Positions 1 through 64,000 are shown, numbered from the stretch's first letter. The stretch: 64,000 nt of DNA from an uncultured Gemmatimonadales bacterium (GCA_963779755.1 CAVZZO010000003.1:1120001-1184000); one strand, 5' to 3'. Notes: generated by a model from the sequence alone, not told the origin. Program-made: numbers and translations.

Positions 1-77
1 CGCGTGGCCGAGCGGGCCATCAGTAACTGGCTGGCGGCGCGGGGGCTGCTGCCGGGCCGCTGCGCGGGGGATGCGGA

Positions 78-1595
78 GTGAGCCGTCTGCGGCAGGAGGG
101 AGCGTGGCTGGCGCTGCTGCTGGCGGTGGCGCTGGCGGTGGCGGGGCGGCCGGTGCCGAGCGGGAACGAACTGCTGTATCTGCTGGCGCCCTACCGCCTG
201 ACCCATCCCGCCTTCCTGGCCGGCGACTGGACCTACGCCGTGCCCTGGAACGAGCACCTGGTCTTCAACTGGACCGTCGGCGCGCTGATGCTCGCCATCC
301 CTCCGGTGGTGATGGGCTGGCTGGGCCGGCTGGTCTGCTGGACGCTGATCCTGGCCGGATTGCTCCAGCTGGGGCGGCGGTTCGGCCTCACGCCGGCGCT
401 ATCGGCGCTGGGGATTGCCATCTGGCTGGGCGCCGGCCAGGCGCTGGTGGGCGGCGAGTGGATGATCGGCGGCTTCGAGGCCAAGGTAGTGGCCTACGTG
501 CTGTTGGTCTTCGCGCTGAACCGGCTGCTGGAGGGGCGGGAGAAATCGGGCGGCATCCTGCTGGGCCTCAGCTTCACCCTGCATCCGGCCGTCGGCATGC
601 AGGGGGCAATCGCAGCCGCCGTGGGGCTGCTCTTCCTGCGCTGGCCCCCGGCGCGTCTGGCCCGGACGGGGGTCTGGGCCACCGTCTTCGCCCTCCCGGG
701 AATCGTCACCGCGCTCATGCTGGTGACCGGCCAACCGACCGGTGCGGCCGAATGGCGGCTGGTCGTCCTCGGGCGGATGCCCTGGCATGTCGACCCCTGG
801 ACCTTCCCGTATCACCTGTTGACGCTGCTGGCCCTGATGCTGCTGTTCAACCTCCTCTGGTTCCGGCTGCGGCGTGAAGACCAGGCGTCCCGGTTCTTCG
901 CCGGGTTCCAGCTGGCGCTCCTGGGATTCTTCCTGCTGGGAATTGCCTTCCGGGCGCTGGGGTGGTTCCCCGGCATGGAACTGACGCCCTTCCGGCTGCT
1001 GCCGCTCTTCGTGCCGCTGCTCTTCTGGTGGCAGTTGGCCGCCGCCTGGCGGGAAGGCGAGTTGCGCCGGCCCCTGCTGGCGGCGGCGGCCCTGCTGGCG
1101 CTGACCGGCCATGCGGGCGTCATCCGTGCGACGGGCTCCCGGCTGCTCCAGACGGTCCGGTTCTGGCAGGAAACCGACCCGGTGGACCCGGCGCTGCGCT
1201 GGATCGCGGCGCACACACCGCCCGGCGCGGTGGTTCTGGCCCCGCCCGGCATTCGGCAATCCTTCTGGCTGATGCGGCGCGGCCAGGTGGTGAGCTGGGA
1301 CGCGATCCGCTACGACCGGCTGGGAGAGTGGCGGCGGCGGCTGGAAGCGCTGGGTGCGCCGCCCCCCGCGGCAGTGACCGGGGTGATCACGCCCGACAGC
1401 ATCAACGCGGCCTTCCTGAGCCTGCCCGCGGACAGCCTGCGAGCCCTGGCGCGAAGCTATCGGACCGGCTGGTTGCTGAGCCGGCCGGGGTATCCTTTCC
1501 CCCAGGCCGCGCGATTCGGGGAATGGGTGGTGTACCAACTGCGGGAAGCGGGAAAAGGGGAAACGGGAACAGGGGAAAAGGGTACTGGACCGTGA
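78..1595 (+). CDS. Multi-pass membrane protein of EPS loci (DUF6798-like; possible GT-C-fold or polymer-modifying protein)
   Basis: 505-aa ORF with many hydrophobic segments and a soluble C-terminal domain; lies at the edge of a polysaccharide cluster. Confidence 0.6.
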   Translation: MSRLRQEGAWLALLLAVALAVAGRPVPSGNELLYLLAPYRLTHPAFLAGDWTYAVPWNEHLVFNWTVGALMLAIPPVVMGWLGRLVCWTLILAGLLQLGRRFGLTPALSALGIAIWLGAGQALVGGEWMIGGFEAKVVAYVLLVFALNRLLEGREKSGGILLGLSFTLHPAVGMQGAIAAAVGLLFLRWPPARLARTGVWATVFALPGIVTALMLVTGQPTGAAEWRLVVLGRMPWHVDPWTFPYHLLTLLALMLLFNLLWFRLRREDQASRFFAGFQLALLGFFLLGIAFRALGWFPGMELTPFRLLPLFVPLLFWWQLAAAWREGELRRPLLAAAALLALTGHAGVIRATGSRLLQTVRFWQETDPVDPALRWIAAHTPPGAVVLAPPGIRQSFWLMRRGQVVSWDAIRYDRLGEWRRRLEALGAPPPAAVTGVITPDSINAAFLSLPADSLRALARSYRTGWLLSRPGYPFPQAARFGEWVVYQLREAGKGETGTGEKGTGP

Positions 1596-1634
1596 TCCGG
1601 ATCCTGTTCCCTCTTCCCTGTTCCCGCTTCCCCA
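1548..1634. repeat. Degenerate heptamer repeats (GGGAAAN, then inverted TTCCCNN) forming a hairpin at the gene end
   Basis: gggaaaaggggaaacgggaacaggggaaaaggg ... cctgttcccctcttccctgttcccgcttcccc. Confidence 0.6.
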
Positions 1635-1638
1635 CGGT

Positions 1639-1720
1639 TTACGCCAGCCGGTAACTATCCTCCGGCCGCATCAGCGCGTCGGCGAAGTATTTCGTGGCCC
1701 GGTTGAGCAGACGCCCGTGG
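1639..1720 (-). pseudogene. Orphan 3' remnant of the gene at 5570-6820
   Basis: Translates as LLNRATKYFADALMRPEDSYRLA*, versus LLNWATKYFVDALMR...DDSYRLA* in the intact gene. Confidence 0.8.
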
Positions 1721-1963
1721 CGCCGTCCGATCACCTGCGCCTGGGGTCGGCCCAAGCATGCCAGTGGGGACGCTCCCCGGAGACGGTACCCCCATCGGGC
1801 AAAGCCGCTCCCCTGAGGCCCCCGGGCGTCAAGGCGAGTGTGGCTCTGTAGCGAAAAGCGCATAGGCCCTGCCATCCGGCATAGCAGCTTGCCGCTGCCG
1901 GAACCTGTGGCCATTGTTAACAAGCTCTCGGATGTTTCCTCGAACTCAGGTTGGGAGGCTGGA

Positions 1964-2863
1964 ATGACGGCTGTCCAGGCAACGACGCTGGCGGCAGACC
2001 TCGAGCGAGACGGTATCGTCCTGCTGCCCGATTTTGTACCGCCGGAAACCCTGCAGAGCATGCAGCGCACCTTCGGGCTGGCCCTGGAGCGCATGCGCTG
2101 GAATGATTTCCCCGGGTTCGAGAAGACCGAACCCTATCGCCACATGGTGCAGGACGTTCTCGCCCTGGAACAGGGGTTCGTGGACGTCGCGCTGCACCCG
2201 CTGGTCAAGGATGTCCTGGCGACGTACATCGGCCCCGAATTCCAGCTGGTGGAGGCCAAAGGCTGGCTCACCCGGCCCGTGCGGAAGGATTTCCACGGCT
2301 GGCACGGGGATGCGTGGTATGACCAGTCCAAGGTGGACTACATCCCCCGCGAGGTGAAGCTCGCGGTGTACCTCACCGACGTAAACAGCGGGTATTTCGA
2401 GTACGTGAAAGGCTCACAGGGCAAACAGCATCCGCGCGCGGTGCGGGACGAGGAGGTGACTCAAGCCACCCACAAGGATATCGTCCAGGCGAAGCTCCCG
2501 GCGGGGTCGGCTATTCTGTTCGATACCAGCGGGATTCATCGCCAGAGCGTTCCGGTGCTCCAGCCACGCTGGGCGGTTTTCTACAACTACCATAATCCCC
2601 GCCTGGCCCTCCAAAAAGAGGATCTGGATTACTACCGCTACCATCCCCTGCTCCTCAACGCGGCCTTCCTGGGGAATCTCTCGGACGAGGACCGGCGGAT
2701 TCTGGGATTCGGGGACAAGACCAACTATATCCCCCATTACCAGCGCAAGCCCAAACACGAAGGCCTCCAGCGATTGATCCGCGGTATGTTTGAAGGAAAG
2801 CTCTGGCTGGACCGCCAGACCTCACGCATCAACGCCCGAATGCGTAAAACCTTTCGGAGCTGA
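1964..2863 (+). CDS. Phytanoyl-CoA dioxygenase family 2OG-Fe(II) oxygenase
   Basis: WHGD (HxD) motif plus distal His in FDTSGIHR; GGAGG RBS before the ATG at 1964. Confidence 0.8.
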   Translation: MTAVQATTLAADLERDGIVLLPDFVPPETLQSMQRTFGLALERMRWNDFPGFEKTEPYRHMVQDVLALEQGFVDVALHPLVKDVLATYIGPEFQLVEAKGWLTRPVRKDFHGWHGDAWYDQSKVDYIPREVKLAVYLTDVNSGYFEYVKGSQGKQHPRAVRDEEVTQATHKDIVQAKLPAGSAILFDTSGIHRQSVPVLQPRWAVFYNYHNPRLALQKEDLDYYRYHPLLLNAAFLGNLSDEDRRILGFGDKTNYIPHYQRKPKHEGLQRLIRGMFEGKLWLDRQTSRINARMRKTFRS

Positions 2864-3985
2864 GGTGACGGGCAAGTCCTGCCGTTCGGCCGACTTGCGC
2901 CCGGCAGCTTCCTCACACCAGTCGAGGTTCGCCCTGACGGACCTTTCGAGGTCGAAGCGCTCCTCGACTCGCCTGCGCGCCGCGGCCTGAAGTCTGGCCC
3001 GGAGCGCCGGGTCGTCCAGCAGACGGCGTATCGCTGCGGCGAGCGCCGCCGGGTCTGCCGGAGGAACCAGGAGGCCGGTCACGCCATCCTCGATCAACTC
3101 GGGGATCCCACCGGCGTTCGTCGCGACTACAGCGCACCCGCCGGCCATGGCCTCGGCAATGGCAAACCCGAACGCTTCCTCCCAGACCGCAGGATGGATG
3201 AAGATCCCGGCCTGCCGGACGAGATCCGAAACGTCGTTCCGGAGTCCGAGGAACCGGACTTGCCCGCTGATTCCCAGGCCGGTCGCGAGCGCCCGGAGAT
3301 TGGCTTCCTCCGGACCGTCTCCCGCCAGCGCCAATTCAACTCCGGGATCGCCGAGCAACCCTACCGCGCGCACGAGATGCTCGACCCCCTTGATCCAGTG
3401 CAGGTTCGCGACGCAAAGCAGGTGCGGCGGGCCTTTGTCGTCCCGTTTTCCGGGGGTAAACCGCTCGAGGTCGACTCCGCTGTAGATCCGCCGCAGTTTT
3501 CTTCGTGGCAGCCCGTACAACCACCGATCTCTCTTCACCACGTAGTCTGAAACCCCGGCGACGCCATGCACCCGGGGCAGGGCCACCGCGCAGCGGAAGC
3601 GGTTCTTCAGTGCGCTCTTCCACGACAACTGCCCCGGAAGGGGGCCCGAATACTGGTCCAGAATCAGCACCCGGGCCGGCCAGGCCAGGGCAGCCGCATG
3701 AGTCCACCAGCGGTAGGGTTGAAAGAGCTGGAGGTGCAGCACGTCGTAGGTTCGGAGCTTTCGGACGGCCTGCCACATCGAGGCCCCGATCCCGGCGCGA
3801 TCCAGTGTGCCCCACCCGGCCCCATGGGCGTGCAACCGCTCGAGGAAGACAGGATGGATAGGAGGCTTCCCGAAGACATCCACCTCATGCCCGCGGCTTT
3901 GCCCCTCTCGAGCAAAAGCCAGGAGCCAATCCTCGAGGGAGCCGAGCTTACGAGGTGCGAGGTCTATCAGGAGCGCAATACGAAT
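2822..3985 (-). CDS. Glycosyltransferase family 4 (probable ATT start at 3985)
   Basis: EAFGFAIAEAMAGG (E-x7-E) and GGIPELI motifs; the frame stays open upstream of 3883 as (M)RIALLIDLAPRKLGSLEDW...RGHEVDVF. Confidence 0.85.
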   Translation of the reverse strand: MRIALLIDLAPRKLGSLEDWLLAFAREGQSRGHEVDVFGKPPIHPVFLERLHAHGAGWGTLDRAGIGASMWQAVRKLRTYDVLHLQLFQPYRWWTHAAALAWPARVLILDQYSGPLPGQLSWKSALKNRFRCAVALPRVHGVAGVSDYVVKRDRWLYGLPRRKLRRIYSGVDLERFTPGKRDDKGPPHLLCVANLHWIKGVEHLVRAVGLLGDPGVELALAGDGPEEANLRALATGLGISGQVRFLGLRNDVSDLVRQAGIFIHPAVWEEAFGFAIAEAMAGGCAVVATNAGGIPELIEDGVTGLLVPPADPAALAAAIRRLLDDPALRARLQAAARRRVEERFDLERSVRANLDWCEEAAGRKSAERQDLPVTSAPKGFTHSGVDA

Positions 3986-4039
3986 GGTACGCCCTCAGCG
4001 TTCGGAGATAGCCGCTGCTCCACCAGCGGCAGCAGAGGC

Positions 4040-5479
4040 TTACGGGCTGCCGGCCACTTCCTGGAGCGCGTCAAAGAGAATTCGGGCCTGATGCCCACGG
4101 CTGAGCGTGCGGTCCCGTGCCACCGGTTGCGGCACGACCCCCCTCCTGAACTCATGATACCGCCGAATCAGCACCTCCGCCAGACGATCAATATCGTCCG
4201 GCGGAACAACGTCCGCGGAGGTGCCCTGCAGAAGTTCTGCGGTAGCGCTCCGTTCGTCGGCCATGGCCAGCAAGGCCGCATGAAAGCTCATGTATTCATA
4301 GATCTTCGATGGAATCGCCATGTGGCTGTCCTGCGGCAGACTGACCAGGATGGTGGCATCTTCCAGGACACGGGACAGTTCATGACGGGCGATGCGTGGG
4401 AGCAAGATGAGAAACTCCGATACGCCCTCTTCCCGAGCCATCTGTTCCAGAGATATGTCTTCGAACCTCTCGACGTTGCCTACGAAGAGCATGCCGAGAT
4501 CGGCCCTGGTCAGAGACTCGGACTTGACCAGGCGCTTCACGGCCCGAAACAGGCCACGCGGGGTTCGATCGTAATAGATGCTCCCGGCATAGGCCATAAT
4601 GAACTTGTCCCGCCGGGCAGCGGAGGGGGCAGGTTCGATATCATATCCGTTCCGGATGGTGAGAAAGCGGCCGGGAGCCTCGGGGTAGGCTGCCCGTAAA
4701 GCAGCAGTGGCCGGACCGGTATTCGAAATCACCAACGCCGCCCTCGCCATGACCCGCCGCTCGTCCCGCCCCTCCAGGATATAGTACACTGGGCTGGCCT
4801 TCCCTTCGAGCACCCGCTCCTGAAGACTCCAGGGATCCCGGAGATCCACCACATGCGGCAGGCCGTACCGTAGCGCGAGCCGGCGCCCGGCTTCGTGAAC
4901 CTGATGCGGTGGCCCGCAGGTGATGACCGCGGCATGCGATCCCGAACCGATCAGCCGCCGAGCCAGCCGCGCTGCCAGTCCTCCCCAATGCCTCGTGGAG
5001 ATGAACAGGCTCCAGGCGTGGTAGGTGCGCATAACGCTGCGGGGCGTCAGCGGAAGCCAGTGGATCTCGGAGCGGCGCAGCGATCCCGGCAGACCGCCGG
5101 AGCCGCCATGGTTGAGCCCCGCCACGGGGGCCTTGACGGGTCGCCGGCCAAGAGAACGCAGAATCCGCAAGGCCTCTTGTTCCAGCCGTGCGAGAGGACT
5201 GGGTACCTCCGGCACCCCAAAGACCCGGAGGTTAGCGGGAAGGGCATCGAGCGTCTGCATGTCGCAAGTGCCTAGCGCAGCGGGACTCCGGGTCACCACG
5301 TCGATGCCCCACCCGCGCTCCACCCCATACGCGGCCAGTCGCTGCCATCGAAGTGCCCCCACCTCCGGACTGGGAGGAAAGTGATAGCTGATAAGGAGGA
5401 GCCGGCGCGCACCCGGTTCGACCCGGGCGCTTCCATGAAACGGCTCGATTCCAGAGGCTTGCACGTCGCTCGGCTTCAT
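4040..5479 (-). CDS. Glycosyltransferase (GT4-like)
   Basis: LLLISYHFPP..GALRW N-terminus, DLRDPW, IPSKIYEYM motifs. Confidence 0.85.
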   Translation of the reverse strand: MKPSDVQASGIEPFHGSARVEPGARRLLLISYHFPPSPEVGALRWQRLAAYGVERGWGIDVVTRSPAALGTCDMQTLDALPANLRVFGVPEVPSPLARLEQEALRILRSLGRRPVKAPVAGLNHGGSGGLPGSLRRSEIHWLPLTPRSVMRTYHAWSLFISTRHWGGLAARLARRLIGSGSHAAVITCGPPHQVHEAGRRLALRYGLPHVVDLRDPWSLQERVLEGKASPVYYILEGRDERRVMARAALVISNTGPATAALRAAYPEAPGRFLTIRNGYDIEPAPSAARRDKFIMAYAGSIYYDRTPRGLFRAVKRLVKSESLTRADLGMLFVGNVERFEDISLEQMAREEGVSEFLILLPRIARHELSRVLEDATILVSLPQDSHMAIPSKIYEYMSFHAALLAMADERSATAELLQGTSADVVPPDDIDRLAEVLIRRYHEFRRGVVPQPVARDRTLSRGHQARILFDALQEVAGSP

Positions 5480-5518
5480 GAAACGGAAGACATCAGGATG
5501 CGCGGTAGAACAATGAGA

Positions 5519-5534
5519 CGCAAGGAGAGGGCCA
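5519..5534 (-). promoter_or_regulatory. Putative sigma-54 promoter (-24/-12)
   Basis: TGGCCCTCTCCTTGCG (GG-N10-GC), about 40 nt upstream of the ATG at 5479. Confidence 0.55.
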
Positions 5535-5569
5535 GAAAAGCAGATCTGTGCGTGGAGGCAGGCTTATGC

Positions 5570-6820
5570 TCACGCCAGACGGTAACTGTCGTCCCTCCGC
5601 GGCCTGCCCGCGCGTGCATCGCCGTCCCTCATGAGGGCGTCCACGAAATACTTGGTCGCCCAGTTGAGCAGCTCGTGGCGGCCGTAGCCGCCGGTGAGCG
5701 GCGCCGAGCCCTTGATGCCGCCCCGGAGGCCGGGATCGCGGCTCCCGCGGTTCTGGGTCCGCTTGAGGAAGCGCAGTACCTGACCCACCGGTCCCAGCCA
5801 TTCCCGCTCGCCGGTGATGGCCCAGAGGCGAATCCAGTTGTTCACCATCTGGGCGTTGCCGGTGAGGCAGCTCCACTCCACCGCGCCGCTCCAGTCGGCG
5901 TTGAACCGCCCCGGCAGCCAGCCGTCTTCCCGCACCCGCTCGAGAATGGCCCGCGCCGGGCGCACGGCCGCCTGGAGCAGCGCCTCGTCCCCTAAGACGC
6001 GCGCACCCTCCAGCAGGCCGCGGATGGTGTAGGCCAGCGTATGCAGTAGCGGCCGGGCGGGATCGGTGAGGCAGCAATGCGGAAACCAGCCGTTGGGATG
6101 CTGCAGGGTGGCCACCGCCCGCAGGTTGCGCGCCGCACCCGCGGTAAAGCCTGGCTCCTCCAGCCGCGCCCCAGCCTCGGCGAAGGCCCAGGCCACCCGC
6201 GCGTTGTAGAGCGTGGTGTCCTTGCGGGCGAACTCCGAGTTGCCGGCGCGCCAGTGGCCGTCCGCTTCCTGCACGGCGGCCAGGTAACGCCCGGCGCGCC
6301 GGGCGGCATCGGCGAAGCGCTGCTCTCCCGTCTCCTCGAACAGGGCCAGCCAGCCGAACATCACCTGGCCGGTATTGAACACCGCCGGCGAGCGGCCTTC
6401 GCCGATCACCCCGCCCTGCACCGCCCCGTCGGGCAGCTGCACGGCGATCTCCCAGTCGCCGGCGCGCAGAGCACGAGCGGCCAGCTCGGGACGGTCCAGC
6501 CGCCGCGCCGCTTCCAGCAGCGTGGGAATGATGTAGCCTGTCGTTTCGGGGTAGGAGGGCTGCCAGCCGCGGGAATGGAAGTAGCGCAGGTATCCCAGGC
6601 TGTAGCCCCGGGCAACGCCGTCATCGGGCGTGCCGTCCTGCGCCCGCGCCAGCCAGTCCACCGCCTCGCGCAGGTGGGGCAGCGACTCCCGCTCGGCGGG
6701 ATGGCCCCCCTGCGATTCGCGGCGGATTTCGGCGGCGAGCACCGGATTGAGGGCCGGATGCTCCCGCAGGGAGCCCAGGCGTCCGCGGACAGACCGGAGA
6801 ACTCGATCGGGCAGGGACAT
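5570..6820 (-). CDS. (alpha/alpha)-toroid protein, prenyltransferase/squalene-cyclase-repeat-like, EPS-associated
   Basis: Repeated WL...Q..DG.W motifs and SYPETTGYIIPTLL; likely start MSLPDR at 6820. Confidence 0.65.
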   Translation of the reverse strand: MSLPDRVLRSVRGRLGSLREHPALNPVLAAEIRRESQGGHPAERESLPHLREAVDWLARAQDGTPDDGVARGYSLGYLRYFHSRGWQPSYPETTGYIIPTLLEAARRLDRPELAARALRAGDWEIAVQLPDGAVQGGVIGEGRSPAVFNTGQVMFGWLALFEETGEQRFADAARRAGRYLAAVQEADGHWRAGNSEFARKDTTLYNARVAWAFAEAGARLEEPGFTAGAARNLRAVATLQHPNGWFPHCCLTDPARPLLHTLAYTIRGLLEGARVLGDEALLQAAVRPARAILERVREDGWLPGRFNADWSGAVEWSCLTGNAQMVNNWIRLWAITGEREWLGPVGQVLRFLKRTQNRGSRDPGLRGGIKGSAPLTGGYGRHELLNWATKYFVDALMRDGDARAGRPRRDDSYRLA

Positions 6821-6901
6821 GGGGCGGGAAAATGGGGATCCGGTGGATTCTGGGCAAGGGAATACGGGTCGTGGACTGCGTGCCGAACTTCGCCGGGAAT
6901 G

Positions 6902-6917
6902 GGCCAGCAGCATGCCA
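6902..6917 (-). promoter_or_regulatory. Putative sigma-54 promoter
   Basis: TGGCATGCTGCTGGC (GG-N10-GC) upstream of 6820. Confidence 0.4.
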
Positions 6918-7206
6918 GCTTGCGGCACACTTCAAGGCGCAGATCTCCTGCAGGGAGTGGCGCGTCACTCGCGCCAGCGGGGTGGGACCAGGTATACCAG
7001 CGCCCGAAAGACCACCTCGTTGTCGCGCGGCGCCCCCCCCATCGCTTCTGGGATGGCGAGGATAGAGAGATTCTCGATCCCCTGGCCGCCCCACAAGCTA
7101 TTCGTCACTGAGCCTGCGGGGGAAAGCGGCCTGCTATATTGGCCGGGACAACCGGCTGCGCACTGAGCAGGTTGATTCTCGTAGTTGGACAAGGAGGGGT
7201 AGCCTG

Positions 7207-8271
7207 ATGTATACGGTCACGGCATACTACGATCCCTTCGAGAATCTCTACCACACTTCCTACGCCTACTCCGGGCTCCTGGCCCTGGCCCGGCGGCGAC
7301 AGATCAGACTGCGAATCAGACGTGTCCGCCAATACCAGCCAGGCTCACTCTGCGTATCCACGGTCGTCATCGGTCCCGGGAAAGGAAGCCTTCGAGTCAC
7401 CTTTGATCTGCGAGACCGGAGCACGCGCTTCGATCAGAGGCTCCTGCAGGACTCCAACGTGTATTTCAAGCGGAGCTATCATGGTCCCGATCTGTCTGAT
7501 ATCGAGCCGCGACTCCGGTCCCGCATTCTCCCATTTGGGCTGAATTATGTCTGCGGCTCGCCCGGCATGGCCCCGCTCCTCATCCGGGCCGCTGGCATAG
7601 GGGCACTGGACGCCATCCTGCACGGCCGGCTGCATGACATAAGGCCGCTGGCCAGGTCGTTGGCAGCTCTGGTACAATACAGCCGGGCCGGGGACTACGA
7701 GTACCCCGATTCGGCACCGAAAGACCCCATCGTGGTTTACCAGACAAGGTTGTGGCGAGATGATGAAGCGGGCGAGTCCGCGGAGGGCATCAACGATCAA
7801 CGCGCTCGGCTCGTGCGAGGGTTGCGCAGTGCCTTTGGTCCCAGATTCCGGGGCGGCCTGGTGCCCAATGCCCTCGCCATCAGCCGGTATCCGGACCTGA
7901 TCGGGGATCTTCCATACAGCCAGAAAGATTACATCAGACAGAGCCGCACTGCGTTGATCGGCATCTATTCTCGTGGCCTGCACTTCTCAACTGCGTGGAA
8001 ATTTGGCGAATATCTCGCCTCCTCCAGCTGTATCGTCGCCGAACCACCCAGGAATACACTGCCAGAACCCCTGGTGGAGGGAAGTCACTACCTGTCTTAC
8101 CGGACGCCTGAGGAATGCGTCGCCGCGTGCGAGCGGATCCTGCAGAATCCGGACTTGCAGGCGGACATGCGGAGCGCGGCCTTCCGGTACTATTTGCGCA
8201 ATGTGGAGCCCGGGGCACACATGCAGTCCTGCCTCGAACGAGCGTATGCTCTGGCTGGGAATGATTTGTAG
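7207..8271 (+). CDS. Putative glycosyltransferase (GT-B C-terminal, CgeB/Glyco_trans_1_2-like)
   Basis: WKFGEYLA...LVEGSHYLSYRTPEECVAACERIL C-terminus; AGGAGG RBS. Confidence 0.6.
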   Translation: MYTVTAYYDPFENLYHTSYAYSGLLALARRRQIRLRIRRVRQYQPGSLCVSTVVIGPGKGSLRVTFDLRDRSTRFDQRLLQDSNVYFKRSYHGPDLSDIEPRLRSRILPFGLNYVCGSPGMAPLLIRAAGIGALDAILHGRLHDIRPLARSLAALVQYSRAGDYEYPDSAPKDPIVVYQTRLWRDDEAGESAEGINDQRARLVRGLRSAFGPRFRGGLVPNALAISRYPDLIGDLPYSQKDYIRQSRTALIGIYSRGLHFSTAWKFGEYLASSSCIVAEPPRNTLPEPLVEGSHYLSYRTPEECVAACERILQNPDLQADMRSAAFRYYLRNVEPGAHMQSCLERAYALAGNDL

Positions 8272-8412
8272 TACAAGGGCCTCACAGTAACCTCCGGTGG
8301 GGGGGTAGGCGGGTACGGCAAGCGGAACGGATCCCCTGCAGGCGCGGCTCTGCTCCTGCTGGAGTTGTGCCCCAACCGGGACCGGCAGGACGACTACTCG
8401 CCAGCAGAGGCA

Positions 8413-8428
8413 TGGCATCCACCTTGCT
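8413..8428 (+). promoter_or_regulatory. Putative sigma-54 promoter
   Basis: TGGCATCCACCTTGCT, close to the TGGCAC-N5-TTGCW consensus, upstream of the flippase. Confidence 0.7.
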
Positions 8429-8465
8429 GCATTTGGCAGGTTCACCGCGCCCGGCAGGAGTCTGC

Positions 8466-9974
8466 TTGACCGTACCCGCTTCCCCGGAGAACGAGTCCAT
8501 CTCTCCCACTCCTATCGACACTCAGCGGCGTCTCGACCGGTCGCTGGTGCATGGCATAGCCTGGACCGGGGGAATGAAATGGGCCACCCAGCTGGCGACA
8601 TGGGGGGCCACGCTTATCATTGCCCGGCTGCTCACACCCGAGGACTATGGCCTGGTGGACATGGCCGCGCTCTACCTCGGCTTCGTGCAGTTGGTGAACG
8701 AGTTCGGGCTGGGCGCGGCCATCATCCGGGAGCGGGAACTGGACCGGGAACAGATCGCGTCCCTGGGCGGCATGTCCATACTGCTGGGGCTCGGCCTCTG
8801 GGCACTCTCGACGCTCATCGCCGTGCCGGTAGCGGCGTTCTTCCGGCAGCCGGAGGTCCGCTGGATCATCACCATCCTGGGCGTGACCTTCCTCACCACC
8901 GCGGTCAAGGTAGTGCCCCGCTCCCTCATGGTCCGCGATCTCCAGTTCCGGCGGGTCGCGGTTGCCGATGCGACGGAGGCCATCAGCAGCGCAGTAGTCA
9001 CCCTGACTCTGGCGATCGCGGGGGCGCGATACTGGTCTCTGGTATTCGGCAGCATCGTTGGCAGCACGGCGGGGATGACCCTGTCTCTCTGGTGGCGCGC
9101 CCACCGGGTTCGCTGGCCCCGGCAACTGAGCAGTCTGCGCCAGGCCATCGCCTTCGGCAGTCACATCGTCGTCTCGCGTATCAGCTGGTATCTCTACAGC
9201 AATGCGGACTTTACCATCGTGGGCCGGGTGCTGGGCAAGGCGGCCCTGGGCACCTACGGGTTCGGCTGGCAGCTGGCCAGCATCCCGGTGAACCGGATCA
9301 GCTCCATGGTGGGCCAGGTGACGCCCTCCATTTTCTCGGCGGTGAAGGACGATCCCGCCGCCCTGCGGCGCTACCTGCTCCGCCTCACCGAAGGCCTGGC
9401 CTTCATTACCTTTCCCTTCTCGGTGGGGGTGGCCCTGGTTGCCGATGATTTCGTGCTGGCGGTGCTGGGCGACAAATGGCAGGCGGCTATCATGCCGCTC
9501 CGGCTGCTGGCCATCTATGCCTGCATCCGCTCCATTACCACCATAGTACCTCAGATTCTCAACTACACCGGCCGTTCCCGCGACCAGATGCGCTTCAGCC
9601 TCTTTGCCCTGGTGGTGCTCCCGCCCATGTTCTACGTGGCGGCGCGCACCTGGGGCACAACCGGCGTCGGCTGGGCCTGGATCCTTGGGTATCCGGTGGT
9701 GATCGCCCCCGGCCTCGCCGTGGCGTTTCAGATCACCGGGCTGCGTCTGCGGGGCTACCTCGCCGCTTTGCGTCCCGCCGCCCTGGGATCGGCGGCCATG
9801 ATCGCGGTCGTGCTGGGCGTCCGGTTTCTTCTGCCCGCCCGACAGCCCCATCTGGCCCAGCTCCTGATCGAAAGCGGCACCGGCGCCCTGACCTACGCCG
9901 TCATCATGTACTTTGCCTACGGCGAGCGGATCCGGAGCACCCTCCGGATGCTGCGGGAGCTGCGCACCGGATGA
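8466..9974 (+). CDS. wzx: Polysaccharide flippase (Wzx / MOP superfamily)
   Basis: LIIARLLTPEDYGL...EFGLGAAII motif, 12 or more TM segments; TTG start at 8466 after AGGAG. Confidence 0.9.
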   Translation: MTVPASPENESISPTPIDTQRRLDRSLVHGIAWTGGMKWATQLATWGATLIIARLLTPEDYGLVDMAALYLGFVQLVNEFGLGAAIIRERELDREQIASLGGMSILLGLGLWALSTLIAVPVAAFFRQPEVRWIITILGVTFLTTAVKVVPRSLMVRDLQFRRVAVADATEAISSAVVTLTLAIAGARYWSLVFGSIVGSTAGMTLSLWWRAHRVRWPRQLSSLRQAIAFGSHIVVSRISWYLYSNADFTIVGRVLGKAALGTYGFGWQLASIPVNRISSMVGQVTPSIFSAVKDDPAALRRYLLRLTEGLAFITFPFSVGVALVADDFVLAVLGDKWQAAIMPLRLLAIYACIRSITTIVPQILNYTGRSRDQMRFSLFALVVLPPMFYVAARTWGTTGVGWAWILGYPVVIAPGLAVAFQITGLRLRGYLAALRPAALGSAAMIAVVLGVRFLLPARQPHLAQLLIESGTGALTYAVIMYFAYGERIRSTLRMLRELRTG

Positions 9975-10915
9975 GTCACTTGCCCGGCGCGGCCCGGTCG
10001 CCCTTTTTCATCGTGGGCTTTCAGCGAAGCGGGACGACCCTGCTCCGGCTCATGCTGGACAGCCACCCGGAAGTCGCGATTCCGCTGGATACCACCGGCC
10101 TGTGGGACCGCTACGAACGGAAACTGCACGAGTACGGCAGCCTGGAAGACGGGGCGAACCGGCGGCGCCTTGTCGCCGACCTGCTGCAGGAAGAGCGGAT
10201 CCAGCTCTGGGAAGTGCCGCTCACCGAGGATGCCGTGCTGGCGGGATGGCAGCGGCCGGGCTACGCCGGCGCCGTCGACGCCTTCTACCGCTGCTATGCC
10301 GCGGCGAAAGGCAAACGCCTGTGGGGTGACAAGGACCCGGGCAACATGACCCGGCTCGACCAGCTCCATCGCTGGTTCCCGGAGAGCCGCGTTATCCACA
10401 TCATTCGCGACGGGCGAGATGCTTGCCTCTCCCTGCGGAAACAGTCGTTCGGGTCCGGAGACATTCTGGGCTGCGCTGCTTCCTGGCGTGAAGAGGTCAC
10501 CTGGGTGCGCCGGATGGGAGGCCTGCTGGGGGGCCGGTATTTCGAGCTGCGCTACGAGGATCTCCTGGCCGAGCCCGAGCGGGTCCTGCAGGACATCTGC
10601 GGTTTTCTCGCATTGCCGTTCGAAGCTTCCATGCTGGAATACCATCGCCGGATCGGCGATTCGATCCCTGATTCCAAGCGGCACATCTGGCCGTTGATTG
10701 ACCGGCCCCCGCAGAAGGAGAACACGGGAAAGTGGCGAAAGGAGATGAGCCATGGCCTGCGGGTCTGTTTCGAAAAGCGGGCGGGAGACTTACTGGAATC
10801 ACTGGGCTACGACGTGACGCCACGGCCCTGGTCGGGATATTATCGAGAGGAGCTCAGAAACTTCCTCGGGATTGGCTGGCGAGCCATCCGTAGCCGGCAC
10901 CGGACACCTGGTTGA
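9971..10915 (+). CDS. PAPS-dependent sulfotransferase
   Basis: 5'-PSB loop FIVGFQRSGTTLL, WGDKDP, IIRDGRDACLS (3'-PB), LRYEDLL; ATGA overlap with the wzx stop. Confidence 0.9.
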   Translation: MSHLPGAARSPFFIVGFQRSGTTLLRLMLDSHPEVAIPLDTTGLWDRYERKLHEYGSLEDGANRRRLVADLLQEERIQLWEVPLTEDAVLAGWQRPGYAGAVDAFYRCYAAAKGKRLWGDKDPGNMTRLDQLHRWFPESRVIHIIRDGRDACLSLRKQSFGSGDILGCAASWREEVTWVRRMGGLLGGRYFELRYEDLLAEPERVLQDICGFLALPFEASMLEYHRRIGDSIPDSKRHIWPLIDRPPQKENTGKWRKEMSHGLRVCFEKRAGDLLESLGYDVTPRPWSGYYREELRNFLGIGWRAIRSRHRTPG

Positions 10916-10944
10916 ACCCTTGACTACGTGCCGATAGTACCTCG

Positions 10945-12246
10945 ATGAATGTTGCTTTCCTGACCTATCATTCCCCGCCCGATCGGGCCGTAGGCGCAAT
11001 TCGGGCCGTGAATGTGGCTCGCGCCTTCCGGGATGCCGGCCATAAGGTGACGGTCATTACCTCCCTCCCTCCCGGAGAAACCGGGGGCCGTGAGGAGGTC
11101 GCCGATATCGAGATCGTTCGTGTTGCGCCCTGGCGGAACGTGAGAGAGGTGTATGCCGAATGGAAAACGCGGCGGCCCCAGGCGGTTTTCTCAGAGTCGA
11201 AGGCGTCGAAGTCAGAGAAATGGCGTGCCCCAACCCGGGTGGCCGCCTGGAAGCGGTTCCTTTTCTCCCTGATATGGCTGCCCGACGACCGGCAGGGATT
11301 CGTCCCGCCGGCGGTCCAGGCGCTGCGGCGGCTTGATCCGGTCCCGGATGTTATCCTCAGCAGCGGGCCGCCCTTCTCATGCCACCTCGCCGCCTTCATT
11401 GGCAGGAAGGTCATCCGCAGGCCCTGGATCATGGAGTTCCGCGACCCCTGGTCCGGCAATCCGCAGAAGCAGTGGTGGATACAGACCGGCCCCACCGAGG
11501 CCATGAACCGCTGGCTGGAGAGGATGTGTCTCAGGAATGCGGAGTTGGTGGTCAGCGTCTCGGAGGGGATCGATCGGCACCTGAGGCAGGTCGTACCAAC
11601 GCTCCCGGCCCGGAAGTTCCTGGTGGTACGCAACGGCATCAGCAGCCTTCAGGCTCCGGGTACCAGTGCATCCTCGCCCGGCACGTGCTTCAACCTGGTC
11701 CACCTCGGCACTATCAATTTTGACCGGGATCCCGGACCGGTCCTCCAGGCGATCCGCTCCATGGTTCAGTCAATGAAGCTGCGCCCGGGTCAATTGCGCC
11801 TTCGGTTCATCGGCGACACGGAGAGCACGGACACCCTGGAGGGGATTGACCGTCTTGGCATCGGCGACTACGTCGAGATCTCCGGGTGGGTACCATATGC
11901 CCGGGCGCAGGAAATCATGCTGGAAGCGGACGCCCTGCTCCTCCTGGCCCGGAATCAGCCCGCCCAGATACCCAACAAGCTGTATGATTACCTGGGCGCG
12001 CGGAAACCGATCCTGGCTCTGGCCGACCAGGACGGAGAGACCGCGCAAATGCTGCGCGCCGTCGGGGGACACCACGTGTTTGAAGATGCCGAAGGAGCAC
12101 AACGTGCGCTCGAATTCCTGATGACCCGGCGGGGCCAGACACCAGGGAGCGAATCAGCAGAGCAGCTGCTGCAGGGCTGGACAACTGCCGCCCAGATGAG
12201 GCTCTACATCCAGGCCGCCATGGAGGTAGCAAATGGGGTGGGATGA
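10945..12246 (+). CDS. Glycosyltransferase (GT4-like)
   Basis: MNVAFLTYHSPP..GAIRA, EFRDPW, IPNKLYDYL; paralogous to 4040-5479. Confidence 0.85.
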   Translation: MNVAFLTYHSPPDRAVGAIRAVNVARAFRDAGHKVTVITSLPPGETGGREEVADIEIVRVAPWRNVREVYAEWKTRRPQAVFSESKASKSEKWRAPTRVAAWKRFLFSLIWLPDDRQGFVPPAVQALRRLDPVPDVILSSGPPFSCHLAAFIGRKVIRRPWIMEFRDPWSGNPQKQWWIQTGPTEAMNRWLERMCLRNAELVVSVSEGIDRHLRQVVPTLPARKFLVVRNGISSLQAPGTSASSPGTCFNLVHLGTINFDRDPGPVLQAIRSMVQSMKLRPGQLRLRFIGDTESTDTLEGIDRLGIGDYVEISGWVPYARAQEIMLEADALLLLARNQPAQIPNKLYDYLGARKPILALADQDGETAQMLRAVGGHHVFEDAEGAQRALEFLMTRRGQTPGSESAEQLLQGWTTAAQMRLYIQAAMEVANGVG

Positions 12247-12955
12247 CCTGGTCGCCGCCGCACGCCAGGGCAGGGGGCCCCTGAAGCATGCTCGCCGGAT
12301 CAGGCACGGCATCCGCGGGTTCCACCTTCCGGTGGTCCAGCCGCTTGCCGCCCTGGCCTATGGCGGCACCCGGCTGACAAAGATGACCTGGAACCTGGGG
12401 CTGAAAATCTGTTATCGCGAGCCTATGCTGCGGTATCGCTGCGGCCGGGTGGGCCATCACCTGGCGCTGGAAGGGCCCATACCGCTGATCATCGGTAACG
12501 GCCGGATCGAAATCGGTAATGAAGTCCGGCTCGGGGCACCGATGACCTGGGATGTCGGGTTCGACGTCGGTGAGGCCGAGATCATCATCGGCGACCGGGC
12601 GCAGATCAATTATCGCAATATCATCAGCGCCGCCGGGAGTGTCCGGATCGGAGAGGACACGCTCATTGCCGGCGAGGTGGCGATCTTCGATAATCCCAGC
12701 CACCCCCTCGACCCCGAGGCTCGCCGAGCCGGCGGCCATTTCGCAGCTGAGGAAGTACGTCCGGTGGTGATCGGGAGAAACGTCTGGATCGGTCTCCGCG
12801 CCATCATATTGCGGGGAGTGACCATCGGAGACAATTCCGTGGTGGCCGCCGGGTCTGTGGTCACCAAGCCGGTGCCACCAAACACACTCGTGGCCGGCAA
12901 CCCCGCACGGCCCATACGAGAGCTGGGACCTGACTCACTGAGAGGCAGAGCGTGA
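12233..12955 (+). CDS. Hexapeptide-repeat (LbetaH) O-acyltransferase
   Basis: VVIGRNVWIG...GVTIGDNSVVAAGSVVTK...VAGNPAR. Confidence 0.9.
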   Translation: MGWDDLVAAARQGRGPLKHARRIRHGIRGFHLPVVQPLAALAYGGTRLTKMTWNLGLKICYREPMLRYRCGRVGHHLALEGPIPLIIGNGRIEIGNEVRLGAPMTWDVGFDVGEAEIIIGDRAQINYRNIISAAGSVRIGEDTLIAGEVAIFDNPSHPLDPEARRAGGHFAAEEVRPVVIGRNVWIGLRAIILRGVTIGDNSVVAAGSVVTKPVPPNTLVAGNPARPIRELGPDSLRGRA

Positions 12956-13557
12956 CGGCCTCCTCCGGAAATCGTGGTCAGTACCTGCTCAAGGCGCTCA
13001 GTCACCCGCGAACGGCATGGTCAGTTGGCCGCGCACTCGCGAAGGGCTGGTGGTGCCGATGCTGGTGCCGCATCCGGGGCGTCCGGCTGCAGGCAGGCAG
13101 GAATCTTCGTATCGAAGGAAGACTCATCATTCGAGGGCCCGGGATGGTGGTTATCGGTGATAACGTGAGGTTCGGGATGACCGTCACGCCGTGGACACAC
13201 CATCGCGACGCCATGATCACCATCGGTGATGATTCGTACATCAATGGTGCGAGCTTCGGTTGCCGGAAGAGCATCACCATCGGGCGGCGCGCCATTGTGG
13301 GACGCTCGTACATCATGGACACCGATTTTCACAGCGTTCACTCCGACCGGCACGACCCCTCGGCGAAGGTCCGGGTTGCCCCGATCGTCCTGGAGGAGAA
13401 CGTCTGGGTCGCGGCCAACGTCGGTATCCTGCCCGGAACGTACATCGGAATGAATTCGGTGGTCGGTTTCGGCTCCGTCTGCTCCGGAAGGTTCCCCCCC
13501 AACAAGGTTATCGCCGGGAATCCCGCCCGGGTGATGCGGGACATCGAAAGTGCATGA
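12952..13557 (+). CDS. Hexapeptide-repeat (LbetaH) O-acyltransferase
   Basis: DTDFH, IVLEENVWVA...IGMNSVVG...IAGNPAR. Confidence 0.9.
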   Translation: MTASSGNRGQYLLKALSHPRTAWSVGRALAKGWWCRCWCRIRGVRLQAGRNLRIEGRLIIRGPGMVVIGDNVRFGMTVTPWTHHRDAMITIGDDSYINGASFGCRKSITIGRRAIVGRSYIMDTDFHSVHSDRHDPSAKVRVAPIVLEENVWVAANVGILPGTYIGMNSVVGFGSVCSGRFPPNKVIAGNPARVMRDIESA

Positions 13558-13587
13558 TCTGGGGGCTTCCGCGGACACACCAGCTCC

Positions 13588-14697
13588 TCATCCGCCGCTA
13601 TATATCTCCTCGTAGCCCCTGACCATCTGCTTCAGACTGTAGCTGGTGATGACGCGGCGACGGGCTTCTGTCGCCTCGGTCTGCCGCCGTGCCGCATCGC
13701 CCAGCAGGTCCAGCCACGCCTGGGCCAGGAGATCGGGCCGTTCATTCGCCACCAGATTCTGACTGAGCCCATCCCCCAGAACAACCCTGTTCCCGCCGAC
13801 GTCGGTGACGACCGGAGGCAGCCCGGCGCTCATGGCCTCCAGCAGGCTCACCGAGGTTCCCTCGCTGCGGGAGGACATGGTAAAAAGCGTGAAGCTGGCA
13901 TGCAGGGCATGGATATCGTCGCGCCACCCGGGGAACCGGACCCATGGCGCAAGCCCCAAGTCCGCGATTCTGGCTTCCAGCCGGCTCCGTTCGGTCCCCT
14001 GTCCACCGACGACCAGAAAAGGCATCACGGCCCCACCCAGCTGGTCCCGAAGCATTCCGAACGCCTCGACCATGACATCATAGCCCTTGATGGCCTCCAG
14101 CCGACCGACACTACCGACGATCGCTGCACCTGCTGGAATGTTCAGTTCCCGGCGCACTGACCCATCGTCGGGCATGGGGCGGTAGAGATCCGTGTCCACC
14201 CCGTTGGGGACCAGGCGGAGCCGGCCCGGATCCGCGACCACACGACGGGCCATATGGTCCAGCAGCGGTTCCGATACCACCACCGTGACATCCGTGCGTC
14301 TGGAGGCCAGGCGTCCTACCATCCGGGCAAACCAGGGATCGGGCCACTGGCGACCGTGCTCGGTATGGATCACGCGCGGGACACCGGCCATCCACGCGGC
14401 CAGCGACACCTTGTACCACACCCCGCCATGGGAGTGCACCACGTCCGGGGCGATGCCCCGGATGGTGCGGCTCAGATGCCGCGGCCAGAGCAACGACCAT
14501 CTGGGCTGCGGACCGGCGTAATGAATGCCGGCATATCGCTCCAGCTCTTCCCCGAAACGCCCCAGGTAATCGATAATGAGGATGTGCGACTCGAATCGGG
14601 CCGGATCCAGCAGGCGGACGATATCCGCGAAGAGCCGCTCCATCCCTCCGTAATTGAGATTCTGGATGACGTGCAGCACCCGGACCCGCCCGGGCAT
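13588..14697 (-). CDS. Glycosyltransferase family 4
   Basis: VLHVIQNLNYGGMER, SSRSEGTSVSLLEAM, TDVGG. Confidence 0.9.
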   Translation of the reverse strand: MPGRVRVLHVIQNLNYGGMERLFADIVRLLDPARFESHILIIDYLGRFGEELERYAGIHYAGPQPRWSLLWPRHLSRTIRGIAPDVVHSHGGVWYKVSLAAWMAGVPRVIHTEHGRQWPDPWFARMVGRLASRRTDVTVVVSEPLLDHMARRVVADPGRLRLVPNGVDTDLYRPMPDDGSVRRELNIPAGAAIVGSVGRLEAIKGYDVMVEAFGMLRDQLGGAVMPFLVVGGQGTERSRLEARIADLGLAPWVRFPGWRDDIHALHASFTLFTMSSRSEGTSVSLLEAMSAGLPPVVTDVGGNRVVLGDGLSQNLVANERPDLLAQAWLDLLGDAARRQTEATEARRRVITSYSLKQMVRGYEEIYSGG

Positions 14698-15463
14698 CAG
14701 CCGGCCCCTCTGCGCCAGCCTGCCATCCGGTCCTGAGCCCGGTCCGCCCAATCCAGTAGCCGGCGTCCGGTACGAAGCAGTCCCAGCCGCACCGCTCCCA
14801 TCGGGACCCGCGACCCGAAGCTCATGGTCAGTCCGCGGTTGTGGAATCTCCCGGCCTTCAACTCCACCAGGGGATCCGGTGCCTTCGGATGCGTCAGGAC
14901 GACCCGGGTGCCGCGGTCGTTCCGGCTGTCGTGTTGATCCAGCCCGGCCACTCCCACCATCTCGGGCCGTTCGCGCTGCACCCGGTGCAGCAGCTCGATG
15001 GCTCGGGGATCCGGCAGATAGCGCAGGTTATAGGAGGCATTCCAGACCTCGATGGCATCAATGCCGCGCGCCACCTCCAGGGGCAGCAGGTAGTCCGCCA
15101 GCAGGGGGTGAGCCATGATGGTGAACCCCGCTGCTTCCCGGCAGGCGGCCACGAACTCCCCCGGTGTTTCCGGCGTTATCCACTTGCGCAGGCCCAGCGC
15201 CAGCAGGTGCAATCCGGGATAGCCGGCAAACCGGAACTCGAGTCCGGGAATGAGCCGCACCGATTCCGTCCGACAGCGCCGCGCATTCGGCGAGGTAGCG
15301 GCGGAAAGCGGGCTCATCCAGGTCCTCGGCATGATCGGTCAGACCCACGAAGGTGAGTCCTGCCTCCAGGGCAAACTCGCGCAGGCCGGCGAGCGTCATC
15401 CGCCCCGTCATGCGAGTAGTCGCTGTGCACGTGGACCACACCGGTGCCTGCCGGCGTCTTCAC
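14697..15463 (-). CDS. PHP-domain phosphoesterase (two apparent frameshifts near 15405 and 15265)
   Basis: Joining three frames gives VHVHSDYSHDG, LTDH, IPGLE, HLLALG, AHP, IEVWN and GLDQH motifs. Confidence 0.8.
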
Positions 15464-16647
15464 CTTCTGCTCAGCCAATTGGCACTCTCCCGGAGAAAGG
15501 GCCTGGGATCATTCCAGCGCAGGATCTCGGACCGGTCTCCCGGCCGCCACAGCTTGAGGAAATCCAGCGTGGCCCGGAGCCGGCCCGGAGCGTCCGGTGG
15601 CAATGAGAGTGCCGCGTCACTGTGGCGAAGTCGCGTCAGGAGCTGGTCTACATCTCCCCACCACCAGCGGCTGCGTATACCGGTCCGGTAGCTGGTGACC
15701 GGCGCGGGCTCCTCGCCCAGGGCGAGCGAGACCAACAGACCGGGAAAGTCCACCCCGGCATCTATGGCGAGCTGGAGGGAACCCCAGAACCGGCCGTTGA
15801 TCTCCATGAGGTAGGGCCGGGCCGAGGCGGCGTCCAGCTTGTATTCCACCATGGCGACACCCTGCCACCCGAAGCGCTCCAGGAGCGCTTTCGACTTTTC
15901 TACCAGCGCCGGATCGGCCGGGACGCTTTCGCGATAGACGCTGACGCCGCCGGAAGGGGGCTTCTCCCGCAGTCGCCGGTGGGCAAACTGGGCCATGATC
16001 TTCCCGTCCCACAGCAGCAGGAAGATGCCCATGCCCGGGCCCACGATCCGTTGCTGCAGCATGATGGGATAGGCCTCGAGGGGAAACTGGCCCATGCGGC
16101 GCCGCAGCTCCTCCAGGCCCTGGGCGTAAGATACCCCGGTCTTCAATCGTGCACCGGTGTTTCCCACCACCGAGCGGGCCGGCTTGAGCACCAGGGGAAA
16201 GATCAGCCCGGCTTCCACTTGAGGGGTCAGATCGGAGGGAGCCGCCAGGACCTGTTGGGCCGGCACACCGATCCCGATCTCCCGGGCCGCGGACAGGACC
16301 TCCTGCTTATCGGCCAGTCGGCGAAGATGGTCCAGGTCGTCGAAAGGAATATGGACGTCGGGGAAGGATCCGCGGTGCTCGAGGACGGCCAGCAGGGCCG
16401 CATCGGTCACTGGCAGCAGCACTTCAATGCCCCACCTGGGAATCAGGCGGGTCAGGGCTTCCACAAACCCGCCTGGATCCCGCAGGGGCGACGGGACCCG
16501 ATCCTCCCCGTTGGCATAACGCGATCCCCCCGCCAGAAGATACGAACCCGAGCCCACCACATAGCCACGATGCCCCCGGCGGCCCAGAGCACGCAGCACC
16601 GCAAGGGAGGATCGCTCCTCGCCGTCGGTTACCAGGACGTTCGTCAT
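15460..16647 (-). CDS. ATP-grasp domain ligase (EPS-associated)
   Basis: FPLVLKP, MLQQRIVG, AMVEYK, LMEINGRFWGS...AGVDFP. Confidence 0.85.
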   Translation of the reverse strand: MTNVLVTDGEERSSLAVLRALGRRGHRGYVVGSGSYLLAGGSRYANGEDRVPSPLRDPGGFVEALTRLIPRWGIEVLLPVTDAALLAVLEHRGSFPDVHIPFDDLDHLRRLADKQEVLSAAREIGIGVPAQQVLAAPSDLTPQVEAGLIFPLVLKPARSVVGNTGARLKTGVSYAQGLEELRRRMGQFPLEAYPIMLQQRIVGPGMGIFLLLWDGKIMAQFAHRRLREKPPSGGVSVYRESVPADPALVEKSKALLERFGWQGVAMVEYKLDAASARPYLMEINGRFWGSLQLAIDAGVDFPGLLVSLALGEEPAPVTSYRTGIRSRWWWGDVDQLLTRLRHSDAALSLPPDAPGRLRATLDFLKLWRPGDRSEILRWNDPRPFLRESANWLSRR

Positions 16648-16697
16648 CCTGCAGTTGCTTCCCCGCCGGGAGTCATCGAAGACTACCCGGAGTGGAA

Positions 16698-18197
16698 TCA
16701 GCCGGTGGGCCGCTGCCGCCGGACCACCGGCGGAGTGGGGAGATAAGACGGAGAAACGCGACGAGAGGCCCCGGGATGGACGGGCGCCGCCGGCGGTGGC
16801 GGTGCGGACGGCAATCCACTGGATTCCATCAGCTTCACCTCGACCGACACGAACAGGCCCGCGGTCAGGGCAGCCAGAACATAGATAAGATCCAGATATG
16901 CGAAGCTCACGAAGAACCCGGACACGGCGAAGCCGACGTAGGCAACCGGGAGGTACACGCTCGTGAAGTAGAGAAATCGCTCCTCAGGATCACCGCGTAC
17001 CCACCTGCCTGGCAGCTTCCGCCGTAACCGGATGACGGAGATCATGCTTCCGAAGACCAGGGTGCAGAAGATGAGGAATCCTGGAATCCCCAACTCGGCA
17101 AGGGCCTGCAGGAAGGAGTCGTGAGCGGCGGACCACTTGATGCCGGCAAGGCTGGGATCGTCCGCCTGTGCCGCCGCCCGGTCAGACAGCGTTCCTTCGG
17201 CCCGGGCAAAATTCTCGATGCCGATGCCGGTCACCGGGTTATGCAGCATGTACCCGATTCCCCGGTTGAAAACCGCCTTCCGCCCCGTCGGGGCCGTCCA
17301 ATTGTAATCTTCTTTCGGGGCGAGCAGGGTGCTCATCTGGTCCCAGTAGCCTGCCGGCGCCGCGATCAGCAGGCCGAGCCCCGTAACCGCAATGAACGCC
17401 AGGCGCTTGGGAAGTGCCACATTCTTGAGCAGGATCAACAGCGCCACAGCGACAGCCATCAGCCCCAGGAACGCACCGCGAGAACCGGTGCGGGCCAGGC
17501 TCACACCGGTACCGAAGATTATCAGCAGGCTGACGAGCCGCCCTTTCTTGCCGGAGACCTGGAAGGTGAGAAGAGCGATGACCAGGCCCACGAGGAGCAC
17601 CAGCCCCATGTCATTCGAGTCGTAGCTGTAGCCGTTCTGGATCCGGGCGAATCCATCGTTGACCACCCTCTGCACCCGGAAGACGAAGATGGAGAGATAC
17701 GCCAGGCATCCGGTGCTGATGGCAAAGGCCCAGACAAAGGTGTAGAGATCCCGCGCATTCCGGATGGCGGCGATCAGCAGAAACGCCAGCACCAGCGTCT
17801 TGGAGTATTCGTAGAGAATGAACTTGCCCGACCCTCCCATTGAAATACCAAAGGGCACCGAAAGGCAGGCCATGATGCCCATTGCGGCGATGGCCTTGGC
17901 GGGAAAGGTCCGGAAGATGCTCCCCGTCACCAAGTACCGCGGGTTCATGTAGGCGTAGGCGCCTGCCAGCATGGTGACCACCAGAGCCGGGCGGAATTTT
18001 ATCAGAAACGCGAAGTGCTGGTGGATCCGGCTCAGCGTCATGACGAGCAGGAAGAACAGCGCCATCCGCATCGGGTCCCGCTGGATCTTGAGGGCTCCTC
18101 TCAGTCCCGCGAGGGCACGATGGGGTACGGCTCTCCAGCCGGGCTGGGCTACCCTGCCGTCAGGTAGTAGTTGGGGAGGTGTTGCCGGGTTGGCCAT
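16698..18197 (-). CDS. O-antigen ligase / Wzy polymerase family membrane protein
   Basis: TGSRGAFLGL, PVTGIGIENF, AAHDSFLQALAELGIPG motifs. Confidence 0.85.
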   Translation of the reverse strand: MANPATPPQLLPDGRVAQPGWRAVPHRALAGLRGALKIQRDPMRMALFFLLVMTLSRIHQHFAFLIKFRPALVVTMLAGAYAYMNPRYLVTGSIFRTFPAKAIAAMGIMACLSVPFGISMGGSGKFILYEYSKTLVLAFLLIAAIRNARDLYTFVWAFAISTGCLAYLSIFVFRVQRVVNDGFARIQNGYSYDSNDMGLVLLVGLVIALLTFQVSGKKGRLVSLLIIFGTGVSLARTGSRGAFLGLMAVAVALLILLKNVALPKRLAFIAVTGLGLLIAAPAGYWDQMSTLLAPKEDYNWTAPTGRKAVFNRGIGYMLHNPVTGIGIENFARAEGTLSDRAAAQADDPSLAGIKWSAAHDSFLQALAELGIPGFLIFCTLVFGSMISVIRLRRKLPGRWVRGDPEERFLYFTSVYLPVAYVGFAVSGFFVSFAYLDLIYVLAALTAGLFVSVEVKLMESSGLPSAPPPPAAPVHPGASRRVSPSYLPTPPVVRRQRPTG

Positions 18198-18250
18198 CTT
18201 GCTCCAGAGGTCGTCTGCTCACTAGAGACTAGCGTGCCCTGGATAGGTTA

Positions 18251-18266
18251 CGCAAGAACAAGGCCC
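18251..18266 (-). promoter_or_regulatory. Putative sigma-54 promoter
   Basis: GGGCCTTGTTCTTGCG (GG-N10-GC), about 55 nt upstream of 18197. Confidence 0.45.
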
Positions 18267-18610
18267 ATCACTTCTTATGGGTGACCCGTGCCACAGTCAC
18301 CACGCCTCTCAATAGCCGGAGGAACGCCGCCGCACCAAGCAGCAAACCGCAAGTGACACGGGCATGAAGCCAATGCCGGTCATCCAACGCGCCCCTGGTT
18401 TCATCCTGGTGTTCAGGTTGCCGGCTCATCTTTGAATGTCGGTGCCTCGGCTCAGCGACTGGCGCACTCGAGGCCGATCGTTCTTGATAACGCGTTATAC
18501 CATAACATGTTAGGACTTTTTCACAGAGTCATCAGTCTTACCAGAAAACCACGTCGCTCTAAGCCATTCCGGCCTGAATTCATTGGGCGTGCAGGCTTGT
18601 GCACCAAAAC

Positions 18611-18626
18611 TGGCATGGCAAGTGCC
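18611..18626 (+). promoter_or_regulatory. Putative sigma-54 promoter
   Basis: TGGCATGGCAAGTGCC (GG-N10-GC), about 55 nt upstream of the ATG at 18681. Confidence 0.55.
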
Positions 18627-18680
18627 ACACTGAGGGCCCGGCCCCCTCATCAAAACATCAACATCCCAAGGCAAAGCGCG

Positions 18681-21047
18681 ATGGCTACCCGATTTCCGGG
18701 CCCTCTCCCTGTTTATCTCCTCCTGCTGGCCGGGCTGCAGGGTGCCTGCGAGCAGCCGCAACTCAGGAATGCCCTGGCCAGCACCCCCGCAGTCAGCCTG
18801 GTGGTGGTCCCCGGAGCGGTCACGCTCAACACCGGGGACTCCACCCGATTCTCCGGTTACGTCAGAGATGGGAATGGCGATACCTCTACCGTAGCACTCG
18901 ACTGGCGGGCGAGCGGCGGTACGATGCTGTCCAACGGGACCTTCGTCTCCGACAGCCCGGGGACCTACAGGGTAATTGCGACTGCTCATGGCAATCCCGA
19001 CGCCGCCGATACCGCTCTTGTCCTCGTGATCATCCCCTCGGCTAACCTCACTGGCATCAGCGTGGCGCCCCAGGACCTGGTCACCGAGCCTGACGCCTCC
19101 ACCCCCTTTACCGCCATGGGTAACCTCGCCAATGGCAGCCAGACATTCGTGGCGGTGAACTGGGCGACCGATGGTGGAGTCATTGACGCTGGCGGGACCT
19201 TCACCGGCGGTGACTCCCTCGGGAACTTCAGGGTGTGGGCCGTCACGACCGACGGCCGATTCAGCGATACCGGGACGGTGACGATCCAGCCCCGCGCCCC
19301 CACGCTCGAACAGCTTACGGTGACCCCGCCCAGCGCATCTCTCAGTGGGGGTACCACGGGAGCCACCCAGCAGTTCACCGCCATCGGCCTCTTCGACGAC
19401 AGCTCCAGCCATCCGGTTTCGGCGGCCTGGGCTGCTTCAGCCGGCACTATTACGAGCACGGGGCTGTACACGGCCAGAAATGTGGCGGCCGGAACCTATA
19501 AAGTTGTCGCCCGCGCGCCCAACGGCCTGGCCGATTCCGCCCAGGTTACGGTGACCATCCCTTTCGTCACCCGCATCGCCATCTCGCCCAAAACGGTTTC
19601 GCTCAACACCAAGGGCACCCAGCAATTCAAAGTGACCGGCTTCCTGAGCGACGGGTCCACCGCGACAGTCAGCGCGAGTTACACCGCCACCGGGGGCACC
19701 ATCACCAGCACCGGGTTCTACACCGCCGGCAGCTCGGGAGGCAGCTTCAGGGTCATCGCCACCACCACCTCGGGCGGCCTGGCAGATACGGCGACGGTAA
19801 ACATCACGGCGCCCCAGCTTACTCTTACGGGCCTGGCGGTGAGCCCTTCCCCCGCCCCGATGCTGACGGGCGAGCGCCTCCAGTTCACCGCCGAGGCAAT
19901 CTACAGCGATGGCAGCCGGACCCCCGTCAGCCCCACCTGGCTGGTCACCGGGGGCTCCATGGGCTCGGGCGGGGTGTACACCGCGTCCATGCTCGCCGGC
20001 AGCTACAAGGTCATTGGCCAGTACAATGGGAAGAGCGACACGGTAACGGTGACGGCCAACCCCATCTCCAGGCTGCAGAAGATTACCCTCACACCGCAGA
20101 CGCTCGGCATTCCGATCAATGGCACGTTCCAGTTCAGTACCATCGGCACCTTGGGCACCGGCGGTCCCGTCTATGTGAACGTCAACTACTCGGCTTCTTC
20201 GGGAAGCATCACTGCATCGGGGCTCTACACCGCCCCGGGGCAGACTGGATCAGCCACTGTTACCGCGAGGCACGTTGCCACCGGTCTGCAATCGGTGAGC
20301 GCCGTGACGATTGGGGTCAGTTCGTGCATCAATGAGCCCCCCGGGCTCGCCGCGATCACGGATCAGCCATGGGACGCGGTCCCTCCCCAGGCGCCGGCAA
20401 CGGATCAATACGGCTGGAGGGTAGGCGCCGGCCGGACCCGTCTCTCCATCATACAGGACAACAGCGCAAGGCGCTCGAAGCCCAACGTCCTTCAGGGGAA
20501 GTTCCCCCAGGGAATGGGCGGTGGTGGAGGACCATTTCATATCGAGCACAAGCTCCCGGCGGTGAAGCAGCTCTATCAATGCTTCTGGCTCAAGATTGCT
20601 CCTGGGTTCACGAACAACGGCAATTCCGGCACAAAACTGGCCTTCGTTTATAACACCTACCAAGGGACGAGCCTCGGCAGCAGCGCCTACCTCAACCTGT
20701 TCGGTGGCGTGTCGGACGCCGGAACTATGGGCGTGAATACAGAAGGTCCCGGAGGCTTCAACCGGAACATGGGCACCCGATTTCAGTGGTCTTCACACCT
20801 GGGAGAGTGGCACCAATTCGAGTTCCTGATGATCGCCAATACCCAGGCCACAGCCGACGGCGTCATGCACATCTGGGTGGATGGGGCACAGGATACCTAT
20901 TATACCAATGTCAAGTGGTTTCTGGACCAGGCAGTGCCGACCGGGTTCAACCACCTTGACATCACCCCCACGTATGGCGGCGGCCACAACCCGGTCCCGT
21001 ATGACATGTTCATGTACCTCGACCACTGGTATGTCAGCGGCAAATAG
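18681..21047 (+). CDS. Lipoprotein with about six Ig-like (Big_2-like) repeats and a C-terminal jelly-roll polysaccharide-lyase-like domain
   Basis: Signal peptide ending LQGA-C; repeats of V.P..........QFTA......W.ATGG.I...G.YTA; C-terminal domain shared with 21171 and 26677. Confidence 0.75.
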   Translation: MATRFPGPLPVYLLLLAGLQGACEQPQLRNALASTPAVSLVVVPGAVTLNTGDSTRFSGYVRDGNGDTSTVALDWRASGGTMLSNGTFVSDSPGTYRVIATAHGNPDAADTALVLVIIPSANLTGISVAPQDLVTEPDASTPFTAMGNLANGSQTFVAVNWATDGGVIDAGGTFTGGDSLGNFRVWAVTTDGRFSDTGTVTIQPRAPTLEQLTVTPPSASLSGGTTGATQQFTAIGLFDDSSSHPVSAAWAASAGTITSTGLYTARNVAAGTYKVVARAPNGLADSAQVTVTIPFVTRIAISPKTVSLNTKGTQQFKVTGFLSDGSTATVSASYTATGGTITSTGFYTAGSSGGSFRVIATTTSGGLADTATVNITAPQLTLTGLAVSPSPAPMLTGERLQFTAEAIYSDGSRTPVSPTWLVTGGSMGSGGVYTASMLAGSYKVIGQYNGKSDTVTVTANPISRLQKITLTPQTLGIPINGTFQFSTIGTLGTGGPVYVNVNYSASSGSITASGLYTAPGQTGSATVTARHVATGLQSVSAVTIGVSSCINEPPGLAAITDQPWDAVPPQAPATDQYGWRVGAGRTRLSIIQDNSARRSKPNVLQGKFPQGMGGGGGPFHIEHKLPAVKQLYQCFWLKIAPGFTNNGNSGTKLAFVYNTYQGTSLGSSAYLNLFGGVSDAGTMGVNTEGPGGFNRNMGTRFQWSSHLGEWHQFEFLMIANTQATADGVMHIWVDGAQDTYYTNVKWFLDQAVPTGFNHLDITPTYGGGHNPVPYDMFMYLDHWYVSGK

Positions 21048-21068
21048 AGGAGAATTCGGAACATTACT

Positions 21069-21108
21069 CGGGCGGCGGGCTTCCTCCGGGAGCCCGCCGC
21101 CCGCTTTC
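21069..21108 (+). terminator. GC-rich hairpin terminator
   Basis: CGGGCGGCGGGCTTCC-TCC-GGGAGCCCGCCGCCCG followed by CTTT. Confidence 0.7.
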
Positions 21109-21124
21109 TGGCATGGAAGTCGCT
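21109..21124 (+). promoter_or_regulatory. Putative sigma-54 promoter
   Basis: TGGCATGGAAGTCGCT (GG-N10-GC), directly after the terminator. Confidence 0.5.
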
Positions 21125-21170
21125 GCTTACATTAAGGTGGTCACTGGCCAATTCCAGATTGCAGAAGGTG

Positions 21171-22034
21171 ATGCGCATGTTTGGCAACGCACCCCGAAGA
21201 ACAGTAAGGCTCCTGGCAGCCACCGCCGTGGGCGGTGTGGTGTTCCTGGGCGCCTCACCTGCGCCTGACCTCCAGTCGGGGTTCGGCACCCCGGCAGGGC
21301 GTCCTCCGGGCTGTACACACGAGCCGCCGGGGGTGGAGCCAATCTCCAGTCAGCCATGGGACAGCGTCCCACCCAAGCCACCGAAGGTTGACCAACATGG
21401 CTGGAGGGTGACCAAGGACTACGAACGGCTGAGCATCATTTCTGACCCGTCTGCCCCCCTCTCCCCCCCCTATGTCCTCCAGGGTCGGTTTCCTCAGGGC
21501 ATGCGCGGCGGGGGGGGGCCCTTTCACATAGAGGTGAGATTCAGTCCCGTCCGTGTTCTCTACCAGTGCTTCGGGATCAGGCTCAGCCCCGGGTTCACTA
21601 ACAACGGCAATGCGGGAACCAAGCTGGCCTTCGTCTACAATACCTACACGGGAAAGCCTCACTCGAGTTCGGCTTATCTTAACCTGTTTGGGGGCGCGTC
21701 AGATGCCGGGACCATGGGAGTGAATACTGAAGGTCCCGGCGGCTTCAACCGGAACATGGCTACCAGGTTCCGATGGTCTTCCCACCTGGGCCAGTGGCAT
21801 CGGTTTGAATTCCTGATGGTCGCCAATACACAGGCCACCGCTAACGGCATCCTGCAGATCTGGGTAGATGGCGTGCAGGATACCTACCATACAGACGTCA
21901 AGTGGTTTCTGGACCAGGTGGCCCCCACGGGCTTCACTCGCATCGACATTACCCCCACCTACGGAGGAGGGCATAATCCAGTACCCTACGATCAGTTCAT
22001 CTATATCGACCACTGGTACATCAGCGGGCAGTAA
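21171..22034 (+). CDS. Secreted stand-alone jelly-roll polysaccharide-lyase-like domain protein
   Basis: Signal-like N-terminus; highly similar to the C-terminal domain of 18681-21047; exact start uncertain. Confidence 0.7.
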   Translation: MRMFGNAPRRTVRLLAATAVGGVVFLGASPAPDLQSGFGTPAGRPPGCTHEPPGVEPISSQPWDSVPPKPPKVDQHGWRVTKDYERLSIISDPSAPLSPPYVLQGRFPQGMRGGGGPFHIEVRFSPVRVLYQCFGIRLSPGFTNNGNAGTKLAFVYNTYTGKPHSSSAYLNLFGGASDAGTMGVNTEGPGGFNRNMATRFRWSSHLGQWHRFEFLMVANTQATANGILQIWVDGVQDTYHTDVKWFLDQVAPTGFTRIDITPTYGGGHNPVPYDQFIYIDHWYISGQ

Positions 22035-22048
22035 CGGCCGATCCCCCG

Positions 22049-23209
22049 ATGAAAGATCCGCTCTATATTCTGCTGCTCTGTGACGGAAACGCCGAAGACC
22101 CCCACGGTGCGTTCTCAGGCTCTGCTCACAGTCTGGTCACCGAGTTCCGGCGGCAAGGGCACCGGGTCAGGACGGCCGGTCTCGAGCTCGGCGGCATACC
22201 GCGGTGGGTCAGCGCGGCGCTGGCATTCTCCCCGGACCGGGCGCGCTGGGGGGTGCGGTACCGGCTGGGCGCGCCAGGGTTCTACTTCCGATCCCGCCGC
22301 GCCGCCAAGAGTATCCGCGCGCGGGGGCCGCACACCCGGGTGGTGCTCCAGATCGGGGCGACCTTCCGCCCGGCGGGAATCGGCGGCCTGCCGTACTTCC
22401 TTTACTGCGACTCGAACATCCGGATGGCCGAGGAAGGCATTGCGACGGGCGTCTCGGAAGCCGCCTCCCTCTCGCAAGGCGAACTCGCCGCCGTCGCAGC
22501 GCGGGAGCTGGGGGTGTACCGGGGCGCGACCGGTATCTTTACTCTAAGCGAGCGCCTGCGTCGCACCTTTCTCTCCGGCTTCGGCATCGCGCCGGAACGC
22601 GTGCTGGCCTGTTATGCGGGCCCCAACTTCGCCCTCGATACGATTCCCTCCACACCGACCTCCCACCGGGGGCCGCCCACGATCCTCTTCGTCGGGAAAC
22701 AGTTTGATCGGAAGGGCGGAGACCTGCTCCTCCAGGCGTTCGAGACGGTCCGGCTGGAACTCCCGGACGCGCGCCTCGTCATCGTCGGCCCTCCCGACCT
22801 CCGGGTCGATTGCCCGGGGGCGGAGAATCTGGGATACCTGCGCCGCGACCGTCCCCAGGAATGGGCCCGGCTGCGACAGGCCTACCTCGAGGCCGATGTC
22901 TTCTGCCTGCCCACCAGGTTCGAGCCATTCGGCATAGCTTTTCTGGAGGCGATGTTCTTCGGTCTTCCCTGCATCGGGCCCAATGCCTGGGCCATCCCGG
23001 AAATCATCCAGCAGGGCGAAACCGGCTTCCTGGTCGAACCGGAAAACCCGTCTGCCTTGGCAACCGCGATCCTGCGCGTTCTCGAGCATCCGGAGGAGGC
23101 CCGGGCGCTGGGCGAGGCCGGCCGCCGGCGGGCAGTGACGACTTTTACCTGGGAAGCGACCGTCCGGCGCATGGTGTCGCGCATGGCTCCTTTCGCTGCG
23201 AATAGGTAA
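22049..23209 (+). CDS. Glycosyltransferase family 4
   Basis: ILFVGKQFDRKGG, FEPFGIAFLEAM. Confidence 0.9.
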   Translation: MKDPLYILLLCDGNAEDPHGAFSGSAHSLVTEFRRQGHRVRTAGLELGGIPRWVSAALAFSPDRARWGVRYRLGAPGFYFRSRRAAKSIRARGPHTRVVLQIGATFRPAGIGGLPYFLYCDSNIRMAEEGIATGVSEAASLSQGELAAVAARELGVYRGATGIFTLSERLRRTFLSGFGIAPERVLACYAGPNFALDTIPSTPTSHRGPPTILFVGKQFDRKGGDLLLQAFETVRLELPDARLVIVGPPDLRVDCPGAENLGYLRRDRPQEWARLRQAYLEADVFCLPTRFEPFGIAFLEAMFFGLPCIGPNAWAIPEIIQQGETGFLVEPENPSALATAILRVLEHPEEARALGEAGRRRAVTTFTWEATVRRMVSRMAPFAANR

Positions 23210-24207
23210 TGCTGCGTTCCATGCGCCGTCTGGCCTCGGGCGGTGCCATCCTGTGTTACCATGCGGTCACGAATCCCGACTTTCCCTCGGAATCGTCCGT
23301 CAACGTGCCGTCCGAACGCCTGGAAGAGGACCTCCGGATCCTGACCTCCCACGCGGAAGTTGTTCCCCTGGCCGTGCTGCTCGACCGCCAGCGAGCCGGG
23401 CGCTCCTGCGCCGGCCTCGCCGGCATCACCTTCGATGACGCATACCAGACGGTCGCCATACTCGCCCTGCCACTGCTCGTGCGATACGCCGCCTGCGCCA
23501 CAGTCTTCGTAACCTGTGAGGCTCTGGAAGGAGCAGCACGGTTCTGGTGGGACCGGATAGATTGCCTGCACGCCCGGATACCGTCCCGGCGATGGAGGCA
23601 CTTTGAGGACGAGCTTGGCCTCCCGGAGAGCTACCGCAAGGGACAACCCCGCGAAATGGGGCCGCTCCGTCCCCTACGACAGTGGATTCTGGCCCAGTTT
23701 GCCGGCCGCTGGCCCGCCGCGCTGGAGGCGGCATTGGCCGCGCTGGAGGGGGAGTACGGCAGCCACACGGCGCAGCACTGCATGAGTGTGGAGGAGCTGG
23801 ACCGGCTGGCTGCCCATCCGCTCATTTCCCTCGGTGTGCACACCTGGTCCCACCCGGTACTGCCGCTTCTCCCGGAGGGCGAACAGCGCCGCGAAATCGC
23901 GCGGTGCCGTGACTGGCTCCGGGGCCGCTACTCCGAGGTGCTGCCCGCCCTGGCCTTTCCCTTCGGGCTCTTCGATCGCCGCTCGGCCGAGATCGCCCGC
24001 GAGGAGGGAATGGAGGCTTCGTTCAGCCTGGCCGAACGGACCCTGCGCGGCGCCGAAACGGATGACGTTCTGCCCCGGATCAGCGGCAACCGCGATATGG
24101 CAGGGTGGAAGCTCCGCCTGCGCCTCACCGGGTGGTTCGACGACCGGGTGCAGCGAGGCCGCGGACTGGCCCGCGACTACCCCGCCCTTCCCTCTCCCAC
24201 CTCCTGA
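23209..24207 (+). CDS. Polysaccharide deacetylase (NodB/CE4)
   Basis: ILCYH, ITFDDAY, GVHTWSHP, LAFPFG motifs. Confidence 0.9.
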   Translation: MLRSMRRLASGGAILCYHAVTNPDFPSESSVNVPSERLEEDLRILTSHAEVVPLAVLLDRQRAGRSCAGLAGITFDDAYQTVAILALPLLVRYAACATVFVTCEALEGAARFWWDRIDCLHARIPSRRWRHFEDELGLPESYRKGQPREMGPLRPLRQWILAQFAGRWPAALEAALAALEGEYGSHTAQHCMSVEELDRLAAHPLISLGVHTWSHPVLPLLPEGEQRREIARCRDWLRGRYSEVLPALAFPFGLFDRRSAEIAREEGMEASFSLAERTLRGAETDDVLPRISGNRDMAGWKLRLRLTGWFDDRVQRGRGLARDYPALPSPTS

Positions 24208-25431
24208 GTCGGCCCGGAGAGCAGCCCCCGATAAAGGCCGGTCAGTTGCTCCCCCAGGTGGGACCAGCTGTAGTGCTCTTCCACTGTTCGCCGCCCTTCC
24301 CGGCCCAGGCGCCGTCGCAGGGCGGAATCCCGCAGCACAGAGCTGATGGCGGCGGCGAAATCCTGGGGATCATCAGCCAGCAGGATGTTCTCCCCCGGGC
24401 GGGTGCGCAGCCCCTCGGCGCCGATCGCGGTGGAGACGACTGCCTTGCCCATGGCCCAGGCATTCAGGATCTTGAGCCGAGTGCCGCCGCCGATCCGGAG
24501 GGGCACGATAAAACAGGAAGCCCTCGCCACCAGGGGGCGGATATCGTCCACATAGCCGGTGAGCGTCACGCCCACCGCCGCGTACGCCGCCCGGTCCGCC
24601 TCCGAGGCGTGGCCGATCCACACCACCGGTGGCGCCCTACCCTCCCGGCGCAGCAGCGGCAGCACCTCGGCGGCGAACCAGTCCAGCGCATCCTTGTTGG
24701 GCCACCAGTCGGTGCCGCCGGTGAAGACGCAGCCTTCGCGCGGTCCGGGCGGCGCGGGGGCAAAGAAGTCAGTATCCACGCCGTTGGGAATAGCCACCAC
24801 CCGGGCGCCCGGCGCCAGCCGCCGCAACATCGCCGCGTCGGCATCTGAAACGGCCACGTTGAGCCGCACTCGCGGCAGCCAGCGGCGTTCCGCCCGCTCC
24901 AGGTTGCGCGCCTGCAACCGCAGGTAGGCGCGGGCCGCAGGGATTTCGAAGCCCCGCTGCACGGCGGCGGAGCAGATGCGACTCCACATTGTGGTGAGTA
25001 CAGGCCACCGGCACCCCGGCCGGCAGGTCCGGCAGGTAGCGCACCAGGTCGAGGCTGTCGCAATGGATGATCGCCGGTGGTTCGGAGCGCAACGTGTCGT
25101 GCAGCGCCTGCCGGTAGTCAGGGGCGTCGTGCAGGTACCAGGTGTAGGGCCGGCCGGTCAGCAGGCTGCGCAGATGATCGGCGTAGAGCCGGGCGCGGCT
25201 GGACTGCTGGGGAATGGGGAAGGCACGGATACGGGCCAGCCCCTGAAATCCGGCCAGGCGCTCGCTCAGGGAGAGCCGCCGGGCCGGATCGGTCCGGTAG
25301 AAGCAGAGCGCGGTGACTTCGTAGGCGCCGGCCAGCAGCTTCAGGACGTTGAACGTCCGGAGGGCGGCACCGCTGTCGGGAGGATAGGGAAGAAGATGGG
25401 AGAGGAAGAGCAGCCTGGGCTTGCCGGTCAA
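24177..25431 (-). CDS. Glycosyltransferase family 4 (apparent frameshift near 24941)
   Basis: LLFLSHLLPYPPDSG N-terminus and HHNVES in one frame; GGGTRLKILNAWAMG in the other; an extra C in a C run joins them. Confidence 0.85.
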
Positions 25432-25452
25432 ACCGCTCCTCCCCTGGTCAGC

Positions 25453-25577
25453 GCCGTACCGCCGTACCGCTTACCGCTTACCGCTTACCGCTTACCGCCT
25501 TACCGCTTACCGCTTACCGCTTACCGCTTACCGCTTACCGCTTACCGCTTACCGCTTACCGCTTACCGCTTACCGCC
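25453..25577. repeat. Heptamer tandem repeat (GCTTACC)n, about 15-17 units
   Basis: Directly visible. Confidence 0.95.
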
Positions 25578-26677
25578 CGCTAATATACCAGTCTCCAATG
25601 TGGATGAACATGTCATGGGGTACGGGATTATGGCCGCCGCCGTAGGTGGGCGTGATATCAAGGTAGTCGAACCCGGTTGGGGCGGCCCCGTCCACGAAAC
25701 CATTTGACATCGGGATGATAAGTATCCTCCACTCCGTCCACCCAGATGTGCAGGATGCCATCCGCGGTGGCCTGCGTGTTGGCGACCATCAGGAACTCAA
25801 ACTGGTGCCACTCTCCCATATGTGAGGACCACTGGAAGGTGGTAGGCATGTTCCGGTTGAAGCCCCCCGGGCCCTCAGTGTTCACGCCCATGTTCCCGGC
25901 ATCCCTCGTGCCGCTAAACAGATTGAGATAAGCGCTGCTGCCCTCAGGCGTTCCCTGGTAGGTATTGTACACAAAGGCGAGTTTGGTCCCGGCGTTGCCG
26001 TTGTTCGTGAACCCGGGGGCGACCTCGAGCCAGAAGCACTGATACAGTGTCTTGACCACGGGCAATTTACGGTTGATATGGAACGGCCCCCCTCCACCAC
26101 CCATCCCGGCGGGGAAGAGCCCGGTCAGAAACGGATTCCCTGCCGGGAACAGGTTGTCGTTGCCCAGAGACAGCCGGTTCCATCCACTTGATACGGACCA
26201 CCCTTGGGCGTCCCTGAGCGGCGCCTGTGGCGGGACTGCCGCCCAGGTCTGCCTGGTGATCGGGGTGAGACCGACGGGCTCGTTACCACAGGGTTGCGTC
26301 ACCGGATTGGGCGGTACCCGGATGGTGACGACCGAGGTATCGGCCGCACCGGACACCGGATCCCGGGCGATAACGAGAAAGTCGCCGGGCGTCGAGCCGG
26401 CCTGGTAGAGACCGGTCGAGTCAATGACTCCACCTGTAGCCGTCCACTCAACCGCGGGTGCCGGCGCAGCGGCATCGGGGACCATCGCCTTGAACTGATT
26501 CGCGCCCCGCGGCTGAATTACCACCGAGGACGGCTGAACAGTGACATTTGTGGGTGAATCGGGGCTGCTGAGTTTGTTGCCGGGGGCGCAGGAGGCCAGG
26601 GGGATCAGCGATAGCACCATCCACGTTGCCGCACGCAGCCGCGCCAGGCGGCGTGCCAGCCGAAACTGGTAGTTCAT
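25570..26677 (-). CDS. Lipoprotein with one Ig-like domain and the third jelly-roll lyase-like domain (frameshift near 25698)
   Basis: MNYQFRLARRLARLR...LAS-C lipobox; the C-terminus DITPTYGGGHNPVPHD...WYISGR continues in an adjacent frame. Confidence 0.75.
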
Positions 26678-26745
26678 CAGTGCGCGTACACCTCAGCTGA
26701 ATGTGGGGAAAGACGCAGTTTTCCTCAGAGGTGAACGCAACATGT

Positions 26746-26842
26746 ACCCACCCTGAAGGTGGGTCAATTCACAACATCATGACATGATGTGCAATATGTG
26801 TTATATCATTACATTGAAACAAGTTAACAACTTGCTGTAATG
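26746..26842. promoter_or_regulatory. AT-rich region with several palindromes
   Basis: ACCCACC-N5-GGTGGGT; ACATCATG-A-CATGATGT (26774-26790); CAAGTT-AAC-AACTTG. Confidence 0.5.
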
Positions 26843-26910
26843 CTGTTTTAATGAGAGTGTCGAATAATCAGCCGCCAAACGAACTTCATGTTGCAGTGCC
26901 GTGATCCTGC

Positions 26911-28862
26911 TCACACTGCTTCGGTGATGCCGGTCACGCTCGACCGCTCCCGGTTCCAGGCCAGGTAGTTCAACACCGCCCACAATCCTGTCGCCAGGCC
27001 TCGCTCACCCGCCAGAAAGCGCTCCCACGCGCTCCGCGCAGCCCGCAGGTTGATCGGATCGCCGCCGCCGGAGTGCAACAGATCCGCACCCCAATCCCGC
27101 AGCGGCCCGCGCAGCCACGCCGCCACCGGCACCGAGAAGCCCATCTTCTCCCGGTCCACCAGGGCCGGCGGCACCCGGCGGTACAGCACCTGCCTGAGGA
27201 TCCACTTGCCTCGCCCCTCGCGCACTTTGAGCCGGCGCGGCAGCCGCCAGGAGTACTCCACCACCCGATGATCCAGTATGGGCACCCGCGCCTCCAGGCT
27301 CACCGCCATGCTGGCGCGATCCACCTTGGCCAGCAGGTCATCGGCCAGGTACCCGGCCTGGTCGGCCAGCATCATCCGCTCCATCAGGCCCAGACCGGCG
27401 AGGGAAGCCAGGGCTTCATTGCCGTTCTCTTCCTCCCCGCGCACCAGGCCCGCCGGCTCCTGCCAGGCCGAGAGCAGCGACCGGTACATCCGCTCGGGCG
27501 AATCCTGCCGCAGCAGCGCGGCGAGCTTGTGCAGTTTCTCGCCCGGCAGCCGGGTCCGGGCCCGGGCGGGAAGCACCGGCCGCATCGCCTGGTGGATCGC
27601 ATCCCATGCGGCGGCAGGCACCGCCGCAAGCCCGGCCGCGCCGGCCCGGCGCAACGCGCGCGGCCAGGCACCCGGTCCGGTAATCATGCGCTCGCCTTCC
27701 AGGTAACGGTTGTATCCGGCGAACAGCTCGTCGCCGCCGTCACCGCTCAGCGCCACCGTGACATGCTGCCGCGCCAGCCGGGAGACGAGAAAGGTGGGCA
27801 GCTGGCTGGGATCGGCCAGCGGCTCGTCGAACATCTCCGGTAACCTGGGGACCACCTCCAGCGCATCATCGCCGGTCAGGTACAGCTCGGTATGCTCGGT
27901 GCCCAGGTGCTCCGCCACCGCCCGCGCCTGGGCCGCCTCATCGTACTCCCGGGCATCGAAACCGATGGTGAAGGTGCGCACCCGCCGGCCCGCCTGCTCC
28001 TGCATCAGCGCCACCACGGTGGACGAATCCACCCCGCCCGACAACAGCGCGCCCAGCGGCACATCGGACTGCAGCCGCAGGCGAACGGCATCCCGGAGCA
28101 GCGCGTCCAGCTCGTCCACGCCCTCCTCGTCGGTGCCGCGGAAGGGGTCGGCCGCGCCCGGCGCTCGCGGCGTCCGCCGCCGACCAGTACGCCGCCGAGG
28201 CCGGCAGCGGCGCGCGGGGATCGCGAATGGTGATCAGGTGCCCGGGCAGCAGCTTGCGGGTATGGCGATAGATGCTGGCCGGAGCGGGAACGTAGAGGTA
28301 ACGCAGGTAGGCCGTCAGGGCGGCGGGATCCACTTCGTCGTGAAAACCGGGATGCGCCGCCAGCGCCTTCAGCTCCGAGCCGAACAGCACCAGACCGTTG
28401 CGGGCATACAGGTACAGCGGCTTGATGCCCATGCGGTCCCGGATCAGGGTCAGGCACCTCTCGCTCGGCGTCCCACACTGCGATGGCGAACATGCCGATG
28501 AACCGCCGCACCGAGGCCTCGACTCCCCAGCGCTCGAAGGCGGCCAGGATGACCTCGGAGTCCGACTGCCCCCGGAACCGCGCTCCCAGCCCCTCCAGCT
28601 CCTTCCGCAGCGCGAGGTAGTTGTAGACCTCGCCGTTGAAGATCATGACGAAGCGGCCGCCGGCCGAGGTCATCGGCTGGTGGCCCAGCGGCGAGAGATC
28701 GAGAATGGCCAGGCGGCGGAAGCCCAGGGCGACCCCGGCGGCGGGATCGGCCCAGGTGCCTTCATCATCCGGGCCGCGGTAGGCGATGGCGCCGGCCATG
28801 CGGCGTACCCGCTCCTCCAGCCCGGCGTTGCCGTCACCCAGGATCCCCGTGATGCCGCACAT
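26911..28862 (-). CDS. asnB: Asparagine synthase (glutamine-hydrolysing)-like amidotransferase, two apparent frameshifts (~28455, ~28150)
   Basis: MCGITG N-terminal Ntn Cys, RGPD, RRLAILDL, FNGEVYN, RDRMGIKPLY, LSGGVDSS, SGDGGDELFAGY, KVDRASMA. Confidence 0.92.
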
Positions 28863-28865
28863 GGG

Positions 28866-30521
28866 TCAGGCGCCCTCCCCGGCGGCGGCGGGCTCGGCCA
28901 CGTCGAACAGGGCCAGGTCCTCCTCGTGGTCGCGGGCGAAGCGTCGCGCATCCAGCGCGACCAGGCCGCCCTCCAGCGGGCTGAAGGCGGCATCGCGCAG
29001 AAACTCGCGCAGGGGAGAGTTCCGCTCCGTGGCGGCGTGTTCCAGCCGGTTGGGCGCCTGATCGCGGGCGCAGAGCCACGCCAGAAAGGCGTACTCCACC
29101 CGCCGCTGAAAGACACGGCAGGACATGACCAGCGAGGCGATGGTGCCATCCGGGCGGATGAGACAGGAGAGAATTTCGCCGTGACTGCCGTGCCGGTCTT
29201 CCAGGCTCGCGGAATAGAGCCGGCCGCCCGCATCCAGCACCGCCTGGACCTCGTCGTCCTCCACCCGCACGCCGTTGAGATTGAACTGGTTGGTCTTGTT
29301 GATGAGCTGGACCGCGCGCGTGCGGTCGCCTGCGCTGCGGTCGTGCAGCGTGAGCCGCATCTGGAGATCGCGCAGGAAGCCGGAGAGATCGGCGCCGGCC
29401 AGCTCGCTGGGCACCATCCCCGCCAGCCGGCGGCGATACATCTCGGTGCGCTCGCGGTCTTCGGCGGTCACCCTCCGACGGGGGAAGAGTGCCTCGACCT
29501 GTTCCAGCAACGCCGGCAGCTCTTCGGCCCGTCCCGGAAAGGTCACACAGTGCACCCCCGGCACCTGGAGCGACACTTCAGCCAGCTCCACCGGGTTGTC
29601 GTCCACGAACACAAAGCTGTCGAGCCCCAGATTGAGCTGCGTGGCCAGCTCGCGAATCTGGGCCGACTTGGCGTGATAACTGGCGATCACCGCGACGAAA
29701 TCGCCTTCCCGCAGCGGCATCTCGCCCTTGCGGAGCGGCGCCAGCGCCACCTCCGGATCGTTCCGGCTCACCGCGGCGAGCAGCACGCCTTCGATCCGCA
29801 GCCGGGCCAGCAGGGTCTGGTAGATGAAATGGCGGTAGCCCTTCCCCTCCGCGCGCCAGTAGATGCCCTCTTCGCCGTCCTCCGCGATCACGCCGGACCA
29901 GAGGGTGTTGTCGAGGTCGGTGACCAGTACTTTGCAGGGCTCGGGGGCCGGATCGAGCGCAGCCGATATGATATGGCCCGCGACCTCCCATAACGCGCCA
30001 CCCCCCACGGGGCAGCCCGAGTTGAGGTAGGTGGCCAGCGAGAAGGAACCGGCCGGCAGCTCCACCGCACCCAGCGAGGCCGCCAGCGACCGCAGCTCGA
30101 AAGCCAGCGCGCGGTTCTGGCCCGGATGGGGGAGCAGCGGCGGCAGCGCCGCCGGCAGGTAGAGGAAGCGCGCCCTCTTTCGCTGCGCCAGCCGGCCCGC
30201 GACCTCCGCCGCCGATTGCCGCAGCATCTCGAACTCCTGCGGAGAGCGCGGGATTCCGGAACGCCAGTCTGCTTGGGGCAGCAGGTCCCAGGGGAGGAGG
30301 AGGAAGACTTCCTCCAGCTCCTCCGCCGGCTGCAGCAGCAGTTGCCCCAGGGTGTTGAACGGCAGCGTGCCAACCCGCGCATCCCTGCCCCTCTCGGCCG
30401 CGCGGGCGCGGAGGTAGAGATCCAACTGGTCGCTGGTTCCCGACATGGCCAGCAGAAACTCCAGCGGCGCTCCGCCCTGGAATGCCGCCAGGATCCGCCG
30501 GGCCTCCAGAAACCCGGCCAT
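28866..30521 (-). CDS. FkbH-like HAD-IIIC phosphatase / glyceryl-ACP synthase
   Basis: VLVTDLDNTLWSG, FVFVDDNPVE, QLINKTNQFN, MSCRV catalytic Cys. Confidence 0.9.
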   Translation of the reverse strand: MAGFLEARRILAAFQGGAPLEFLLAMSGTSDQLDLYLRARAAERGRDARVGTLPFNTLGQLLLQPAEELEEVFLLLPWDLLPQADWRSGIPRSPQEFEMLRQSAAEVAGRLAQRKRARFLYLPAALPPLLPHPGQNRALAFELRSLAASLGAVELPAGSFSLATYLNSGCPVGGGALWEVAGHIISAALDPAPEPCKVLVTDLDNTLWSGVIAEDGEEGIYWRAEGKGYRHFIYQTLLARLRIEGVLLAAVSRNDPEVALAPLRKGEMPLREGDFVAVIASYHAKSAQIRELATQLNLGLDSFVFVDDNPVELAEVSLQVPGVHCVTFPGRAEELPALLEQVEALFPRRRVTAEDRERTEMYRRRLAGMVPSELAGADLSGFLRDLQMRLTLHDRSAGDRTRAVQLINKTNQFNLNGVRVEDDEVQAVLDAGGRLYSASLEDRHGSHGEILSCLIRPDGTIASLVMSCRVFQRRVEYAFLAWLCARDQAPNRLEHAATERNSPLREFLRDAAFSPLEGGLVALDARRFARDHEEDLALFDVAEPAAAGEGA

Positions 30522-30760
30522 CAGCCCGTCTCGCGCGCGACCAGGTCCGCGGCGCGCTCCCATGAGGTCATGTCCAGCGATTCGGCCGTGTCGATGGTGA
30601 TCCCGAATTCGCTCTCGATGGCCGCGATGAGGGAGACATGGGCAACCGAATCCCAGGCCTCAGTCACGCCGGCTTCCAGCCCGGTGACGTCGGACCCGGC
30701 CGGCAGCTCGAAGACCTCACGAAAGATGGACTGCAACCTGGTGTGCTGATCTTGATCCAT
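30521..30760 (-). CDS. Acyl carrier protein
   Basis: 79 aa, acidic, WDSVAHVSLIAAIESEFGI phosphopantetheine-attachment motif. Confidence 0.9.
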   Translation of the reverse strand: MDQDQHTRLQSIFREVFELPAGSDVTGLEAGVTEAWDSVAHVSLIAAIESEFGITIDTAESLDMTSWERAADLVARETG

Positions 30761-30819
30761 GGAGCCCGGAGTCGTTGAAATCGTTGTGTCGCCAAAATAT
30801 AAGCCCGGACCGGAGGGGC

Positions 30820-31784
30820 TCAGACCGAAGGTTGCCCGCGTCGCTTTTCCTGCCACTTTCGCGCCACCAGATCGCGCGCCCAGACCCATTGCATGCGCCG
30901 CCATTCGCCGGCCGGGAGGGGGCCCGGCGCCCGGGCGTCCCGCAGCCAGTCCAGCAGCTCGCCCACCGGCGGGAACCAGCCCGGACGCCCTGCCAGCCGC
31001 TCCAGCAGGCGCCGGGTCACCGGGTGTACTTCGCCTTCACGGACGAAGCGCTTGCCGAAATGGGTCGCGACGATGCAGATGCCCCCTTCCCCTTCCAGCC
31101 GGTCCTGATTGTCGGGCCGGAGCAGCCGGTTGAACGCCACCACGTCCTCCGCGTCGCTGGCGGAGAACCACCAGGGGATGAGCGGCCGGCGCGGATCCTG
31201 ATACGGCAGGGTGGGATTGATGCTGAGCAGGTTGATGCGGTTGAAGGTGAGATTCCGGGCGTAGACGCAATGCGCCTGCGCCCGGTCGCCCCACCAGTAC
31301 TCGCTGCCGGGAAGGTGTCCCTGATAGAAGTCCCGGGAACGGCCCGTCATCCGCCCGAAGGCGGTCCGCACCACCGCATCGTCCAGCCGGTCCACGCCCC
31401 AGTAGAGATTTTCCCGGTTGTAGGAGTGATTCACGTGAATTCGCGGATAGTGTCCCAGCGCCGCCCGGAAGGCCTCCAGCCCGCGCACGGTCCGCTCCCG
31501 GCGGCTCGATTCCATGGTGGCGGCATGCCAGGTCACCTCGAAGCCGCGCGCGGCCAGGTCAGCACGAACGCGAGATAGCCGGGGTCTTCCAGCGTCTCGC
31601 TGCCCTGGTAGTCGGGGCTGCCCTCGGGACAGGCGAGGGGCCAGACGGTCTTGGTGGTCCGCATGCCCAGCGATTCCAGCAGCCGGTAGAGCGGCCCCAC
31701 ATTCGCGACCGTGGCCACATCGGTGTCGTCAATGACGGTAAAGGCGAACCGGGCGCCGCCGGGAAAGGCCAGAGGCCGGGCCAT
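30820..31784 (-). CDS. Deacetylase-like (NodB-barrel) hypothetical protein, frameshift near 31560
   Basis: FAFTVIDDTD...GFEVTWHAA...HVNHSYN...CIVATHFG across two frames. Confidence 0.6.
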
Positions 31785-32963
31785 CAGAGATCGCCTTCCG
31801 AATCGCCGTCGGCACGGGTAATCCACCACTGACCCAGGTCTTCCGGGAACGTCAGGTCTTTCGGTGGGCGCACCAGAAGGTGGACATTGCCGGGCGCCGG
31901 CAAGTAGGCGGCGCGCCGAAGCAGGGCCAGCGCCGCGGGATGGCTCGCCGTTGCCAGAATGCCGTCCGCGCCGAGGCCGCGGGCCAGCTCTTCGGCCCGG
32001 GCCAGCGCGGCCCGCCCGGCGGCAGGATGGTCTCCTGCAACCAGCAGGTCGGAAAGCGTGGCCAGCCGCAGCCCCCCCAGCCGGGGATCGCCCGGGCCCG
32101 TGCCGGGCGGCAGTAGCGCGGCGAACGCGACCAGTTCGCCACCACGGCGCACGGCGATGAGCTGCCACGGATCACTGCTGGTCTGCCGCTGCGGCGTAAC
32201 GCCAGTCGAAGTACGCACCGTCCCGCACGGCAGCGGCGGCAAGCTTTCCGCGTGAGCGCTGCCACAACCGGTCCATGCCCTCGCTGGTGATAGTCTCGCC
32301 GCTCGCGGCACGATACCCGGAAGCCCGCGTGCCCAGCGCCGACCACAGCCTGAACCCGAGCGACGATATGCCGCCGCCCAGCCGGGCCAGGCCGCTCCGC
32401 TGGGCCAGGCGGAAGAGATGTGCCGCGCGGGGGGCGCGCTCCGCCATCCCCAGCGCCTCCAGATCCACCCGCGCGGCGACCCGTCCTGCCGCCAGCAATC
32501 GCAGCCGGTTGGGCACGGCACCGAGGTCGTGAAAGCCCAGCGTGGTGAAGATCCGCCGGGCGGGCAGAGCCACGGCCATGGCCAGGGCACCGTCCAGGTG
32601 ACGGAGTGCTTCCTTCACCACCAGAAAGCCGATGGGGCCGTTGCGGTGCTCCGGCAGGACCATCAGGCCCTTCATCCAGTGCATCGGCCGCTCTTCCCCG
32701 GCCACACGAATCCTGGTGGGGATGGTGCTTACGTACCCTACAATCCGGTCGCCACTGAAGAAGAGAAACGACGGTGGCGGCGCCCCGCCCCCACCCGGGT
32801 TATCCCGGGCTTCCGCGCGCCGCCCAACCAGCACCGACTCGGCGGTTGCTTCGGGGTCCCATACCTGCCGGAAGAATTCCGCCATCGCATCCGCGTGCGC
32901 CTCCTCGGCCGGCACGACGCGGACGTCCGGCCGCGGCTTCCCGCCCGGGCGAGCCTCAGCCAC
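31784..32963 (-). CDS. GNAT-family acyltransferase, frameshift near 32190
   Basis: GLMVLPEHRNGPIGFLVVKEAL motif A; VRDGAYFDWRY; C-terminus WWITRADGDS in an adjacent frame. Confidence 0.7.
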
Positions 32964-34149
32964 GCGCCCCTAGGCCGGGCAGGAGTGACTCAAGCCGGCG
33001 CATATCGCCCGTTCCGGCATGGGAATGCACCGGCAGGGTCACCAGCGAGGCGGCCAGCTCATGCGCACCCGGAAATGCAACATTACGGTTCAGAATCATC
33101 TCGCTCCACTGCTCCAGCTCCGCCAGGCTCTTCGGATACCCCGCCACCACACCCAGCGCTCTCAGCTCCCGGGCGATCGCGTCCCGCCGCTCCGCTTCCA
33201 CCAGCACCGGCAGCCGCAGCCACGACGGCTCGGCGCCTGCCGGCGGTGTCACCAGCCTCACACCATCCACCCGGCTCAGCGCCAGCCGCAGGCGCTCCGC
33301 ATTCTCCCGCCGCCTGGCGATCTCGGGCCCCAGCAAGCCCCAGGTGGCCCGCAGCATTCCCGCCGCCGAGCGGGGCAGCGGCCCCACGCCGTGCGGGGGC
33401 CGGTAGTGGGTCTCGCCCAGGCCGAGGAAGGGGAGCGCGGCGGGAATGCGCGTAGAGTGCCGGCCGGCCCAGCAGCCACTGCGCGCCGCTCTTCGCCAGC
33501 CCCACCCAGCCCGCCGCCGGCGTGGGGCGCAGGCCCTCATCTCCGGACGCGAACGAGCCGCGCGACAGCAGCGCGCCGCCTCCCCCGCCGGTCCAGCCCT
33601 TGCCCCGGCCGAAGCTCAGCACCGAGAGGTCGCCCAGGCTCGCCCGCCGGGCGGCCCCGCCAGGCCGCGCCCACCGCCTGGGCGGCGTCTTCGATGACGG
33701 CCGCTCCGTGCGCCCGCGCCATCTGCCCCACCCGGTCCATGTCCACGGGGATCCCGAAGAGATGGACCACCACGACCGCCGTCGCGCCGGCCTCCAGCGA
33801 GCGCTCGAGGGAGGGCCAGTCCGGACCCAGCGTTTCCGTATCCAGATCGTAGAGCAGCACGCGGGTGCCGGCGCCCAGCGCGGCGCTGGCAAGATCGTAG
33901 CAGGCGTAGGCGGGAAAGGCCACCGGCCGTTCCGGGCTGCGCCGCCGCGACGGCCTCCAGCGCCAGCCGCAGGGCCGAGGTGCCGGAATCGGTGAGCACG
34001 ACGCGGCCGGCCCCGAACTCGTCCCCGAGGAGCCGCTCCAGCGCGGCATGCGCCCCTCCCCCACCCCGCGCGGCCGTTCGCGCCCCCGCCGCGAGAGCGC
34101 CGAGAGAGAGGGGAGAATAGACGGGAGGGAGGTAGCGGAGCATGGACAT
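32956..34149 (-). CDS. DegT/DnrJ/EryC1/StrS family PLP aminotransferase, about three apparent frameshifts
   Basis: LTDSGTSALRLAL, FPAYACYDL, VHLFGIPVD, IEDAAQA, SFGRGK (PLP Lys), LVTLPVH. Confidence 0.8.
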
Positions 34150-34164
34150 TCAGGTAAACATGAA

Positions 34165-34400
34165 CGGTTTCGGCCCCCTCGCTGCGCTCGGGGTGACAGC
34201 CTCTGCCTGCCTGTGGTTCCGGTCGCTGCGCTCCCTCAGGGTGACACGGGGCCTTTGGGGATTCGATTGTCACCCTGAGCGAAGCGAAGGGGGCGAAGTC
34301 CTCCCCGGATTTCGGTCCCTTCGGTGGCTGCGCTCAGGGTGACAGCGGGTGCCGGGTTCCCCCTCTCCACGCAGTGGAGAGGGGGTCAGGGGGTGAGGTC
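34165..34400. repeat. Cluster of REP-like palindromic elements (TGTCACCCTGAG...CTCAGGGTGACA family plus a CCCCTCTCC...GGAGAGGGG hairpin)
   Basis: Full element at 34268-34344, two half elements upstream, hairpin at ~34359-34385. Confidence 0.8.
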
Positions 34401-34406
34401 CCGCCT

Positions 34407-35429
34407 TCACGGGATGAACCGCACCACCCGGGGCCCCAGGAAATTGGCCACTGGAAGGGGGACATGCCTCCAGATCCGGGGCCCCCAGCTCCAGGCCCCG
34501 TCGTCGGGCGAGGGAGTGTGCCCGGCACCGCCGCGGGCCTGCTGATACCAGTGGAGCGGCTCGTCGCGGGCGCCCCACTGCCGCTTGAAACGGTGGGTGC
34601 CGCTCCCGGGAGTGCAGCGGCCGAAGTTGAAGCGGGCGAGCCCCTGCGCCATGGCCCGCTCCATGAAGGCGAAATAGAGCAGCATGTTGGGCGCGATCCG
34701 GTTGTAGCGCTGCAGGGAGGAGGCCCAGGTCATCTCGAACTCACTGCCCCACTGGAAGCCGGCGCCACAGGCCACCGGCTCGTCGCCCAGCCAGGCGACG
34801 CCCACCCACATGCTATCGCCGAAGCGGTCCCGCGCGTGCTGGAAGAACTGCCGGGAGAGCACCGGGGTCCCCAGGTCGCGCATGTGGCGTGAAAACACCT
34901 GATAAAACGCATCCAGCTGGTCGGGCCCGAAGCGGACGGCGACGCCCTCCTTCTGCGGCCGCCGCACCTGGCTGCGCAGCTTGGCCGGGAAGCTCTTCAT
35001 CAGCGCGTCGGGGCCCTCGGGCAGGTCGAGCACCACGGTGATCTTCCGGTGCGACACGGTGAGCTCGAGCGGGAGGGATTGCCGGCTGCGCAGCTCCAGC
35101 AGGCCGGCACCGGAGGCCCGGGCCAGCCGCACGGCCTCAGCGGCCAGGGCGCGCACCGCCGCCTCGCTGCCCAGCGGGCCGCCGTAGTTGAGGAACGGCA
35201 TGGAGACGAGGTAATGGCCGAAGATGGCGCTCCGCACGCGCACCAGCGGCAGCACGCCGGCCAGCGCCCCGTTCTCCCGCACCGCCAGCCAGGGACACTC
35301 GTGACCCAGGGCCCGCTCCATCACGTCCTTCCAGCCGGCCAGATGGCAATGGGTCCAGCCCGGCTGCCGGCGGACGAAGTCGTCCCACTCGGCATCGGGT
35401 CCCTGCCACGGTGCTGGAGCCTGGGTCAT
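34407..35429 (-). CDS. FemAB-related protein, PEP-CTERM/exosortase system-associated
   Basis: LVSMPFLNYGG, KLRSQVRR, MRDLGTPV, FNFGRCTPGSGTHRFKRQWG. Confidence 0.9.
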   Translation of the reverse strand: MTQAPAPWQGPDAEWDDFVRRQPGWTHCHLAGWKDVMERALGHECPWLAVRENGALAGVLPLVRVRSAIFGHYLVSMPFLNYGGPLGSEAAVRALAAEAVRLARASGAGLLELRSRQSLPLELTVSHRKITVVLDLPEGPDALMKSFPAKLRSQVRRPQKEGVAVRFGPDQLDAFYQVFSRHMRDLGTPVLSRQFFQHARDRFGDSMWVGVAWLGDEPVACGAGFQWGSEFEMTWASSLQRYNRIAPNMLLYFAFMERAMAQGLARFNFGRCTPGSGTHRFKRQWGARDEPLHWYQQARGGAGHTPSPDDGAWSWGPRIWRHVPLPVANFLGPRVVRFIP

Positions 35430-35476
35430 GAAGTCGCGCGCAAGGGAAACGGGCCTGCCAGCAGCCAGCGGCAGAC

Positions 35477-35713
35477 TGTCGCCCTGAGCGAAGCGAAGGG
35501 GGCGAAGCTCCGGGGTTCACGCCGGTGGTCACGGCAGATCATAGCCACCAGGGTTTCGGTCCCTTCGCTGCGCTCAGGGTGACACGCCCCGTCGGACGCC
35601 TATGGATTCGGTCCCTTCGCTGCGCAGCAGGAGATCTCAAGCCACTGGTGCTCCGAATCTCCTGCGCAGCCCAGGGAGATTGCTTCGCCCGCCAGGGCGG
35701 GCTCGCAATGACA
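35477..35713. repeat. REP-like palindromic elements
   Basis: TGTCGCCCTGAGCGAAGCGAAGGG...CCCTTCGCTGCGCTCAGGGTGACA (35477-35584) and a GAGATTGCTTCG...CTCGCAATGACA half element. Confidence 0.75.
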
Positions 35714-35728
35714 GCGTTTTGCTTTGCC

Positions 35729-35858
35729 CCGCTCACCGCTTACCGCTCACCGCTCACCGCTCACCGCTCACCGCTCACCGCTTACCGCTCACCGCTCACC
35801 GCTCACCGCTCACCGCTCACCGCTCACCGCTTACCGCTCACCGCTCACCGCTCACCGC
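35729..35858. repeat. Heptamer tandem repeat (GCTCACC/GCTTACC)n, about 18 units
   Basis: Directly visible. Confidence 0.95.
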
Positions 35859-36748
35859 TATGCAGGCAGCAGATCCGCCCAGGTACCATCCTTGTCCTCG
35901 CCGCCCAGGTTGGCCCCGAAGCGGCGGGCCACGGAGGTAAAGCGGAACTCGTCCAGCAGGCGCCGCAGCCGCGGCAGCGTGCGCCGCAGGCCGCGGTAAT
36001 GGCGGAACTTCGCCACCAGGGGCACCGAGAGCCGCGGCTGGTCCGGGTCCACTTCCCAGGGATGGATGTAGAACATGCCGGAGACGCCGGATTCGGTGTG
36101 CCAGCGGAAGGCGTGACTGAAGAACCCGTAGGGGAACTGCCGGAAGTAGCCGCCCCCGGCGGCCGGCAGGCGCAGGCTGGCCACGATGACCGTGGCCGGC
36201 GGCAACTCCAGCAGGGGGCCGGCAGGACGGTGCAGGAGGTGCGGTACCGGATCGGTGCCGGGGTAGCCGTAGCCCGACCGGCGGATGGGGAAGAGGCTGG
36301 AATCGTAGCGATAGCCCTCTTCCACCAGGATGTCGAGCGCCCACTCCCGGCCGGGGACGATGGAGAAGCTGGGCGCGCGGTAGCCGTAGACCCGCTGGCC
36401 GGTGAGGTCCTCGAGGAGCGCGCGGGAGCTGCGGACGTCCTCCCGGAATTCTCCCGGCGTCAGCTCGGTCACCCGCCGGTGCCAGAACCCGTGGGAGGCG
36501 ATCTCATGGCCGGCAGCGGCAATCCGCCGCACCACTTCCGGATGCCGCCGGGCAATCCAGCCCAGGGTGAAGAACGTCCCCAGGACTCCCCGGCGATGCA
36601 GGAGCTCGAGCAGCACGTCGATGTTCCGCTCCAACCTGGGCGGGTAGCTGTCCCAGGCGCCGCGGCTGATGGCCGGCTCGAACGCGTTGACCTGGAAATA
36701 GTCCTCCACGTCGACGGAGAAAAAATGCTCGACCAGCGGCTCATTCAT
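35858..36748 (-). CDS. Polysaccharide deacetylase, PEP-CTERM (XrtA) locus subfamily, DUF3473
   Basis: FSVDVEDYFQV, TFFTLGWIA, HEIASHG, GYRAPSFSI, GGGYFR, FYIHPWEVDP. Confidence 0.92.
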   Translation of the reverse strand: MNEPLVEHFFSVDVEDYFQVNAFEPAISRGAWDSYPPRLERNIDVLLELLHRRGVLGTFFTLGWIARRHPEVVRRIAAAGHEIASHGFWHRRVTELTPGEFREDVRSSRALLEDLTGQRVYGYRAPSFSIVPGREWALDILVEEGYRYDSSLFPIRRSGYGYPGTDPVPHLLHRPAGPLLELPPATVIVASLRLPAAGGGYFRQFPYGFFSHAFRWHTESGVSGMFYIHPWEVDPDQPRLSVPLVAKFRHYRGLRRTLPRLRRLLDEFRFTSVARRFGANLGGEDKDGTWADLLPA

Positions 36749-36860
36749 GGGGGGTCTGCACTCCGGTTGGCTCGTGGCTGCATGGTATCACGACGCCGGA
36801 GAAAATTCCATGCCGGGGGAAGGCGCCCGGAGTCAACCGCCGTCACCGGCGGTTCCGGTC

Positions 36861-36900
36861 GCGACAAACCCCGGGGGGCGGGTTCGCCCCCCGGGGTCGC
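36861..36900 (-). terminator. Intrinsic terminator of the PEP-CTERM gene
   Basis: CCCCGGGGGGCG-AACC-CGCCCCCCGGGG followed by TTT on the minus strand. Confidence 0.7.
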
Positions 36901-36923
36901 GCACCAGCGAGCCGGCGTTCAGC

Positions 36924-37689
36924 TCAGGAAACGATATTCCGATTCTTGCGGCGGCGGATGAATCCCATGCCACCCATACTGGCGAGGCCGGTAGCCAGCA
37001 GCGCCATGGTGACAGGCTCAGGGTGGGGTCACCGTCACGCAGTTGGCCGGACGGCCACCGGGGGAGACGCCGGTCCAGCACTCGTTGGAGGTGAGCGTGG
37101 CGCCATCACGAATCCGCATGCTGATCTCGCTGCTGTTCGGATCCCAGCCCGCCTGGTTCACCTGGAAGTTGAACACCACCCAGTTGGCGGAATTGGTGAA
37201 ATCCGTATTGCAGGGATTCATGTACAGATTGGGGGGCGAGCCCGGCAGCTCCGCGGCCGTGGCGCACCCGCTGGCGATCCCGTTCCCCAGAGCGGTGGTG
37301 GACCCGCTCACTCTGTAGTCCACCGAGAAGACGTTCATGCCGCCGTTGTTCAGCAGCCAGGTTCCCGGGGTGTCGCCGGGGCGGGCGGGGCCCGTCATGC
37401 TGAGGGACCCGGTCACCGCCTGCAACCCGCTGGGCACGTTGTAGAATCCGATACCGTTGATAATGGAGCCCGCCACGGACGCCGTCCCGTAGGTGCCGGG
37501 AAGGTTGCCCGAGAGGTTCCACACCCGCATCTGGACGTTGGTGCCAGTGACGGTGATCTCGACGGCGGCGCAGGTCGAGAAAGTATCGCCGCCGCAGACC
37601 CGATACGACCGGAAGCCGTTGGCCCACGCCGGTGTCGCCGCGAACGCGAGGAGACCCGCCAGCACCACCAGAACCGAAGTTGTCCGCAT
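36924..37689 (-). CDS. PEP-CTERM sorting-domain protein (sorting signal out of frame at ~37022)
   Basis: Sec signal peptide (AWA); the +1 frame after VT reads PEPVTMALLATGLASMGGMGFIRRRKNRNIVS*. Confidence 0.88.
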
Positions 37690-37708
37690 ATCGTCCCTCT
37701 CAGGTAAG

Positions 37709-38212
37709 TTATTGCGAACTGGCACGCCAGCTCAGCACCGCCAGCCACACCAGCACAACCGGATACGCCACCAGCTGAATACTCGTCCTGATGATCGCCG
37801 TCCGCAGCCCGGCCTTGAGCGTCGCATTGGCGGCCGTCGCCATCGCCTGACCGACGGTCGGGAAATACAGTACCGCTTCCGCCAACGTCAGGACCGCCAC
37901 CACCAGAACCACCACCGCCACCCCGCGAGTCCACCCACGGGACCCTCTCGCCACCCCCGAGCCCATCATCAACGCCAGCCCCAGGACCAGCAGGGGGTAG
38001 CTGTTCAACGATGCCGTGACAGTGCCGAAGCGCCACTCCGCCAGCCCGAAATTCGTCGGGTACCAGCTCAACAGGATGTCGGCACCTGCCACCAGCAGAA
38101 AGATCAGACCGAGCCCGCCCAGGATGTACCAAGCCGATGCGGGGAGGGGGATCGCGCTGCGGCTGCGCTCCCGGCGGCTATCCTCCCGAACCAGGACTCT
38201 CGGCGCGGTCAT
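37709..38212 (-). CDS. Small 4-TM membrane protein (HpsJ-like)
   Basis: Four hydrophobic segments; YPTNFGLAEWRFGT...PLLVLGL; paralog of 38434-38907. Confidence 0.6.
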   Translation of the reverse strand: MTAPRVLVREDSRRERSRSAIPLPASAWYILGGLGLIFLLVAGADILLSWYPTNFGLAEWRFGTVTASLNSYPLLVLGLALMMGSGVARGSRGWTRGVAVVVLVVAVLTLAEAVLYFPTVGQAMATAANATLKAGLRTAIIRTSIQLVAYPVVLVWLAVLSWRASSQ

Positions 38213-38250
38213 GACGCCACCTCCGAAAGCCCAAACCTCATTATCATCAT

Positions 38251-38266
38251 TGCACTTACCGGGCCA
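38251..38266 (-). promoter_or_regulatory. Putative sigma-54 promoter
   Basis: TGGCCCGGTAAGTGCA (GG-N10-GC), about 40 nt upstream of 38212, in an AT-rich intergenic region. Confidence 0.6.
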
Positions 38267-38433
38267 AGGTTGTGTCCTGCGGCACCTTTTTATAACCACC
38301 TGATAGTCAAAAACTTAGACGCCAAGAACTGCGACAGTTGAACCCCCGGTCAGCCCGTCTGTTGTGGCAAAAGCGCAGCATCTCGTGGTTGACCGCGGCG
38401 ACTCATATCACACCGGATTTCCCGGTCGGTTTA

Positions 38434-38907
38434 TCAGGATTTCTTCCGGGGATCGGGCCGGAGGCCGCTGATGGCCAGCCAGATACAGCCCACCGGATAA
38501 ACCGCCGTCTGCACCGCGGCCTTCGAGACGGCCTTCTTGATGCCGGTTGCAAAGGGAGTCCCGGGCGCGGTTCTCAGGGCATCGGGAACATTCGTTGCGT
38601 AGAGAAACGCGCCCGCCATCATCACCAGAACCAGTAGCAGCAGCAGCAACCCCGCAATCCGGGCGGCGCCCAGCCGGCCCGTCCCCCAGGCCGCGGCGAT
38701 GGCAAACCCCAGGCCCATCACCAGCAGCGGCAGGTTGTCCATCATGGCGCTGTAGGTACCGAACTCCCACTCCCCGCTCCCCAGGCGCAGGGGAAACAGA
38801 ATGGACCACAACTGCGCCATGCCGATCACCGTGAACAACAGCCCCACAATGGCCAGGGCGCGCCAGATGACGGGCTCGGCGGGGAAGCTGGTCTGGGGCT
38901 CGGGCAT
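38434..38907 (-). CDS. Small 4-TM membrane protein (HpsJ-like)
   Basis: FPLRLGSGEWEFGT...PLLVMGL; start uncertain. Confidence 0.6.
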   Translation of the reverse strand: MPEPQTSFPAEPVIWRALAIVGLLFTVIGMAQLWSILFPLRLGSGEWEFGTYSAMMDNLPLLVMGLGFAIAAAWGTGRLGAARIAGLLLLLLVLVMMAGAFLYATNVPDALRTAPGTPFATGIKKAVSKAAVQTAVYPVGCIWLAISGLRPDPRKKS

Positions 38908-39066
38908 GGCGGCGATCGGAATGAGGTGAACCTGTCGGCGACCGGCCGACCGGCGGATGCTGGATGCTCCGGCGGAACCTCGCCAACCTCCAGCAGCGCG
39001 GCCGGCCGGGCGCTGGTACCCGGTAGCCAAACCTACTTCCCGCCGAGCTACACAGCTACCCCCGCC

Positions 39067-40059
39067 TTACTGTACCGAGAGGTCCTGCGTGCTCCTGGGC
39101 TTGAGCACCCAGGTTCCGTTGCCTCGGGGCACCAGAATGCCCGTGGCCGTCAGCACCTTGCCCGGTATGTAACTGGAGGTCGCGGTGGTGACCCGGGGGT
39201 CGAGAATCACGTCCAGGCTGCCGGTTCCGTCGTCCGCCGTTATCCGGAAATCAGGCGTGATGGTCGCCGTGTCGCTGATGACCGCGGCGGAGACGGTAAC
39301 CAGCTGGGCGTCCAGGCTCCCGCCGGCGGCGCTGGACGCCTCCAGCGTGGTGACCAGGCGCGGCGCCGGGGCCCCGCCCTGAATCGAGTAGGCGTAGATC
39401 CTGGCCTGGTCCAGCACCGGCTGGCCATCCCGCACCGCGGTGGTGCCGACGACGTGCACGCTGTCTCCGGGCATGACCGGGAAATTCACCGAGACGGCGC
39501 CGGTAAGCCGCAGACCGGCGGAGTCGGACCCCAGGTAGGCGGTCGTGTCCGAGAAGGTCGTGGGGCCGGCCAGGATGATCCCGCTCACCTGCACCAGTGT
39601 GCCCGCCTGCAGTTGCCGGGCCTCCGCTACCGTGGCCGTGGGGTAGCCCAGGCGCACCAGCCCGAGCTGCGCCGGTCCCCCCGCCCTGAGCTGGAGGACC
39701 GGCCCGGTATCCTGCACCCGGATGCTGTCGGCCACCGTGGCGCTGTCGACCACCAGGCGATAATCCCCCGCAGGCACGCCGCTCAACTGGATAATGCCCT
39801 GGCTGTCGGAGGTACCGGTCGCCACCGTATCAGAGGTGCCGGAGACGAGCAGGCCGACCCGGACGCCGGAAACCACGGTATCGAGGGTGCTGCTGGCGCC
39901 CGAGCCGTCACGATCGAGAAAGACCAGCACCTGAACGGTTCCGGTTCCCCTGGGCCCGAAGCCCAGGTCTTCCCCGGCATTGCTGCAGCCGGCAATGGCG
40001 GCCCCCAGGGCGCAGAGTCCGAGGGCGCGGCGGAGCGGGAGTCGCAACATGGTCATCAT
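39067..40059 (-). CDS. Lipoprotein with SdrD-B-like Ig domain and OB-fold domains
   Basis: Lipobox IAG-C; VFLDRDGSG...G.Y.L; TVAEARQ...VQVSGII OB-fold pattern; overlaps the TBDR stop. Confidence 0.65.
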   Translation of the reverse strand: MMTMLRLPLRRALGLCALGAAIAGCSNAGEDLGFGPRGTGTVQVLVFLDRDGSGASSTLDTVVSGVRVGLLVSGTSDTVATGTSDSQGIIQLSGVPAGDYRLVVDSATVADSIRVQDTGPVLQLRAGGPAQLGLVRLGYPTATVAEARQLQAGTLVQVSGIILAGPTTFSDTTAYLGSDSAGLRLTGAVSVNFPVMPGDSVHVVGTTAVRDGQPVLDQARIYAYSIQGGAPAPRLVTTLEASSAAGGSLDAQLVTVSAAVISDTATITPDFRITADDGTGSLDVILDPRVTTATSSYIPGKVLTATGILVPRGNGTWVLKPRSTQDLSVQ

Positions 40060-43000
40060 CAGTAGTCCAGGCTGACACCGAACCGGATGACCCGGGGCAG
40101 CGTCCGGCGGCTCAGCAGTTCTCCAAAGTGCGGATTGGCCAGCAGTGGCAGCGTCACGTCGCCGTTGGCATCGGTCACCAGCGTGCCGGCGGGATCCACT
40201 ACGACCAGGGCGTGGTCGCGGAGGCCTGCCGCGCTGGCGATCAGGTTGAAGGCGTCCACACTCAGCCGCAGACCCCGCGCCCCCACCGGAAGACGCAGCG
40301 CCAGCGCCAGGTCCAGGACGTGGACCGCCGGATCCCGGCAGCTGTTGCGCTCCGCAAACCCGCCGGTCTGCCCGCTCAGGCACCCGTGCGCTGCGATGAG
40401 ATCGCTCATACCCGGGAGCGAGGCATCCACCAGGGCCGGGTCGTTCCGGCCCGACCCGTCGCCGTTGGCGTCGACGCCGGGCAGGAATCCGGGGGTGAAG
40501 GGCAGGCCCGAGCGAAACCGGTAGCGCGCCGACAGCTCCAGGCCCAGGGGCCCCCCGCTGCGGTACCTGGCAAGCACCGCCACCCGGTGGGGGACATCCA
40601 GATCGGATCGGCCGTCAACCCATTCCGCTCCCGGGGCATCCTGCGGGAACGGGGTAAGCTGGTCCGCCGGGTCGCCGGATCGGCCCAGGGGCGTGTTGTC
40701 GGTGGTGCGCGACCAGGTATACGAGGCCGACAGCGACAGCCCGCGGGCCAGCTCCCGGGTGAGGTTCAGTCCCAGGGCGTAGTAGTCGGCATATCCCGTG
40801 GGGGCCAGCCCGCTCACCAGGTCGAAGCCGGAGATCAGGCGGTTGCTGCCCGGCACCGCCGTGATCAGGCCTCCCTGCTGTACCAGCGTGCCGTATACCG
40901 GACGCCCCTCCTGGGTAAACCCGGTGGGGCCCGGAAGGAGGTTGAGATCGGCACGGCGGAGCAGGTAGTCGGTATGGGCGTAGATTCCCCGCACCTCCAG
41001 CCCCAGGCCCTGCCCCAGCGCCCGGTTGAGATTCAGGTCGGCTTTCAGGGTTCTCGGATTGCGGTACTGGGGACTGAAAAGGACCAGGCGGGGCCCCAGC
41101 ACGGGGGCGGCCGAGCTGTCGGGGAGCGCGGGCCAGCCGCTGAAGGTGCCAAGACCGCGCCGCACCTCGACGCTGCCGTCGTAGCGGATCGCCTCGGCGA
41201 AGCGCGCCGGGTCCATGCCGCCGTAGTACCAGCCGAGCCCACCCGTGACCGACCAGGATTCCCCGTTGCCCGGGTGCCAGAGAAACCCCGCGCGAGGAGC
41301 GAAGTTGTTGCGGTTCTGCGGACTCAGGTTGTTGCCGGTGCCGGTCGCAAGCAGCCAGGCGGAATCGGGCGCCAGCAGGCCGCGGGACAGCTTCTGGTCG
41401 CTGTAGCGGAGCCCGAGCAGGACCTGGAACGCGGGCCGCAAGGACCAGATGTCCTCCAGTGAGAACCCGATATCGGTGCTGTTGAACTCTACCGTCCGGG
41501 CGGGGCCCGCAGCCTGGAAAAAGGCGCCGGTGGCAGCGCCGAACCGGTCCAGATTCCCGAAGGTGAACTGGCCGTTGCGGGCATAGAGATAGTCATCCTT
41601 CCGCTTGGTGAAGGTGACGTTGCCCGTCAGCTTCAACTGATGCCGACCCATTCGATAATGCACCGCGTCGGCCACATCCACGGCCCGCTGGTCGAACAGC
41701 CCGGGCAGCACGGGCGATTCCCCGACGGCGGCCCCTTCGGCCACCAGCGCGGTGAAGGGCAGCGCGGCGGCGGTCCATTCGCGCCGGGCGGCGCGGAAGC
41801 CGATTCGCAGCTCGTTGCCGTACGCGTCGCTCAGCGCAGAGCTGAGCGAGGCCGAGGCATCCACGTCCCGCGCCTGCAGCCGGCTTCCCGCGCCGGACGA
41901 GACATCCTCTCCCAGCAGCGGCTGCTGCTCCTTCCAGCGCGAGAGGCCCCCCTGCACCATCAGATGGTGTCGGGCCGCGACCTGGAAATCGAACCGGCCG
42001 AACCCGGTCCCACCCCGGAAGGTGCGCAGCACCGGGCTGGTATAGGCGGCCAGCCCGCGCGAGAAGGAGTCGGCGGCGACCAGGTTGAGAGTCTGCCGGA
42101 AATCGACGACGGCCCCCTCGTAGCGGGCGGTATCGACGGTCCAGGGCAGCGCCGTGGGCCGCTCCAGCGTCTGATAGTTGCCTCCCAGCAGGAACCGCCC
42201 GCGCTGGCCCAGGGGCCCGCCCACCAGCGCACCGCCCTGCAGCGAAATCGTGCTGGAGTCGGCGGGATTGTCTTCCGCGCGGCCACCCAGCCCGCTGCCG
42301 CTGTAGCTCAGCCAGGGATGGATCGAGAGACGGGAGCCTCCGCGCCGGCTCTGGGCGCTGGAGAGCTGCCCGGGGCTGCCGGCCCATTCGGCGTCTACCG
42401 GATCGTCCAGCAGCAGGAGACTGCCCAGCCGGTCGGGGGGGAAGAGCGGCAGCACGTCCGGCTCGCCGGGCAGCCCCGGATGGCGCAGACTGAACTGGGT
42501 GAGACCGTTGAGGGCAAATCCGGTGTATCCGGGTGGAAGACCGTCGCCGCCGAGCGACCATCCCGGCCGGTCGGCGGGGAAAATGGTACTGGAGACGTCC
42601 TGGCCCAGCACCGAGAGATCCTGCCGCGAGTTGAGGGAGGAGATGGTTTCCTGAGGAAGGAAGCGGCCGCTTCCCATGCCGTGGGAAATACCGCTGCCGG
42701 CTGGAGGCAGCTCGTGCACGGTAAGCACCGGCGGTGGAGCGGCCCGCAAGTGCACCATCAGCGTGCGCGACTCTCCGGCCCGGACCACGATGCCATGCTG
42801 CAACAGGGGCTCGTATCCTCCCTGCTCGACCCGCAGGGTATAGCTGCCGGGCTGGACGAAATCGAGGTGGAACCGCCCCAGCGGATCGGCTTCCAGCGGG
42901 AACACTTCACCCGAGGCTTCGCCGGTCAACCTGAGTTGCGCCTCCGCAACCGGCTCGCCCTCGGGCCCCAGGACCTGGCCTCTGAAACTGCCGCTGGTCA

Positions 43001-43097
43001 GGCTCTGCCCCGCGGCGGGCCGGGACAGCACGGCGGCAAGGACACCCAGCAGCGCCAGGCGCAAGGCAGAACGGCGGACACGTCCGTTGACGGGCAT
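40059..43097 (-). CDS. TonB-dependent receptor-like outer-membrane protein with a carboxypeptidase-regulatory-like N-domain (Oar-type)
   Basis: Signal peptide, G.V....GEPVAEAQL domain, amphipathic beta strands, NNFAPRAGF, C-terminal PRVIRFGVSLDY. Confidence 0.85.
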   Translation of the reverse strand: MPVNGRVRRSALRLALLGVLAAVLSRPAAGQSLTSGSFRGQVLGPEGEPVAEAQLRLTGEASGEVFPLEADPLGRFHLDFVQPGSYTLRVEQGGYEPLLQHGIVVRAGESRTLMVHLRAAPPPVLTVHELPPAGSGISHGMGSGRFLPQETISSLNSRQDLSVLGQDVSSTIFPADRPGWSLGGDGLPPGYTGFALNGLTQFSLRHPGLPGEPDVLPLFPPDRLGSLLLLDDPVDAEWAGSPGQLSSAQSRRGGSRLSIHPWLSYSGSGLGGRAEDNPADSSTISLQGGALVGGPLGQRGRFLLGGNYQTLERPTALPWTVDTARYEGAVVDFRQTLNLVAADSFSRGLAAYTSPVLRTFRGGTGFGRFDFQVAARHHLMVQGGLSRWKEQQPLLGEDVSSGAGSRLQARDVDASASLSSALSDAYGNELRIGFRAARREWTAAALPFTALVAEGAAVGESPVLPGLFDQRAVDVADAVHYRMGRHQLKLTGNVTFTKRKDDYLYARNGQFTFGNLDRFGAATGAFFQAAGPARTVEFNSTDIGFSLEDIWSLRPAFQVLLGLRYSDQKLSRGLLAPDSAWLLATGTGNNLSPQNRNNFAPRAGFLWHPGNGESWSVTGGLGWYYGGMDPARFAEAIRYDGSVEVRRGLGTFSGWPALPDSSAAPVLGPRLVLFSPQYRNPRTLKADLNLNRALGQGLGLEVRGIYAHTDYLLRRADLNLLPGPTGFTQEGRPVYGTLVQQGGLITAVPGSNRLISGFDLVSGLAPTGYADYYALGLNLTRELARGLSLSASYTWSRTTDNTPLGRSGDPADQLTPFPQDAPGAEWVDGRSDLDVPHRVAVLARYRSGGPLGLELSARYRFRSGLPFTPGFLPGVDANGDGSGRNDPALVDASLPGMSDLIAAHGCLSGQTGGFAERNSCRDPAVHVLDLALALRLPVGARGLRLSVDAFNLIASAAGLRDHALVVVDPAGTLVTDANGDVTLPLLANPHFGELLSRRTLPRVIRFGVSLDY

Positions 43098-43145
43098 GCG
43101 GGTTCCGTAATCGCAGAGGTGAAGCGCGGTTGCGGTGGCCGATGG

Positions 43146-43161
43146 TGCAGTTAAGATGCCA
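43146..43161 (-). promoter_or_regulatory. Putative sigma-54 promoter
   Basis: TGGCATCTTAACTGCA (GG-N10-GC), about 50 nt upstream of the TBDR ATG. Confidence 0.6.
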
Positions 43162-43289
43162 CGCTAATATAACGACGTCTTCAACACTGACCGGCGACGC
43201 ATGCCCGCCACTTTCATTAGAGAGCCGTTCTCCCCGTTTCACCCCGGGCCGCAGCCTGCCGGGCGCGGGCACCCGGCCGCCGGCCACGT

Positions 43290-44546
43290 GTGGCAGTGAG
43301 CCCACAGACAGGCGTCAGCCGGGCCCGCCGCGCCGGCTACCTCCTTGCCGCCGCGGGGCTCCTGTTCATCGGCGTGATGACCCTGATTCCGGCGCCGGAA
43401 CAGGAGGCCCTCGTCCAGCAGACCAGCGTGTGGTGCCTGGTCTGCGGCGAGCTGGGGCTGGTGGATGTGCTGCTCAACGTCCTGCTCTTCGTTCCTTACG
43501 GCCTGGGCCTGGGGCTGGCCGGCATGCGGCGGCACCGTGCCATCGCGGCGATCGTCCTTACCACCGGCTGCATCGAGTTGCTGCAGATGAAGCTGATCGC
43601 CGGCCGCGACGCCAGCCTGAGCGATCTGCTCACCAACACGCTGGGCGGCCTGCTGGGCCTGGGACTGGCCGGGTGCTGGCGCCTCATCCTCCTGCCACGC
43701 CCCCGGACCAGCCGGGCGCTGGCGGCCGCGGCCGCGGCCCTGTGGCTCCTGAATCAGCTGTTCGCGTCCTGGGCCCTGCACCCGGACCTGCCCCGCAGTA
43801 CCTGGTACGGCCAACATGCCCCGACCCTGGGACAGTTCGACCAGTTCAACGGCCGGGTCCTGAGCGCCGTGGTGGCCGGCGATTCTCTGGGAAACGAGCG
43901 GCTGGGAGATACGCCCGCGGTGCGCGCGGCACTGCTGGCCGGCGCGCCGCTCGAGGTGACCGCCGTGACCGGCCGGGCGCCGGAAGGGCTGGCGCCCATT
44001 GTCAGCATCTTCGACGATGCCCAGCGCGAAATCGTCCTCATCGGGCAGCAGGGCGACGAGCTGGTCTACCATCTGCGCACCCGGCTGGCGCCGCTGCGGC
44101 TGCGGGGGCCCTCGCTCGCGGCGCCGCATGCGTTGCCGCGCGGCGCGGGCGATACCCTCCGCGCCGCCGGCCGCCTGGAGCGGGGCGTCCTCTCGCTCAC
44201 CTGGTCGCTCAACGGCGGCCCCGCCCGGCAACGCTCGCTGCGGCTTTCGCCGTCGTGGGGGTGGAGCTTCGTGCTGCCCTATGATCATGCCTTCGGGTCC
44301 TGGACAGCGTTCCTCACCGTGTTGTGGGTGGCCGGGCTGCTGCTGCCGGCGGGCTACTGGGCGGGCCGCGGCCTGAGCCGGCCGGCAGCCCTGGGGGCGG
44401 GGGTCCTGCTCCTCGTGCTGGGGCTGGCGCTGGCACCCCGGCTCATGGGCATCCCGGCCGGCGCGTGGAGCGAGTGGGCGGCGGGGGTGGTGGGGCTGGG
44501 AGTTGGGTGGGTGATAGGGTGGAATGGACTGAGGACTGAGGACTGA
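43290..44546 (+). CDS. VanZ family membrane protein
   Basis: DVLLNVLLFVPYG, IELLQ..IAGRDASLSDLLTNTLG. Confidence 0.85.
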   Translation: MAVSPQTGVSRARRAGYLLAAAGLLFIGVMTLIPAPEQEALVQQTSVWCLVCGELGLVDVLLNVLLFVPYGLGLGLAGMRRHRAIAAIVLTTGCIELLQMKLIAGRDASLSDLLTNTLGGLLGLGLAGCWRLILLPRPRTSRALAAAAAALWLLNQLFASWALHPDLPRSTWYGQHAPTLGQFDQFNGRVLSAVVAGDSLGNERLGDTPAVRAALLAGAPLEVTAVTGRAPEGLAPIVSIFDDAQREIVLIGQQGDELVYHLRTRLAPLRLRGPSLAAPHALPRGAGDTLRAAGRLERGVLSLTWSLNGGPARQRSLRLSPSWGWSFVLPYDHAFGSWTAFLTVLWVAGLLLPAGYWAGRGLSRPAALGAGVLLLVLGLALAPRLMGIPAGAWSEWAAGVVGLGVGWVIGWNGLRTED

Positions 44547-44561
44547 GGATGCCAAGCCAGG

Positions 44562-44642
44562 TGTCACCCTGAGGGAGCGCAGCGACCGAAGGGGCCGAAA
44601 CCCGAGGAAGGCTTCGGCCCCTTCGCTCCGCTCAGGGTGACA
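44562..44642. repeat. REP-like palindromic element (near-identical to 58925-59005)
   Basis: TGTCACCCTGAG...GAAGGGGCCGAA...TTCGGCCCCTTCG...CTCAGGGTGACA. Confidence 0.85.
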
Positions 44643-44728
44643 ATCGCAACGTCCCGGTCCCCAGTCTCAGTCCTCTGCCCTTTCCCGCCCTTTCCCTTTT
44701 CCGGTTTTTCGCCCTTCTTTCCGCAGTC

Positions 44729-45940
44729 ATGTCGCTCTCATTCCGGCAGCGCATTCTCCTCATCCTGGTCGGCCTGGGCACGCTGCCGACGGCGGCCGCG
44801 CTGCTGGGCTGGGTGCTGACGGTGCGCTCGAGCAATCCGGTGGCAGCGGGCCGCACCGCCATCGAGCAGGTGGGCGAGACCGGCCGCACCTTCCTGCAGA
44901 CGGTCGACACCATGCGGCTGCGGCCCGCCGAGCGGCGGGCGCTGGCGGCGCACGTGGCGCAGCTCAACGAGGCCATGAGCCGGGCGCAGCAGGCGGCGGT
45001 CTATACCCGCTTCTATACCGGCGCGCTGGCGCTGCTGCTGCTGCTCTTCGGACTGCTGGTGATCTACGCTTCGGTGCGGCTGGGCGGCCATCTCACCCGG
45101 CAGCTGAGCCGTCCCATCGAAGAGCTGATCGGCTGGACCGAACACATCCGCCGCCACCAGCCCTTGCCGGCCGACCGGCCGCGGCGGGGCGCGCCGGAGT
45201 TCGCCTCGCTGCGCACGGCACTGCGGGAAATGGCCACCAACCTGGAGACGGGCCGCGCGCGCGAGCTGGAGGCCGAGCGGCTGCGCGCCTTTGGCGAGGT
45301 AGCGCGCCGGGTAGCGCACGAAATGAAGAATCCGCTCACCCCCATCCGGTTTGCGGTGGCGCAGCTGCAGCGCACGCCGCTCGCCGACGGCGCCGAGGCG
45401 CTGGAAGTGATCCGGGCCGAGGCCGACCGGCTGGAACAGCTGGCGCGGGAATTCACCGAGCTGGGGCGCCTGCCCGAGGGGCCGCCCGCTCTGGTGGACC
45501 TGGCCGAGCTGCTGGAGGAGCTGTGCCGCACCTCGCTGCCGCCCGGGATCGACGCGCGGATCGAGACGGCGCCCGGCACGCCGCAGATCACCGGCCACTA
45601 CGACGCGTTGCGCCGCGCGTTCGGGAACATCCTGCGGAACGCGGGCGAGGCGACGGGCGGAGAGGGCCGGCTGGAGATCCGCCTCGCACCGGAGGGGGAC
45701 GGGGCGTCGGTGGCCGTCGCCGACCACGGCCCCGGGATCGATCCGGCCGTGGCCGACCGGCTGTTCGAGCCCTATGTGACGGGCAAGGCCGAGGGCACCG
45801 GGCTGGGACTTACCCTGGTGCGGCAGACCATCCAGGCGCACGGCGGCAGCATCGCGGCGCGGGCCACGCCCGGGGGCGGCGCCACCTTCGTGATCCACCT
45901 GCCGGCCAGTCCCGCGCCGGCGGAAACCGGCCCCGCGTGA
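44729..45940 (+). CDS. Membrane sensor histidine kinase (HAMP, NtrY-like)
   Basis: VAHEMKNPLTPI H-box, NILRNA, DHGPGI, GTGLGL. Confidence 0.92.
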   Translation: MSLSFRQRILLILVGLGTLPTAAALLGWVLTVRSSNPVAAGRTAIEQVGETGRTFLQTVDTMRLRPAERRALAAHVAQLNEAMSRAQQAAVYTRFYTGALALLLLLFGLLVIYASVRLGGHLTRQLSRPIEELIGWTEHIRRHQPLPADRPRRGAPEFASLRTALREMATNLETGRARELEAERLRAFGEVARRVAHEMKNPLTPIRFAVAQLQRTPLADGAEALEVIRAEADRLEQLAREFTELGRLPEGPPALVDLAELLEELCRTSLPPGIDARIETAPGTPQITGHYDALRRAFGNILRNAGEATGGEGRLEIRLAPEGDGASVAVADHGPGIDPAVADRLFEPYVTGKAEGTGLGLTLVRQTIQAHGGSIAARATPGGGATFVIHLPASPAPAETGPA

Positions 45941-47307
45941 CCGACCGCGTCCTCATCGTCGACGACGAAGCCAACATCCGCCGCATGCTGGCGGCGCTGC
46001 TCCGCTCTGAGGGATACGAGGTGAGCGAGGCGGCGAACGGCCACGCCGCCATCAGCGCCTGCCAGACGTCGGAGCCCGATATCATCCTGCTGGATCTCCT
46101 CATGCCGCCCGGCCCGGACGGCCTGGCGACGCTGGAACGGCTGGCGGCGCTGCCGGTGGATTCGCCGGTGGTAATGATGAGCGGCAAGGCCCAGCTGTCC
46201 GACGCGGTGCGGGCCACGCGGCTCGGCGCCTTCCAGTTCCTGGAGAAGCCGTTGAGCCCCGAGGCGGTGCTGGTCACGCTGCGTTCGGCGCTGGAGCTGC
46301 GGCGCACCCGGGCGGAGAACCGCGCCTTGCGCGCGGTCATGGCGCCGCGGCAGGAACTGGTGGGCGACAGCAGCGCCCTGCAGGCGGTCCGGGAGCTGAT
46401 CGCGCAGGTCGGGCCCACCGACGCGCGGGTGCTCATCACGGGAGAATCGGGCACCGGGAAGGAGCTGGTGGCGGGCGCCATTCATCGCGCCAGCCCGCGC
46501 GCGGCCGGGCCGTTCGTGACCGTCAACTGCGCCGCCATCCCCCGCGACCTGGTCGAGTCGGAGATGTTCGGCCATGAGCGCGGCGCCTTCACCGGCGCCA
46601 CCGCACGGCGGATCGGCCGGTTCGAACTGGCGCACCGCGGCACCATCTTCCTCGACGAGGTGGGCGATCTGAGCGGCGATGCCCAGGCCAAGCTGTTGCG
46701 CGCACTGGAAACCGGCGAGCTGCAGCGGGTGGGCGGCAGCGGCACCCTGCGCGTGGACGTCCGGGTGCTGGCCGCCACCAACCGACCGCTGGACCGGGCG
46801 GTGGCGGCGGGCGAGTTCCGCGAGGATCTGTATTTCCGGCTGAACGTCTTTCCCATTCACCTGCCGCCGCTGCGCGACCGGTTGGACGACATTCCGGCCC
46901 TGGTGGAGCACTTGAGCCGGCTGGTGCGGCCCCGGCGGCCTCCGCGGTTCACCCCGGAAGCACTGGGAGTCCTGGCCGGCTGGAACTGGCCCGGCAACAT
47001 CCGGGAGCTGGCGAACCTGGTTGAGCGCCTGGCGATCGTGGGAAGCGAGCCGGTGAGCGACGAGGACGTGCGGGCAGTATTGCCGGACGACCGGAGGTCG
47101 AAAGTCGAAGGTCGAAGGTCGAAGACGGGCGATCCTGACCTGCGGCTCTCGGCGCCGCTCACCGAATCACTGGATGCCTACGAGCGGGAGCTGATCGCTA
47201 CCGCCCTGGCCCGCTCCTCGGGCAACGTGGCCGAAGCGGCCCGGCTGCTGCAAACCGACCGGGCGAATCTGTACCGCCGGATGCGGCGGTTGGGGTTGGG
47301 GGGGTAG
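45937..47307 (+). CDS. Sigma-54-dependent response regulator (REC-AAA+-Fis HTH; NtrC/NtrX-like)
   Basis: LIVDDE, GESGTGKE, GAFTGA, FLDEVG, FREDLYFRL, WPGNIREL, Fis-type HTH. Confidence 0.95.
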   Translation: MTDRVLIVDDEANIRRMLAALLRSEGYEVSEAANGHAAISACQTSEPDIILLDLLMPPGPDGLATLERLAALPVDSPVVMMSGKAQLSDAVRATRLGAFQFLEKPLSPEAVLVTLRSALELRRTRAENRALRAVMAPRQELVGDSSALQAVRELIAQVGPTDARVLITGESGTGKELVAGAIHRASPRAAGPFVTVNCAAIPRDLVESEMFGHERGAFTGATARRIGRFELAHRGTIFLDEVGDLSGDAQAKLLRALETGELQRVGGSGTLRVDVRVLAATNRPLDRAVAAGEFREDLYFRLNVFPIHLPPLRDRLDDIPALVEHLSRLVRPRRPPRFTPEALGVLAGWNWPGNIRELANLVERLAIVGSEPVSDEDVRAVLPDDRRSKVEGRRSKTGDPDLRLSAPLTESLDAYERELIATALARSSGNVAEAARLLQTDRANLYRRMRRLGLGG

Positions 47308-47309
47308 GC

Positions 47310-47359
47310 GTGGGGCAGGGGCAGCGGCGAGGCATGCCTCGCCGCTGCCCCTGCCCCAC
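47310..47359. repeat. Perfect 50-bp palindrome
   Basis: GTGGGGCAGGGGCAGCGGCGAGGCA|TGCCTCGCCGCTGCCCCTGCCCCAC. Confidence 0.9.
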
Positions 47360-47418
47360 ATCCCCGCCCCGCACCCCGCGCCATTTCGCCCATTTCACCT
47401 TTCCCCTTTCCCGCCGCT

Positions 47419-49155
47419 ATGCGCCCATCTCTCCTCGTACTCTTCCTGGCGTTCCTCGCGGCTCCTCTCCGGGCCCAGGACAGCGTCATCATCATCCGGC
47501 CGGACGCGGCCCAACCGGATTCGCTGGAGCGCACCGGCCTGCCGTCCCAGGTGGTCGATGAGCTGCTGCAGCGCTTCAACGATTCCGCCACCACCCGGTT
47601 CTGGGGCGACATGGACCTGCCGGCCGGCAGCGCGCTGTCGGGATCGGTCGGCGTCTTCCGCGGATCGGTCCGGCTGGCCGGGCGGATCGACGGGCCCCTG
47701 CTGGTGATCAACGGCAGCCTGGCGGTGCTGCCGGGCGGGACCGTGACCGGCGACGTGCTGGTGGTGGGCGGACGGATCACCGTGGCGGAGGGCGGCCGCA
47801 TCGCGGGCGACCGGCGGGTGTACTGGGACGCGGCGCCCGTGATCCGCAACGGAGAGGGCCTGCTGGTGCGGCGCGGCCCCCGGCGGCCGCTGCCCGTCTT
47901 CAGCTCGGCGACCGCCCGTTTTCAGTCGGGGCCGCTGCGCGCCGCAGTTACCGTAGGCACCGGCGGGACGTATAACCGGATCGAGGGCCTGCCGGTGGTC
48001 TTCGGGCCCAGTCTGGACTGGCACCTGGCGCCGGCCACCGAACTCAACCTCAATGTCCGCGGAATCCTGCGCACTTCGGCGGACGGGGCCGGCCTGCGGG
48101 AAGACTTCGGCTACCACGCCACGGGAGAGTTCCGTTTCGGCCAGCCGCAGGGGTTCGCGCTGGGCGTGGAAGGCTACAGCGAGGTGCAGGGCATCGAGAA
48201 CCATCCCCTTTCCCGCAGCGAGGTAGGCTGGTCCGCCCTGCTCTTCCAGCGGGATCAGTGGGACTACTATCTGCGGCAGGGCGTGGGCGCCTACAGCTAC
48301 GCCTACCTGTCGCCGGCGTTCCGGGTGGATCTGGGCCTGCGCCGCGACCAGGAATCGTCGGTGCGCGCCAACGATCCCTGGTCGCTGTTCCGCAATTCCG
48401 ACCGCTGGCGGCCCAACCCGCTGGTGGACGACGGCCATTACGTCGCCGCCCACGCCCGCCTGCTCTACGATACGCGCGATGATCGCAACGCCCCGACCTC
48501 CGGCTGGTGGCTCAGCGCGGAGGGAGAGCGCGACTGGAGCAACGACGTGGCGCCGCTGGTGCTGCCCACCAGCATCCGCGCGCCGGTTCCCACCGAACGC
48601 ACCTACGCCTTCAACCGGGTGCGGCTGGACCTGCGGCGTTACAACCGCCTGTCGCCCCGGAGCCGGCTCAATTTCCGCTTCCTGGCGGAGGGCTGGGCGG
48701 GGGGCGATCCCCTGCCGGTGCAGCGGCGGGTGGCGCTGGGCGGCGCGGACTACCTGCCGGGCTACGAGTTCCGCGCCTTCAACTGCGCGCCCGGCGGGTA
48801 CAGCGATCCCTCCCACGCGGCGCTCTGCGACCGGCTCATGCTGGCGCAGGCGGAATACCGGACCCGCTTGGACCTGGGCTTCGGCCGGACCGCCCGCGGG
48901 CCGGGCTGGGCCGAGGTGGACCGCTACCTCGGCTTGAGCCAGCTGGACCTGGTCTTTTTCACCGACGCCGGCAAATCCTGGTTGTCGGGAGCCGGCCCGG
49001 GCCGGGTGCCCAACGACCGGATCCCCAGCTTCCGGGAGTGGAAGGCCGACGTGGGCGTGGGGCTCGACCTGGGAGGCGCCGGCATCTACCTGGCGCGCGC
49101 GCTCACCGACAGCGAGCCGTTGCGCGTCGCCTTCCGCCTGCAACACCGGTTCTGA
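47419..49155 (+). CDS. Omp85/BamA-TamA-like beta-barrel protein with an N-terminal bactofilin-like beta-helix
   Basis: Signal peptide; G.V.G.V repeats; YDTRDD...PTSGW, LGG...LPGY, FTDAG, C-terminal RLQHRF. Confidence 0.7.
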   Translation: MRPSLLVLFLAFLAAPLRAQDSVIIIRPDAAQPDSLERTGLPSQVVDELLQRFNDSATTRFWGDMDLPAGSALSGSVGVFRGSVRLAGRIDGPLLVINGSLAVLPGGTVTGDVLVVGGRITVAEGGRIAGDRRVYWDAAPVIRNGEGLLVRRGPRRPLPVFSSATARFQSGPLRAAVTVGTGGTYNRIEGLPVVFGPSLDWHLAPATELNLNVRGILRTSADGAGLREDFGYHATGEFRFGQPQGFALGVEGYSEVQGIENHPLSRSEVGWSALLFQRDQWDYYLRQGVGAYSYAYLSPAFRVDLGLRRDQESSVRANDPWSLFRNSDRWRPNPLVDDGHYVAAHARLLYDTRDDRNAPTSGWWLSAEGERDWSNDVAPLVLPTSIRAPVPTERTYAFNRVRLDLRRYNRLSPRSRLNFRFLAEGWAGGDPLPVQRRVALGGADYLPGYEFRAFNCAPGGYSDPSHAALCDRLMLAQAEYRTRLDLGFGRTARGPGWAEVDRYLGLSQLDLVFFTDAGKSWLSGAGPGRVPNDRIPSFREWKADVGVGLDLGGAGIYLARALTDSEPLRVAFRLQHRF

Positions 49156-49856
49156 TGCAGGGTGGCGGCGCGCCGGGCCTGGCACCCGCTCCGGCAGCAG
49201 CCGGAGGCTGGTGGTGGCGGGGGCTGTTGCTCCTGGCGCTGGGGCTTGCCCTGCCCGGGCCATACCTGGCCGCGCAGGAGGGAGTCCGGCTGGACGTGGC
49301 CCTGGCCGACAGCTCCGGCCGGGGCAGCCACGAGGCGGTGGTGCGCGAGCGCGGCCTCCTCGACGACCAGCGCTGGACCGACCTGCTGCGCTCCGGCTTT
49401 CCGCTGCGCCTGCACTACCGGCTGGAGTTGTGGCGGGCCCGGAGCGGGTGGTTCGACGACCTGCAGCGGACGGTGGAGTGGGACGTGGTGGTGCGGCACG
49501 AACCGCTGCTGGACCAGTACGCCGTCAGCATCATCACGCCCGGCGGCTCGCGCGAACACCGCTATCCCAGCCTGGAGCGGCTGAGCAATGCCCTGGGCGT
49601 GGTCTACCGCATCGCGATCGGCCCCGCGGCGACCGGCGAGTTCTACTACAAGGCGAGCCTGCGGGTATCCACCCTGTCGGATGCCGACCTGGATGCGCTG
49701 GAGCAGTTTCTCCGGGGCGAAGCGACCGATACCACCGGCCCCACGGACCTGGGGAGCGTGGTGAGCCGCAGCACCGCCCGGCTGCTGCTCAAGCTGGGCG
49801 GCCTGCCGACGGTGACGGTGGAAGGAAGAAGCGGGAAGTTTGCGGTGGGTCGTTAG
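49155..49856 (+). CDS. DUF4390-like periplasmic protein
   Basis: LRSGFPLRLHYRLELWRARSGWFD, VRHEPLLDQY; context next to the NtrY/NtrX-like pair. Confidence 0.55.
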   Translation: MQGGGAPGLAPAPAAAGGWWWRGLLLLALGLALPGPYLAAQEGVRLDVALADSSGRGSHEAVVRERGLLDDQRWTDLLRSGFPLRLHYRLELWRARSGWFDDLQRTVEWDVVVRHEPLLDQYAVSIITPGGSREHRYPSLERLSNALGVVYRIAIGPAATGEFYYKASLRVSTLSDADLDALEQFLRGEATDTTGPTDLGSVVSRSTARLLLKLGGLPTVTVEGRSGKFAVGR

Positions 49857-49942
49857 TCGCTGGTCGCTAGTCGCCAGCTACCGGGGCGCCCTTCGGGCAT
49901 GCGATTTTCCGGTTGTAGCGCCTGGCGACCAGCGTCCAGCGA

Positions 49943-50491
49943 CTATCCGCCCAGCGCCCGCAGCGCGTCCTCGCCGTAGAACAGCCGGATGTACTTCGCC
50001 TGCTTGTCGGTCAGGCGGCGGACCGCCCAGGAGAGGTGCACGAAGTGCGGCTCCACCGGCGAATGCAGCGGCAGCATGCCGCACTCCGCGGGGAGGTGGT
50101 TCCCCTTGCGGGTATTGCAGCTGCTGCAGGCGGTCACCACGTTGCTCCACTCGTTGGTGCCGCCGCGCGAGATCGGCACCAGGTGGTCGCGGGTGAGGCA
50201 CTCGCGCGGCCGCAGCTCGTTCTGTCGCCGATGGCAGAACTGGCAGCGGTAATCGTCGCGGGCGAAGAGGAAGGTATTGGTAACCTGGCGGCGGAAGCGG
50301 CGCGGCACGTGCACGAACCGCACCAGCCGGATGATCGCCGGCCGGGGCAGCGTCAGCCGCTCGCTCCGGACCGGTTCGCCATGCTCCGCCTCGACGATCT
50401 CGGCCTTGCCGTCGATGACCAGCCGCAGGGCGCGCCGGATGGGCACCATGGTCAGCGGCTCGAATGAGGCATTCAGGGCAAGGCAGCGCAC
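49943..50491 (-). CDS. HNH endonuclease (McrA-like)
   Basis: LNASFEPL, RDDYRCQFC, TRDHLVPISRGG...NVVTACSSCNTRKG. Confidence 0.92.
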   Translation of the reverse strand: MRCLALNASFEPLTMVPIRRALRLVIDGKAEIVEAEHGEPVRSERLTLPRPAIIRLVRFVHVPRRFRRQVTNTFLFARDDYRCQFCHRRQNELRPRECLTRDHLVPISRGGTNEWSNVVTACSSCNTRKGNHLPAECGMLPLHSPVEPHFVHLSWAVRRLTDKQAKYIRLFYGEDALRALGG

Positions 50492-50671
50492 GAGTCACCT
50501 CCGGGACCAGGGCGTCCGGGCCGCAAAAGAGGCCCGCACCATCCCGCGGGATGGGACGAGCCAGGAAAACCCTCCCGCCGTCCCACGACGCCCTTCCGCC
50601 ATTGGAGTACTCAGAATGTTACATGCGGGGCGGGAGAGGGGGCAAGAGAGCCGCCGGCCGGTGGTCGCCAG

Positions 50672-51124
50672 TCACAAGGCCTGGCGAGCGGTCCGCTCCA
50701 GCCGCTGCTCCACCCGCGCCCGCTCCGCCTCGCCCCGGGCGACCACCAGGACGGTATCGTGTCCGGCCACCGTGCCGGCGATTTCGGACCAGCCTGCTTC
50801 ATCCAGCGCCGAGGCGAGCGCGGCGGCCCCGCCGGGCACCGTATGCAGCACCAGCAGAGCACCCACGCCCTCCAGGGACCGCAGCAGCACCTGCACCAGG
50901 GGAGCGAGCTCGGTGGCGCGCCCCTCCGCAGGCTCGGTATAGAAGGCGCCGCCATCGGGGTCGGCCTGCTTCACCAGCGCCAGCTCCCGGATGTCACGCG
51001 AGAGAGTGGCCTGCGTCACCTGCATGCCCTCCCGCTCCAGGGCCTCGCGGAGCGCATCCTGGTTGGGAACCCTGCGGGATCGGACCACCCGGAGAATGGC
51101 GGCGTGGCGGAGGAGCTTGGACAT
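50672..51124 (-). CDS. argR: Arginine repressor
   Basis: RHAAIL...NQDAL...VTQATLSRDIREL; HTVPGGA; GTVAGHDT. Confidence 0.92.
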   Translation of the reverse strand: MSKLLRHAAILRVVRSRRVPNQDALREALEREGMQVTQATLSRDIRELALVKQADPDGGAFYTEPAEGRATELAPLVQVLLRSLEGVGALLVLHTVPGGAAALASALDEAGWSEIAGTVAGHDTVLVVARGEAERARVEQRLERTARQAL

Positions 51125-51198
51125 GACGAGAAGGCCAAACGGGAAAGGGGAAAGGGGAAACGGGAAACGGGAAAGGAAACCAGGAATCCCCCGGGACC

Positions 51199-51757
51199 TC
51201 AGGGCAGATCCGACCCTTTCGCCGGGCTCAGGTAGTGCGCGTCCACGTAGGCGGTCCCGCTGTCCGACGCGACCTCGTACCAGCCTCCCTGCAGAGCGCC
51301 CACCAGAACCATCTCGCCGGGACGGAGAATCCGGACCACCGGCGACTGGCCGCTGCGTCCGGTGTGCACGTTGACCCAGGTGCTGGCGTAGCGGCGCTCG
51401 CCGGCCGCCGGCTTCGGCGATCCGGAGCGCGGCAGGCGCGGGGACCGGTACGGCGGGAGCCACGGGACCCGAGACCGGCTCCACGGCGGGCGCGGCGGCG
51501 GCCGGAACAGAGTCGAACGTCGTCATCGCCGGCTGAGGCCGGGAGACACGCGGAGCCCGAAACCCGCCACGTAGCGTGTTCAGCACGACCAGGCCGATGA
51601 CCACGGCGGCAAGCACGACGACGAACGGCAACCGGCGCCGGCTCCCGGGCGCACGGTTGGGAATGTGGCCGCTCTCGAGCGCCCGGCCGCACCCGGGACA
51701 GCGGGTCGCGACCGCCAGTGCTTTCTGGCCGCAGTTGGGACACTCGATGTAGGACAT
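51199..51757 (-). CDS. Zinc-ribbon + TM + SH3b domain protein (frameshift near 51420)
   Basis: CPNCG...CPGCG, one TM, Pro/Ala linker; the +1 frame gives WVNVHTGRS...VVRILRPGEMV...GWYEV...AYVDAHYL*. Confidence 0.75.
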
Positions 51758-51784
51758 GGGCTGCTGCAAGTTGGGGCCGGGAGC

Positions 51785-51846
51785 GGCAGGACGGCAAGGA
51801 GGAAGACGGCAGGACGGCAGGACGGCAAGACGGCAGGACGGCAGGA
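51785..51846. repeat. Octamer tandem repeat (GGACGGCA)n
   Basis: Directly visible, at and after the amidohydrolase 3' end. Confidence 0.85.
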
Positions 51847-51855
51847 AGCCGGAAT

Positions 51856-53077
51856 TCAGTAGACCACCCGTCCGTTCAGGACGGTCCGCTGGACGTCTTG
51901 CGGCCGGGAGGCCAGCAAGGCCTCGAGCACACCGCCGTCCTCGACCTCCGCCGGGAGGCCAATCGCCACCAGGTCGCCCCATTTCCCCGGTTCCAGGCTG
52001 CCGATCTCCTCCGCCAGCCCGAGCGCGCGCGCGGCTTCCAGCGTCACCAGCCCCATTGCACTCTCGACGCTGAGTCCCGCCAGCGCGCGGGCTGCCCTGG
52101 CCTCCGCCAGGAGATCGAGCGGCGCCACGCTGGCCGCCGAATCGGTGCCGACCCCCACCCGCACCCGCGCCTCGAGCAGCTTCGAAAGCGGCGCGTCGCC
52201 GTGGCCGTGGCGGCGGTTGCTCCGGGGACAGTGCGCCACGGCCGAGCCGCTCCGCACCAGCCGCCGGATATCGCCGTCATCCGCCCGGATGCTGTGGATG
52301 CAGAGGGTTCGCTCGCCCAGCACGCCGTGACGGTCCAGCCAGGCCAGCGGCGTGCATGCCGCGCCGGGAAGCGGAATGCCCCGCGCCTCCCAGCGGGCGG
52401 CGAAGGTTCCCGACCCGGCGGCGAGCAGCTCGGCTTCGGCCGCCGACTCGGCGATGTGCACCGCCACCGGCAACCCCTCGGCCTGGGCCCAGCGCGCCAC
52501 CTGACGGTAGAGCGGGCCGCTCACCGTGTAGGGCGCGTGCGGCGAGACGCCGATGCGCACCCGGGGGGCGGCGGCGGCGCGCGCCTCCGCAACCCGGGAG
52601 CGGAGCTCCGCCAGGCTGGCATCCGCATCGGCCGGATGGGGCCCGAAGACTTCCAGGTACGCGATGCCGGAGCCCTGCCGTTGGCTCAGCGCCCGCCAGA
52701 CCGCGCCGGAATCGCCGGTATCCGCCACGGTGGTGACGCCCGCGGCGTAACACTGCTCCAGCCCGCTGCTGAGCGGCCTGGAGAAACTCCTCCGGGCTCC
52801 GCTCCCGCTTGAGCCGCACCAGATGCTGGATCCAGTCGGCGAAGTCGTCGTCCGGCACCCGGTGCTCGAGCCCGGTCAGCTCCAGGTGGGTATGGGTGTT
52901 GACCAGGCCGGGAAGGATCGCGGCACCGGGGAACCGCTGGGTGGCGACGCCGGGGGGGGCGGGGACCTCGGCCTCCGGTCCCACGGCGGCGATACGGCCG
53001 CGCTGGTCCAGCAGCACGGCCCCTCCGGCAATGAGACGCTCGCCGGTCCAGAGCCAGGGAGCGGAATAGCGAGTCAC
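51856..53077 (-). CDS. Metal-dependent amidohydrolase/deaminase (frameshift near 52768)
   Basis: PGLVNTHTHLE, GVTTVAD, SPHAPYTV, HIAES, HCPRSN, GVGTDS. Confidence 0.88.
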
Positions 53078-53165
53078 GATAGAGCTGGAGAAAAGGAAAA
53101 AGGACTGAGAGGAAAGTAGCGGAGTGGTTGCTTTTCTCTCAGTCCTTTTCTCTTTCAACTGTGGT

Positions 53166-55331
53166 TCAGGGTTGCCTTGGCCCCGGGTTGAAGGGCTGGT
53201 TCTGGCCGGCGCCGGGCGCGAACGGGTTGTGGATGGGACAGAACTCGGTGGGCCCGGTGCCCGGAATGAAGGACTCGACATAGCGGTCCTCCCTGGGGCA
53301 GAACGGGGTGTAGCGGTAGCCGGTGGACTTGTCGATGGTATCGAAGGTGAGCCCGTCGGGCCGGGACCATTCCTGCGGCACCGGCCGCCGCTCGTAGATC
53401 TCCTTCATCATGGCCGTCCAGGCCGGCGCGGCCAGCCGCCCGCCCTGGGCATCGGGCATGATCTTCTCCGGCTGGTCCATGCCCATCCAGACGCCGGTGA
53501 CCAGATCGGGCGTGAAGCCGATGAACCACACGTCGAAGTTGTCGTTGGTGGTGCCGGTCTTGCCGCCGGCCGGAATGGTCCAGCCCGAGCCGGTGGTGGC
53601 CGAGTAGGCGGTGCCCCGGCGCACCACGTCGCGCAGCACGTCGGTAATGAGCCAGGCCTGTTCCTGGTCCATGACCCGTTCGGAGTGCTCCTGCGGCTGC
53701 CAGACGATATTGCCGTCCTTGTCTTCCACCCGCAGGATGCCGACAGGCGCCGTGCGGACGCCCTGGGTGGCGAACGGCGTATAGGCCGAGATCAGCTCCA
53801 GCGGCTGCAGCGCGGCGGACCCGATGTAGATCGACGGGAAGGGCGGAATCCTGGTGGTGATGCCGAAGCGGGTGGCTTCGCTGATCACCGCCTCCGGCCC
53901 CAGCTCCATCCCCAGCCGCACCGCCACCGTGTTGCGGGATCGGTAGAGCGCCTCGCGCAGCGTCATGGGGCCGTCGAACTTGCTGTCGTAGTTCTGCGGC
54001 TCCCAGGGCGCCTCGGTCGTGTCCGCCGCGGGGACGCTGAGGGGCTCGTCCACGATAATCTTCGACAGCGGGTAGCCGGCGCGGATGGCGGCGGAATAGA
54101 CGAACGGCTTGAAGGTGGAGCCGGCCTGCCGCCGGGCCTGGATCGCGCGGTTGAACTTGTTGTCGTTGAAGTCGCGCCCGCCCACCATGGCGAGGATGTG
54201 GCCGGTCTTCGCCTCGAGCGTGACCGCCACTCCCTGCAGGTAGGGCGAATTCACCGGCCCCTCCTCGCGCCCCGATTCTTCCTTCTTCTGCAGATACTCG
54301 GCGTAGGTGATCCGGTGATACGGCCCGTACTGGCCGTGCTCGATCTTGTCCAGCTGTTCCGCCAGAGCGCGCTCGTCGGCCTGCTGCACGTCCAGGTCCA
54401 GCGTGGTGTAGATGCGGTAGCCTTCGCGGTAGATCTCCGGCCCGAACCGCCCTACCAGCTGCTGGCGCACGAATTCAACGAAATAGGGCGCGATGTCGCT
54501 GTAGTCGCTGCGGGAGGACAGCACCAGGGGATAGGCCTTCCAGCGCTCCGCCTCCTGGGGCGTGAGGTATCCGCTGTCGCGCAGCAGGTTCAGCACCACG
54601 TTCCGTCGCATGACCGCCCGGCGCGGATAGCGCCGGGGATTGTACAAGGTCGGCGCCTTGGGCAGCGCCGCCAGCATGGCGGCCTCGGCCACGTTCACGT
54701 CGCGCACCGACTTGCCGAAATACCGCTGCGACGCGGCCTCCACCCCGAAGGCGCCGTTCCCCAGCTCGATCTGGTTGAGGTAGAGCTCGAGGATGCGGTC
54801 CTTGGAGTAGTTCTTCTCGATTTCGAACGCCACCTGCGCCTCGCGCAGCTTGCGGCTGATGGTGCGGTCGCGGCCGTTGATCTGGTCCTGGAACAGATTC
54901 CGGGCCAGCTGCATGGTGATGGTGCTGAAGCCCTGGGCGATCCGCAGGCTCAGCAGATTGGCCTTGACCGCTCCCAGCACCCGCCAGTAGTCCACCCCGT
55001 GGTGCCGGTAGAAGCGCTTGTCTTCGGTCACCACGAAAGCGGCCTTCACGGCCGGGGCCATCTGGGCCAGCGGCACGACCGTCCGGCGCTGATAGCCCAG
55101 CTCGGTAATAAGCCGGCCATCGGCGGCATAGACCTTGGACGCCTGCTGGGGATCGAACTCGCCCTGCTGCAAGCCGGCAATGGAGGGACACGCCTCGCCC
55201 GCGCAGACGCGGGTCCACGCGCCGAGGCCGAGCGACAGCCCGAACACGCCAAGCGCGAGCACGGCGATGAGCAGGGGATTGCGGATGCGGGGATTGTACC
55301 ACCAGGACAGCCGCGGAAACCGACGGGACAT
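53166..55331 (-). CDS. Class A penicillin-binding protein (PBP1A)
   Basis: EDKRFYRHHGVD, GFSTITMQLARN, RKLRE, GSTFKP (SxxK), SRN, KTGT; likely start 55331. Confidence 0.95.
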   Translation of the reverse strand: MSRRFPRLSWWYNPRIRNPLLIAVLALGVFGLSLGLGAWTRVCAGEACPSIAGLQQGEFDPQQASKVYAADGRLITELGYQRRTVVPLAQMAPAVKAAFVVTEDKRFYRHHGVDYWRVLGAVKANLLSLRIAQGFSTITMQLARNLFQDQINGRDRTISRKLREAQVAFEIEKNYSKDRILELYLNQIELGNGAFGVEAASQRYFGKSVRDVNVAEAAMLAALPKAPTLYNPRRYPRRAVMRRNVVLNLLRDSGYLTPQEAERWKAYPLVLSSRSDYSDIAPYFVEFVRQQLVGRFGPEIYREGYRIYTTLDLDVQQADERALAEQLDKIEHGQYGPYHRITYAEYLQKKEESGREEGPVNSPYLQGVAVTLEAKTGHILAMVGGRDFNDNKFNRAIQARRQAGSTFKPFVYSAAIRAGYPLSKIIVDEPLSVPAADTTEAPWEPQNYDSKFDGPMTLREALYRSRNTVAVRLGMELGPEAVISEATRFGITTRIPPFPSIYIGSAALQPLELISAYTPFATQGVRTAPVGILRVEDKDGNIVWQPQEHSERVMDQEQAWLITDVLRDVVRRGTAYSATTGSGWTIPAGGKTGTTNDNFDVWFIGFTPDLVTGVWMGMDQPEKIMPDAQGGRLAAPAWTAMMKEIYERRPVPQEWSRPDGLTFDTIDKSTGYRYTPFCPREDRYVESFIPGTGPTEFCPIHNPFAPGAGQNQPFNPGPRQP

Positions 55332-55384
55332 GTGAGGGAAAATAGAGGGTGGGACGGAAAGGCGGTAGGAGAGGAAAGAGGAAA

Positions 55385-56062
55385 GGACTGAGGACTGAGG
55401 ACTGGGGGCTGAGGGCTGAGTCCACCCGCAGCCGATGGCTCCCGGAGCGGGCGTAGGTGCCCCTGCACAGCGGGGAGCCAATCCCCTGTTAGCACCTCCA
55501 GGCCGCGGAGGGAGCCACGGCGAGGGTGGACGGTGGGCTACTGCAGGATGGGGAGGGACTGAGGGCTGAGGGCTGAGGGCTGAGGGCTGAGTCCACCCGA
55601 AGCCGATGGCTCCCGGAGCGGGCGTAGGTGCCCGTGCGCAGCAGGGAGCTAATCGCCTGTTAGCACCTCCAGGCCGCGGAGGGAGCCACGGCGAGGGTGG
55701 ACGATGGGCTACTGCAAGATGGGGAGGGTCTGAGGACTGAGGGCTGAGGACTGAGGGCTGAGTCCACCCGAAGCCGATGGCTCCCGGAGCGGGCGTAGGT
55801 GCCCGTGCGCAGCGGGGAGCTAATCGCCCTGTTAGCACCTCCAGGCCGCGGAGGGAGCCACGGCGAGGGTAGACGATGGGCTACTGCAAGATGGGGAGGG
55901 TCCGAGGACTGAGGGCTGAGGACTGAGGGCTGAGTCCACCCGAAGCCGATGGCTCCCGGAGCGGGCGTAGGTGCCCGTGCGCAGCGGGGAGCCAATCCCC
56001 TGTTAGCACCTCCAGGCCGCGGAGGGAGCCACGGCGAGGGTGGACGATGGACTGAGGACTGA
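55385..56062. repeat. Tandem array of four 112-113-nt structured elements (period 171-172 bp) with heptamer-containing linkers
   Basis: Cores at 55420-55531, 55591-55702, 55762-55874, 55934-56045. Confidence 0.95.
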
Positions 56063-56107
56063 GGGGGGCGGCGGGGTGGTATCGGTGCTGCCGGAGCCGG
56101 CACACAC

Positions 56108-58852
56108 TCAGTTCTCAGTCCTTTTCGCTTTCTCTCTCTTCTCTCCCCTCCATCCCACGACCACCTCCACCTCCCGCAGCGCCGACAGGGGCGATTCGAC
56201 GATCATGAGAAACCGCTGCCCGTCGGGGGTGACGTCGTAGCTGCGGGGGAACCAGACCGGGGGATAGGAGCCGGCAAAGAGGAAGGTCGGGTGCCCGGCC
56301 GTGCCGGTCGCCGGGTCCACCTCCAGCGCCATGAGGGAATCCCCGTTGCGATAGACCACCTCCCTGCCCTCCCGGGTCCAGAGCGGTTCCGCGCCACCGC
56401 CCGCTGAAAGCTGGACCCGCATTCGTCCGGGATCAGGAAAGGACTGGAGATACACCTCAAACCGGCCCGATTCGTCCGAATCGTAGACCAGCCACTTGCC
56501 GTTGGGCGAGAAATCGGGATGCCCCAGGTGCGGCCTCCCGGTCAGGTAGGTGCGAACGTCCGGGGGGCCGGCCAGCGAGGCGATGTCGATCTCCTGGGAG
56601 CTGGAATGATTGACGATGAACGCCAGCCGCTGGCCGTCGGGCGAAACCGACTGGACGAATTTGTCGTCCCGGCTGGTGACCACCGGCTGAGCAGGTGCAT
56701 CGCCCTCGGCGGCGTGGACGTAAATGTCGAAGGCCGGCTGTTCGGAGTTATAGAACAGGCCCTGGCCGTCGGCGGTCCACAACGGGCCGAACCCGGAATT
56801 CTGCTCGAATGTGGCACGGGTAAGGATGTCCCGTCCCGCATGGTAGACCCAGATGTCCCGCCGGGCGGGGCCCGACGCGACGCTGAAGGCAATCCTCCGG
56901 CCGTCGGCGGCGATGGCCGGGTTGGTGTAGAAGCCGGGCTGGAGCGGCACGGGCGCGGCCACCCCGGAGCGGGTGACCCAGAGCGGCCGGGTGTAGCTGT
57001 TGGCGGGATCGGCCGGGACGTAGGCCATCGCGCTGCCGGTCACGCTGTAGGCCGTCATCCCCGAACTGAGGTTCCCGCCCACATTCTGCACCACCGGGAG
57101 CGCGGGACCGGTGGCCCGGAGGTGGCGGACATCGAACGGCAGCGAAAACAGGGTCCCGTCCCTGGCATACATCAGCCGGCCTGACGCATAGCGGCCCATG
57201 ACGCCGGCCGGCACCAGAACCTGGCGCCGCCCGGTGGCGAGGTCCAGCACCTCGATCCGGGACTTGACCGCCGGGGTGACATAGTCGGTGAAGAGAACAT
57301 GTCGCCCATCGGGCAGGAGCTGGGGCCACCAATGCCCCAGTTCGCCGCTGGCGGTATCGGGCGCGGTCAGCATCTCGGCCTTCCCGCCTTCGGCGGACAC
57401 CCGCCAGAGGCCGCCCTGATAGGACGGCGTATAGATGATCCTGCCGTCCTCCCCCCAGGTGCCCCCGCCCCATTCGGCGTCGGCCAGCGTGGTGGGCGTG
57501 CCCCCGGTGACCGGCACTTTCACCAGCTTTCCGTTGGCGGAGAAGGCAATCCAGTCCCCGTCGGGCGAGAAGCACGGGCCGAGGGCACCGTCCGTGCCGG
57601 GAATCGCCGTCACCTCGAGCCGTCCCAGCTCACGCAGGAACAACTGCCGCCGCCCGGCATGGGTCACTTCCATCAGGAGCCGCGAGCCGTCGGGCGAGAG
57701 CAGCACGGTCGGCTCGCCGTCGAACAGCCGGTCCCCGGGCGGCAGCGTCACGGTGAACCGCACCGGCCCACCGGCGGCCCCCTGGTCTCCCCTCCGGAGG
57801 AGTACGAGCGCAAGCGCGAAGAGTGCGCCGGCAGCGACGAGGGCGAGCACGGCGATCGCGACCCGGCTCCGGATACCTGATCGCCGGGCGAGCTCGGCTG
57901 TCCGGGCCCGGCTGCCCCGGCCGCTGGTTTCCTCCCGGGCCGCCGGTGCGGGGCCCGCGAGCGCGGCGGCGAACTCGGCCGCGCTGGCAAAGCGGTCGGC
58001 CGGCAGCTTCTCCAGAGCCTTGCCCACCGCGGCTTCGACCTGCAGCGGGATGGTACGACGCTCCAGGGACAGGGGCCGCGGATCCTCCGTCATCACCCGC
58101 GCGGCGATGGCCTGAGCGGTGGGCCCGGTGAACGGCGGCTCGCCCGCCAGCATTTCGTAGAGCACGCAGCCCAGGGCATAGATGTCGGCCTTGGGGGTCA
58201 GGTCCCGCACGCCCATGGCCTGTTCCGGCGCCATGTAGGCCGGCGTGCCCAGGCTCAGCCCCGTCTCGGTGATCCGCGCGGCACCCTCCGAGCGGCTCGC
58301 CGCCAGCGCGATCCCGAAATCCGCCACCAGGGCATGGCCGCCGTAGAGCAGGATGTTCTCCGGCTTGATGTCGCGGTGGATCACCCCCTGGCCGTGGGCG
58401 TACTGCAGCGCGTCCGCCACCTCGGTGGCGATGCGGATCGCGTCCTCCACCGGCAGCTGCTGCTCCCGGGTGAGCCGGTCGCGCAGCGATTCGCCCTCGA
58501 CGAAAGGCATGACGTAATAGAGGAGGGCGGTCGGGCGGTCGGGCGGAAAGGCGGTCGGTGCCTCCGCACCCCGATGGACCTCCGCGTCTACCGGGACATC
58601 GATGCGCCCGCTGTCCAGCAGCGGCAGAATGTGGGGATGGTGCAGGTTGGCGGTGAGACGGATTTCCTTGAGAAACCGCTCGGAGCCCAGAATGGCCGCA
58701 AGGTCGGGCCGTAACACCTTGAGCGCCACCGGCCGCTCGTGCTTCAGGTCCTGCGCCAGGTAGACGGTCGCCATCCCCCCCGCGCCGAGTTCGCGCGTGA
58801 TGCCGTAACGGCCGGCCAGACCGGACTGGAGTTGTTCGGTGGAGATAAACAT
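56108..58852 (-). CDS. Hanks-type Ser/Thr protein kinase with TM and a TolB-like (PD40) beta-propeller
   Basis: LGAGGMATVY, VALK, HRDIKPEN, DFGIA, GTPAYMAPEQ; multiple (F/L)SPDG repeats. Confidence 0.95.
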   Translation of the reverse strand: MFISTEQLQSGLAGRYGITRELGAGGMATVYLAQDLKHERPVALKVLRPDLAAILGSERFLKEIRLTANLHHPHILPLLDSGRIDVPVDAEVHRGAEAPTAFPPDRPTALLYYVMPFVEGESLRDRLTREQQLPVEDAIRIATEVADALQYAHGQGVIHRDIKPENILLYGGHALVADFGIALAASRSEGAARITETGLSLGTPAYMAPEQAMGVRDLTPKADIYALGCVLYEMLAGEPPFTGPTAQAIAARVMTEDPRPLSLERRTIPLQVEAAVGKALEKLPADRFASAAEFAAALAGPAPAAREETSGRGSRARTAELARRSGIRSRVAIAVLALVAAGALFALALVLLRRGDQGAAGGPVRFTVTLPPGDRLFDGEPTVLLSPDGSRLLMEVTHAGRRQLFLRELGRLEVTAIPGTDGALGPCFSPDGDWIAFSANGKLVKVPVTGGTPTTLADAEWGGGTWGEDGRIIYTPSYQGGLWRVSAEGGKAEMLTAPDTASGELGHWWPQLLPDGRHVLFTDYVTPAVKSRIEVLDLATGRRQVLVPAGVMGRYASGRLMYARDGTLFSLPFDVRHLRATGPALPVVQNVGGNLSSGMTAYSVTGSAMAYVPADPANSYTRPLWVTRSGVAAPVPLQPGFYTNPAIAADGRRIAFSVASGPARRDIWVYHAGRDILTRATFEQNSGFGPLWTADGQGLFYNSEQPAFDIYVHAAEGDAPAQPVVTSRDDKFVQSVSPDGQRLAFIVNHSSSQEIDIASLAGPPDVRTYLTGRPHLGHPDFSPNGKWLVYDSDESGRFEVYLQSFPDPGRMRVQLSAGGGAEPLWTREGREVVYRNGDSLMALEVDPATGTAGHPTFLFAGSYPPVWFPRSYDVTPDGQRFLMIVESPLSALREVEVVVGWRGEKREKAKRTEN

Positions 58853-58924
58853 GGATTACTACAAGATAGGGGATAGCACTGGGGACCGGCGACTGGGGAC
58901 TGGGACTGGGGACGCCACGCTGCG

Positions 58925-59005
58925 TGTCACCCTGAGGGAGCGCAGCGACCGAAGGGGCCGAAAACCGAGGAGGGCTTCGGCCCCTTCGCTTCGCTCAGGG
59001 TGACA
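58925..59005. repeat. REP-like palindromic element
   Basis: Near-identical to 44562-44642. Confidence 0.85.
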
Positions 59006-59053
59006 ATCGCATCCCCTCAGTCCTCAGTCCGAGGACTGAGGGCTGAAAACTGA

Positions 59054-59213
59054 GTCCACCCGAAGCCGATGGCTCCCGGAGCGGGCGTAGGTGCCCGTGC
59101 GCAGCGGGGAGCTAATCGCCTGATAGCACCTCCAGGCCGCGGAGGGAGCCACGGCGAGGGTGGACGGTGGACTCCAATCGCCTGCCAGCACCTCCAGGCC
59201 GCGGAGGGAGTCG
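59054..59213. repeat. Fifth copy (59054-59165) plus a partial sixth copy of the 112-nt structured element
   Basis: Same sequence as the 55420-56045 cores; the half copy abuts the PBP stop codon. Confidence 0.92.
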
Positions 59214-61373
59214 CTACGGCTCCCTGGGCCCCACGAAGTCCACCGAGCGCAGCCGCAGGTTGGGCCCGTGCACCGGGCAATAGAAGATGGGCTGGGTGCC
59301 CGGCAGGAACGCCTCGGTATAGACCGAATCGCCCGGGCAGTCGGGGGTCGCCAGATAGCCGGTCGTCCGGTCAATGCTGGCGAAGGTGAGCCCGGAGGGG
59401 GCCGACCAGTCGGAGGCGGAGGCGGTGTCGCCCACCTGCCGCATCATGCTGGTCCAGACCGGCGCCGCCAGCCGGCCGCCCTGCGCGTTACCCATGATGC
59501 GCTGCGGCAGGTCCATGCCGATCCAGGTGCCCGTCACCAGAGTCGGGGTGAAGCCGACGAACCAGGCGTCCGCGAAGTCGTCGGTGGTGCCGGTCTTGCC
59601 CGCCGCCAGGCCGCGGAACCCGGCGCCCGTCACCGCGGAGTAGGCGGTGCCGCGGCGAACGACGTCCTGCATGGCGCTGCGGAGCAGCCAGGTTTCGGCG
59701 GGGGTCAGCACCCGGATGGTGTCCGGCTTCGCCTGATAGAGCACATGCCCGGCCCGGTCTTCCACCCGGGTGACGGCGTAGGGCACCGCCCGCACGCCGT
59801 CGGTGGCGAAGGCGGTATAGGCCGCCACCAGCTGCAGCGGCACCACGCTGGCCGAGCCGATGAAGATGCTGGGAAACGGCGGGATAGGCGTGCTGATGCC
59901 GAAATGCCGGGCTTCCTCCCGCACCACCGACGTGCCGACCTCCATGCCGATCCGCACCGCCACCAGGTTGACCGAGCGGTAGATCGCCTGGCGCACGGTG
60001 ACGGGATCGTCGCCCATTTCGCCGAAATTGTGCGGCGACCAGGGTTCGCTGTCGCCGGGGGCCGGCGCCACCGTGAGCGGCGAGTCGCTGACCAGGCGCG
60101 ACAGGGGGATGCCGCTGTGCACCGCCGCCGCGTAGACGAAGGGCTTGAAGGTGCTCCCCGCCTGGCGGCGCGCCTGGGTCACCCGGTTGAACTTGCTGTC
60201 CTCGAAGTCGCGGCCGCCCACCAGGGCGCGGATCCCGCCGGTCCGCGGGTCGATCGAAACCACCAGCCCCTGCAGATAGGACGTGGCACCGCCCGCCGCG
60301 GCGGCGGTGTCGTCGCGCTCGCGGATGGCGCGGTAGGATGCGCGGGGATACCGACCCAGCGCGCCCGACTCGATCCGCTCCAGCTGCTGCTCCAGCGACC
60401 GCTCGGCTGCCCGCTGGGCGGTGAGATCCAGGGTGGTGTAGATCCTGAGCCCGCCGCGGTAGAGGCGGTCGCCATATTGCGGCTCCAGTTGGCGGCGCAC
60501 GTGCTCCACGAAATAGGGCGCGATGTCGGCGTTCTCGGCCCGGTCGGTGAGCGAGAGGGGCGCGCGCCGCCACTCCCGCGCCTGGCCGGCGCTGAGGAAG
60601 CCGGCGTCGCGCATGAGGCCGAGCACCACGTTGCGCCGGGCCAGCGCGAGGCGGGGATGCCGGCGCGGGTTGTAGGTGTTGGGCGCCTTGGGCAGCGCCG
60701 CCAGCGTTGCCGCCTCGGCGGGATTGAGATCGGTGACCGGCTTCCCGAAGTAACGCCGCGCCGCCGCTTCCACGCCGAAGACCCGGTCGCCCAGCGGGAT
60801 CTGATTGAGATACAGTTCCAGGATCCGTTGCTTGGGATAGCGGCGCTCGATCTCCCAGGCCATCTGCATTTCGCGGATCTTGCGGGAGAGCGACCGGTCA
60901 TAGCCGTTGATATCATCGGGCCAGAGATTCCGGGCCAGCTGCATGGTGATGGTCGAGAACCCCTGCACCAGCCCGCCGGCGAACAGATCGGCCTTGACGG
61001 CGCCGAGCACCCGCAGGTAGTCCACCCCGTGGTGGCGGTAGAACCGCTTGTCCTCGGTAGCCACGAAGGCCTCGCGCACGGCGGGCGGGATCTGGTCCAG
61101 GGGCACCACCCGGCGCCATTCCGTGCCGTAGGTGGCGATGACGCGGCCGTTCCGGTCATAGACCTGGGACGACTCGTCCGGGCTCCAACCGGTCAGGCGG
61201 TCAAGCGAGGGACAGGCCCCGTGGCCGCAGGCGGCGTACCATCCGGCCAGCAGGGGGGCATAGATGAGGATCGCCGCCACCGCCGCCACCACCGCGATCC
61301 GGTCGAACCGGCGGCTGTGAGCCCACCAGGAGCGGAGGAAGGAGGGAATCGGGATGCGGCGCATGAGGGACAC
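59214..61373 (-). CDS. Class A penicillin-binding protein (PBP1A paralog)
   Basis: EDKRFYRHHGVD, GFSTITMQLARN, GSTFKP, SVN, KTGT. Confidence 0.95.
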   Translation of the reverse strand: MSLMRRIPIPSFLRSWWAHSRRFDRIAVVAAVAAILIYAPLLAGWYAACGHGACPSLDRLTGWSPDESSQVYDRNGRVIATYGTEWRRVVPLDQIPPAVREAFVATEDKRFYRHHGVDYLRVLGAVKADLFAGGLVQGFSTITMQLARNLWPDDINGYDRSLSRKIREMQMAWEIERRYPKQRILELYLNQIPLGDRVFGVEAAARRYFGKPVTDLNPAEAATLAALPKAPNTYNPRRHPRLALARRNVVLGLMRDAGFLSAGQAREWRRAPLSLTDRAENADIAPYFVEHVRRQLEPQYGDRLYRGGLRIYTTLDLTAQRAAERSLEQQLERIESGALGRYPRASYRAIRERDDTAAAAGGATSYLQGLVVSIDPRTGGIRALVGGRDFEDSKFNRVTQARRQAGSTFKPFVYAAAVHSGIPLSRLVSDSPLTVAPAPGDSEPWSPHNFGEMGDDPVTVRQAIYRSVNLVAVRIGMEVGTSVVREEARHFGISTPIPPFPSIFIGSASVVPLQLVAAYTAFATDGVRAVPYAVTRVEDRAGHVLYQAKPDTIRVLTPAETWLLRSAMQDVVRRGTAYSAVTGAGFRGLAAGKTGTTDDFADAWFVGFTPTLVTGTWIGMDLPQRIMGNAQGGRLAAPVWTSMMRQVGDTASASDWSAPSGLTFASIDRTTGYLATPDCPGDSVYTEAFLPGTQPIFYCPVHGPNLRLRSVDFVGPREP

Positions 61374-61418
61374 GGTACCACCCCCCGGCCGGCGGAGCCA
61401 TGATAAGGATCACGTGAG

Positions 61419-61540
61419 GGTCGCTAGTCGTTAGTCGTTAGTCTGGCCACCCTGGCGTCCGGCGAAGTTTCGCCCGTCTATCCGGAGGGAGCGACTAGCA
61501 ACTAGCGATTAACGACTGGCGACTGGCGACTGGCGACTCT
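61419..61540. repeat. Inverted heptamer repeats (GTCGYTA / GGCGACT)
   Basis: gtcgctagtcgttagtcgtta ... gcgactagcaactagcgattaacgactggcgactggcgactggcgact; same family at 49850-49945. Confidence 0.7.
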
Positions 61541-61560
61541 CCTGCTAACTTCTTCCCTCC

Positions 61561-62832
61561 ATGCTCCCCACCCTCCTCGACCACCTCGCCGCCCGCGGCC
61601 TGGTGCAGGATGCCACCCCGGGGCTGGCGGACCGGCTCGCGAACCGCCCCATCACCGGTTACGTGGGCTTCGACCCGACTGCCCCTTCGCTGCACGTGGG
61701 CAACCTGGTGCCGGTGATGGGGCTGGCCTGGCTGCAGCGCGAAGGGGGAACGCCGTTCGTAGTGGTGGGCGGGGGCACCGGGATGGTGGGCGATCCCAGC
61801 GGCAAGCGGGCGGAGCGGCCGGTCCTGCCGGTCGAGGAGATCGACGCCAATGCGGCCCGCATGCGGGAGCAGCTGCGCCGCTTCCTGCGTTTCGACGGGC
61901 CCGGCGCCGCCCGCATGTTCAATAACGCCGACTGGCTGCGCAGCCTGGGCCTGATGGACTTCCTGCGGGACGTGGGGAAGCACTTCACCCTGAGCTACAT
62001 GATGCAGAAGGAGGCGGTGCGCACCCGGCTGGAGACGGGGATCTCATTCACCGAATTCGCCTACATGCTGGTGCAGGCCTACGACTACTGGCATCTCTTC
62101 CGTACCGAGAACTGCGAGCTGCAGATGGGCGGGAGCGACCAGTGGGGGAACATCACCGCCGGCATCGAGCTGGTGGGGCGGAGGGAAGGGGCCCAGGTGC
62201 ATGGCCTGGTTTTCCCCCTGCTCACCACCGCCAGCGGAGCCAAGTTCGGCAAGAGCGAGGAGGGCAACGTCTGGCTCGATCCGGAGCGGACCAGTCCCTA
62301 CAAGTTCTACCAGTTCTGGCTCAACACCGAGGACGCCGACGCCGAGCGCCTGCTCCGGCTCTTCACCTTCCTGTCGCTCGACGAGATCGCCGCCCTCATG
62401 CGGGAGCACGCGGCCGACCCCGGCCGGCGGCACGCGCAGCGGGCGCTGGCGCGCGACGTCACCGCCCGGGTGCACGGGCCGGAGGCCGCCGAGCGGGCCA
62501 TCGAAGCCAGCCGGGCGCTGTTCGGCGGCAGGGGCGAAGTCTCGGTGGCGGCCATCGTGGAAGCCGGCGAGGACATCCCCGCGTGCCAGGTGCCGGGCGC
62601 GGAGTTCCATGCCGGCCTGGCGCTGGTGGATGCGCTGGTGCGCGCCGGCCTCGCCGGCAGCAAGGCCGATGCCCGACGGGGCATCCAGGGGAAGGGCTAC
62701 TACGTCAACGAGAACCAGATCGACGAGGTAGGCTTCCGCCTGGGGCCGGAACACCTGCAGCAGGCGGGCGGCGAGCAGTTCGTGCTGCTCCGGAAGGGAA
62801 AGAAGAACTACGTGCGGCTGGTGGTGCGGTGA
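61561..62832 (+). CDS. tyrS: Tyrosine--tRNA ligase
   Basis: [32 protein letters not shown]-terminal S4 domain RKGKKNY. Confidence 0.97.
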
Positions 62833-63974
62833 GCCTCCTCCAGCACCCCCACCACCCTCTCCATCTCCTCCATCGTGTTGTAGACGTGCGGGCTCAGCCG
62901 GATGCTGCCCTCGCGCAGGCTGCAGATGACGCCGGCTTCGCGCAGCCGCTCATGGCAGCGGGCCGGCTCCGGCGGCACCACGCAGATGATCCCGCTGGCG
63001 TGCTCGCCCCGGGGCGAAGCGAGGGGGATGCCGCGGCGAGCGGCCCATTCCTCGATGGGGCGGCGCAGCCCCAGCACATGCTCGCTTATCGGGCCGATCC
63101 CGAGCTCCAGCAGCAGCTCCAGCGAGCTGTTCATTCCCGCAAAATCCTGGTACGGCAGGGTCACCACCTCGAACCGCCGCGCGTCGCTCCGCAGCTCTTC
63201 GCGATAGCGGGTAAGCTGGGTGAAATCGTCGGTGCCTTCGTAGGCCATCCAGCCCGCCAGGGGGGGCGTGAGCTGCTCGATCAGGCTCTCCCGCACGTGG
63301 AAGAACCCGGAGCCCCAGGGCGAGCAGAGCCACTTCTGCGCGCCGCAGGAGAGGATGTCCACGGGCGTCTCCGCCAGGTCGACCGGGAGGTGGCCCAGCC
63401 CCTGGATCGCGTCCACCACCAGCCAGGTGCCGGTTTCCGCCGCCGCCCGCGACAGGCGCCCCAGGTCCACCCGGTAGCCGTTGCTGAACTGCACCAGGGA
63501 GACCGCCAGCGCCTTCACCTGGGGGTCGGCCATGCGGCCCACCAGATAGTCCTCGTCGGGCCAGCCCTGCGGCGTCACCCCGGCCAGCTCCAGGCTCACG
63601 CCTTTCGAACGCAGCGCCATCCAGGGATAGACATTGGCGGGAAACTCGCGGTCGCTCACCAGCACGATGTCGCCCGCGACAAAGGGCAGCGCCAGCGCCG
63701 CGATGTTGAGCCCGAAACTGGTGTTGGTGGCCAGCGCGATGGTCCGGGGCGGCACGTTCAGCAGTTGGCCGGCCAGCCGGCGCGACGTCACCAGCAGGTC
63801 GAGAAACCAGGGTTCCTCCAGCCGGTGCAGCTCCGCCCGGCGGCGGTTGAAATCGGCCAGCACCCGCACCGTGCGCGCCGGCAGCGGGCCGATGGAGGCG
63901 TTGTTGAGATAGGTGGCCTGGGAAGTCCAGGGGAATTCCCGCGCCCGGAGATCGCTGATGTCCATGGGCTGCAT
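62808..63974 (-). CDS. Aminotransferase class V PLP-dependent enzyme
   Basis: [30 protein letters not shown] (PLP Lys), IRLSPHVYN. Confidence 0.9.
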
Positions 63975-64000
63975 AACGAGGTAACGCTCCGTGGTGTTTA

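Follow-up and report, generated by a model that had tools for sequence, protein, structure and literature searches.

The question raised by this locus is what kind of element is formed by a 112-nt, rod-shaped sequence that stands four times in tandem, and once more at a distance, among penicillin-binding protein and kinase genes of an uncultured Gemmatimonadales bacterium. A preliminary description of the window, by which we mean the whole 64,000-nt stretch analysed (GCA_963779755.1 CAVZZO010000003.1:1120001-1184000), had proposed a new non-coding RNA or a mobile repeat. Copy 1, assigned to subfamily A (55420..55531, + strand, 112 nt), was found by nhmmer and by the covariance model at 107.3 bits, and copies 2 (55591..55702, 112 nt), 3 (55762..55874, 113 nt) and 4 (55934..56045, 112 nt), all on the + strand, were placed by sequence and match the covariance model, although in copy 3 a single base is inserted in the tip and the basal stem has a G-to-A substitution (GGGTAGAC). 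The start-to-start spacing of 171/171/172 agreed with that first described, as did the fifth copy (59054..59165, +, 112 nt), which is 98% identical to copy 2, and Tandem Repeats Finder (TRF) reported the array at 55388-56050 with a period of 171, 3.9 copies, 95% matches and a score of 1198. The half copy claimed beyond the fifth was also present (59174..59211, +), comprising the tip and the 3' half up to GGAGGGAG (nhmmer, model positions 58-98; BLAST 94% across query 60-94).

Each 171-bp unit is made up of the 112-nt hairpin and a 59-nt linker. Linker 1 (55532..55590, +) begins with some 30 conserved nt (GGTGGGCTACTGCAGGATGGGGAGGG) and continues in heptamers, linker 2 (55703..55761, +) has the same composition and linker 3 lies at 55875..55933 (+), so that the reported make-up of the linkers, a conserved stretch of roughly 30 nt with (CTGAGGR)n heptamers, was borne out. 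Ahead of the array, and continuous with copy 1, runs a leader microsatellite of GGACTGA/GGGCTGA heptamers (55384..55419, +; TRF 55384-55420, period 7, 5.3 copies). In the array tail (56046..56107, +) are two heptamers, inverted heptamers that close a hairpin, and 41 nt (56063-56103) from a second family of repeats, about 145 nt in length (BLAST, C3:1176063-1176103, 95% identity); weak palindrome-type Rfam matches on both strands (56037-56167) fall over this tail. Inverted heptamers (CCTCAGT.. / ..ACTGAGG; 59017..59053) also lie directly 5' of copy 5. The array is upstream of, and on the opposite strand to, the start of a class A penicillin-binding protein gene (53166..55300, -; Pfam Transgly 7.6e-61, Transpeptidase 1.4e-35), the start codon of which is provisional. 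It is separated from copy 5 by a gene, again on the strand opposite to the elements, for a Ser/Thr kinase with a PD40 beta-propeller (56108..58852, -; ORF list, Pfam Pkinase 6.3e-43 and PD40). Copy 5 and the half copy are just beyond, and antisense to, the gene for a second class A penicillin-binding protein paralogue (59214..61373, -; ORF list and Pfam), with the half copy adjoining its stop codon, and both window loci are thus antisense to their flanking genes.

The stems named in the preliminary description (GTCCACCC/GGGTGGAC, GCCG/CGGC, TGGCTCCC/GGGAGCCA, GCGG/CCGC and AGGTGC/GCACCT) were all present in the copies, together with the GAA/GA and GGA/GGA internal loops, and all were contained in the minimum-free-energy folds. 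The + strand folded at -67.9 to -70.9 kcal/mol with z = -5.3 to -5.7 (copy 1, -70.9 kcal/mol, z -5.25; copy 2, -67.9, z -5.32; copy 5, -70.9, z -5.69), and 0 of 200 shuffles folded as well; the - strand also folds, less stably (-63.4 to -67.2 kcal/mol). Differences between copies do cluster in the tip on alignment, as had been noted, but the two small tip hairpins originally drawn are one of several alternatives, and the minimum-free-energy fold differs from them. GGA motifs are located in tight 3x3 internal loops, not in hairpin loops. The conserved loops lack complementarity, and since one strand carries GGA in both of its arms the duplex is asymmetric. The view that the architecture goes beyond a simple REP hairpin is supported.

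Covariance-model searches bore out the claim that the element belongs to no known Rfam family. Rfam 15 gave no match at gathering score across the whole window; in 55300-59300, at E up to 10, only microRNA and snoRNA models matched, with scores well short of gathering (28.3 bits at best, for a gathering score of 97; E 0.11), and 20 loci from relatives (60 kb, E up to 1) gave one chance-level mir-345 match. CRISPR arrays have direct repeats of about 25-40 nt and unique spacers of similar length, whereas the repeat here is 112 nt and its "spacers" are heptameric and nearly identical to one another. Integron attC sites have outer R''/R' core sites, RYYYAAC ... GTTRRRY, and cassette ORFs between sites; the ends of the element read GTCCACCC ... 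GGGTGGAC or GCGAGCCC ... GGGCGAGC, and its spacers, 42-144 nt of simple repeats, hold no ORFs. Repeat length, spacer make-up and end sequences therefore upheld the earlier exclusion of both. Our literature search returned no description of the element, nor of any Gemmatimonad repeat family.

REP sequences, according to one survey, are 20-40-bp palindromes, one end of which bears an unpaired tag, GTAG or CGTC; in the CGTC families the stems, of 8-9 bp, start with AT, the loops are 4-5 nt long and the tail is CCA. The name Gemmatimonadetes does not occur in the survey (PMC3733652). The element resembles REP, BIME and REPIN sequences, as the accessible texts describe them, in being a dispersed extragenic palindrome with compensatory pairing, in lying mostly behind coding regions, where the neighbouring genes are co-directional or convergent, and in its inverted doublets and clusters (PMC3733652, PMC3116915, PMC3337134). 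It differs in forming one rod, 100-125 nt long and with purine loops inside it, in having neither end tagged and in flanking no RAYT gene, and its stem and loop sizes do not fit; we did not class it as a tagged REP. The ERIC/IRU sequences of Enterobacteria are closer in size: the text available to us describes imperfect, intergenic palindromes of about 100-130 bp whose transcript forms one long stem-loop, which vary in copy number between related species and occur in both orientations, all features shared by our element, and reports an orientation-dependent effect on mRNA stability (PMC2229807). ERIC is, however, listed there with 7-bp terminal inverted repeats, TA termini and target duplication (PMC2229807, Table 1), and no such MITE-type features were found in the flanks of 45 relatives' copies and 20 loci of this genome. 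The element also belongs to another phylum, has no sequence relation to ERIC, and has a conserved rod middle and direct tandem arrays with microsatellite linkers; we did not place it among ERIC or bacterial MITEs, a judgement made on the listed ERIC features and not on the ERIC consensus sequence. The linker heptamers GGACTGA and GGGCTGA are comparable to published intergenic heptamers, TAACTGA (Beggiatoaceae, cyanobacteria) and GGGNATC (Xanthomonas, Nostoc), and share with TAACTGA the string ACTGA and a non-coding position between aligned ORFs. In the available portions of these reports the heptamers form microsatellites alone, whereas here they bracket and link a structured 112-nt element (PMC4679880, PMC4692102).

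Homologues were found both genome-wide and in relatives. Iterated nhmmer on the genome of origin (an assembly of 4 contigs) gave 42 matches at 20 intergenic loci in three subfamilies, and the window copies are a derived subfamily (A) of a much larger dispersed family. Distant loci carry near-identical copies beside unrelated genes, direct runs of two to six copies occur at other loci with different linkers and periods, and identical linker sequences recur between arrays on separate contigs. The element is embedded here in heptamer and octamer microsatellites, and its association with them is plain: a 7-9-mer tandem repeat lies within 100 nt at 16 of the 20 loci, as against 252 of 1314 other intergenic regions. 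Outside this genome the association is weak (3/45 and 10/37 copies), which counts against a REPIN/ERIC-like reading of the element.

Of 40 further genomes from the same taxonomic family, 11 carried the element according to model R2. Across a sample of the phylum it was carried by 16 of 53 same-family genomes (one of them, G101, unpublished) and by none of 67 genomes representing 11 other families, so that about 70% of the sampled same-family genomes are without it. Carrier relatives hold 1-12 copies each, and copy number among related genomes ranges from 0 to about 40. A core-pattern scan of 185,579 species returned 37 stretches, 33 of them in MAGs labelled Gemmatimonadota, and R2 confirmed 33/33. 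These data show a repeat 100-125 nt long that is restricted, among the sampled genomes, to one family of Gemmatimonadales soil bacteria. The element was present at 0 of 2 orthologous gene ends tested in congeneric species, and three orthologous sites in congeners had ordinary hairpin-plus-T terminators in its place. Of the two options first offered, the mobile repeat is the better, given 20 dispersed loci, a patchy distribution in relatives and absence from both orthologous ends; mobility is inferred from distribution alone, since no filled and empty sites could be aligned base by base.

The core common to several genera reads YCCC-GNA-GCGCGC-GU-YRGU ... ACYR-CA-GCGCGC-GRA-GGGR; a CGTC/CGTT/CGTA string is found internally only, where the GCGCGC stem meets the junction above it. 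Basal stem and tip both vary between copies, with pairing kept through compensatory substitutions. When 45 relatives' copies were aligned by fitting to the model, 95.1% of cells were paired, 24 of 26 pairs had changes on both sides, and the covariation score was 0.597, against 0.138 for shuffles (0/500 reached 0.597) and at most 0.081 for a slid-partner control; the copies of the genome of origin scored 0.212 against 0.080. Covariation among homologues is thus strong, and selection clearly maintains the hairpin shape. Conservation falls in the middle of the rod and not at its ends, which is unlike REP or MITE termini and counts against a repeat reading. Copies inside a single relative genome are quite diverged and retain their pairing, which would agree as well with selection acting on every site over a long time, and hence with a host function. 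Stem cells of relatives contained G-U 40 times against A-C 14 times and G-A 25 times against C-U 0 times, and folding was more stable for the sense strand in 36 of 39 copies of this genome and in 37 of 43 from relatives, so one strand is favoured.

Copies are placed close to the 3' ends of genes and avoid the promoter regions of divergent gene pairs: among the 55 copies in relatives for which both neighbours could be called, 18 were between convergent, 34 between co-directional and 3 between divergent genes. The orientation signals of the genome of origin and of its relatives conflict, as 14 own loci between co-directional genes were sense and 2 antisense, whereas relatives had 14 sense and 20 antisense; similarly, the sense strand was the lagging strand at 17 of 20 own loci, but only 6 of the 12 copies in G035, the single relative with a complete genome, kept to this rule (symmetric replichores assumed). 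No recurrent neighbour family emerged from Pfam searches of 76 flanking proteins in the genome of origin and 57 in relatives, and there was no consistent position upstream of one gene class, as a riboswitch or leader would have; we set aside a cis-regulatory RNA of that kind. No T-tract was found 3' of the hairpin, no promoter or terminator consensus in the linkers, and no conserved promoter or terminator motif or conserved flank around the copies. Within 55200-59400 there were 0 sigma-70-like sites and four terminator-like sites (1.6 expected from shuffles), one of them inside copy 5 on the - strand, which gave no consistent terminator at copy ends.

We consider that there is an even chance that the element is a non-autonomous REPIN/ERIC-like repeat, recognised by its structure and amplified in this genome into arrays by recombination between heptamer microsatellites. 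Copies would reach further intergenic positions, mainly beyond the 3' ends of genes, by way of a single-stranded 'sense' strand, and the conserved core would serve as the recognition site of a putative trans-acting factor. Unequal and ectopic recombination between flanking microsatellites may have built the tandem arrays and moved composite units between loci. A transcribed copy must form a very stable mRNA hairpin, any effect on mRNA ends being probably secondary. We found no mobilising enzyme, and this, with the lack of MITE-type ends and target duplication, counts against a REPIN/ERIC-like repeat.

A true REP/REPIN, whose single-stranded DNA hairpins are cut and pasted at the replication fork by a Y1 HUH transposase (RAYT or IS200-type), seems distinctly unlikely. 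The long hairpin with compensatory changes, the inverted element pairs at several relatives' loci and the replication-strand bias of the genome of origin would suit it, as would three own Y1_Tnp genes and a degraded Y1 gene in G035 with a copy 64 nt downstream. That copy is on one side only, though, and is the single case among five relatives' Y1 genes; the nuclease or transposase gene flanked by copies that had been envisaged in the preliminary description was looked for, and none of the Y1_Tnp genes (0/3 own, 0/5 in relatives) has the element on both sides. The repeat that flanks the RAYT-like gene at C1:953128 is a different one, with two hairpins. Nor do Y1 genes co-occur with the element, being present in 8 of 11 carrying and 15 of 29 element-free genomes and missing from one with 4 copies (G034), so the suggested HUH link was not supported. 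Among REPIN-RAYT features the compensatory hairpin was found, and RAYT flanking and co-occurrence were not. The GTAG/CGTC tag is missing and stem and loop sizes are unlike those of REP families in the accessible survey text (PMC3733652), the structurally favoured strand is on the leading-strand and not the lagging-strand template, and the strand bias is lacking in G035. An IS200/IS605 palindrome or TnpB guide RNA was rejected as well, since R2 with filters off gave noise of about 10 bits on IS605-like loci (L031, L032). A double-stranded or cruciform site for a chromosome-organising or regulatory protein, to which the palindrome, its GCGCGC centre and the orientation bias relative to replication in this genome could point, is very unlikely: the asymmetric duplex, the strand-biased stem mismatches and compensatory stem changes that do not conserve sequence are unlike what a sequence-specific duplex binder needs.

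The host could instead use the element as a cis-acting RNA, either a 3' UTR or intercistronic barrier to exonucleases or, through its core, a site for an RNase or RNA-binding protein, comparable to the ERIC proposal in Yersinia. We hold this to be possible but doubtful. Strand-specific pairing, conserved purine loops, diverged copies that still pair, positions a short way after stop codons or between converging genes, with few in divergent regions, and the sense orientation at 14 of 16 own co-directional loci all speak for such a role, and in one species the element occupies the place of congeners' canonical terminators. Yet relatives are indifferent to orientation while the same strand is still favoured in structure, both loci in the window run antisense to their genes, congeners are without the element at orthologous gene ends, as are most sampled genomes of the family altogether, and no T-tract follows the hairpin. 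An independently transcribed sRNA family, with arrays acting as a sponge in which GGA in loops and heptamers titrates a CsrA-like or other RNA-binding protein, would explain a favoured strand that is independent of neighbour orientation in relatives, and it accords with conserved loop sequences and arrays that multiply GGA-containing units. This is nevertheless unlikely in view of the missing promoters and consistent terminators, the unrelated flanks between loci, the varying copy number and the confinement of GGA to tight internal loops. That the array was mis-assembled from dispersed copies is hardly credible, even with a genome in 4 contigs, as its copies differ by point changes and one indel, each array has unique flanks, and runs with other linkers and periods occur elsewhere.

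A strand-specific fold that is kept whatever the orientation of the neighbours is explained by neither the ERIC nor the REP model. As a tentative suggestion, which we think improbable as it stands, the conserved core could be where a Gemmatimonadales protein not yet described docks, either a mobilisation enzyme or an RNA-binding factor. An enzyme unrelated to Y1/RAYT would mean a new class of structure-templated mobile DNA, and an RNA-binding factor a new multi-copy class of structured RNA, with the arrays of this genome acting as a sponge. To our knowledge, almost no non-coding elements have been described in Gemmatimonadota, which are abundant soil bacteria. The covariation-rich alignment obtained here, with more than 100 copies from more than 30 genomes and a sharply conserved core, is enough for filing an RNA or repeat family and could be used as bait for the putative partner. 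Microsatellites and a structured repeat evolving together may explain BIME-type intergenic clusters that form without a transposase. Should a partner protein or a route of mobilisation come to light, a new mechanism would be added; otherwise the element would be one more lineage-specific extragenic palindrome.

The four tandem copies noted in the preliminary description were recovered at window positions 55420-55531, 55591-55702, 55762-55874 (113 nt) and 55934-56045, with a spacing of 171, 171 and 172 bp, as were its distal fifth copy at 59054-59165 and half copy at 59174-59211. Tandem Repeats Finder reported a single array (period 171, 3.9 copies, 95% matches, score 1198), with heptamer runs in the array leader and linkers; the array unit consists of the 112-nt hairpin, hereafter the element, and a linker. 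The end-to-end fold also held, its stems forming in every copy, and the + strand folded at -67.9 to -70.9 kcal/mol (z of about -5.3 to -5.7; 0 of 200 shuffles folded as well), with weaker folds of -63.4 to -67.2 kcal/mol for the - strand. That the element had not been recognised as a known RNA agreed with Rfam, as the window gave no match at gathering scores and, at E up to 10, the array region drew only microRNA or snoRNA matches at chance level. No sigma-70-like promoter site was found in the linkers of the window array and no terminator-like site within the array or its linkers; the region 55200-59400 held four terminator-like sites where shuffles predict 1.6, including one on the - strand within copy 5. 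Among sequencing runs searched for matching data, four DNA entries from one study turned up, each sharing 0.04 of the sampled words, and no RNA entry. Within window 53166-61373, two class A penicillin-binding-protein paralogues lie either side of a Ser/Thr kinase gene with a PD40 propeller (56108-58852), all on the - strand, with element copies in both spacers.

Across the whole genome (4.23 Mb, 68.5% G+C, 4 contigs), in which the window spans C3:1120001-1184000, iterated nhmmer searching found 42 hits to the element at 20 loci, 39 of them near full length, with direct runs of two to six hits at nine loci besides the window array. Three subfamilies were distinguished: A (the window type), B, marked by a GGATGGGGATC tip, and C, marked by a TATGTGCC arm. 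These are separated by compensatory changes, for example GGCTCCC/GGGAGCC, GCCTCCC/GGGAGGC, GGGTCCC/GGGACCC, GCTTCCC/GGGAAGC and CCATCCC/GGGATGG, and the basal stem of B and C carries a tandem G-A/A-G pair (GCGAGCCC ... GGGCGAGC) at a position formed by Watson-Crick pairs in subfamily A and in one C copy. For the 39 copies, scored on a structure written by hand, 90% of cells were paired, changes were seen on both sides in 14 of 26 pairs and the covariation score was 0.212 (shuffles 0.080, with 0 of 500 reaching the observed value; slid partners at most 0.057). No recurrent gene family was found beside the element among 76 flanking proteins searched against Pfam, the neighbours being unrelated housekeeping genes.

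A search model made from these copies (R1) gave weak full-length matches in 4 of 60 relatives, in which the middle of the rod was the same nearly letter for letter and the basal stems were wholly different yet paired. With a second model that adds the relatives' hits (R2), the element was detected in 11 of the 40 other genomes examined from this taxonomic family (E up to 0.01). In a phylum-wide sample, to which stricter filters were applied, 16 of the 53 genomes sampled from that family carried it (these 16 including the unpublished genome G101, otherwise unused), and none of 67 genomes drawn from 11 other families did. Relatives carrying the element had 1-12 copies each. A strict core pattern, run over 185,579 species with one genome each, returned 37 stretches; 33 were labelled Gemmatimonadota, Gemmatimonadales or Gemmatimonadaceae, all from MAGs and all confirmed by R2, and of the remaining four two had no R2 match and two had weak partial matches. 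The core pattern had no matches in a viral collection, and no Rfam family was found at 20 element loci in relatives.

Covariation among homologues, which the preliminary description had named as a test of the fold, was found in the relatives' copies (n = 45): the score was 0.597, whereas shuffles gave 0.138 (none of 500 as high as observed) and slid partners never exceeded 0.081. In this alignment, which was fitted to the model and so leans towards structure, 95.1% of cells were paired and both sides had changed in 24 of 26 pairs. The conserved part comprises, in order, YCCC, a 3x3 purine loop (GGA, GCA or GAA opposite GGA, GAA or GGC), GCGCGC, GU opposite CA, and a short stem YRGU/ACYR, beyond which the tip is variable, with GAGCGG ... 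TTGGGATC ... TGAGCGAAC in many copies.

One strand of the element is favoured. In stem cells of the relatives' copies G-U was seen 40 times versus 14 for A-C, and G-A 25 times versus 0 for C-U; the corresponding counts for the copies of this genome were 17 versus 15 and 41 versus 9. The favoured (sense) strand, which is the + strand in the window, was the more stable in 36/39 own and 37/43 relatives' copies with RNA parameters, in 38/39 and 35/43 with DNA parameters, and in 28/40 of a pattern-selected MAG set that contains two outliers and a few duplicates on the opposite strand. The mismatch bias and the strand fold stabilities together indicate that loops are kept unpaired and stems kept paired on one strand, which argues against a plain double-stranded DNA site; the pattern fits RNA and single-stranded DNA alike.

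By our own GC3-based gene calls, 14 of the loci in this genome lay between co-directional genes in sense, 2 between co-directional genes in antisense (both of these being the window loci), 2 between convergent and 2 between divergent genes. Of the relatives' copies with both neighbours called (n = 55), 18 were convergent, 14 co-directional sense, 20 co-directional antisense and 3 divergent. These counts indicate a preference of the element for gene 3' ends and an avoidance of promoter regions, with neither direction of transcription preferred in genomes other than this one. Sequences flanking the element were unrelated from locus to locus and had no promoter, T-tract, target duplication or terminal TA in common, and no neighbour gene recurred among 57 proteins in relatives.

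Several other readings were considered. A unit of 171 bp, equal to 57 codons, would fit coding for a repeat protein; this was rejected because one of the units measures 172 bp and the periods of other arrays in the genome differ (150, 164, 154, 152, 193 and 251). A kink-turn has a 5x2 loop, and a kink-turn reading of the GAA/GA loop was set aside on inspection as that loop is 3x2. Mobilisation by a Y1 HUH nuclease or RAYT, in line with the earlier suggestion that the element is a substrate of an HUH nuclease, was not upheld: with R2 and filters off, the element was near none of the three Y1_Tnp genes of this genome (two in IS605-like units, one RAYT-like), and in relatives it was near one of five Y1 genes, on one side only, beside a degraded gene. 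Among the 40 family genomes, Y1 genes were present in 8/11 with the element versus 15/29 without it, and relative G034 has four copies of the element and no Y1 gene; neither bracketing nor Y1 co-occurrence was seen. On either side of the RAYT-like gene (C1:953128-953475) stands one copy of another repeat, a unit of two hairpins about 55 nt long (TCGGCTGAAGCCGA, CTTTTTCACTGAAGTGAAG; positions 1355-1411 and 1923-1977 of locus L033); the two copies are in direct orientation, and the unit is unrelated to the 112-nt element. Two gene ends in g24, a genus of relatives, bear the element in one species and, in both cases, lack it in the three other species searched; at one of them the three orthologous sites carry ordinary hairpin-plus-T terminators. 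Insertion into existing terminators was rejected, as the basal stems have no following T-tract and the terminators of the congeners are not alignable with them. Synteny is not kept downstream of these gene ends, and divergence of synteny or sequence left no filled-versus-empty junction resolvable to the base.

A replication-strand rule was likewise considered. With dnaA at C1:305,492 and cumulative GC skew climbing along contig C1 from about 300 kb and dropping along all of C3, the origin is placed at about 305 kb on C1, and C1 and C3 look like replichores of one chromosome and not two chromosomes. The sense strand was on the lagging strand at 17/20 loci, yet in the complete relative G035 (dnaA at 2,008,295, terminus assumed opposite) this held for 6/12 copies, and a general rule was therefore rejected. 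The (GGRCTGA)n arrays of at least 3 units in this genome had their G-rich strand on the lagging strand in 26/34 cases and, away from the element, showed no gene-direction bias (6 sense versus 5 antisense). Since the strand bias of the element matches that of these arrays, we ascribe it to the embedding microsatellites.

A tandem 7-9-mer of at least 3 units lay within 100 nt of the element at 16/20 loci of this genome compared with 252/1314 other intergenic regions of at least 100 nt, and a microsatellite was near 3/45 and 10/37 copies in relatives. The heptamers are always 5' of the element in a constant relative orientation, and arrays on separate contigs can have entire linkers in common (as at C1:804 kb and C3:1025 kb). 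The arrays would be the product of unequal crossing-over and ectopic conversion among dispersed microsatellites, a process that would also have spread composite units. Each linker of the window array has a conserved 30-nt piece (ATGGGCTACTGCAAGATGGGGA; 55533-55560, 55704-55731 and 55876-55903) that is similar to the sequence right beside the start codon of the kinase gene (ATGGATTACTACAAGATAGGGGA; 58852-58880), and judged from sequence the array unit may have been put together from an element copy and a gene-start region.

Other repeats share these surroundings. A fixed junction, GAGCGGRAAGCT, often closes the (GGACTGA)n arrays and was seen at 11 intergenic sites (among them C1:1532121, C1:1532289, C3:1349357, C3:1356971 and C3:1396763); past it comes a gene start, the hairpin element or a member of a second repeat family. 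The second family (about 145 nt, core GGCGCAGGCACCACCGAACC...GGTGGTATCGGTGCTGCC) gave 12 BLAST hits, six near full length, at positions including C3:1349352-1349493, 1356966-1357109, 1359692-1359837, 1666861-1667019 and 1668318-1668460 and C1:1287999-1288122 and 1442025-1442152; it directly follows element arrays at four loci, and the window keeps a 41-nt fragment at 56063-56103. A third repeat, a hairpin about 85-90 nt long (GTCACCCTGAGGGAGCGCAGCGACCGAAGGGGCCGAA ... TTCGGCCCC ... CAGGGTGAC; fold -61.8 kcal/mol), is more abundant, with more than 60 BLAST hits and its own tandem arrays; it has copies in the window at 58924-59005, 34257-34344 and 44561-44648, further sites at C1:555533-556013, 647378-648284 and 678256-678941, and many short partial matches grouped at C3:1430-1449 kb. 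A heptamer run, (ACTGGGG)n, is present at window 58878-58913; its complement, CCCCAGT, we take to be the cyanobacterial STRR1 repeat unit.

The element comes closest to two known kinds, ERIC/IRU and REP/REPIN (for REPINs, PMC3116915 and PMC3337134). As described in PMC2229807, ERIC sequences are 127 bp, give a long stem-loop transcript, have short terminal inverted repeats with a TA target duplication and, in Yersinia, affect mRNA stability in a manner that depends on orientation; the element agrees with them in size, fold and intergenic habit, but the terminal features (inverted repeats and TA duplication) were not seen in it. REP sequences, according to PMC3733652, are 20-40 bp with GTAG or CGTC end tags and are found where ORFs are co-directional or convergent, for the most part behind coding regions; their location agrees with that of the element, but size, tags and the RAYT link do not, and Gemmatimonadetes has no occurrence in that paper. 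No description of the element was found in the literature on Gemmatimonad intergenic repeats or hairpins, Gemmatimonas RAYT or Gemmatimonadetes RNA motifs, and 'Gemmatimonad' does not occur in the main text of a 2026 preprint on non-coding sequence space. Extragenic structured palindromes are a known kind of element; what is new is the family, together with its inside-out pattern of conservation and its arrays carried on microsatellites. The hairpin repeats are a real family, uncatalogued and maintained by selection, that belongs to one Gemmatimonadales family; in the present genome they have been amplified into microsatellite-linked tandem arrays.
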